A stretch of 34,270 nt of DNA from an uncultured Candidatus Saccharibacteria bacterium (lineage in GTDB: Bacteria; Patescibacteriota; Minisyncoccia; Minisyncoccales; Staskawiczbacteraceae): positions 1 through 34,270 of the forward strand of contig CAYIJR010000001.1 in assembly GCA_964363825.1 (NCBI GenBank). Reading direction: 5' to 3'. Of the stretch, positions 1-34,270 are shown piece by piece. The position numbers were made by a program, and so were the translations under genes. The stretch's first letter is position 1. Every line of letters begins with the position of its first letter. Below the pieces are notes generated by a model. It saw only the letters and a program-made list of their open reading frames with translations, was not told the origin of the DNA and did no database searches.

Positions 1-100
1 CAGATTTGACTCCAAAACGCCTGTTAAAAATGTCTTTGGCTTTTGGCGACAGGCCTTTAGTGAGCTTGGCATAAAGTTGTGCGTAATTGGTTTTATCCAT
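1..100 (-). CDS. 5' end of an unidentified CDS that runs off the left edge
   Basis: The ATG at 98-100 (minus) opens a frame that stays open to position 1: MDKTNYAQLYAKLTKGLSPKAKDIFNRRFGVKS... It is too short for the ORF track. The LSxxxxxIFxRRFG pattern loosely resembles the start of a sigma-70 region-4-like HTH, which is an impression only. Confidence 0.3.
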   Translation of the reverse strand, partial: MDKTNYAQLYAKLTKGLSPKAKDIFNRRFGVKS

Positions 101-132
101 GTTTTTTTATTGTTTTTATATGTTAATAATTA

Positions 133-161
133 AGGTTACCATAATATCAATTGCGTGTCAA
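133..161 (-). promoter_or_regulatory. Candidate sigma-70-type promoter for the truncated gene at 1-100
   Basis: The minus strand reads TTGACA (156-161), a 17-nt spacer ending in TGG, then TAACCT (133-138). The -35 is consensus; the -10 is weak but has T1, A2, T6 and a TGn extension. Confidence 0.35.
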
Positions 162-174
162 GTCCTGATGGTTT

Positions 175-1080
175 TTAACGTTTCACCGCTCTTTTTTCAT
201 CAAACTTATACCATGTTACAAGCAAGGGGCCAGCAATAAAAATAGAGGAGTAAGCGCCGGCGGTTATGCCGATGATTAATGCCAGAGAAAAGTATCTTAA
301 TGTCTCTCCCCCAAAGAAAAACAATGCCGCCATTACCAACAACACCGTAAAGACTGTGCTAATGGACCTGCCCAACGTTTGGTTTAAACTCCAGTCCACC
401 GTTTCGCTAAATTGGGCCATGCCTTTTCTTAAAATATTCTCACGAATGCGATCGAAAATGACAATAGTGTCGTGGACGGAAAATCCGATGATGGTCAGCA
501 AAGCGGCCACGATGGGGATGGTGATTTCCACGTTGTAAAATTTTCCCAGCACCGAAAACACGCCCAAGGGAATTAAAATGTCGTGGAATAAGGCAATTAA
601 AGACGTGACACCATACTTCCACGAAGCTACTGGCCGCGAAACTTTCCTAAAAGCAAAAGCAATGTAAATGGTAATGGCTAAAAGCGCCAAAACAATGGCA
701 ATAAGGGTTTTATTTTTCAGTTCCTGCCCGACTGATGGGCCAATGTACTGGAAGCTTTTTTCCTCTAAAGGAGCCAATTCATTTAGTTTTGTAATTATCT
801 GCTGGTGGGTTACCTCATCAACCCCTTTGAATTTTAAAATAGCTCCATGGCTTCCCGTTGGTTGGATAATAATGTCGCCTAAATTCAAATCGGCAAGCTT
901 CTTTGAAATTTCTTCGTTGGAAGGCCTGTTTTGGGTAAAATTAATTTCCATGTTGCTGCCGCCGGTAAATTCAATGCCGAATTTCAAGCCAAAAATCGCC
1001 AGGCTGGCAATGGCTGCCATAATTAAAATGCCGGAAAAGATGTAGTAGATTGTAGAATATTTTGTGAAAGGAAAATTCAT
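175..1080 (-). CDS. secF: Protein translocase subunit SecF
   Basis: 301 aa. It has an N-terminal TM, a periplasmic-type loop and a C-terminal six-TM RND-like export domain (FHDILIPLGVFSVLG, FSVHDTIVIFDRIRE). It lies directly downstream of secD. Confidence 0.9.
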   Translation of the reverse strand: MNFPFTKYSTIYYIFSGILIMAAIASLAIFGLKFGIEFTGGSNMEINFTQNRPSNEEISKKLADLNLGDIIIQPTGSHGAILKFKGVDEVTHQQIITKLNELAPLEEKSFQYIGPSVGQELKNKTLIAIVLALLAITIYIAFAFRKVSRPVASWKYGVTSLIALFHDILIPLGVFSVLGKFYNVEITIPIVAALLTIIGFSVHDTIVIFDRIRENILRKGMAQFSETVDWSLNQTLGRSISTVFTVLLVMAALFFFGGETLRYFSLALIIGITAGAYSSIFIAGPLLVTWYKFDEKRAVKR

Positions 1081-1088
1081 ATGTTAAT

Positions 1089-1175
1089 CCAAAGACCAAA
1101 TACCAAAAATCAAAACCACAAGTTAAAAACCTTTAAATTTTTTGTCTTTGGTTTGTGGTTTTGGTATTTGGTTTT
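1089..1175 (-). repeat. Interrupted inverted repeat (long RNA hairpin) in the secD-secF spacer
   Basis: ACCAAATACCAAAA (1095-1108) is perfectly complementary to TTTTGGTATTTGGT (1159-1172). CCACAA (1116-1121) nests with TTGTGG (1153-1158). A third pair, CCAAAGAC (1089-1096) / GTCTTTGG (1144-1151), is arranged in crossing order. Confidence 0.5.
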
Positions 1176-1187
1176 TGCATTTTAGTT

Positions 1188-2609
1188 TTATAGCACCCAT
1201 TTTACCTTCTCTGCCCACTTGCTGACAAAAACCATCAGTAAAATCCTGGTGATGAAAATAGCCGAAAACAAGCTGACTACAATGCCCAGTGACAAGGTCA
1301 AGGCAAACCCTTTGATAAATGAGGTGGAAAATAAAAATAAAATGGCGCAAACAATCAACGAATTCAAATTGCTGTCGCGGATGGACGGCCAGGCGCGGGA
1401 AAATCCTTCTTTAATGGCTGCTCCCAATTCTTTGCCCTGCTTTATTTCTTCTTTCATGCGGGCGAAAATCAAAATGTTGGCGTCCACAGCCATGCCAATA
1501 GATAGGATAAACCCGCCGATACCAGCCAATGTCAAGGTAACCGGAATTAATTTAAAAATCGAAAGCGTAATAGCTACGTAAATTATCAAAGCAATAGAAG
1601 CCAAAAATCCGGGCAATCGGTAAAAAATTATCATAAATAAGATTACTGCCAAAAGGCCATACAATCCTGCCCACAAAGATTTCTGCAATGATGCCGCGCC
1701 AAGTGTCGGCCCCACGGTTTCTTGTGAAATTGGGCTGCCGATTTTTACCGGCAAAGCTCCTGAATTCAATCTGCGGGCAATGTCGTTAGCGGTTTTAGAT
1801 GACATGCTGCCTGAAATTACCGCTTTACCACCGGTTATTTTATCTTGGACAACTGGGGCGTATAAATCATTTTCATCAATAATATTATCACCAGTGGTAT
1901 CAATAATGGAGGCGCCGTCCAGCAAAATCGCCAACGGTTTTTGGATGTTGCGGGCGGTAATCTCTTCAAAAATTTTTGCCCCGTCGCTGTTGAAAACCAG
2001 TTCAATAAGAGGTTGATAGGTTGTCTGGTCAAAAATAACATTTGCTTTTGATAGGTATTTTCCTGTTAATTCAGTTGGTTTAATGTAGGGGTTTTGCAAC
2101 GCCAATTCCCAATCTTTGATTTTTTGTATATCTTCGCCTTTTTCCTGGGCGGCCTGCACCTCTTTTATTTTATCTAAAATCGGCTGGGATTCTGCCTCCG
2201 GCCTGATCTCGTCAAATTCCAAATAAGGCGTTTGGCCGATCATCTCTATGGCTTGTTTGACATCTTTGACGCCGGGCAATTCAACCATCAGCCGGTCCTG
2301 GCCTTGGATGGTGACTACCGGCTCGGACACGCCGAATAAATTAACTCTTCTTTCAATGACATCTCTCAATCCCTGCATGGCGCTAGATTTGTCTTGGACT
2401 TGGCTCAAATCCGCCTGGTAAATTAAGTTGACTCCGCCCTGCAAATCCAGCCCCAGCACGTAGGGCTTTGACCAAAAGTGAGGCAAGCGCCAGCCAAATT
2501 TCCCATTGATAAAATCGGTTGCCTTATTGTAATAATCCGGGTACATAAAATTGCCGGCCAACACGGCCAGCACAATCACCCCGATGAAAATCCAATATTT
2601 TTGATTCAT
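1188..2609 (-). CDS. secD: Protein translocase subunit SecD
   Basis: 473 aa. It has an N-terminal TM, a large extracytoplasmic domain (LGLDLQGGVNLIY) and a C-terminal six-TM domain (GMAVDANILIFARMKEE). It is adjacent to secF. Confidence 0.9.
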   Translation of the reverse strand: MNQKYWIFIGVIVLAVLAGNFMYPDYYNKATDFINGKFGWRLPHFWSKPYVLGLDLQGGVNLIYQADLSQVQDKSSAMQGLRDVIERRVNLFGVSEPVVTIQGQDRLMVELPGVKDVKQAIEMIGQTPYLEFDEIRPEAESQPILDKIKEVQAAQEKGEDIQKIKDWELALQNPYIKPTELTGKYLSKANVIFDQTTYQPLIELVFNSDGAKIFEEITARNIQKPLAILLDGASIIDTTGDNIIDENDLYAPVVQDKITGGKAVISGSMSSKTANDIARRLNSGALPVKIGSPISQETVGPTLGAASLQKSLWAGLYGLLAVILFMIIFYRLPGFLASIALIIYVAITLSIFKLIPVTLTLAGIGGFILSIGMAVDANILIFARMKEEIKQGKELGAAIKEGFSRAWPSIRDSNLNSLIVCAILFLFSTSFIKGFALTLSLGIVVSLFSAIFITRILLMVFVSKWAEKVKWVL

Positions 2610-2621
2610 TTTTTACTTCGT

Positions 2622-2668
2622 AAAAAATCGCGGAACTGCGCAGAATTTCACGCAGAAATACGCGGAAA
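2622..2668 (-). promoter_or_regulatory. GC-rich repeat/hairpin followed by a U-run about 20 nt upstream of the secD start
   Basis: The minus strand reads TTCCGCG-TATT-TCTGCG-TGAAAT-TCTGCGCAG-TTCCGCG-ATTTTTT. CTGCG/CGCAG and GCG/CGC can pair, then comes T6. TTCCGCG and TCTGCG each occur twice. The motif is an isolated GC island in an AT-rich spacer. Confidence 0.35.
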
Positions 2669-2750
2669 ATTAATTTAAATGATTTTTTATCTTAATACGT
2701 TTTATAAAAAAACGCAAGATAATTATCATGTGTTTTTTAATTACGATTCT

Positions 2751-3212
2751 TTATACTTTCTCTAAAATTTTGAGTTCTAGTTTATCCTTTTCCGTGTCGT
2801 AAATTGCAAAGGTAGGTTTGAATCGCTGCCCTGCTACTTCTCCGGGGTTGACCAATCGGCAGTCGCCTATTTCTTCAACCCACGGCCGGTGGGTGTGGCC
2901 GTAAAAAACCAGGTCGTATTTTCTCGATTGCGCTAATTGCATTGCTTTGTCAGGGTAATGGATGAGGGCAATTTTTTTGCCACCTAATTCAACATCCATG
3001 GTTTCCAAAATATCTTCTAATTGATAATCCCCATTACCCCGCACAAAAGTTATTCCCCCTTTGAAACTTTTTTGGGCCTCGTCAATGGTAGTTTGGCTGC
3101 AAATGTCGCCGCAATGGAGCATGACCGTAATATTTTCTTTATTCAAAAAACCAATGGCTCTATTGAAGTTGGCCATATTGTCATGCGTGTCTGACACAAT
3201 AGCAAATTTCAT
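2751..3212 (-). CDS. YfcE/MJ0936-family metallophosphoesterase
   Basis: Motifs are DTHDN, HCGDI, GNGD and GHTH in the canonical calcineurin-like order. I place the start at MKFAIVSDTHDN (ATG 3210-3212) because the longer ORF-track start would overlap the upstream gene. Confidence 0.85.
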   Translation of the reverse strand: MKFAIVSDTHDNMANFNRAIGFLNKENITVMLHCGDICSQTTIDEAQKSFKGGITFVRGNGDYQLEDILETMDVELGGKKIALIHYPDKAMQLAQSRKYDLVFYGHTHRPWVEEIGDCRLVNPGEVAGQRFKPTFAIYDTEKDKLELKILEKV

Positions 3213-3213
3213 G

Positions 3214-4095
3214 TTAATTACCCGCCACGCACTGGTTAAAGACATTCACCTGGCTGTTGTACTGTACAATGAGATTTTTGGTTTCCTGGTTTAATGAGTT
3301 GTACACTGCCACCAGCGCGTTGTACTCGTCAACTAAAACATTGTACTGCGAAGATCTTGGATTGGTATTGTCAATCTCCCTCTTTTTGGCGTCAATTTTA
3401 AGAGACAACTGATCCAACTGGCTTTTATTTATTTCAATTTTACCCTTCAGTCCTACGTCCGGCTGAGTGCAAGCCGAAAGCGGCAAGCCGAATTCCTGCA
3501 CGCCAATCCACACCGTTTCTCCTTTGTATTCTCCCTTAACAAAGGCCACGCCAATTTCGGAAAACCTGTTGTTTAAAATATTAGCTCGATGCCCCGGGCT
3601 GTCCATCCAATGCTGGACCGCCTCTTTTTCGCTTAAAAAGTTGCCCAAAATCAAGTTCTCTCCCGTCACCACGTAATCATAACCGGCATTTTTCACTAAT
3701 TCCCCCGGACCGACGCCAGATGGCGAAACATGGTCAAAATATTGTTTCAAAAACATATCATCAGCTTTGGCTCTGGCAGCGGCATCAAGTTTTTTATTTT
3801 CAATCAATGGGGGCAACATTCCATTGTTGTACCTTTGAATGTTTGTTTCCGCCACTATTTTTGAATTGGTTAAAACCGTGTCGTTGGCTTTTCCGCCAAT
3901 ATTTAAAGGCGGCGGGCTGAAAATTTCTTTCTTAAACTGGTCTATTACGTTTCCCAAATCAGTCTTTTGGAATTTCTGCAAATTTTCACCCACATTATTG
4001 TAAACATTTAAAATGTTATCTTTGAATAAAAAACCTAGCCAAAAAGCCAGGCCAACCAGTATCAGGGTTAAAATGATTGTCCTAAGTTTTAGCAT
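3214..4095 (-). CDS. Membrane-anchored CAP/SCP (YkwD-like) domain protein with a C-terminal coiled-coil-like tail
   Basis: 293 aa with an N-terminal TM (IILTLILVGLAFWLGFLF). The CAP-domain core is HWMDSPGHRANILNNRFSEIGVAFV. The C-terminal 80 aa are Q/N/K-rich and heptad-like. Confidence 0.75.
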   Translation of the reverse strand: MLKLRTIILTLILVGLAFWLGFLFKDNILNVYNNVGENLQKFQKTDLGNVIDQFKKEIFSPPPLNIGGKANDTVLTNSKIVAETNIQRYNNGMLPPLIENKKLDAAARAKADDMFLKQYFDHVSPSGVGPGELVKNAGYDYVVTGENLILGNFLSEKEAVQHWMDSPGHRANILNNRFSEIGVAFVKGEYKGETVWIGVQEFGLPLSACTQPDVGLKGKIEINKSQLDQLSLKIDAKKREIDNTNPRSSQYNVLVDEYNALVAVYNSLNQETKNLIVQYNSQVNVFNQCVAGN

Positions 4096-4119
4096 ATTAC
4101 CCTTATCTTACCACTTTTT

Positions 4120-4386
4120 TTACTCAAGAGAAATAATTTGCAATCCCTTCTCTTTAATTTCTTCTTCTGGCCAAAATAATTTGTCTGTTTTAAATTTTAA
4201 AACATATGTCACTTTTTTCTCTATTTTTCTGCCGGTGTACTCTTTAGTTTTTGGATCCCATTCTTCAAGAATTAATTTGTCGCCTTCAGCAACATCAAAA
4301 TCGTTAAGGCGGAGCTCAAACTTTTTCTTGCCTGAAACAATTGCGTCAAAATACTCTGGCCAAATTTTTTTCTTGATTATTTCCAT
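4120..4386 (-). CDS. DUF3850 / ASCH-superfamily (PUA-like fold) small protein
   Basis: 88 aa. KIWPEYFDAIVSGKKKFELRLNDFDVAEGDKLILEEWDPKTKEYTGRKIEKKVTYV matches the DUF3850 pattern (WPEYF...G.K.FE.R.ND..F.vGD.L.L.E.d..tgeyTGR). Its ATG lies 2 nt after the stop of the AbrB-like gene. Confidence 0.75.
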   Translation of the reverse strand: MEIIKKKIWPEYFDAIVSGKKKFELRLNDFDVAEGDKLILEEWDPKTKEYTGRKIEKKVTYVLKFKTDKLFWPEEEIKEKGLQIISLE

Positions 4387-4388
4387 TA

Positions 4389-4727
4389 CTACTTATTATT
4401 CTTTTTGCTTTTCCAATCCTTAATGGTAATGGTTTTCCTGTCGTAGGTTACAATTAACTTTTGCTTTTCCTTGATTTTTAATTCACTAGACCTGTTGCTT
4501 AATAAGACAATTAGCGAAATTTCCAGATTTTGAGGTGAAAATCTGGAAAAATAAGGAGGTTTGCCATACGGCAAGCCGACGCATTTTTACGAATTTTCAA
4601 CCAAAATATGTAAATTGCAGTTGAAGTCTTATCAAGTAACAGGTCTATTAACAATATCAGCGGGAATCACCAGAGACAAGCTTCTCCTACCCGTACGCGT
4701 AACTTTTCTTATGTATGTTTTTTTCAT
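4389..4727 (-). pseudogene. AbrB/MazE/SpoVT-family DNA-binding protein gene interrupted by a small inverted-repeat element
   Basis: The 5' part (4632-4727) encodes MKKTYIRKVTRTGRRSLSLVIPADIVNRPVT*. The 3' part ends ...SELKIKEKQKLIVTYDRKTITIKDWKSKKNNK* (stop 4389-4391). Removing 4489-4647 restores one 59-aa in-frame SpoVT/AbrB-like ORF. Confidence 0.7.
4487..4647. mobile_element. 157-bp MITE-like element with 18-nt terminal inverted repeats and a TA target-site duplication
   Basis: The structure is TA|GACCTGTTGCTTAATAAG (4489-4506) ... CTTATCAAGTAACAGGTC (4628-4645)|TA, with the TIRs 16/18 complementary. It contains an internal perfect 11-bp hairpin (4521-4531 / 4538-4548) and no coding capacity. 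A related copy lies at 23557-23632. Confidence 0.65.
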
Positions 4728-4736
4728 AGTATTATT

Positions 4737-4776
4737 TTTGCTCCGTAGCATGCTCCGTAGCATGCTACGGAGCAAA
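4737..4776. repeat. 16-bp-stem palindrome containing a 12-nt tandem duplication, between the MNT stop and the AbrB-like start
   Basis: TTTGCTCCGTAGCATG (4737-4752) is the exact reverse complement of CATGCTACGGAGCAAA (4761-4776). CTCCGTAGCATG occurs twice in tandem (4741-4752, 4753-4764). As a result, 4752-4773 is also a perfect 22-nt palindrome. Confidence 0.7.
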
Positions 4777-4803
4777 TTACGCGGCATTTATTTTTTATAA
4801 TTT

Positions 4804-5184
4804 TTATTTTTTATTTCCTATTCTTGCATATTCTCTCTTATACTTTAAAAACCTTTCAGATTTAAGAAACTTCTTCATAAAATATATTAATTTTTCCCCG
4901 ACATTGCCAGTATCTTTTAGGATAATGCTTTTTGCAATAGGCGGAGCCCAATCTGGCGCAAAATTATGTTTAAAGTAATTTTCGTTTACCACGTGCACAT
5001 CTAAATTATAACCTTTCCATGTCTTTTTAATTCGATCTTTTCTTTTTTCGGTGATCAGTAACAAATCCCAGTCGCTATCTGGCCTTGGTTTACCATATAC
5101 CCTTGAACCACACATGAGAATCGCTAGTGGCGAGTATTTTTTCGTTAAGTAATCAACAATTTCTTGTAATTGTTTATTTTTCAT
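4804..5184 (-). CDS. Minimal nucleotidyltransferase (MNT / Pol-beta superfamily) protein
   Basis: 126 aa. GSRVYGKPRPDSDWDLLL matches the GS-x(n)-DxD signature of small MNT-type nucleotidyltransferases. Its start overlaps the ppa stop by 11 nt. Confidence 0.8.
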   Translation of the reverse strand: MKNKQLQEIVDYLTKKYSPLAILMCGSRVYGKPRPDSDWDLLLITEKRKDRIKKTWKGYNLDVHVVNENYFKHNFAPDWAPPIAKSIILKDTGNVGEKLIYFMKKFLKSERFLKYKREYARIGNKK

Positions 5185-5612
5185 CTAAGCATTTATTAAT
5201 AAGCTCCACCGCTTCGTTCTTCCCAAGGAATTTACCCACCTTAACTACTTTACTAATGCGATGATCAAAAACATGCAGTACAAACTTAGCCAACTTCTTT
5301 TCAATTTCTTCGTTCACTACTATTTCTTCTCCGGGTATTTTGGCAAGAATATTGTGATCCTCCTTATGATCTTCGATTTGTTGCATAAGACCTATTGGTT
5401 CACATTCTATAATCTGCCCTTTTTTTTAACTTCTGTTCAGTAATGACAAAACAATCCAGGTTGTCGCCATCACCACTTGTCGTTTTTAAGATGAAACCAT
5501 AGGGAAATGGATACTTGCGTGAAACCGTAAAAGTTTCACGATATTCCAAAGTTTTCTCGTTATATACGTTTTTCTGGTCAGAACCAGCCTCATTTTCTAT
5601 AAATACCTTCAT
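5174..5612 (-). pseudogene. ppa: Family I inorganic pyrophosphatase, reading frame broken in an A8 run
   Basis: The N-terminal ORF (5400-5612) carries YPFPYGFI and GDGDNLDCFVI. The C-terminal ORF (5174-5386) carries EDHKEDHNILAKIP (the De.geDdKiiav motif). The C-frame is open back to 5425 as KKGQIIECEPIGL. Dropping one A from the mRNA A8 run (5420-5427) gives a continuous 145-aa PPase. Confidence 0.8.
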
Positions 5613-5613
5613 T

Positions 5614-8064
5614 TTATTTTTTTGCCATATTATTTTTATGTTCCTCTGTATTCAACATCCCGCATTTTTTGAACTTTTTACCCGAACCGCAAAAACATTC
5701 ATCGTTACGGCCAATTTTGATACTGGAATTTTGGTTATTGGGTATTGTTTGGTTATTGTTTCTTGTATCTTGGTTATTTACATTAAGGCTGGCTTTCAAA
5801 ATGTTGTCGGCGATGGTTCTATCAATTTCCTGCAATAATTGGTTAAACAATTTGCGGCCTTCGTTTTTGTATTCAACTAATGGATCTTGGCCACCGTAAG
5901 CCCGTAACCTTACTGAATCTCGCATATGCTCCATATTGGAAAGGTGGTCTTGCCACAAGGTATCAATGACTTTTAGACCGACTAATTTGCACAAAAGGGC
6001 AAAATTTTCTTGACCCAATTCCTTTTCCCGTTTTTCCAAATCTTTTTCGAAATTTGGATTTTGAATTTGTTTAGAATTTAGGATTTCGGACTTAGAATTT
6101 GCAAGAAACGAAAATCGTTTCTTGTATATGATTTCCCGGTGCTTGTTCATGACGTCGTCATATTCCAACAAATGATTTCGGGCGTCAAAATTGAACCCTT
6201 CAATTTTCCCCTGGGCTGATTCAAGCGCCCCCGAAATTAATCCCGCCTGGATGGGTTCGTCTTCCGGCGCATTCAAAGCAGTCATTAAATTTTTTATTTT
6301 ATCTCCGCCAAAGATGCGCATCAAATCATCTTCCAATGAAACAAAAAATTGGCTGGATCCCGGATCCCCCTGCCGGCCCGCCCGGCCGCGCAGCTGGTTG
6401 TCAATGCGGCGGGCATCGTGGCGCTCGGTGCCAATGACATGCAAGCCGCCCGATTCTTTGACGGTTTTTGATTCGTCAAGATTAGGCGGGTTTCCCCCTA
6501 AAATAATGTCCACGCCCCTGCCGGCCATGTTGGTGGCAATGGTTACCGCCCCCTTTTTGCCGGCCTGGGCGATGATTTCTCCTTCGCGCTCATGGTTTTT
6601 GGCATTTAAAATCTGGTGCGGGATTCCTTGGGTTTCCAATAATTTTCCCAAATACTCGTTTCTTTCAACTGACCGCGTTCCTACCAAAATTGGCTGGCCT
6701 TTTTGGTGCAAGTCTTTTATTTCTTTAATCACTGCCTTGAATTTTCCTTCTTCGGTTTTGTAAATTTTATCCTGCGCATCCTGGCGCGCCATGGGCCGGT
6801 GGGTTGGCACCACAGCCACTTCCAACTTGTAAACCTTGTCAAATTCTTCGGCCGAAGTAAGGGCCGTACCCGTCATGCCGGCAATTTTTTTATAAAGGCG
6901 GAAATAATTTTGGAAGGTGATGGTGGCTAAGGTTGTTGACTCCGGCTGTATTTGGACATTTTCCTTGGCTTCCACGGCTTGGTGCAAACCAGAAGACCAG
7001 CGACGTCCGGGCAACATGCGGCCGGTGAATTCGTCAATGATAATGACTTCGCCGTTTTTGACCACATAATCGCGGTCTTTTAAAAATAATGTTTTGGCTT
7101 TCAGGGCAGATTCTAATTGATGCGTTGCGGTAATGTCGTTTTCCGCCCACGGATCTTGTCCCAAACGCTTGACTACGTTGTTTTGCCCTTCTTCGGTAAA
7201 ATGGACAGCTTTTAACTTTTCATCAATGGCGTAGTCTTTGTCCTTTTCCAATGGCGCCACCACTTTTGCAAACTGGTAATATTTTTCGGTGGCCCGGTCC
7301 GCTTCACCCGAAATAATCAAGGGCACGCGGGCTTCATCAATTAAAATGGAGTCCACTTCGTCCACAATGACAAAATGATGGCCCCGCTGGGCTTGCTGGG
7401 CCAAGTCATACACCATGTTGTCCCGCAAATAATCAAAACCGAATTCGTGGTTGGTGCCGTACGTGATGTCAGCGGCATACGCTTCTTTTTTAGTCGTAGG
7501 CCGCAAAAAATCTTCCACCACCTTAAAACTTCCCATCACATCCCGTTCTTTGTCTTGGTTCTTGTGCAAAGGATCGTACACATACCCTGTGGCATTGGTA
7601 ATACAACCCACGGTGATCCCCAAGGCATCATAAATCTGCCCCATCCAAACCATGTCTCTCTTGGCCAAGTATTCGTTGACAGTGACCACATGCACTCCTT
7701 TGCCCTCCAGCGCATTCAAATAAACCGGCAAGGTGGCCGTCAAGGTTTTGCCTTCGCCCGTGCGCATTTCAGCAATTTTTCCCTGGTGCAGGACAATTCC
7801 GCCGATTAATTGCACGTCAAAATGGCGCTGGTTTAAAGTGCGCCTGGCTGCTTCCCGTGCCGACGCAAAAGCTTCGGGCAACAAATTATCCAGCGGCTCG
7901 CCTTCGGCGAGCCGCTGGCGGAATTTTGCTGTTTTTTCTTTTAATTGCTGGCCTGATAATTTTTGCAGTTCTGCTTCAAAAGAATTTATTTTTTCAACCA
8001 CGGGTTGGAGGCTTTTGATATATTTTTCATTCGGATCGCCGAAGATTTTTTTGAATATTGACAT
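5614..8064 (-). CDS. secA: Preprotein translocase ATPase SecA
   Basis: 816 aa. Motifs are MRTGEGKTL (Walker A), VDEVDSILIDEARVPLIISG, TNMAGRGVDI and the C-terminal zinc motif CFCGSGKKFKKCG. Confidence 0.95.
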   Translation of the reverse strand: MSIFKKIFGDPNEKYIKSLQPVVEKINSFEAELQKLSGQQLKEKTAKFRQRLAEGEPLDNLLPEAFASAREAARRTLNQRHFDVQLIGGIVLHQGKIAEMRTGEGKTLTATLPVYLNALEGKGVHVVTVNEYLAKRDMVWMGQIYDALGITVGCITNATGYVYDPLHKNQDKERDVMGSFKVVEDFLRPTTKKEAYAADITYGTNHEFGFDYLRDNMVYDLAQQAQRGHHFVIVDEVDSILIDEARVPLIISGEADRATEKYYQFAKVVAPLEKDKDYAIDEKLKAVHFTEEGQNNVVKRLGQDPWAENDITATHQLESALKAKTLFLKDRDYVVKNGEVIIIDEFTGRMLPGRRWSSGLHQAVEAKENVQIQPESTTLATITFQNYFRLYKKIAGMTGTALTSAEEFDKVYKLEVAVVPTHRPMARQDAQDKIYKTEEGKFKAVIKEIKDLHQKGQPILVGTRSVERNEYLGKLLETQGIPHQILNAKNHEREGEIIAQAGKKGAVTIATNMAGRGVDIILGGNPPNLDESKTVKESGGLHVIGTERHDARRIDNQLRGRAGRQGDPGSSQFFVSLEDDLMRIFGGDKIKNLMTALNAPEDEPIQAGLISGALESAQGKIEGFNFDARNHLLEYDDVMNKHREIIYKKRFSFLANSKSEILNSKQIQNPNFEKDLEKREKELGQENFALLCKLVGLKVIDTLWQDHLSNMEHMRDSVRLRAYGGQDPLVEYKNEGRKLFNQLLQEIDRTIADNILKASLNVNNQDTRNNNQTIPNNQNSSIKIGRNDECFCGSGKKFKKCGMLNTEEHKNNMAKK

Positions 8065-8097
8065 AGTCTAACTCTAACCAAAAATCGGTATTTTAGC

Positions 8098-8134
8098 AAT
8101 AAAAAAGCCCCAAAAGTCCAAAGGACGATTGGGT
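8098..8134 (-). terminator. Rho-independent terminator after the zinc-ribbon gene
   Basis: The minus strand reads ACCCAA-TC-GTCC-TTT-GGAC-TT-TTGGGG-CTTTTTTATT. Two stacked stems are followed by T6. Confidence 0.5.
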
Positions 8135-8158
8135 TTATTGTTTTTTGGTAGAGGTGTT

Positions 8159-8497
8159 TTAGACCACAGGCAGTTCCTTGCCACAGTTGTGGCAAAACCT
8201 CGATGGCTCTGCTACAAGATGGGCAATATCGGGATATGCTTCCCTCTCCTTTCTGAAACCATCTTGAATCTTTGCCATACGCAGATGCAGTTCGTCGGTG
8301 CAGGTCATTGGCAGATCGTGAATGAACACTGGCGTACCTAGCTGCCCCTCTTGTCTTTCCAGAAAATCCTGCTCCCAGCCCGCTACCTCAACTGCATTCT
8401 GGAATTTTTCAGCGGTCGGAATTTTAGTGCCACAGAAAGGGCAGAAATTATTGACCAGATAGTTCAGTTCCTTTTGGCAAGAAAAACACTGCTGCAT
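8159..8497 (-). CDS. Small zinc-ribbon protein of unknown function
   Basis: 112 aa. The N-terminus has CFSC-x10-CPFC (a Cys4 zinc ribbon) and the C-terminus has CHNC. A strong SD (AAGGAG) lies 7 nt upstream of the ATG. TATAAT-like boxes lie upstream and a terminator downstream. Confidence 0.6.
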   Translation of the reverse strand: MQQCFSCQKELNYLVNNFCPFCGTKIPTAEKFQNAVEVAGWEQDFLERQEGQLGTPVFIHDLPMTCTDELHLRMAKIQDGFRKEREAYPDIAHLVAEPSRFCHNCGKELPVV

Positions 8498-8565
8498 TGG
8501 ATTTCTCCTTATTGACCGTAGAAAGAGCGAGTTGATTATATATTACATACATTATATGAAATATC

Positions 8566-8593
8566 AAGCAAAAACCGGTGCAGAGCCGGTTTT
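8566..8593 (-). terminator. Rho-independent terminator after hpf
   Basis: The plus strand reads AAAACCGG-TGCAGAG-CCGGTTTT. On the minus strand the stem is followed by TTTTTG. It begins 8 nt downstream of the hpf stop. Confidence 0.6.
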
Positions 8594-8600
8594 GTAAAAA

Positions 8601-8978
8601 CTATCGCTGTTGGAATTTTTTAGCTTGGCGGCGGGGGAATTCAATTACCTTGGTTTTGTATTTTCTAATTTCCCTTTCCAATTCTTTGCTCAATTCGTTG
8701 ATGATTTTCATGAGATCTTCTCCGTGGGTTTTGGCGAATAAATTACGGCCCGGCAGATAAATTTTAGCTTCGGACTTGAAAATATCGCCTTTTTTGTGGT
8801 GCTTAGTTTCCCTTTCCACTTCAACAAAAATATCAAATAAATCCCGGCCGTTGGTGACAGGCGCGCCATGCTTTTGGAAAACTCCCAGGAATTTTTTCAG
8901 CCCGCCGATTTTTTTATTAATGAAGTTTTCCAGCTGCAAAGTAAGTTCTATATTTTTTGTTTTGATGGTTATATTCAT
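8601..8978 (-). CDS. hpf: Ribosome hibernation promoting factor / RaiA (S30AE family)
   Basis: 125 aa. The N-terminus MNITIKTKNIELTLQLENFINKKIGGLKKFL and the overall beta-alpha-beta-beta-beta-alpha length and pattern are typical of HPF/YfiA. Confidence 0.8.
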   Translation of the reverse strand: MNITIKTKNIELTLQLENFINKKIGGLKKFLGVFQKHGAPVTNGRDLFDIFVEVERETKHHKKGDIFKSEAKIYLPGRNLFAKTHGEDLMKIINELSKELEREIRKYKTKVIEFPRRQAKKFQQR

Positions 8979-8979
8979 G

Positions 8980-10017
8980 TTATTTTAAATATTGTACTTC
9001 TTGTTCTAAAAGTATGCCATACTTTATTTTAACTTTTTTTTTGACAAATTCAATAAGGCTCAAAACATCCTGGGCCGTGGCATTTCCTAAATTTACAATG
9101 TAATTTGAATGTTTGGTTGAAATTTGCGCCTGGCCGATTTTTTTACCCGCCAAACCGGCGCCAATAATAAACCATGCGGCCGGCACAATGGGAAAAGGGT
9201 CTTGTTTTACTTTGTCGGCAAAAACGTTCTGGAATTTTTTAGGCACTTTTTTAAAATCCACATTTTTAAATATACTTCCGGCGTTGGGGTACTCCAAGGG
9301 ATGTTTTTCTTTCCGGTAATTAATGTGGGAATTGGCAATAGCCTGCAAATCTTTTTTGTTTCCCTTTTTTAACTTTACCGTGGCAGACAGCACCACCCAA
9401 TTTTTTTTCTTGAAAATTGAAGAACGATAGGAAAACTGGCTCTGTTTGTTGGACAAATTTCTGACGTTAAAATTATTGTCCAGCGCTTTTACTTTGAAAA
9501 TGGCATCTTTGGTTTCCCCGCCAAAAGCTCCGGCGTTTCCCCGAATGGCTCCGCCAAAAGTCCCTGGCAAGCCCCCCGCCCACTCAAGTCCTTGCAAAGA
9601 CTTACTGATGGAAAAATCAACCACGCTCCCCAAAACTGCTCCGGCCGGAGCCTCAACAATATTATTTTCTAGCAAGTGAGGGGAAGAAGATCTTGATTTG
9701 CTTCCCCGAACGCGCGACGAAAATATGCTCTGCATATTTTTTCTCAAAACAATGGGCGTTGTAACTTGGTTTTTGACAACCAACCCTTTAATCCCCTTGT
9801 CTGCAACTAATAAGTTACTGCCCCCGCCCATCACAAAAAGAGGTATTTTTAACTTTTTGGCAACAATGATGGCTTCAAGGATTTCTTGTTCTTTTTTGGC
9901 CAATAAAAAATATTCGGCCGGGCCGCCGATGCGGAAAGTGGTGTGGTTTTTGAGCGACTCGTTTTTTTTGACGCCCGGCAGTTCTTTTTTTAATATTGCA
10001 AAAATATTATCGTCCAT
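8980..10017 (-). CDS. murB: UDP-N-acetylenolpyruvoylglucosamine reductase MurB
   Basis: 345 aa. The FAD-binding N-terminus has HTTFRIGGPAEYF and GGGSNLL. Other motifs are GAIRGNAGAFGGE and NAGSIFKN. An extra Ser/Arg-rich segment spans roughly aa 92-118. Confidence 0.9.
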   Translation of the reverse strand: MDDNIFAILKKELPGVKKNESLKNHTTFRIGGPAEYFLLAKKEQEILEAIIVAKKLKIPLFVMGGGSNLLVADKGIKGLVVKNQVTTPIVLRKNMQSIFSSRVRGSKSRSSSPHLLENNIVEAPAGAVLGSVVDFSISKSLQGLEWAGGLPGTFGGAIRGNAGAFGGETKDAIFKVKALDNNFNVRNLSNKQSQFSYRSSIFKKKNWVVLSATVKLKKGNKKDLQAIANSHINYRKEKHPLEYPNAGSIFKNVDFKKVPKKFQNVFADKVKQDPFPIVPAAWFIIGAGLAGKKIGQAQISTKHSNYIVNLGNATAQDVLSLIEFVKKKVKIKYGILLEQEVQYLK

Positions 10018-11698
10018 TCAGTAATTGATTAATTTTGGCGCGGGTTAAAGGGCCGACAAATCCGGTCTGTAAAATCCCGTATTGTTTCTGAAAATGAATA
10101 ACGGCGGCTCTGGTAAGGGATCTGAAGTTTCCCGTCACCAGACCTTCAGGATATACATCAGCCCCCTGAAGTTTCAAGAATTGCTGGAGGCAGCTTACAT
10201 CAGCTTTATTTAAAACGCCGGCATACAGATTGGAATTCAGCGCGCCGCATAAATTGTTTCCCGGATTCTGCCCGCCGCTTTTGGCCTGAAGGGCTGAAAT
10301 TTGTTTTTTTAAAGACTCAATCTGCTCCAACAGTTTTTGGATTACTACCGCATCTTCTACGTGGACCGCCCCGGTAATGGAAACGGTGAACGTATAAGGA
10401 TAGGTAAATTCCAGCCCATTAAAGCCGGCGGTTTTTGTCTGCAATGACGGCATAATAGTTAAAGAGCTGTATTCGTCGCCGAACCTTTCAATAGTGATTT
10501 GCCCTTTTTGGCTGCTATCAAGCTTTAAAAAATGTACTGCATACTTATTATCTTTAGTAACAGTGATGTAGGGAACCTGAAATTTCAAACCGGCCAAACT
10601 TGAAAAGTCAAGCTTAAGGTCTCCGCTGCCCCCGATGATTTTTTGCCAGTTGCCAGACCAGTTTTTCGTGACATTGGTCACCGACAAAGAACTGTTTCCA
10701 GACAGAGGCAGGAAATTAAGGGAGGGGTTTATCCTGAAATTTTTTAAATTCTGGTTTAAATAGCAATATTTTATATCAAGGGAACATTCATTGATGACCA
10801 TGGCTATTGTCCAGTTGGTAAAAATCTGGGCGAAATCCTCTTGGTAGCCATTCTTGGCAAGAATGTCATTGATGCTGGCGATCCCCACCAATTTTAATTT
10901 CAAGGAATCTGATAAAATATTAATGCCGTAGTGATCCACCAAATAATGCATGAACATGCTTGCTGCAGCGTAGTCATATTTTGAATCCTGCCATTCTGTC
11001 AAAGAATCCGAGGGCGAATTTAAGAAGTCTTTTGCCCGCTTTTGCAAGTTGCTTCCTTCATAGGCGCTGTCATACCCGAGTATTGTTGAAGCGTAATCCG
11101 CCCTGGCTTCGTTGAGCCAAACTTCTTCTTGGACGTTATTAATCCTGTCTTTTTGGTTGAAAGTTATTAAGTGCACAAACTCGTGGGCCACAAATATTTT
11201 CAGCTGCGGCTCATTAATATGGGCAAGAGCAATATACAGCATCTCCCGTTCATTTGAATCGGGCACTTGGAGCTTTAAGTACTCATCAGTTGAACGGAAA
11301 TACCCTGCCGTGCTATTTTTCATCGCGTGGAAAAAAATGGTAATTTTACTGTCACCGTCAACCCCGGGCTTCCATTCAGAACCAAACACCGAAGTCAGAA
11401 TGGGATAAATGTTTTTATCAAACTCATTGGAAAGAGCGTCAAAGTTGGCCAAAATTTCATTTTTTGCGGCCGGAACCTGCAAATCCCACCAAGATTTTTC
11501 AACGTAAAAATAAAGATTAGAAGAAGTTTTTACTAGCACCGACGGCACTTGAGACCTTTGCGCGGCATCAAAATCTTCATTAATATTGAAATTCAAAACA
11601 TCGCTCTGGCTATTAGCGCCGGCGCTGTTGGCAAACAAGAAAAACAGCGGAATGACGGCAATAAAAATTAATTTTTTATATTTTTTTCTGCAATCCAT
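10007..11698 (-). CDS. Secreted HExxH metallopeptidase-like protein with a C-terminal peptidoglycan-binding domain
   Basis: 563 aa with a signal peptide (LIFIAVIPLFFLFANSAGA). It has VAHEFVHLI (HExxH). The C-terminal PG_binding_1-like repeat is LQQFLKLQG...VTGNFRSLTRAAVIHFQKQYGILQTGFVGPLTRAKI. Confidence 0.65.
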   Translation of the reverse strand: MDCRKKYKKLIFIAVIPLFFLFANSAGANSQSDVLNFNINEDFDAAQRSQVPSVLVKTSSNLYFYVEKSWWDLQVPAAKNEILANFDALSNEFDKNIYPILTSVFGSEWKPGVDGDSKITIFFHAMKNSTAGYFRSTDEYLKLQVPDSNEREMLYIALAHINEPQLKIFVAHEFVHLITFNQKDRINNVQEEVWLNEARADYASTILGYDSAYEGSNLQKRAKDFLNSPSDSLTEWQDSKYDYAAASMFMHYLVDHYGINILSDSLKLKLVGIASINDILAKNGYQEDFAQIFTNWTIAMVINECSLDIKYCYLNQNLKNFRINPSLNFLPLSGNSSLSVTNVTKNWSGNWQKIIGGSGDLKLDFSSLAGLKFQVPYITVTKDNKYAVHFLKLDSSQKGQITIERFGDEYSSLTIMPSLQTKTAGFNGLEFTYPYTFTVSITGAVHVEDAVVIQKLLEQIESLKKQISALQAKSGGQNPGNNLCGALNSNLYAGVLNKADVSCLQQFLKLQGADVYPEGLVTGNFRSLTRAAVIHFQKQYGILQTGFVGPLTRAKINQLLNGR

Positions 11699-11727
11699 AT
11701 TTATACCACAAAAAATCTATGGCGGAA

Positions 11728-13578
11728 TTACTTTTTATATGAAGGAATAATCTCTTGAAAAGCTTTTTTTATATTTTGGCTATCGCCACTTTGGGCGTAA
11801 TCTTCTAAAATTTTCAAATTTTCGGAAAGCTTGCCAAAATCTATCGGTGAAAACTTTGCCACGAAAATTTTCTGGTTTTGGGTTGCCATAATGCCTTCTT
11901 CTGCCGTCAAAATTTCCTCAAATAACTTTTCTCCGGGACGCATGCCGGTAAAGATAATGGCAATATCCTTATCCGGTTCAAATCCCGATAATCGTATCAT
12001 CTCTTTTGCCAAATCCACAATTTTTATGGGTTGGCCCATGTCCAGCACAAACACTTCCCCTCCCTGGCCCATCGCCCCTGCCTGCATTACCAACAGGCAA
12101 GCTTCTGAAGTCAGCATAAAATATCGTTTCATGTCAGGATGAGTCACTTGGACCGGACCTCCACGCCGTATCTGTTCTTTAAAAATAGGAATGACGCTGC
12201 CCCTGCTGTTTAACACATTGCCAAACCGCACTGAAACAAACTTAGTGCTGTTTTTTTGGTTATACGCCTGGCAAATCATTTCCCCCACCCTCTTGGTTAT
12301 TCCCATGACCGAAGTCGGGTTGACCGCCTTATCTGTTGAAATAAAAATAAATTTTTCCACCTTCTCATCAATGCTTGTTTGGACCAGCGCCTTGGTGCCG
12401 AAAATATTATTTTTTACGGCTTCGTCAGGCTGGGCTTCCATTAAGGGAACGTGCTTGTAAGCTGCCGCGTGGAACACTATCTTTGGAGAAAAGCGCTTAA
12501 AAACATCTTGAATTTTTCCTTTATCCTGTATGTCGGCCACTATGGGCTCAACCTTAACATCGTCAAACTTTTCTTTAATCGTTCTTAAAAGGTTGAATAT
12601 GCCCGTTTCGTCCTGGTCTAATACCACCAGCAACGGCGGCTTGAATTTCGCTACTTGCAAAGCAAGTTCAGAACCTATGGATCCGGCCGCTCCGGTAATT
12701 AGCACTGTTTTATTTTTTATAAAAGATTCTATTTGTTTTTTATCCAAAGAAACCGGGTTGCGCCCCAATAAATCCTCAATGCCGATGTCTTTTAAATTTT
12801 TTAGAGATACTTCCCCGCGTATAATTTCATTTAATGGCGGGGCAATCTTAATTTTCCGTATGCCCCCGCTTTTTCCCAGGGAAATTGCGTTTTTTATCAT
12901 GGCGGAACTAGCCGAAGGAAGCGCAATAATCAACTGTTTTATCTGATGGCTTTTGGCAATGGCTGGAATATCAGAAATCTTCCCTAATACATGAAGGCCG
13001 TGTATTTTCACTCCTTTTTTCATGGGATTGTCGTCAACAAAACCAACCGGAAAATAAGCGTAGGTCTTTGAAGATAGGATGCTCCTTAAAATCTGTTCAC
13101 CCGCGTCCCCAGCTCCCACAATTAACGTTCTTTCCTGCCCCTTGATCCTGCTCAATCCTGTCTGCTGGAAATAGACTCGTTTTGCAAAACGGACACCGCT
13201 GGCAAAAATAAATACTAATATATAACTTATAAAAATCGTGGAGCGCGGGAAATTCACAAAACGGGGAAAGTAATTAGACAGAAAAATAACAATGCTTAAA
13301 AATATGAATGAAATGGTAGTGGCTTTGAATAAAGCTACCAGCTCGCTGGCTGACACATACGACCAGGAAAAAGAATACAATTTCTGGAAGTAAAAAACCG
13401 GCACGATAAAAATAACGGCCAATATAATCATCCTTATAAGAAAAGATTCGTACTGTTGCGGGATGCTGCCGTCAAACCTTAATAAAAAAGCCAGCCATAC
13501 AGAAAGGGCAATAAAAAAAATGTCGGCTGCGATAAAAGACAGTGTCCTGGTTGCCGCGGTTTTTTTAAATAAATACAT
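11728..13578 (-). CDS. Membrane-anchored CapD/PglF/WbpM-type UDP-HexNAc 4,6-dehydratase
   Basis: 616 aa with four N-terminal TM segments. It has two Rossmann regions (LIVGAGDAGEQ, ITGAAGSIGSEL) plus STDKAVNP and GNVLNSRGSVIP. Confidence 0.85.
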   Translation of the reverse strand: MYLFKKTAATRTLSFIAADIFFIALSVWLAFLLRFDGSIPQQYESFLIRMIILAVIFIVPVFYFQKLYSFSWSYVSASELVALFKATTISFIFLSIVIFLSNYFPRFVNFPRSTIFISYILVFIFASGVRFAKRVYFQQTGLSRIKGQERTLIVGAGDAGEQILRSILSSKTYAYFPVGFVDDNPMKKGVKIHGLHVLGKISDIPAIAKSHQIKQLIIALPSASSAMIKNAISLGKSGGIRKIKIAPPLNEIIRGEVSLKNLKDIGIEDLLGRNPVSLDKKQIESFIKNKTVLITGAAGSIGSELALQVAKFKPPLLVVLDQDETGIFNLLRTIKEKFDDVKVEPIVADIQDKGKIQDVFKRFSPKIVFHAAAYKHVPLMEAQPDEAVKNNIFGTKALVQTSIDEKVEKFIFISTDKAVNPTSVMGITKRVGEMICQAYNQKNSTKFVSVRFGNVLNSRGSVIPIFKEQIRRGGPVQVTHPDMKRYFMLTSEACLLVMQAGAMGQGGEVFVLDMGQPIKIVDLAKEMIRLSGFEPDKDIAIIFTGMRPGEKLFEEILTAEEGIMATQNQKIFVAKFSPIDFGKLSENLKILEDYAQSGDSQNIKKAFQEIIPSYKK

Positions 13579-14713
13579 GCTTTTTAAAAAAGGTGTTAAC
13601 TTGTTGGGCGATACGATCCATTTCTTTTTTAGTAAGCCCTGGATACATCGGTAACGTTAAAACATTATTTGATATGCGTTCGGTTTCTGGCAAACACCCT
13701 TCTCTATAACCAAACCTTTTACGATAAAAATCGGTTAAATGAATCGGATGAAAGTACACCTTGGCCATAATGCCCTTTTTATTCAAGTAATCTTTTAAGC
13801 CATCCCGCACCTTTTTCCCGCCTTCTACAGATATGACAAACATCTGGTAAATATGGAAATAATTTTTGGGAACCTGGGGCATTCCAATTTGCTGAACGCC
13901 TTCTAAATTTTTTGCAAGGTAACTGGCGTTGGCGCGGCGCAAACCGATTATTTTTTGTATTTTTCCCAGTTGGCTGATAGCCAAAGAAGCGGTAATGTTT
14001 GACATCCTGAAATTATAACCAAGCTGCACATAATCCATGTATTCTGACGAAGAAAAATAATTGGCGGTTTCCGCCCTGCCGTGCGACCGTAATAATTTTA
14101 ATTTCTCATACAGCGCCTTTGAATTGGTCACAATCGCCCCGCCTTCACCGGTGGTTATCACCTTGTTGCTGCAAAAACTGACCATTGATGCCAAGCCAAA
14201 TGTTCCTACCATTTTATTTTCAATCTTTGCCCCTAAAGATTCCGCGGCGTCTTCTAATAATATTATATTGTGGGCATCTGCTATTTGTTTTATTTTACCA
14301 ATCTGGCATCCCATTCCGGCAAAATGGATCGGCATAATAGCTTTCGTCTTTTTAGTTATTTTTCTTTCTACATCCCTTGGGTCAAGCCCATAGGTTTCTT
14401 TTTCAATTTCAGCAAATACCGGCACGGCTCCAACCATAAGACAAGCATTTGCTGTTGATATAAAACTAAATGATGGCACAATCACTTCATCTCCCTCTTT
14501 GATGCCGCAAGCAAGTAATAAGGCGTGGAGCCCAGACGTGCCCGAACTAAAGGCAAGCGCATAGTCTGTGCCAATATAGCGGGCTAATTTTTTTTCAAAC
14601 TCTTCCACTTGGGGGCCGATCGCCCAACCCCAGCCGGATTTTATAGCTTTATTGGTGGCCTTGATATCCTCCTGGTCCCAATAGATTTTAAACAAAGGAA
14701 TGTTATCCTTCAT
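13565..14713 (-). CDS. DegT/DnrJ/EryC1/StrS-family PLP sugar aminotransferase
   Basis: 382 aa. SGTSGLHALLLA is present, and the catalytic Lys is present in FCSNKVITTGEGGAIVT. It overlaps the downstream dehydratase gene by 14 nt. Confidence 0.85.
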   Translation of the reverse strand: MKDNIPLFKIYWDQEDIKATNKAIKSGWGWAIGPQVEEFEKKLARYIGTDYALAFSSGTSGLHALLLACGIKEGDEVIVPSFSFISTANACLMVGAVPVFAEIEKETYGLDPRDVERKITKKTKAIMPIHFAGMGCQIGKIKQIADAHNIILLEDAAESLGAKIENKMVGTFGLASMVSFCSNKVITTGEGGAIVTNSKALYEKLKLLRSHGRAETANYFSSSEYMDYVQLGYNFRMSNITASLAISQLGKIQKIIGLRRANASYLAKNLEGVQQIGMPQVPKNYFHIYQMFVISVEGGKKVRDGLKDYLNKKGIMAKVYFHPIHLTDFYRKRFGYREGCLPETERISNNVLTLPMYPGLTKKEMDRIAQQVNTFFKKHVFI

Positions 14714-14744
14714 ATTATAAATACTATCAGATTTATCCTTTTAA

Positions 14745-14776
14745 TCAATAAAAAACCGCTCGTTTTCACAAGCGGC
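14745..14776 (-). terminator. Rho-independent terminator after the MraY/WecA-like gene
   Basis: The minus strand reads CCGCTTG-TGAAAA-CGAGCGG (7 bp including one G-U pair), followed by TTTTTTATT. Confidence 0.6.
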
Positions 14777-14779
14777 ATA

Positions 14780-15712
14780 TTATTTATAAATTAAGATTCC
14801 AAGTATGACAAATACTATTTGTAAACTGTAGCAGATGGCAAGGGTCTTTTTGACTGAAAAACCCTTTTGGATTAACTTGTCGTAAAAATGAGACCTGTCG
14901 CCAAAAAATATTGACTTACCCAATAGAAGTCTTCTGATATTCGTATATATTCCGTCGAATATGGGCAAGCCAATTATAAAAGCAGGGCCCAAAGCGCTAT
15001 ATATATTAAAAGGCTTTGAAAAAACCATTGCCAAAATAGCTAAAATAAAACCCAGAACGTACGCACCCGAGTCGCCCATAAATATTTTTGCGGGCGGAAA
15101 ATTAAATACCAAAAAAGCCAGCACCACGCCGAGAAATATCAGGGAAATATAGATGGCAAAAAAGTTATTAAGGAAAACACTAAGGACAAAAAATCCAGCT
15201 AAGGAAATAAAAACCAATCCCCCGGCCAGCCCGTCTATTCCGTCCTGATAATTCACTGAATTTATTACCAAGAAAATGTAGAAAAAACTTAACAGCACAG
15301 AAATGGCATAGTAAGGCAGAAAGTTGAATGTTATGCCGACAAAAAACAAAGTTATGGCGGGAATTAATGTGGCAACAATTAAAAGAGCAAATTTTATAAA
15401 TGGTTTTATTGTGGTAATGTGCTTCCATTTTAAGTCATCCCAAAAGCCGAGAGCAAAAACTACTGCCACCCCAAATAATAAGGCAATAATTTTAAAATCC
15501 TGGTATTTTAATAAAACAAAAGACAGATTGATTGCTGAAGAAATTAAAATGGCCAACCCTCCGATGAGGGGAATTTTTTGAGTATGGATTTTTAAGAAAT
15601 CGCCCTCCGGGACATCAACCAAAAAACCAGTCTTCTCTGAAAACTTTTTTAAAACTGCTACTGAAGCGGCCGCAGTAAGGAAAGATGTGAGGGGGAAAAA
15701 TAAAAAATTCAT
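14780..15712 (-). CDS. Polyprenyl-phosphate HexNAc-1-phosphate transferase (MraY/WecA family, glycosyltransferase family 4)
   Basis: 310 aa and polytopic. Motifs are NYQDGIDGLAGG and FMGDSGAY. Confidence 0.85.
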   Translation of the reverse strand: MNFLFFPLTSFLTAAASVAVLKKFSEKTGFLVDVPEGDFLKIHTQKIPLIGGLAILISSAINLSFVLLKYQDFKIIALLFGVAVVFALGFWDDLKWKHITTIKPFIKFALLIVATLIPAITLFFVGITFNFLPYYAISVLLSFFYIFLVINSVNYQDGIDGLAGGLVFISLAGFFVLSVFLNNFFAIYISLIFLGVVLAFLVFNFPPAKIFMGDSGAYVLGFILAILAMVFSKPFNIYSALGPAFIIGLPIFDGIYTNIRRLLLGKSIFFGDRSHFYDKLIQKGFSVKKTLAICYSLQIVFVILGILIYK

Positions 15713-15715
15713 ATG

Positions 15716-16300
15716 TTAAAGATTAAAGATATATACTCTTGATAAGTCCCTGCCATGAACAGAAACTTTCTTAGCAAAAACAAAGCCATTTTTTTCATAA
15801 AAAGCAATTGCGGGCTTTAAAAATTCACCCACAATAACTTTAAAAGACTTAATGTCTCTTTTCTTCATTGCACCTTTAAACTCATTAAACATTAAGCTGC
15901 CCACCCCCTTGTTTTGAAACTTCTGGTCAACAGCAATAGTTAAAAGCTCCGCCTTTGGTAAATCTTTGGCCTTTGAGGGATATATCAGTGTTTCAAAAAC
16001 TTTTTTGAAAAAAGAAAAACTTACTATTTTTGGCAAAAACAATAAAAGAGAATAGAAAAAATATTTTCTTAGGAAGTAATTGTAAAACTTATTCATATCT
16101 GTGATTCCAGAAACAAAGCCGGCCGGCTGGCCGTTTTCTTTGGCAATAATACAAAAACTATAGTTAGAATTTATTAGGGCAAGGTAAAACTTTTCCAGAA
16201 AAGAGATCGGCAGTGTGCTTAAAAATCCCTTTTTAATTTCTGATTTATGGATTTTTGCAATAGCCAATGCGTCGTTTTTTTGGGCTGGATAAATAATCAT
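15716..16300 (-). CDS. GNAT-family N-acetyltransferase
   Basis: 194 aa. AVDQKFQNKGVGSLMFNEF matches the acetyl-CoA-binding Q/R-x-x-G-x-G/A motif. Confidence 0.75.
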   Translation of the reverse strand: MIIYPAQKNDALAIAKIHKSEIKKGFLSTLPISFLEKFYLALINSNYSFCIIAKENGQPAGFVSGITDMNKFYNYFLRKYFFYSLLLFLPKIVSFSFFKKVFETLIYPSKAKDLPKAELLTIAVDQKFQNKGVGSLMFNEFKGAMKKRDIKSFKVIVGEFLKPAIAFYEKNGFVFAKKVSVHGRDLSRVYIFNL

Positions 16301-16301
16301 G

Positions 16302-17465
16302 TTAGCTTTTCTCTAATAAGCCTTGATATTCTTTTTTTATTCTATCAAAAACCAATCTTTCATCAAACTTCCTCATAACTATTATTCTGCCGTTTTTTCC
16401 TATCTCTTTCGCTTCTTTGGGATGATTTATTAAATATATAAGGGCTTTTGATAATTCAAGAGAATTGCCCAGGGGCACCAATTTTCCAGTTACCCCATCT
16501 TCAACTGACTCTCGACAACCCCTGATATTGGTGGCTATCACTGGTTTTTCCATAGCCGAAGCTTCAATGATTGAAATTCCCAGTCCTTCTCGGTAGGATG
16601 GCAAGACAAAAATATCCATGAGAGCATAAATTTCATCAACATCAGTCCTTTCTCCTAAAAATACGACATTTTTTTCTATGCTATATTTTTTAATAATATT
16701 AGTGTTTATCATATCTTTTTTCCCCGGCTCTAAAAAACCGACTACCAAAAGGGTGATTTCCGGAAAACGGCTGATAATTTTTTCAAATGCTTCAAAAAGA
16801 TCTACATATCCTTTTTCTTTTACGAGTCTTGCTACAATCCCAATAACCTTATGATTCGGATTTATATTGAGCTGTTTTTTCTTTTCAAGAATAAATTCTT
16901 CAGAAAATCTTTCCTGATTAAACTTTTGCATATCAATCCCTCCGCCAAAATACCTTATTACATCAGGGAAACAAATTTTTTCTTCAATTGCCGTTTTCAT
17001 ATCTTCCCTATTTACAAAAAAAATAAGGCTTGAACAGCTTGCTATAATCTTCTCTATAAAAATAAAAATGGCTCTTTTCCAATAAGAGTCCTCTTTTTGA
17101 AAATAAAAACCATGAATAGTGTTCACAATGATGGGTGTACCGGCCATCTTAGCGGCTAATTGGCCGATTAAGCTGGCCTTGGGAGTATGAGTATGAACAA
17201 TATTAAACTTTTCTTTTTTCAAATAAAAAAATAATTTAATGAAAGAAATTACATCAGAAATAGGGCTGATTTTTCTCTTAAATTTTATGGTTTTTACTTT
17301 TATGCCATATTCTTCTATATCTTTTATCCATTTTCCGGGGGAGCAAACAACATAAACATCATAACCCTCTTTTTGCAGAAACTTTAACTGATTAAATAAT
17401 ATAAATTTTAATGTAATATCAACGCTAACAATATAGCAAATTTTCAATCTTTTAGAGGATTCCAT
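16302..17465 (-). CDS. GT-B fold glycosyltransferase (GT4-like)
   Basis: 387 aa. The C-terminal region PSYREGLGISIIEASAMEKPVIATNIRGCRESVEDGVTG carries the E-x7-E motif. Confidence 0.85.
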   Translation of the reverse strand: MESSKRLKICYIVSVDITLKFILFNQLKFLQKEGYDVYVVCSPGKWIKDIEEYGIKVKTIKFKRKISPISDVISFIKLFFYLKKEKFNIVHTHTPKASLIGQLAAKMAGTPIIVNTIHGFYFQKEDSYWKRAIFIFIEKIIASCSSLIFFVNREDMKTAIEEKICFPDVIRYFGGGIDMQKFNQERFSEEFILEKKKQLNINPNHKVIGIVARLVKEKGYVDLFEAFEKIISRFPEITLLVVGFLEPGKKDMINTNIIKKYSIEKNVVFLGERTDVDEIYALMDIFVLPSYREGLGISIIEASAMEKPVIATNIRGCRESVEDGVTGKLVPLGNSLELSKALIYLINHPKEAKEIGKNGRIIVMRKFDERLVFDRIKKEYQGLLEKS

Positions 17466-17469
17466 ATCA

Positions 17470-18450
17470 TTATTTTTGCAATCCCAGCCACTGCCTATTT
17501 TTCACCGTCCACTCGACGGTTTTTTTAAGAGAAGATTCTAAGTTAATGGCCGGCTGCCAGCCCATTTTTAATATTTTTTCTCCCGAAGTGCCGTATCTTT
17601 TATCAATGCCCGGGCGGGCGGCAATGGGATCAACAAACTGAATTTCACTATCTTTTAAGTTTCTTGATTTGATTATTTTACAAATTAAATTTGCCATTTG
17701 CAGAACCGTTTTTTCTTCTCCGGCAACATTATAAAATTCGCCTGTTTTTCCTTGTTTTAATAAAAAAATGACCGCGCTGGCAATGTTTTCTGCATGGATC
17801 CAATGCCTTGAAATCAAGTCTTTTTTAGAGCCGTGGATAATAACTTTTTCATTGCTTAAAATTGACTTAATTGTTTTAGGAATAAATTTTTCGGGATTTT
17901 GGCGCTCCCCTATTATATTATTTGAACGGATAATTGAAATTGGCAGCCCAAATGCGTGGGCAAAACTAAAAGATATCATTTCTTGTCCCGCTTTGCTGGC
18001 GGCATAAGGATTTGACGGCTTAAATCTATCTTCCTCTGTAAAGTAATGCCCCTTTAAAGAAGAACCAAATACCTCATCTGAAGAGAAAATCACCGTTTTG
18101 CATTTGGGCTGGTAATGCTTAAAGTATTCCAGCAAGTTAGCCGTTCCTAAAACATTGGCCATAATAAATGGGATGCTGTCTTGAAGGCTTCTATCAACGT
18201 GCGATTCAGCGGCAAAATGGACGCAGTAATCCAATTTTCCCAAAAAACCGCTGGTAGTTTTTGATATCGGCGCCCTTAAATCGTGCCAAACAAATGTTAG
18301 CCGCTTTGAATTAGCAATCCTATTCATATTGCCGGCATAGTTCAAAGAATCCAAAACCGCAATATCCCAATCGGTATTTCTTAAGATGTAATCAATGCAG
18401 TGGTGTCCCACAAACCCTGCGCCACCGGTGATTAATATTTTTTTATTCAT
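17470..18450 (-). CDS. NAD-dependent sugar epimerase/dehydratase (extended SDR)
   Basis: 326 aa. Motifs are ITGGAGFVGHH and YAASKAGQE (YxxxK). Confidence 0.85.
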   Translation of the reverse strand: MNKKILITGGAGFVGHHCIDYILRNTDWDIAVLDSLNYAGNMNRIANSKRLTFVWHDLRAPISKTTSGFLGKLDYCVHFAAESHVDRSLQDSIPFIMANVLGTANLLEYFKHYQPKCKTVIFSSDEVFGSSLKGHYFTEEDRFKPSNPYAASKAGQEMISFSFAHAFGLPISIIRSNNIIGERQNPEKFIPKTIKSILSNEKVIIHGSKKDLISRHWIHAENIASAVIFLLKQGKTGEFYNVAGEEKTVLQMANLICKIIKSRNLKDSEIQFVDPIAARPGIDKRYGTSGEKILKMGWQPAINLESSLKKTVEWTVKNRQWLGLQK

Positions 18451-19261
18451 ATTGCTTCTTAATTATATTGTACACTGACCGGATTTTATTTTTAAATGGC
18501 AAAAATGAAGATAGATAATGCATCCACCCGAAAATAATCGCCTTGCTATAATTTGGGTAGTTCATACGGTATTCTTTTCGTATTGCAATCTCCTCTTTAA
18601 GGTTTTTCCTTACATTAAAATTAGTAATGTTGTTTTCCCACTTTAAATAATTAACGAAATATTCGGGAAAATTATAGAGTTTACCCATTTTGCCCAACTC
18701 CAGCCATAGCGCCCAATCGCAGTATAACCACTCTTCGCTGTACTTCCCAGCCTTTTCCCAATCTTTTTTCCTAAAAACGACGCTGGAGTGGACAAACTGG
18801 TTTTTCAAAAGAATCTGTTTTCTTATTTCTTTGTTTTCTTTGGGTGATAAATATCTAAAAATCTCTTTTCCGGTTTTATCTATCCATATTGCCCCTCCAC
18901 CGACTAAAAAATAATCTTTACGGTTTTGTAAAAATCCCACCTGTTTTTCTAATTTCTGGGGATCTGGCCAAGTATCATCGTCATCTATTCTGGCAATATA
19001 TTCTCCACGAGCCAGGGAAACCCCCCTATTTAAGCTTTTTTGATATCCTGAATTAGTTTCATTTGTTAAAGCAATAATTCGCTTATCTTTTCTGGCAAGC
19101 TCCGAAATAACCTCAAGAGTTTTATCCGTTGAAGCATCATTAACGATGACTAATTCTATGTTTTTATAAGTTTGTGCAAAGACACTGTCAGCAGCTTTTT
19201 TTAGATATTCTGCCCGGTTATGAGTAGCCATCACCACCGAAACTAATGGATTATCATGCAT
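18443..19261 (-). CDS. GT2-family glycosyltransferase
   Basis: 272 aa. Motifs are VSVVMATHNRAEYL, IVNDASTD and IARIDDDD (DxD). Confidence 0.85.
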   Translation of the reverse strand: MHDNPLVSVVMATHNRAEYLKKAADSVFAQTYKNIELVIVNDASTDKTLEVISELARKDKRIIALTNETNSGYQKSLNRGVSLARGEYIARIDDDDTWPDPQKLEKQVGFLQNRKDYFLVGGGAIWIDKTGKEIFRYLSPKENKEIRKQILLKNQFVHSSVVFRKKDWEKAGKYSEEWLYCDWALWLELGKMGKLYNFPEYFVNYLKWENNITNFNVRKNLKEEIAIRKEYRMNYPNYSKAIIFGWMHYLSSFLPFKNKIRSVYNIIKKQYE

Positions 19262-19265
19262 GCAA

Positions 19266-20315
19266 TTATTTTTTTACTATTTTTTCGATTTGCGAATAAA
19301 CATATTGAGCTACTTTTTTATGGCTATAATTATCTCTAACAAATTGCATGCCCCGTTTTTGGATTTGCAAAAGCTTATCGGGATTATTAATATAAAAGGA
19401 AACTTTATCTTTGAAGTTATTGATATCAAATTCTTTGTGTTTAATGCAATTTATCCCATCTTCAAACCCGTAATCGGCAAAACAAGGGTGTTGGGAGCAA
19501 ACTAATACGGAGCCTGCAGCCGGCCCTTCAAATGTTTTAGCCGGGGGAAAATACTGAAGGCTTTCGCAACTGACAAACATCTTGTATTGGTTAAAAACTT
19601 GGACAATATCATAATCAAAATCTTTAACTTTGGGAAAATGCGGAAGCTTGCTATCCATAACTTCTGGCAAATGGGCCTCATTTTCAACCAGCATGCGCCG
19701 GAACTTATGCATAAATTTTTCACCGCGAGCTAAAAAAAACTTATTTACCTCTTCAAACGAGTCTACAGCATGCAAGGGGTCAATAAAAGAGTTTACCGAT
19801 CCAAGCGCTATTACTTTATTTTTTCTTTTGCCAAATGCAGCCGCCTCTTTAAATCTCGGAGCAAAACCGAACGGCACTGGGATAACTTTATCCTTATACT
19901 GGGGATATTTTTCTTGAAAAAGGGGGCAATATTTGTCGTGGCGGGCATATCCAAAAACAAAATCAACTCCGGCTTCGCGTAAAATATTGTTGCTTTGCGT
20001 TGGAAAGTACGTATAATCCATCAGATGATATATTTTAAAGCCCCTAAAACCTTTCGCTGGCTTATTTTGTTCCATGTAAGGCCACCCGTTAAAGCAGGTT
20101 AAAACATCTGCGTTTTTATTCAAATTTTTTAAAGAAAAAATAATCTTGTAATCAAACGGGTTCAGCCTGAATCGATAAAAAAAGTGAAGCAATCTTGGAA
20201 TATACCTAATATCAGATACAAAAATAGCCGGTTTGTATAATTTCATAAATTCCAAAATCCACCCGTTTACTCCGGCCGCTCCGCTAAACATTGGATTGTG
20301 GACTGCGATCTTCAT
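19266..20315 (-). CDS. Hypothetical protein with a CgeB-like (Glyco_trans_1_2) C-terminal domain
   Basis: 349 aa. The C-terminus FEGPAAGSVLVCSQ...GFEDGINCIKHKEFDINNFKDKVSFYINNPDKLLQIQKRGMQFVRDNYSHKKVAQYV resembles the CgeB/DUF3880-type GT1 C-terminal domain. The N-terminal half is unrecognised. Confidence 0.5.
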   Translation of the reverse strand: MKIAVHNPMFSGAAGVNGWILEFMKLYKPAIFVSDIRYIPRLLHFFYRFRLNPFDYKIIFSLKNLNKNADVLTCFNGWPYMEQNKPAKGFRGFKIYHLMDYTYFPTQSNNILREAGVDFVFGYARHDKYCPLFQEKYPQYKDKVIPVPFGFAPRFKEAAAFGKRKNKVIALGSVNSFIDPLHAVDSFEEVNKFFLARGEKFMHKFRRMLVENEAHLPEVMDSKLPHFPKVKDFDYDIVQVFNQYKMFVSCESLQYFPPAKTFEGPAAGSVLVCSQHPCFADYGFEDGINCIKHKEFDINNFKDKVSFYINNPDKLLQIQKRGMQFVRDNYSHKKVAQYVYSQIEKIVKK

Positions 20316-20322
20316 GAGGAGT

Positions 20323-21201
20323 TTATGAATTGCCTTTATTTTTTACTACTAAATAGAAATAATTATTAGAGGGTTTACAAATTTTTTTCAGAAAATCAAA
20401 CACAAAATAATTATAACTTTCCGTATATGTACGGACATTTTGGCTTGCAATGTCCTCAATAATTTTTGAGGTATTAAAGTTGATAAAATTCAGCTGATAA
20501 TCAACATAATCAAAAACTTTTGCTTTGTTCTCTTCATTAAAGGAGGTTATCATTCGCCTTGATAACATTCTAAAAAAAGAGGAGGTTATTTTTTTTATCC
20601 TCAGTAAAACACTGATATCAGTTGTATCATAACCAAAAAGATAAGCCGCCCGGGCATCAATATATTTGGAAAAATCTGGCTCATTCCTGGCAGATATATT
20701 GGGTTCGTGCAAAGCAATATAAACGCCGCCCGGGGATAAAATGTTTTCAAGGCCATGCAAAAAAATCTTCGGGTCAAATAAATGGTGCAAAAAAGAAAAA
20801 GAGAAAATCACATCAAATTTTTTATTTTTCATTTGCATCTCTTCAATAAAATCTTCCGCTGATTTTGCGTAAAAACTGATGCGCGCTGAAGAGGAATTGG
20901 GCTTTAAGGATTTTTCTCGCGCCCTATCAACCATTTTTTCAGAAATATCAATACCCATATAGCTATCGATGTTTTGCGTTAATAGAAATCCTAAAAAATT
21001 GCCGGTTCCACAGCCAAGCTCTAAAACATTAGCTTTTTTCAGTTCCATATTTGATTTTCCAATAATTCTAAGAAATAGGTTTTCGTAAAACTTTTTACAG
21101 TTATTTTTAGAAATATATGAATTAACCTTATCGTGGCGATGAGCGATTTGATTATGGAATAGCCGATTAGTTTCTAATATTTCTTTTTGTTTGGCAATCA
21201 T
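20323..21201 (-). CDS. Class I SAM-dependent methyltransferase
   Basis: 292 aa. VLELGCGTGNFLGFL is motif I, and DVIFSFSFLHHL is also present. Confidence 0.8.
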   Translation of the reverse strand: MIAKQKEILETNRLFHNQIAHRHDKVNSYISKNNCKKFYENLFLRIIGKSNMELKKANVLELGCGTGNFLGFLLTQNIDSYMGIDISEKMVDRAREKSLKPNSSSARISFYAKSAEDFIEEMQMKNKKFDVIFSFSFLHHLFDPKIFLHGLENILSPGGVYIALHEPNISARNEPDFSKYIDARAAYLFGYDTTDISVLLRIKKITSSFFRMLSRRMITSFNEENKAKVFDYVDYQLNFINFNTSKIIEDIASQNVRTYTESYNYFVFDFLKKICKPSNNYFYLVVKNKGNS

Positions 21202-21213
21202 AAAAAATATGGA

Positions 21214-22137
21214 TTAAAAACTGTTATTTCTAATAATATTCCTAAAAATCTTTGCCAGTTTGTAAATGGTGAGCGCTCCGATATCCCATAAAGAAAGATT
21301 TTGGAATATATACTCCCCTTCTATCTTATGTAAATTCTTTCTAAGGTTTTTTGCGGCAGCCGGATTTAATTCTTCAAGTTTTTTTAAAACGTGCTGTTTA
21401 ACCAATAATTCTTCTGTTTTTGCAGCAGGATCTGACTCGTGCTTAGCAAAGTATTTTCTTTGCTGGGCATAGAAATTGCCCAACGGCTCATTAATGTAAA
21501 AAGAATTAAATTTTTTTACGACATCAACGTAAAACTTCCAGTCTGATGCCCATTCAATCCCTTCTGAAAATTTAATCCCGTTTATCGCTTCCCGAGAAAA
21601 CATGCAGGCAATCGGAGCTCCAACCCAATTGCCAATCTGGACAAAGGCCTTGAGGGCCTCTATGGGAATAAAGAGTATATTTTTTTTAAAAGAAATTTTT
21701 TTCTCAACTTTATTCCCAGAAGTGTGGATATAATATCCGGAAGACACAAGCCCAAGCTTTGGATTGTTTTGAAAAACATGTATCAGCGTCTCTAAACAGT
21801 TATCCTCTATCGTATCTCCAGCAAATACAAATTTTAAATAAGGATGATGAGTTTGTCTGAATATTTCTATGCATCGATTCCAATTTCCAATACGGCCGAG
21901 ATTTTCTTTATTTTCAATAACATGGATTTTGTGACCCATTTCCAAATCAAGATTAAATTGATGAACGGCATCAACCGTATGGTCAGTAGATTGGTTGTCA
22001 ATAACAAGAACGTCAAACTGCTTAAAAGTTTGGCGTAAAATACTTTTAATTGTGCCCAACAAACAGTCCTCGGCATTGTAAGCAGGGATGCAAACAAGAA
22101 CTTTGTTTTGAGAATTTTTTAAAAAATCCATAAGCAT
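21214..22137 (-). CDS. GT2-family glycosyltransferase
   Basis: 307 aa. Motifs are VCIPAYNAEDCL and VIDNQSTD. Confidence 0.85.
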   Translation of the reverse strand: MLMDFLKNSQNKVLVCIPAYNAEDCLLGTIKSILRQTFKQFDVLVIDNQSTDHTVDAVHQFNLDLEMGHKIHVIENKENLGRIGNWNRCIEIFRQTHHPYLKFVFAGDTIEDNCLETLIHVFQNNPKLGLVSSGYYIHTSGNKVEKKISFKKNILFIPIEALKAFVQIGNWVGAPIACMFSREAINGIKFSEGIEWASDWKFYVDVVKKFNSFYINEPLGNFYAQQRKYFAKHESDPAAKTEELLVKQHVLKKLEELNPAAAKNLRKNLHKIEGEYIFQNLSLWDIGALTIYKLAKIFRNIIRNNSF

Positions 22138-22158
22138 ATTTTTCCATTTTCTGTTTAA

Positions 22159-22920
22159 CTATATTTTTATTTCGCCTTTATTTAATTTCCCTAAAAATGT
22201 ATTTAGGTCTTCTGGCGTACCTAATCCATGCATTTTTTCCACAGGAATCGGGTGAATGTAAATATTCTTATCTTGGAGAATCAGCTCGTTATAAACCGGG
22301 CACACATAAAATTCATTGTTGTAGCGGATATTTTTTTCTATCATTGCCTGGGATGACTGAACAAAATCACTTCCCTTTTTAAAATAGTAAATTCCAACTG
22401 TTGCATCGTTGGAAATGACTTTTTTTTCTGCAGCCTCCAAAACCTTTTTACTGCCATCGGTCCGCGCATAACTCCATTTGGGATGATTGGCGTTAAACGT
22501 CATAATCAAGCCGTCTTTTGCTCCTTCTCGGGCATCATGAATAAAATCGTTAATATTGATATCAACCAATTGATCGGAATTGGCAATTAAAAGATCGTTA
22601 TCATTATTGATGTGCTGCAGAGCCAAAAGTACGGTACAAACAGCGCCCTCGGTAATCCCATTCACAGTTACTATTTCAAAGTTATTATTACTGGCCCGTT
22701 TTAACACATTATAGAGGTCATAGGTGTCATGGTGCTCTTTTTGGCAAATAAAGATAAATTTATGCTTTACTGCAGGAGTTAAATTATTGACCACCAGCTC
22801 GATCATACTTTTGCCGCCAACCTCAATTAAGGGCTTGGGAAAGGTGTAGCCGGCATCTTTAAAACGTTGTCCGCGCCCGGCCATTGGTATGACAAGGTTT
22901 AATATTTTCTCATTTTCCAT
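22159..22920 (-). CDS. Sugar/alcohol-phosphate nucleotidyltransferase (NTP_transferase fold)
   Basis: 253 aa. The N-terminus has IPMAGRGQRF and KPLIEVGGKSMIE. The substrate cannot be assigned from the sequence alone. Confidence 0.7.
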   Translation of the reverse strand: MENEKILNLVIPMAGRGQRFKDAGYTFPKPLIEVGGKSMIELVVNNLTPAVKHKFIFICQKEHHDTYDLYNVLKRASNNNFEIVTVNGITEGAVCTVLLALQHINNDNDLLIANSDQLVDININDFIHDAREGAKDGLIMTFNANHPKWSYARTDGSKKVLEAAEKKVISNDATVGIYYFKKGSDFVQSSQAMIEKNIRYNNEFYVCPVYNELILQDKNIYIHPIPVEKMHGLGTPEDLNTFLGKLNKGEIKI

Positions 22921-22932
22921 AGGATGTATAAG

Positions 22933-23544
22933 TTAATTAAATAGTATATCTTTAAAAAGTGACAAATCAACATCTTGGCAGCCCCTTACTTCAAAAACCG
23001 TCGCGCCGCTAGCCTTGGCAGCGGCTACCCCATGGGGAGCGTCTTCTACAATGATACACTCTTGCGGCGTTAGGTTAAGAGTTTGGAATGCTTTCAGATA
23101 AATTTCTGGATCTGGCTTGGGTTTTTGCACTTGGTCGTTGCCAATAATAACATCAAAGAAATCATAGAGGCCAGCTGACTTTAACATCAGCGAGAGAGTT
23201 TCATTAATAGAATTTGAACAACAAGCAAGTTTAAATCCTCTTTTTTTTAAGTGTTTTAGAAGAATAATTTTTGAGTAATCCGGCACGCAGTATTTGGGAA
23301 TAATATCTTTGGTGTGCTGCTGTTTCACGCCATTAATGAATTCTCGCAGACCCATAGGCAATCTTCCTTGTTTTTCTAATTCTTCAATTTTTTTACGGGT
23401 TGGCAAACCATTAAAGTAATTTTTATGTTCTTGTTCGTTTATTTGGACGCCAAAATAGCCCAGCGCTTTGTTAAGCGCTTCAAAATGACCTTGAGGCATA
23501 TCCACAAGCACCCCATCTAAATCAAACAGTATTGCTTTAATCAT
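22933..23544 (-). CDS. HAD-IA family hydrolase (beta-phosphoglucomutase/phosphatase-like)
   Basis: 203 aa. The four HAD motifs are ILFDLDGVLVD, CCSNS, KPKPDPEIY and VEDAPHGVAAAKASG. Confidence 0.85.
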   Translation of the reverse strand: MIKAILFDLDGVLVDMPQGHFEALNKALGYFGVQINEQEHKNYFNGLPTRKKIEELEKQGRLPMGLREFINGVKQQHTKDIIPKYCVPDYSKIILLKHLKKRGFKLACCSNSINETLSLMLKSAGLYDFFDVIIGNDQVQKPKPDPEIYLKAFQTLNLTPQECIIVEDAPHGVAAAKASGATVFEVRGCQDVDLSLFKDILFN

Positions 23545-23556
23545 ATTCTTGGTTAT

Positions 23557-23632
23557 TAGGCCTGTTGCGAAATAAGAATTTGTGCCTAAATTTCTGTATT
23601 TCGCTTACTAACCTTATTTCGCAACAGGTCTA
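23557..23632. mobile_element. Short (72 bp + TA flanks) second copy of the MITE-like element seen at 4487-4647
   Basis: The structure is TA|GGCCTGTTGCGAAATAAG (23559-23576) ... CTTATTTCGCAACAGGTC (23613-23630)|TA, with the TIRs 17/18 complementary. Its TIR matches the copy-1 TIR at 16/18. The subterminal AATT..G.GC..AAATTTC is similar in both copies. The element supplies the last 6 codons and the stop of the GDPD gene. Confidence 0.5.
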
Positions 23633-24381
23633 TTAAAAAAAGTTAGGGCTTTTTGGGGGAAATCAGTACAAATCCCGTCAAATTCATATGATGCTATGTT
23701 GTTCCACAATGCCTCCGGATTACCAGAAAAAGGGTGACGTTCTCCTTTATGAAGCTCTGGTGAAATAACATATATTTCCTTTTTTGCATCTTTACAATAG
23801 TTGAAAAAGTCAGAATTGTAAAGACCTTCCTGCCACTCATCAGCCCATATAATATCAATGGATTCTAAATATGATTTTATATCTAAAAACGTATAAACAG
23901 CGGGACCATAATTTTTTTCTCCCACTGAAACGCCGATTTTACACATTGGGTAGCGTTTTTTTATTAATTGTATATCTTTTAAAAGAACATTGAAGATAAA
24001 TACTTGTTTTTCCAACTTATGGTCTTTAATTTCTTGGCAGGCCTTGTATATAAGATCAAGATTGTCGTAATCTTTAATATGTAAAGCAATAACTTGGCCA
24101 GGTTTAAGCAAATCTGATAACCTCCCTGCAAAGCCTTCAAACGAAGGAATAAGCTCTTGAAATATTTTATCTTTGCTGATTAATTTTTGATACTCACAAT
24201 CACGTACGTTGACATCAATGCCAAAGCTATGGCTCAGATTTTGATCGTGGACAATCATAACTATTCCATCCTTAGAAAGCCTCAAATCTGTCTCAAGAGA
24301 AAATCCGCGCTTTAAGGCTTCATTAAGCGCCCTTAAAGAATTGGGGGCGTATTCTATGCCCCTATGGGATAAGATAAGCAT
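23614..24381 (-). CDS. Glycerophosphodiester phosphodiesterase (GDPD) family protein
   Basis: 255 aa. Motifs are LSHRG, ETDLRLSKDGIVMIVHD and a downstream HIK. The C-terminal NRPVAK* is encoded by the inverted-repeat element. Confidence 0.8.
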   Translation of the reverse strand: MLILSHRGIEYAPNSLRALNEALKRGFSLETDLRLSKDGIVMIVHDQNLSHSFGIDVNVRDCEYQKLISKDKIFQELIPSFEGFAGRLSDLLKPGQVIALHIKDYDNLDLIYKACQEIKDHKLEKQVFIFNVLLKDIQLIKKRYPMCKIGVSVGEKNYGPAVYTFLDIKSYLESIDIIWADEWQEGLYNSDFFNYCKDAKKEIYVISPELHKGERHPFSGNPEALWNNIASYEFDGICTDFPQKALTFFNRPVAK

Positions 24382-25816
24382 ATAATTTCAATAATTTATA
24401 AAATAAGGCCAGTATGGCAAAATAAGCCGCCATTCCTATTAAAAAAACAATTATAAAATTTAAACCGTAAATAAAGGGCTGGCGAATAATTAAGGCCATT
24501 ATTATGCTTGAAATGATGGCTGCCGCCAAAACCTTAGCCAACCTTGCATTAAAAATGGCAATAGACGTAAAACGCCTCGAAAACTCAACCTCCAAAACAA
24601 ACAAAACCACATAGCTTACCAGCGTCGCCAATCCGGCCCCGTAAAAACTGTAGCGAGGAATTAAAGTAAAGTTTAATATAATATTTACCGCTGCCGCAAT
24701 CAAGCAAATCCAAAGATGTTTTTTTTGCTGGTGGAATACGACCAATATCATATTATAAGACACATAAAGAAAGTTAATGCCAGCCATTAACGCCAGCAAT
24801 CTAAAAACAGGTATTGCCGGCGCATAGTTTGCGCCATAGAAAAAAGTGACAATTTTTGAGGATAAAAATATTCCTCCGGCCATTAAGGGCATTGCCAATA
24901 CAATCATTATTTCCATTTGATAATCCCAGAATTTTTGAAGTTTTTCCTTTGATTCTTTAAAGAATTTGCTTAAGGCAGGATAAAAAGCCATAGATATCAA
25001 GGCCATCACGACTAGAGGAACATAGGTAATTTTATAAGCGGCGTTATACCATCCGACTTCGGTAATCTGTCCCCAAAAACCCAACATTACCGAATCTATA
25101 TATAAATAAACTGTTGCGAAAACCGTGGCAAATCCCAGGGGCCAGGATCTTCCCAAAAATTTCTTCCATACCTTTACATTCCAAACAACTCTTATGGGCT
25201 GGATGCGCAGATAAAATAACACTACCGTAACAACAAAAATAACAAAAGAAGTAACGAGATACCCGTAACTTAAATTCACGGCCGAGGGAAAATTAAAAAT
25301 TATATAAAAACCCGCGGCAGTTACAAGTATAGCCTGGGTTATTTTAACCCAGGCCTCATACTCCATGAGCATGCGGGCCCTAAAAAAAGCGACAAAAATA
25401 TCAATAAAACTATTTAAAATAAGGTATCCCCCTAATAACCACATCATCATACGCAAGAACGGGTTGGAAGCAATAAAAAAAGAACTGGCTACCACTAAAA
25501 GCCAAGTCCCGGCACCCAAAATGATTTTAAGAGAAATAATTGCGGAAAATTCTTTTTCGTCGTCTTTGTCCCGGGCAAAATCCCTTGTGACAATATCCGA
25601 AAGGCCGAAATCCGAAAAAATAACAAATAATGAAACTGCAGCCAAGGCGAAGGTAAATCTTCCAAATTCAACGGGAAGCAAAATCCGAGCGGCATAAATT
25701 GTCAATAAAAGGGCGGATATTCCCAATATCCCCTCGCCTACCGCCAACCAAAAAATATTTTTAATAACCGTTTGCCTAATGCCTATATTTTTAAAAAATA
25801 AACTTTTAAAATCCAT
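24362..25816 (-). CDS. Wzx-type oligosaccharide flippase (MOP superfamily)
   Basis: 484 aa with about 12-14 TM segments. The N-terminus VIKNIFWLAVGEGILGISALLLTIYAARILLPVEFGRF is typical of polysaccharide flippases. Confidence 0.8.
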   Translation of the reverse strand: MDFKSLFFKNIGIRQTVIKNIFWLAVGEGILGISALLLTIYAARILLPVEFGRFTFALAAVSLFVIFSDFGLSDIVTRDFARDKDDEKEFSAIISLKIILGAGTWLLVVASSFFIASNPFLRMMMWLLGGYLILNSFIDIFVAFFRARMLMEYEAWVKITQAILVTAAGFYIIFNFPSAVNLSYGYLVTSFVIFVVTVVLFYLRIQPIRVVWNVKVWKKFLGRSWPLGFATVFATVYLYIDSVMLGFWGQITEVGWYNAAYKITYVPLVVMALISMAFYPALSKFFKESKEKLQKFWDYQMEIMIVLAMPLMAGGIFLSSKIVTFFYGANYAPAIPVFRLLALMAGINFLYVSYNMILVVFHQQKKHLWICLIAAAVNIILNFTLIPRYSFYGAGLATLVSYVVLFVLEVEFSRRFTSIAIFNARLAKVLAAAIISSIIMALIIRQPFIYGLNFIIVFLIGMAAYFAILALFYKLLKLYAYLIP

Positions 25817-26768
25817 GGTGTTTGAACCATTCTCCAGTTTCTTTCAGGCCTTTATTTAAATCACACTCTGGCTCCCATTCTAGTTCTGTTTTGGCTTTTG
25901 CAATATCAAGACAGCTTCTTTTCTGCTCGCCCTGCTTTTGGGGCGCGTGAATTTCTTTAATTTCTACATTAAATAATCCTTTAAGTTTTCTAAAAATATC
26001 GTTGATGTTTGTTTGGACTCCTGTTCCAATGTTAAACACTCCGCTTTTATTTTTTTGCATTCCCAGAACACTGGCGCGCACTACATCTTTTACAAAAACA
26101 AAATCTCTCGTCTGCTTGCCGTCACCGTTGATTATGGGCTGGCCCCTCCCTATTAATTTCGCGCAAAAAATGGCTATGACGCCCGCCTCCCCTTTTGAAT
26201 TCTGCCTGGGCCCATAGACATTGGCCAACCGTAAAATTAAATAATCCAAACCATACTCTTTTTTGTAAAAATCCAAATAATGCTCAACCGTTAATTTTTC
26301 TATGCCATAGGGAGAAACCGGCTTTGCGGGATAATCCTCCGGGGTAGGAATAACACTTGCATCGCCATATACAGCTCCGCCGCTTGAAGCAAAAACTACT
26401 TTCTTTACTCTAAAATTCTTACAATTTTCTAAAATATTCACGCTTCCTAAAATATTGGTTTTGGCGCTTTCAACCGGTTCATTAACTGACTTTCTGACAT
26501 CAATTTGGGCGGCATAGTGAAAAACAACATCCGGTTTTTCTTTTTTAAAAATATCGCAAATGCCCGCATCCAAAATATCTGCTTGGTAAAAAACAGCTTT
26601 TTTATTTACATTTTCCTTTTTTCCGGTTGATAAATTATCAATCACTGCCACTTGGTGGCCTTCCTGCAATAATGCATCGGCCAGGTGGCTGGCGATAAAT
26701 CCGGCTCCGCCGGTGACTAAATATTTCATAATTATGAAGGAGGGAGGAATAGGAAAACGCATTTTCAT
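25806..26768 (-). CDS. GalE-like NAD-dependent NDP-sugar epimerase (extended SDR)
   Basis: Motifs are VTGGAGFIASHLADAL, SSGGAVYG and YGIEK (YxxxK). The true start may be the internal MKYLVTGG (ATG at 26727-26729) rather than 26768. Confidence 0.85.
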   Translation of the reverse strand: MKMRFPIPPSFIIMKYLVTGGAGFIASHLADALLQEGHQVAVIDNLSTGKKENVNKKAVFYQADILDAGICDIFKKEKPDVVFHYAAQIDVRKSVNEPVESAKTNILGSVNILENCKNFRVKKVVFASSGGAVYGDASVIPTPEDYPAKPVSPYGIEKLTVEHYLDFYKKEYGLDYLILRLANVYGPRQNSKGEAGVIAIFCAKLIGRGQPIINGDGKQTRDFVFVKDVVRASVLGMQKNKSGVFNIGTGVQTNINDIFRKLKGLFNVEIKEIHAPQKQGEQKRSCLDIAKAKTELEWEPECDLNKGLKETGEWFKHHGF

Positions 26769-26810
26769 ATTCCGACCGAGTGATTAATTATATAAATTAC
26801 GAAGTAATTT

Positions 26811-28370
26811 CTATAAGTTAAATAGTTTATCCCAAAATGGTATTTTTGCGAAAAATTTTTCCAAAAAATTATTTTCTAACTTTGAAAGCCCAAAAGTAAA
26901 TAAACACAAAAGAGCCAAAAATGCCGGCATTCTAATCCTCGTAATTACTCCAAAGTTACTCATAAAAAGAGCCAGCACTCCGATGACAAAAATACTAAAA
27001 ATAACCAAAGGGAAAACAATTATATCCCTCTTTTCGATGAATCTTACTATTCCTTTTACAATAAAAAACATAAAAACATACCAACCAATAATTTCCGGCA
27101 AAACTAATAGTTGGCTAATCTTTGTCAACTGCCACGGAAAGGGACCAAAAAGAACGCTCACAAAAGAAATTGAAGTATTTTTTACAAAAGTAATTGGATT
27201 TTCAAGCCCTGTTTTTATTACCACCGAAGAACCTCTTCCCCGCGTTAAAGAGACCTCTGGCTCGGGCTTAGGTTCAACTTTGCTGGGTTCTGGCCGATAC
27301 ACTGGTTTTGGCGTTGGCGTTGGCACTGGCGTTGGTTCTGGTTGTGGTGTTGGCGTCGGTGTTGGCATCGGCGATGGCTGTGGTGATGGTTCTAGCTGGG
27401 GCTGGGGACGTTGGGGCGGCGGAACAAATACCAGCTCCCGGTAAAAAGTAATTTTTTCAAACGTTAAATAACTTTTTAAATTTTTAAATCCATAATAACC
27501 GCTACCTGTAGCTTGAGGAGAAAACCCCAAGAGAAAAACCATGATTATTCCGTACATAGCTCTCTTTTTTATATTTAAATTTGATGCTAAAAACCAGGAA
27601 ATTACAAACCCGAACATAAGGGCATAACCAACATAAAAACGAAAATGGATTAAGCCGGTTAAAATAATAAAAAAACATAAAAATTTAAAAATAGAAAAGT
27701 TTTTAGTTATTTTTAACGTTAGCAGCAACCCTATCATACACAATAAGACAACCATAGCATCTTTTAATAATAAGCTTCCATAAAAAACCAGGCTTGGATA
27801 GAAGCCCGCTGCCAGTCCAGTTAAAAAACCGTCTTTGGAAGTGCCGCCTATTTGGCGCACTATTAAATAAACAAAAATGATCAATAGAGCGGCCAGCCAA
27901 GCATTAAACAGCTGGCCAACCAGCATGCTTGGAATAGTAAAGGCATAAATATATCCAAGAATAACTGGATAAAAATGGTCAAAGCCCGTTCCTTGCAAGG
28001 AAGAGTTTCCTTGGCTAACCCTTTGGGCCACAAGCTCTGCGCCATGCTGATAAGCAGTATAGTCCCCCCCGCCCCCGCTAAATGGCTGGAAATTAGTGTA
28101 GTATATAAAAAAAACAATTAAAATATGCAAGGCAAAAACAATTAAAAAAAGCACACTTATTGCTTTTCTTTCTTTTGGGTCTTTTTGTCCTTCAAAGCGT
28201 TCAGGATTAATGTTTAGTACGCCAATAAAAAATAAAGAAACCGAGGTTAAAAATAAAATAAACAATGTTGCGGCGCTCAATGTTTTATCAATAAAAAAAA
28301 GCACCGCTATCAACAAACAACCGAGTATGATTAATTTTTGGTTCTTTGAAAAAAAATCTAATATGTTCAT
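26811..28370 (-). CDS. Polytopic membrane protein, GT-C-like glycosyltransferase or Wzy-like polymerase, with an embedded Pro/Thr-rich linker
   Basis: 519 aa. About 9 TM segments precede and about 4 follow a roughly 55-aa segment, PPPQRPQPQLEPSPQPSPMPTPTPTPQPEPTPVPTPTPKPVYRPEPSKVEPKPEPE. The first external loop contains GGGGDYTAY. Its position next to the Wzx gene is suggestive. Confidence 0.6.
   Translation of the reverse strand: MNILDFFSKNQKLIILGCLLIAVLFFIDKTLSAATLFILFLTSVSLFFIGVLNINPERFEGQKDPKERKAISVLFLIVFALHILIVFFIYYTNFQPFSGGGGDYTAYQHGAELVAQRVSQGNSSLQGTGFDHFYPVILGYIYAFTIPSMLVGQLFNAWLAALLIIFVYLIVRQIGGTSKDGFLTGLAAGFYPSLVFYGSLLLKDAMVVLLCMIGLLLTLKITKNFSIFKFLCFFIILTGLIHFRFYVGYALMFGFVISWFLASNLNIKKRAMYGIIMVFLLGFSPQATGSGYYGFKNLKSYLTFEKITFYRELVFVPPPQRPQPQLEPSPQPSPMPTPTPTPQPEPTPVPTPTPKPVYRPEPSKVEPKPEPEVSLTRGRGSSVVIKTGLENPITFVKNTSISFVSVLFGPFPWQLTKISQLLVLPEIIGWYVFMFFIVKGIVRFIEKRDIIVFPLVIFSIFVIGVLALFMSNFGVITRIRMPAFLALLCLFTFGLSKLENNFLEKFFAKIPFWDKLFNL
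27255..27425 (-). repeat. Degenerate hexanucleotide repeat encoding the Pro/Thr-rich linker
   Basis: The plus strand reads ggcgttggcgttggcactggcgttggttctggttgtggtgttggcgtcggtgttggcatcggcgatggc, i.e. imperfect (GGYGTT)n. Confidence 0.6.
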
Positions 28371-29531
28371 CTATTTTGTAGCACTGATTAAAACATCGCA
28401 CACTTTTCTGATTTCTTCTTCCGTTATATTTTGATTGCAGGGAACATAAAACCCATTATTATGGATACGCGTGGCATTGGGCAGAATTTGCTTGCCGAAC
28501 CTGTCAATCCAAAATGGCTGCTCTCCCATGGAACCGCAAACAAGGGGGCGGGTTTCAATGGAATTTTTTTCAAGCGCGCCAATTACTTTTGGCAGATCAT
28601 CGGCAATCAAGCCAATTGCAAAACTAGAAACACGGCTGGCGTTGCTTTTTTGCATCCAATAGTGTTTTTCCAATCTGCCTTTGTAAATGTTATAACCTTT
28701 TTCCCTTTTTTTAACTATATCATCAAGTTTCTTTAACTGTTCTATACCCAAAAAGGCATTCAAATCGGTGGATCGCACATTAAAACCAGGATAATAAAAA
28801 ACATATTTTTCCCTAAAATCGTCTATGGTATATTTTTCTTTTAATTTTGCCGCGTAGGTTTTATCCAGGTCCCTTGACCAGCCGTGGCTTCTTAAGGAAA
28901 GCAGTATATTATAAAGCTCTTCGTCATCGGTCACTACCATCCCCCCTTCAATAGTGGATATGTGATGGCCAAAATAAAAAGAAAAAGAACCCATAGCGCC
29001 GAATGTCCCCACTTTTTTATTATCGTATTCGCTGCCGTGGGATTCACAGCAATCTTCCAACAGCATGACATTGTACTTTTTACAAATTTCTAAAATCTTT
29101 GAAAGATTTCCCGTGTGGCCCAAAATATGAACCATAATAACCACTGCCGGATTATGTTCTTTGCATAATTTTTCAAAATGCTCCACATCCAACCCAAGGC
29201 TGTCTTTATCGGCATCGCAAAGTATGGGATCTAAACCAAATTGGATAAAGGGAGCAACTGTAGTCACCCAGCTTACGGCCGGAACAATGGCTTTTTTATT
29301 TTTTAACCTTCCGGCCAGTAACGCGGCATAAACCATTAAAAGATTAGCGGATGAGCCGGAATTGACAAAAACAGAGTATTTATTGCCGTTCCATTTGCTC
29401 CACTCTTCTTCAAATTTTTTAGTTAACTTGCCCTTAGTCAAACGGGGATATGTTGAGAGCCAGTCAATAAGTTTTTGAACGTCTTGTTGTGAAATTGTGT
29501 CTTTGACTAAAGATATATTATAGTTTTGCAT
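28371..29531 (-). CDS. colD: ColD-type GDP-4-keto-6-deoxy-D-mannose 3-dehydratase (DegT family with His replacing the PLP lysine)
   Basis: 386 aa. FSFYFGHHISTIEGGMVVTDDEELYNILLSLRSHGWSRDL has His-His where aminotransferases, including the one at 13565-14713, have Lys. The length and the absence of a C-terminal Cys cluster fit ColD rather than the Fe-S E1 dehydrase. Confidence 0.7.
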   Translation of the reverse strand: MQNYNISLVKDTISQQDVQKLIDWLSTYPRLTKGKLTKKFEEEWSKWNGNKYSVFVNSGSSANLLMVYAALLAGRLKNKKAIVPAVSWVTTVAPFIQFGLDPILCDADKDSLGLDVEHFEKLCKEHNPAVVIMVHILGHTGNLSKILEICKKYNVMLLEDCCESHGSEYDNKKVGTFGAMGSFSFYFGHHISTIEGGMVVTDDEELYNILLSLRSHGWSRDLDKTYAAKLKEKYTIDDFREKYVFYYPGFNVRSTDLNAFLGIEQLKKLDDIVKKREKGYNIYKGRLEKHYWMQKSNASRVSSFAIGLIADDLPKVIGALEKNSIETRPLVCGSMGEQPFWIDRFGKQILPNATRIHNNGFYVPCNQNITEEEIRKVCDVLISATK

Positions 29532-29555
29532 AATATTTTATGTAAGAATTAACAT

Positions 29556-30521
29556 CTACACTCTCTCCCTCCAATAATTCAACGTATCTTCCAATGTTTT
29601 TTCAAACGGGATGCTTGGTTCCCAGCCGGTCGCCGCGTGAAACTGCGCATAATCGCCCTTTAAAATTTCCACATCTGACGGCCGCATCCTTGCGGGATCT
29701 TGCTCTACTTTAATGTCTTTGACGGTGCTAAGGTTCAACAGAAATTTAAGCACCTGTTCCATCGTCCATACCTTGCCAGAACAAATATTATAAGCTTTTC
29801 CGTATTCGCATTTTTCGGTTGCCAGCCAGTAGGCGCGAACCATATCCCTTGCGTCAGTGTAATCCCTTTGGGCGGTAAGGTTGCCAACCTTCACCACGGG
29901 CTCTTGCTTTCCCTTTTCAATTTGGGCGATTTGCTTGGCAAACGTAGAGGTGACAAACATCTCGCCCCGTCCCGGCCCCTCATGGTTAAATGCGCGGGTT
30001 AAAATAGTTTTTAACCCATAGCTTTTGTAATATTGGTAAGCGAGCATTTCCTGGGCAACCTTGGAAACGGCATAGGGAGACAACGGCCTGAAGGGATTTG
30101 TTTCTTTAATAGGGATTTCGTTTTCTAAAACCATCCCGTATTCTTCAGAAGAGCCGGCAATTTGTATAATGGGATTTATGCCCAAACTCCGGCATGCTTC
30201 AAAAATATTCAACTCGCCCATAATATTATTATACAGGGTTTCTTCCGGCCCTTCCCAAGATACCCTGACAAAACTCTGGGCCGCCAAATGAAAAATCTTG
30301 TCCGGCTGGACTTTTTGCAAAACCCGCTCAATAGCTATCCGGTTAGAAAGATTGCATTCAAAAAGCGTGATTTTGTCTTTTATTTTTTCAATCCTTCTCA
30401 TTTCATCGCCCAAGTGGTGCGACAAAATGGTTCCGTAAACCTCAACGCCAGGCATCGTTAAACAATATTCTGCCAAATGCGAACCTACAAAACCGGAAAT
30501 GCCCGTAATTAATACCTTCAT
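29556..30521 (-). CDS. GDP-mannose 4,6-dehydratase / GDP-4-keto-6-deoxymannose reductase family SDR (Gmd/Rmd-like)
   Basis: 321 aa. Motifs are ITGISGFVGSHL, SSEEYG, SPYAVSK and FNHEGPGRGEMFVTSTFAKQIAQIEKG...VGNLTAQRDYTDARDMV. Confidence 0.8.
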   Translation of the reverse strand: MKVLITGISGFVGSHLAEYCLTMPGVEVYGTILSHHLGDEMRRIEKIKDKITLFECNLSNRIAIERVLQKVQPDKIFHLAAQSFVRVSWEGPEETLYNNIMGELNIFEACRSLGINPIIQIAGSSEEYGMVLENEIPIKETNPFRPLSPYAVSKVAQEMLAYQYYKSYGLKTILTRAFNHEGPGRGEMFVTSTFAKQIAQIEKGKQEPVVKVGNLTAQRDYTDARDMVRAYWLATEKCEYGKAYNICSGKVWTMEQVLKFLLNLSTVKDIKVEQDPARMRPSDVEILKGDYAQFHAATGWEPSIPFEKTLEDTLNYWRERV

Positions 30522-30529
30522 CTTTTTGT

Positions 30530-31543
30530 TTAGTTATTATTTTTTTGTATTATTTTCTTTATTAACCCCGCCCACGCATTTTCAAATCTTTCTTTGGTAA
30601 ACTGTTTGCCGTAGTTATAGCCGTCTTCCCCCATTTTTTTGGCAACTGCTGGATTATTTAATACATATTCCACTTTTTCTTTTAACTGCTTAAAATCCTT
30701 GCAAATTATCTGGCCTCCTTCTCCCAGTAATTCTGTCAAAGCCCCAAGGGACGATCCAATCACCGGAGTTTTTAATAACATCGCTTCGTGGGCGGTTATG
30801 CACCACCCCTCTGGAACCTTGAACATAATCAATGCCACTGAAGATGCTTTTAGCAATGTTAAATATTCTCTGTATGTTAAGTTAAGGTTTCTAGCCGGAA
30901 TTTTAACTTGCTCTTCTCCCGATGTTACCAAGTGGGCGTCTAAATCCTTTAACGCCTCGTAAGCATCAACCACACCTTTGGCTTTCTGGCAATTGCCAAG
31001 GTAAATAATGGGTTTTCCCTCAAGATTATACTTCTTTTTAAAATCTAAAACTTCCCGGTCTGGAATATTGAAGCCATTAATATCAAGCCCGCAATATATT
31101 TTATAAACATTTTTGCAGCCTCTTTTTAAAAAATGATCCTGGCCATACTTTGAAATAGCCACAATCGCATCAATTTTTTTTAGATTGCGATAGAAAATTT
31201 TTTCAAGCGCCCAATAAGGAATTTGGGCAATAAGAGGCCAGGTAAAAAATCCCATATGGTGGACCACAACCACATTCTTGCCTTCGGTTTTATCCAAGGG
31301 CCAGGTTATCGTAGAAAAAAAGTCTCTTATCCATATATCTCTTTTCCCTTTCAGTTTTGCAAGGCGCCATAAGGATTCTAAAGTTCTAAAATATTTATCT
31401 TTAAAATACTTGCCGCTAATGTCTACGACATCCACATCTGCATACTTTGAAAGAACTTGGCGCGATTGTTCTCCGTAAACAGTGCCGCCATACCTTTTAG
31501 GGCTTGCCGGACCCGTCCAACCTATAGTAATTCTCTGATTCAT
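30530..31543 (-). CDS. GT-B fold glycosyltransferase, tandem paralog A
   Basis: 337 aa. The C-terminus has GWCITAHEAMLLKTPVIGSSLGALTELLGEGGQI. By manual alignment it is about 55-60% identical to the next gene over the C-terminal ~155 aa. Confidence 0.75.
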   Translation of the reverse strand: MNQRITIGWTGPASPKRYGGTVYGEQSRQVLSKYADVDVVDISGKYFKDKYFRTLESLWRLAKLKGKRDIWIRDFFSTITWPLDKTEGKNVVVVHHMGFFTWPLIAQIPYWALEKIFYRNLKKIDAIVAISKYGQDHFLKRGCKNVYKIYCGLDINGFNIPDREVLDFKKKYNLEGKPIIYLGNCQKAKGVVDAYEALKDLDAHLVTSGEEQVKIPARNLNLTYREYLTLLKASSVALIMFKVPEGWCITAHEAMLLKTPVIGSSLGALTELLGEGGQIICKDFKQLKEKVEYVLNNPAVAKKMGEDGYNYGKQFTKERFENAWAGLIKKIIQKNNN

Positions 31544-31544
31544 T

Positions 31545-32552
31545 TTATTCTAAATTAATTACATTTTTAATCAAGGCGACCCAATCTTGTTCAAATTTCT
31601 CCATCGTAAAATCTTTGGCATAGGCATAACCGTTCTCACCCATTTTTTCCCGCACTTTTGGGTGGTTTAATAAATATTCTACATTTGGCCTTAAATCCTT
31701 AAAATCTCGGCAGATTATTTGGCCTCCGCCCCGCAATAATTCTTCCGTCCCGCCAGCGCCCGAACCTATGACAGGCTTTCTAAAAAGCATTGCCTCGTGG
31801 GATATCCGGCTCCAGCCGGTTTTGAATTTATGCATTTCTACAACAATATCAGAGGATTTAATCAGGCACAAATAATCTTTATAACCCAAATTTAAATTTT
31901 TAGCCGGGATTTTAATTGTTTCTTCGCCGGAAGCGACCAAAGAAACATCCAATCCTTTTAATTCTTGGCAAATTTCTTGCACCCCCTTTGCTTTTTGGCA
32001 GTTGCCTATATAGATTATCGGTTTTTCTCCCAAATTAAACCTTTTTTTGAAATCTGCAACTTCGTTATCGGTAATTTGAAAGTCCAACATATTAAAACCA
32101 TTATATATCTTATGCACATTTTTATACCCCATTTTTAAAAAATACTCCTTCCAGTACTCACAAATCGTAACAATGGCATCGGCTTTTTTAAGCTGCCGCC
32201 AAAAAAAAAGTTTTTCCAATAAAAACATCGGCAGCCTGGCAAGTAATGGCAGTTGCGAAGGATCAATATGAAAAATCAGCGCCACATTTTTTCCTTTCGT
32301 CCTCTTTTTTGACAATGACAAAACTGAATAAAAATCCCTAATCCAAACATCTTTCTTTCCCTTTAATATAAAAAGATAATAGAGCGATTCTAAAAATTTC
32401 AAATACCTCCGTTTTTGAAAAAACTTGGCTTGTAAAATTACTTCGTCCAAACGGAAATACTTTATTAGGGCATTCTTAACTTGCTGGTTATACAATGAAC
32501 CGCCGTTCCTTTTTAAACTGATTTCTATGAATCCGATTTTTTCTCCCGACAT
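31545..32552 (-). CDS. GT-B fold glycosyltransferase, tandem paralog B (first gene of the operon)
   Basis: 335 aa. The C-terminus has GWSRISHEAMLFRKPVIGSGAGGTEELLRGGGQI. An SD (GAGGA) lies 9 nt upstream of the ATG. Confidence 0.75.
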   Translation of the reverse strand: MSGEKIGFIEISLKRNGGSLYNQQVKNALIKYFRLDEVILQAKFFQKRRYLKFLESLYYLFILKGKKDVWIRDFYSVLSLSKKRTKGKNVALIFHIDPSQLPLLARLPMFLLEKLFFWRQLKKADAIVTICEYWKEYFLKMGYKNVHKIYNGFNMLDFQITDNEVADFKKRFNLGEKPIIYIGNCQKAKGVQEICQELKGLDVSLVASGEETIKIPAKNLNLGYKDYLCLIKSSDIVVEMHKFKTGWSRISHEAMLFRKPVIGSGAGGTEELLRGGGQIICRDFKDLRPNVEYLLNHPKVREKMGENGYAYAKDFTMEKFEQDWVALIKNVINLE

Positions 32553-32565
32553 GGCCGTGGATCCT

Positions 32566-32593
32566 CGATAAATTTAATACATTAAATTTATCG
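32566..32593. promoter_or_regulatory. Perfect 13-bp inverted repeat (operator or 5'-UTR hairpin) abutting the SD of the glycan operon
   Basis: CGATAAATTTAAT-AC-ATTAAATTTATCG lies between the predicted -10 box and the SD. Confidence 0.5.
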
Positions 32594-32623
32594 GGACATA
32601 CTTTTTGTGTTCTATAACTCATT

Positions 32624-32652
32624 ATTATAATATAATTAGGCTAGATTATCAA
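32624..32652 (-). promoter_or_regulatory. Near-consensus sigma-70 promoter for the glycan operon
   Basis: The minus strand reads TTGATA (32647-32652), a 17-nt spacer, then TATAAT (32624-32629). Confidence 0.55.
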
Positions 32653-32693
32653 CAAACAGCAGTTGATTAGATTTATTTAGAGCAATACTGGCA

Positions 32694-32724
32694 AATAAAA
32701 AAGCGGTACCATTAATGATACCGC
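32694..32724 (-). terminator. Rho-independent terminator after the 80-aa gene
   Basis: The minus strand reads GCGGTA-TCATTAATGG-TACCGC followed by TTTTTTATTT. It starts about 40 nt downstream of the stop. Confidence 0.65.
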
Positions 32725-32765
32725 ATGGGGGTGGTTCTCAAATCAACTGGTGCCGATTTAAGAAT

Positions 32766-33008
32766 TCATGATTTTACTTCTGCCTCTGCCTGAGCCAGTT
32801 TTATTTTGGCCTCTTTGAGGTGTTCATCGTAGGTAGTGCCCTCAATAGCCTGCGCTAACGTAGCGCTAACAAAGGGCAGCCTTTTTTTGATCAGAGTGAG
32901 CATGGAAACCAGGCAGATTTCCGGGTTTTCATGGGCAATTTTTCTGCATTTCTCACTAAAATAGGCAAGCACTTCTTCTGTCAGTTGAGCCGTTACCTTG
33001 TTGAGCAT
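32766..33008 (-). CDS. Hypothetical 80-aa, probably all-helical protein
   Basis: A strong SD (GAGAGGAG) lies about 7 nt upstream of the ATG. The gene is followed by a terminator. I recognise no family. The C-terminal segment KEAKIKLAQAEAEVKS is amphipathic. Confidence 0.55.
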   Translation of the reverse strand: MLNKVTAQLTEEVLAYFSEKCRKIAHENPEICLVSMLTLIKKRLPFVSATLAQAIEGTTYDEHLKEAKIKLAQAEAEVKS

Positions 33009-33038
33009 GGCATTCTCCTCTCGGGTAAAAAAATGAGG

Positions 33039-33797
33039 TCATGTTCTTTTTACAACGCTGACAATCAGGTTGTAAAAACTTGCCACCCAAATTTCTTCTT
33101 CGTAGAGTTTCTCTTCAACTACTCGTTCCCAGAACTTGCGGACGAGATAGCCGAAGACAAACAACTGGCAGTCATCTATCCATTTGCCTACCTCCCTTAC
33201 AATATCAAAAAAGTTTTTCTTAACAAAAGCTTCTTTATGCTTAGGCCAAGGCCTGTGGCGAGCAATGAATTGGGATTGCTCCGCCTTGCTCCAGATTCTG
33301 TGCTCCTCCAGGCGTCCCTGCTGGTTGATAACCCAGAAAAGGATTGCTCTCAACACATCGGCGCATCCTGCGTCGATTGCCTGTTGAACAAAAGAGCTCT
33401 CAAAACGAAACATAATTCGTATTATTTGAGTAGCTTCTTCAATTGGATTGCCATCTTTGTCAAAGAAGACACCGTCAACGGGATACACCGACCAGCCCCT
33501 GAAATGAGATTTGTACATCTCAATCCTTTCAAGGGCTTCTTGGGGTGTAACCGGTGTGCGTCTCGGTTTTTCAGCATTGTAGCGGTTAGAGTCAAAGAGA
33601 AAGGGGAAAATGCGAAGTTCGTTTAACAGGTTTTCTGCCTGCTCTCGCATATATCCTTTAACTTCCTTTTCATTATACCCAAAACGCAAGGCATCATAGA
33701 TAGCTCCATAGTAAGCAGCTCTTTTGGGAAGATAAATCTCCGTAAAGAGGCCTCTTTCAGTGGAACCGAAGAAGTAACTGATTTCTAGTCCTGACAT
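33039..33797 (-). CDS. Hypothetical 252-aa protein, no recognisable family
   Basis: It is a long open frame with balanced composition, W/F/Y/R-rich, with no TM segment or signal peptide. Its stop lies 30 nt upstream of the 80-aa gene. Confidence 0.6.
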   Translation of the reverse strand: MSGLEISYFFGSTERGLFTEIYLPKRAAYYGAIYDALRFGYNEKEVKGYMREQAENLLNELRIFPFLFDSNRYNAEKPRRTPVTPQEALERIEMYKSHFRGWSVYPVDGVFFDKDGNPIEEATQIIRIMFRFESSFVQQAIDAGCADVLRAILFWVINQQGRLEEHRIWSKAEQSQFIARHRPWPKHKEAFVKKNFFDIVREVGKWIDDCQLFVFGYLVRKFWERVVEEKLYEEEIWVASFYNLIVSVVKRT

Positions 33798-33863
33798 TTT
33801 TGAACTTCAATCTTGCTCGAAGTAAAGTTGTAATGTACGATTCTATCAATAATACAAAATATT

Positions 33864-34270
33864 CTATGGTTTGTCAAACGAAGCAAACTCTAAGTTCAAG
33901 AAATCCCACTCCTTGATGATATTCTTAATATCAAAGTAGGCCGCTCTTTCTGAAGACGCCTTGATTAAACTTCCCCTCAATTCCCTGCTCGCGAGAACCT
34001 TAACAATGGCCTCACTTAGCATTTTTTCTTCTTTTGTTAGGGGATCTTGCGCTTTATAAAAGTTACCATCGCAAACGGGAGTTAAAACACCGTACTTGGC
34101 ATACTCTATTTTTTTTGTTTCAAAATTAAAATCGGTGTCGGGGGCTAAGATTTCCCGAGCGCCCGACCTGGCGTCAGTAGCGATAATTGGGACGCCAGAA
34201 GCCATGGCTTCTATCAAGACCATGGGCAAGCCATCCCACAGCGCCGATGAAGCAAATAACGCTGATTTAC
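33864..34270 (-). CDS. GT-B fold (GT4-like) glycosyltransferase, C-terminal part; the gene continues beyond the right edge
   Basis: The frame is open to 34270 (...KSALFASSALWDGLPMVLIEAMASGVPIIATDARSGAREIL). This is the typical EX7E region of GT4 enzymes. Confidence 0.8.
   Translation of the reverse strand, partial: KSALFASSALWDGLPMVLIEAMASGVPIIATDARSGAREILAPDTDFNFETKKIEYAKYGVLTPVCDGNFYKAQDPLTKEEKMLSEAIVKVLASRELRGSLIKASSERAAYFDIKNIIKEWDFLNLEFASFDKP

Follow-up and report, generated by a model that had tools for sequence, protein, structure and literature searches.

A palindromic MITE of probable IS5/PIF-Harbinger-like affiliation splits a SpoVT/AbrB-type gene in a Patescibacteria genome

On the minus strand of a 34,270-nucleotide stretch of DNA from an uncultured member of the Patescibacteria (contig CAYIJR010000001.1 of assembly GCA_964363825.1, the whole stretch being referred to as the window), an open reading frame that begins at 4727 stops after 31 codons with ...IPADIVNRPVT (stop), and the C-terminal part of a SpoVT/AbrB-type protein is encoded further on. 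This arrangement, as described in the original prediction, raises the question of what has interrupted the gene, how the intervening DNA arrived and whether it has retained a role. The proposal of a non-autonomous MITE that splits an AbrB-family gene is borne out by terminal inverted repeats (TIRs), multiple copies and matching autonomous partners, but its assignment to the IS630/Tc1-mariner type is not. The element is very probably a non-autonomous MITE of an IS5/PIF-Harbinger-like insertion sequence (IS) family with a wide distribution in Patescibacteria (CPR) genomes and in groundwater metagenomes, a family assignment made because of the protein domains of the full-length partners.

The 5' fragment of the SpoVT/AbrB (MazE_antitoxin) gene, located at 4632..4727 on the minus strand with the ATG at 4727, opens with MKKTYIRKVTRTGRRSLSLVIPADIVN and comprises 27 genuine codons (4647-4727), followed by four codons (RPVT) and a stop supplied by the element. 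The 3' fragment of the same gene (4389..4484, minus strand), ELKIKEKQKLIVTYDRKTITIKDWKSKKNNK followed by the stop, contains the C-terminal part ...SELKIKEKQ...NNK. Although it had been assigned to another frame, it shares that of the 5' fragment, as 4727 to 4389 amounts to 113 codons with three in-frame stops inside the element. The insertion consists of 162 nt, the element itself (4488-4646) and one 3-bp duplication, and its excision restores a 58-aa protein equal in length to intact homologues, which scores 32.1 or 31.0 bits on PF04014, depending on the restoration, versus 27.1 bits for a 59-aa version (cut-off 24.7). The latter is the product of the 159-nt deletion proposed originally, which keeps the frame and passes the MazE_antitoxin model, but leaves one residue more than is present in four homologues. 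Across the junction the restored protein matches the model, while neither fragment alone does.

Uninterrupted alleles do exist in relatives. A search of 5.8 billion protein clusters recovered four of them (P0001-P0004), 63-87% identical, all of which are one residue shorter at the junction, with IV[D/G/K]-ELK versus the IVNSELK of the original prediction. The closest intact relative resides on contig L119 in matching gene order (AbrB, DUF3850/ASCH, CAP-domain protein), where the syntenic empty site reads ATTGTTGACGAATTA. Since even this closest intact allele reaches no more than 87% identity, the pre-insertion sequence of the lineage has to be deduced, and the ancestral gene would have been of 58 codons with ...IV(N or S)ELK... 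at the junction. The 3-bp model of the duplication set out below predicts ...GATATTGTTAATGAATTAAAA... and ...GTTAGTGAATTA... as empty sites, and a TA model predicts ATTGTTAATAGTGAATTA, in the version of the original prediction ...GTTAATAGTGAATTA....

The element at 4488..4646, of which the plus strand is the reference orientation of the family, is 159 bp long, composed of A, the 157-bp GACC…GGTC and T, and matches the family profile with E = 2e-38 (nhmmer); its boundaries were placed by means of the flank statistics of the family and the empty/filled pair described below. Its 18-nt TIRs, left GACCTGTTGCTTAATAAG at 4489..4506 on the plus strand, found by an end-pattern search, and right GACCTGTTACTTGATAAG at 4628..4645 on the minus strand which differs from the left one at two positions, are 16/18 complementary and each flanked by TA, as had been described. 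L084/L120, a full-length IS from the same aquifer, has a left end that agrees with this left TIR at every position, and the end pattern occurs at four sites in the window, compared with 0.05 expected by chance when up to three mismatches are allowed. The triplets outside the element, ACT on the plus strand (AGT on the gene strand) at 4485..4487 and ATT (AAT on the gene strand, where it forms the Asn codon 27 of AbrB) at 4647..4649, are the left and right copies of the target-site duplication; they differ at the middle base, and therefore mutation after insertion or exchange between copies must be assumed. With two mismatches between the TIRs and one between the duplicated triplets, this copy looks somewhat decayed; the closest relative elsewhere shares 82% identity with it.

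Over its whole length the element forms an imperfect palindrome, centred at 4567/4568, and as single-stranded DNA it folds with -35.4 kcal/mol (z = -8.15 versus shuffles). A perfect inner hairpin is present as predicted, although of 12 bp (4520-4531 / 4538-4549) and not 11 bp. A central fold-back at 4529..4606 (plus strand), an inverted repeat that corresponds to the family consensus structure with compensatory changes, holds a GGTTTGCC-ATAC-GGCAAGCC stem-loop and the AAGGAGG motif at 4553-4559. The central stem-loop fails simple criteria for an intrinsic terminator because the T-run begins only about 6 nt past the stem, and a scan of 4100-5300 detected no promoter or terminator sites inside the element, with counts at chance level. 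The element is short and non-coding, without an own open reading frame, and as neither Rfam 15 at gathering threshold nor a tRNA scan returned a match in the whole window, it does not belong to a known family of RNAs or introns. A transposase is absent from the window according to tblastn and Pfam, in agreement with the original prediction. Every MITE-defining feature tested is present: shortness, lack of coding capacity, TIRs, a target duplication, multiple copies and an autonomous partner.

The original suggestion to look for further copies was rewarding: the window holds one more, and an exact-pattern scan of public genomes, one per species, yielded more than 118 stretches with differing flanks. 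Among the matches listed, the hosts are mostly metagenome-assembled genomes (MAGs) of Patescibacteria, including Staskawicz-, Falkow-, Moran-, Nealson-, Uhr-, Magasanik-, Roizman- and Gracilibacteria and entries named 'Patescibacteria group', and smaller families with the same ends appear in cyanobacteria and Blastocatellia. When the ends among these listed matches were paired, 82 elements resulted, most commonly 155-158 bp long, and 78 of them have TA on both flanks. The element family mostly lands just outside genes and can inactivate them.

The flanks of the family define what is duplicated. In the 81 copies with full flanks, the arrangement is A-N-T-A-[GACC…GGTC]-T-A-N-T, whereby position -4 is A and position +4 is T in 76/81 each, the ANT 3-mers on the two sides are identical in 64/81, and the middle base of the triplet matches as a direct repeat in 62 copies versus 5. 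The best-fitting model is thus A-N-T / A-GACC…GGTC-T / A-N-T in which A and T are the first and last bases of the element, and the apparent TA flank arises because one duplicated base adjoins one element base. The duplicated triplet is independent of the orientation of the element (AAT 19, ATT 19). Two other registers were tried and rejected, a 5-bp TAWTA repeat, for which 5-mers match in 15/81 copies only, and a TTA/TAA triplet with an asymmetric element, which matches in 31-39/81, versus 64/81 for ANT in both cases. A pair of loci provides the direct comparison: the empty site L187 reads ...AAATC-AAT-GTTTAGAC and its filled homologue L181 ...AAATC-AAT-A[GACC…GGTC]T-AAT-GTTTAGAC. The target duplication is hence 3 bp, mostly AAT or ATT.

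These observations bear on the two readings that concern the junctions. A MITE of the IS630/Tc1-mariner type (Stowaway-like) that duplicates TA, with the gene restored by removal of 157 bp plus one TA, is in accordance with the TA at both ends here and in almost all family copies as well as with the reopened frame that passes the Pfam cut-off. A 2-bp duplication leaves inexplicable, though, the near-invariant positions -4/+4 and the direct-repeat match at -3/+3; the L187 site contains one AAT and not AATAAT; copies that lack TA on one side show perfect 3-bp duplications, GGT in L036 and ATA in L059; the extra codon occurs in none of the four intact homologues; and each full-length partner encodes a DDE_Tnp_4 protein, none an IS630-type transposase. 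This very improbable reading is regarded as already refuted. The low coverage of the source contigs (3-4.6x) might arouse the suspicion that the gene was interrupted only in assembly, through a chimera or a collapsed repeat, but the filled allele is present, with identical junctions and 99.8-100% identity, in three independent, separately assembled samples of the 0.1-µm fraction from Hainich groundwater well H51 (ERZ1292627, ERZ1292623 and ERZ1292643), and the junctions carry the canonical A-N-T flanks of the family, so that the probability of an artefact is practically negligible.

The full-length partners of the MITE, about 1.02-1.07 kb in length, possess the same ends and the same duplication. 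A genome scan identified four pairs of ends 1014-1053 bp apart (L084, from Hainich well H43, L046, L060 and L110), each enclosing one open reading frame of about 305 aa. Where an IS630-like transposase with matching TIRs had been anticipated, the partners with the same ends encode HTH_Tnp_4 plus DDE_Tnp_4 domains instead, the latter (PF13359) with 85.1 and 85.9 bits at a cut-off of 24.8 and with the catalytic motifs DGTE, D(M/L)GF and VEHA/CENA..K.(F/Y)R in the partner sequences. The best NCBIfam match of these proteins is 'IS5 family transposase', for which the NCBIfam cut-off is not reached (NF033581, 70.5 and 73.9 bits versus 140); the partner transposase is a divergent relative.

A metagenome scan with the partner protein confirmed 102 related loci, which came largely from groundwater-type metagenomes, and in 71 of the 80 loci retained the same ends lie 1016-1224 bp from each other, mostly 1033-1067 bp. 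Full-length metagenome copies again display A-N-T-A / T-A-N-T flanks; in 40/60 of them the two sides agree in the middle base of the duplication, and mismatches are almost confined to this free position. The mismatches of the middle base are tentatively attributed to chimeric assembly or recombination (flank swapping) of the 1-kb repeats. In the protein database, 4416 relatives of the transposase were found with E ≤ 1e-40, mostly on contigs of about 1-1.5 kb and some of them named 'transposase [Patescibacteria group bacterium]'. Complete copies with AAT duplications are present in an NCBI Patescibacteria MAG (L203) and on a 43-kb chromosomal scaffold (L205), in the latter case next to genes for seryl-tRNA synthetase, Mur ligase, PBP and MreC. 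MITE and full-length element have about 18-24 bp in common at each end and no more, and an origin of the MITE as a simple deletion derivative of the full-length element was rejected on these grounds.

On the basis of the shared ends, the MITE would be mobilised in trans by the IS5/PIF-Harbinger-like transposase, probably by cut-and-paste chemistry. A transposase of about 305 aa encoded elsewhere, with an N-terminal HTH_Tnp_4 and a DDE_Tnp_4 catalytic domain, would bind the 18-bp ends, (A)GACCTGTTGC-NN-AATAAG, and excise the element, which would then be pasted, via a 3-nt staggered cut, into a triplet of the type A-N-T (for the most part AAT or ATT), with duplication of the triplet through repair of the cut. 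In the case of the SpoVT/AbrB-type gene, the 159-bp MITE entered codon 27 (AAT or AGT) of 58 codons and added 162 nt with the frame kept. Activity of the element had been implied, and this can be upheld for other Patescibacteria genomes only, as MAG021, with at least 18 loci carrying the end motif, and one Staskawiczbacteria MAG contain copies 99-100% identical at differing sites. Activity in those genomes, to judge from the identity of the copies, is evidently recent.

Has the split gene or the inserted hairpin kept a function? The length of 162 nt, a multiple of three, the intact halves in one frame and the strong hairpin formed by the insert are compatible with a gene that still works, either by an in-frame peptide insertion in the manner of Rickettsia palindromic elements or by removal or bypass of the hairpin on the RNA level. 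Yet the reading frame contains three stops, the fragments taken singly do not match the AbrB domain, there is no match to an intron or ribozyme family and nothing points to splicing, which makes a working split gene highly improbable. Somewhat different is the proposal that the family is maintained as a strand-specific RNA or single-stranded DNA hairpin with a function for the host or the element, for example in transcript stabilisation, processing, attenuation or as a structured transposition intermediate, with the landing in the AbrB gene being incidental. In 24 non-redundant copies, a full-length hairpin of 49 pairs is 95.6% paired, above shuffled controls (79.7%) and slid registers (35-48%); compensatory changes are observed at 30 pairs; on the reference strand, G·U pairs exceed A·C pairs 61 to 12; and the length is held tightly at 155-158 bp over several candidate phyla. 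Against such a function stand the unbiased orientation relative to flanking genes (17 opposite, 11 same) and the lack of an Rfam match and of promoter-like or terminator-like sites in the element; moreover, the arms may co-vary via shared transposase binding or arm-to-arm conversion, and the G·U counts represent cells and not independent events. A functional hairpin as the explanation of the locus is therefore considered unlikely, and the MITE of the IS5/PIF-Harbinger-like family is preferred.

The co-varying fold-back itself may stem from selection for the hairpin, from a single protein that recognises both arms, or from conversion between the arms. It is conceivable, with a small chance of being correct, that the 155-158-bp family is not only parasitic, and that a G·U-tolerant, strand-asymmetric fold-back has been selected across several Patescibacteria lineages as a structured RNA or single-stranded DNA module, be it a regulatory or processing hairpin exploited by the host or an obligatory hairpin intermediate of IS5-like transposition. 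The AAGGAGG in the central part, correctly located by the original prediction, is not a credible outward ribosome-binding site as had been implied, because part of it pairs with the opposite arm and no start codon follows except a TTG at a distance of 1 nt; G71, G74 and G75 are engaged in the consensus fold and are paired with C in 12/24, 15/24 and 18/24 aligned copies, respectively.

As a consequence of the insertion, the AbrB gene is most probably inactivated, since with three in-frame stops the product ends after 31 residues, and AbrB function would be lost. Downstream, the DUF3850/ASCH gene (4120..4386, minus strand) starts 2 nt past the AbrB stop, and the insertion may be polar on this co-oriented gene. 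The two-gene cassette of AbrB and DUF3850/ASCH is also present in L119. AbrB, the ASCH protein and a neighbouring nucleotidyltransferase gave only weak, sub-threshold matches in PADLOC and NCBIfam, which gives no basis for naming a known defence or toxin-antitoxin system.

Compared with known systems, the partner resembles the IS5 family in its size of about 1 kb with one open reading frame of about 300 aa and in its HTH plus DDE transposase with a conserved basic residue after the E, and the family as a whole in short TIRs (17-18 bp) and a short duplication with a centre-free consensus (A-N-T), although the partner scores only about half of the cut-off of the NCBIfam IS5 equivalogs (70.5 versus 140 bits). 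Comparable to the partner are single-ORF IS5 groups such as ISL2 and IS1031 (ISfinder). The target motifs of IS1031 and IS5 are TNA and YTAR, respectively, unlike the triplet ANT duplicated here.

With the eukaryotic PIF/Harbinger elements and their Tourist-like MITEs, the family has in common the DDE_Tnp_4 transposase and a 3-bp duplication; canonical Harbinger elements produce 3-bp duplications, and their relatives 0, 2 or 3 bp (PMC12730594). PIF/Harbinger MITEs are likewise non-autonomous, short and palindromic, and resemble their autonomous element at the ends alone, whereas a bacterial host, the lack of a second, Myb/SANT-type open reading frame and AAT/ATT instead of TTA/TAA as duplication set the present family apart. 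IS630/Tc1-mariner elements with Stowaway-like MITEs are similar in the TA-flanked appearance, the shortness and the palindromic structure, but here TA is not the duplication and the partner transposase is of another family. The element thus lacks both features that define an IS630/mariner MITE and fits the DDE_Tnp_4 superfamily as a divergent member with ANT as target.

Hairpin-forming bacterial MITEs of small genomes comprise the Rickettsia palindromic elements, the Coxiella QMITEs and the Neisseria Correia elements, and it is well known that MITEs occasionally break genes, also in reduced genomes such as those of Rickettsia and Coxiella (PMC10969869). Like the present family, these elements are palindromes of about 100-200 bp, multicopy in compact genomes and mostly intergenic, occasionally intragenic; unlike them, the insertion in the AbrB gene contains stops and is not read through, and for the family an autonomous partner can be identified and the duplication is defined as 3 bp. 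Among the papers covered by full-text searches, none describes MITEs of Patescibacteria/CPR, and nothing relevant on their insertion sequences turned up.

A TA flank alone is no evidence for a mariner-type element. The small genomes of Patescibacteria host an abundant IS/MITE system, which explains contig breaks and orphan contigs of about 1 kb in groundwater-type metagenomes and can be used as a strain-level marker, while a transposase with defined ends and target is a candidate genetic tool for organisms almost without any. The insertion itself is ordinary biology, and the co-varying full-length fold-back is a modest curiosity.

According to the family profile, the window harbours two copies only. 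The second, at 23558..23631 on the plus strand, is an internally deleted derivative of 74 bp with a 72-bp core (23559-23630), and ATT is duplicated without mismatch on its two sides (23555-23557, 23632-23634). A GDPD gene at 23614-24381 on the minus strand owes its last five codons and its stop (RPVAK) to this copy, and among homologues of this GDPD, the nearest of which is 64% identical, the C-termini are variable after ...FF. That the contig belongs to the CPR is probable from its origin in a 0.1-µm groundwater fraction, from the taxonomic spread of the MITE and from secA, which shows about 67% DNA similarity to a Patescibacteria MAG. Other genes of the window encode SecDF, SecA, MurB and a large surface-polysaccharide cluster.

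The 18-bp ends of the Patescibacteria MITE recur in cyanobacteria and Acidobacteria, at the termini of MITE families 137 bp and 117 bp long (L020, L036, L063, L068 and L073 in an Aphanocapsa MAG; L048, L051 and L105 in a Blastocatellia MAG), the interiors of which are unrelated, while the full-length cyanobacterial elements with such ends (L046, L060 and L110) encode a protein about 43-45% identical to that of the Patescibacteria element. Given common ends and transposases this diverged, conservation of the end sequence far exceeds that of the transposase. A partial ORF in a MITE-rich Staskawiczbacteria MAG (L111:35-433, MHPA01000025) shows only 33% identity to residues 171-305 of the transposase of the full-length element L084, and a second, distant DDE_Tnp_4 element may be present in that MAG.

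When one strand of the 24 non-redundant MITE copies of alignment A3, including the window copy at 4489-4645, is folded back, G·U pairs exceed A·C pairs five-fold (61 versus 12), with 23 pair positions containing G·U versus 9 containing A·C. This strand-wise excess is seen despite copies lying in both orientations relative to adjacent genes. Certain copies (L061, L096, L100, L087, L018 and L071 of MAG021; L041 and L101) carry tiny GC-rich perfect palindromes, CCGCCAGCTGGCGG, TCCCGCAGTATTGCGGGA and CCTGCCTGCCGGCAGGCAGG, as internal insertions or substitutions; identical palindromes are repeated across separate copies and separate MAGs, and they may represent a second, yet smaller repeat class.

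In the window, the 72-bp MITE copy at 23559-23630 supplies a new C-terminus, RPVAK*, to the GDPD gene (region 23544-24381) in place of the predicted end ...NQEYD*, the stop of which would have overlapped the downstream HAD hydrolase gene at its start; the copy now lies 14 nt upstream of the HAD hydrolase start codon.

The small AbrB/MazE-type gene split by the longer copy forms a closely spaced, conserved pair with a DUF3850/ASCH gene (window 4120-4727; L119:39-480, on the contig with the closest intact AbrB homologue), in a layout similar to that of toxin-antitoxin systems. Because the 'antitoxin-like' member is the one destroyed in the window cassette, a classical toxin as its partner is disfavoured; against PADLOC and NCBIfam, the cassette gave sub-threshold matches only. 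Immediately 5' of the AbrB start codon, at 4737-4776, lies a perfect 18-nt inverted repeat (TTTGCTCCGTAGCATGCT / AGCATGCTACGGAGCAAA) composed of 12-nt direct repeats, which may be the operator of the AbrB-type regulator itself; a related motif is retained 5' of the intact gene of L119.

The inorganic pyrophosphatase gene on the minus strand (5174-5612) is split by a frameshift into two 70-aa ORFs; it may be a pseudogene, or the frameshift may reflect slippage-prone phase variation or be programmed. The frameshift site is a run of eight A's at about 5420-5427, and removal of one A restores an uninterrupted protein, ...KKGQIIECEPIGLMQQIEDHKE.... Two assemblies made independently, L200 and L201, show the same 70+70 gene calls.
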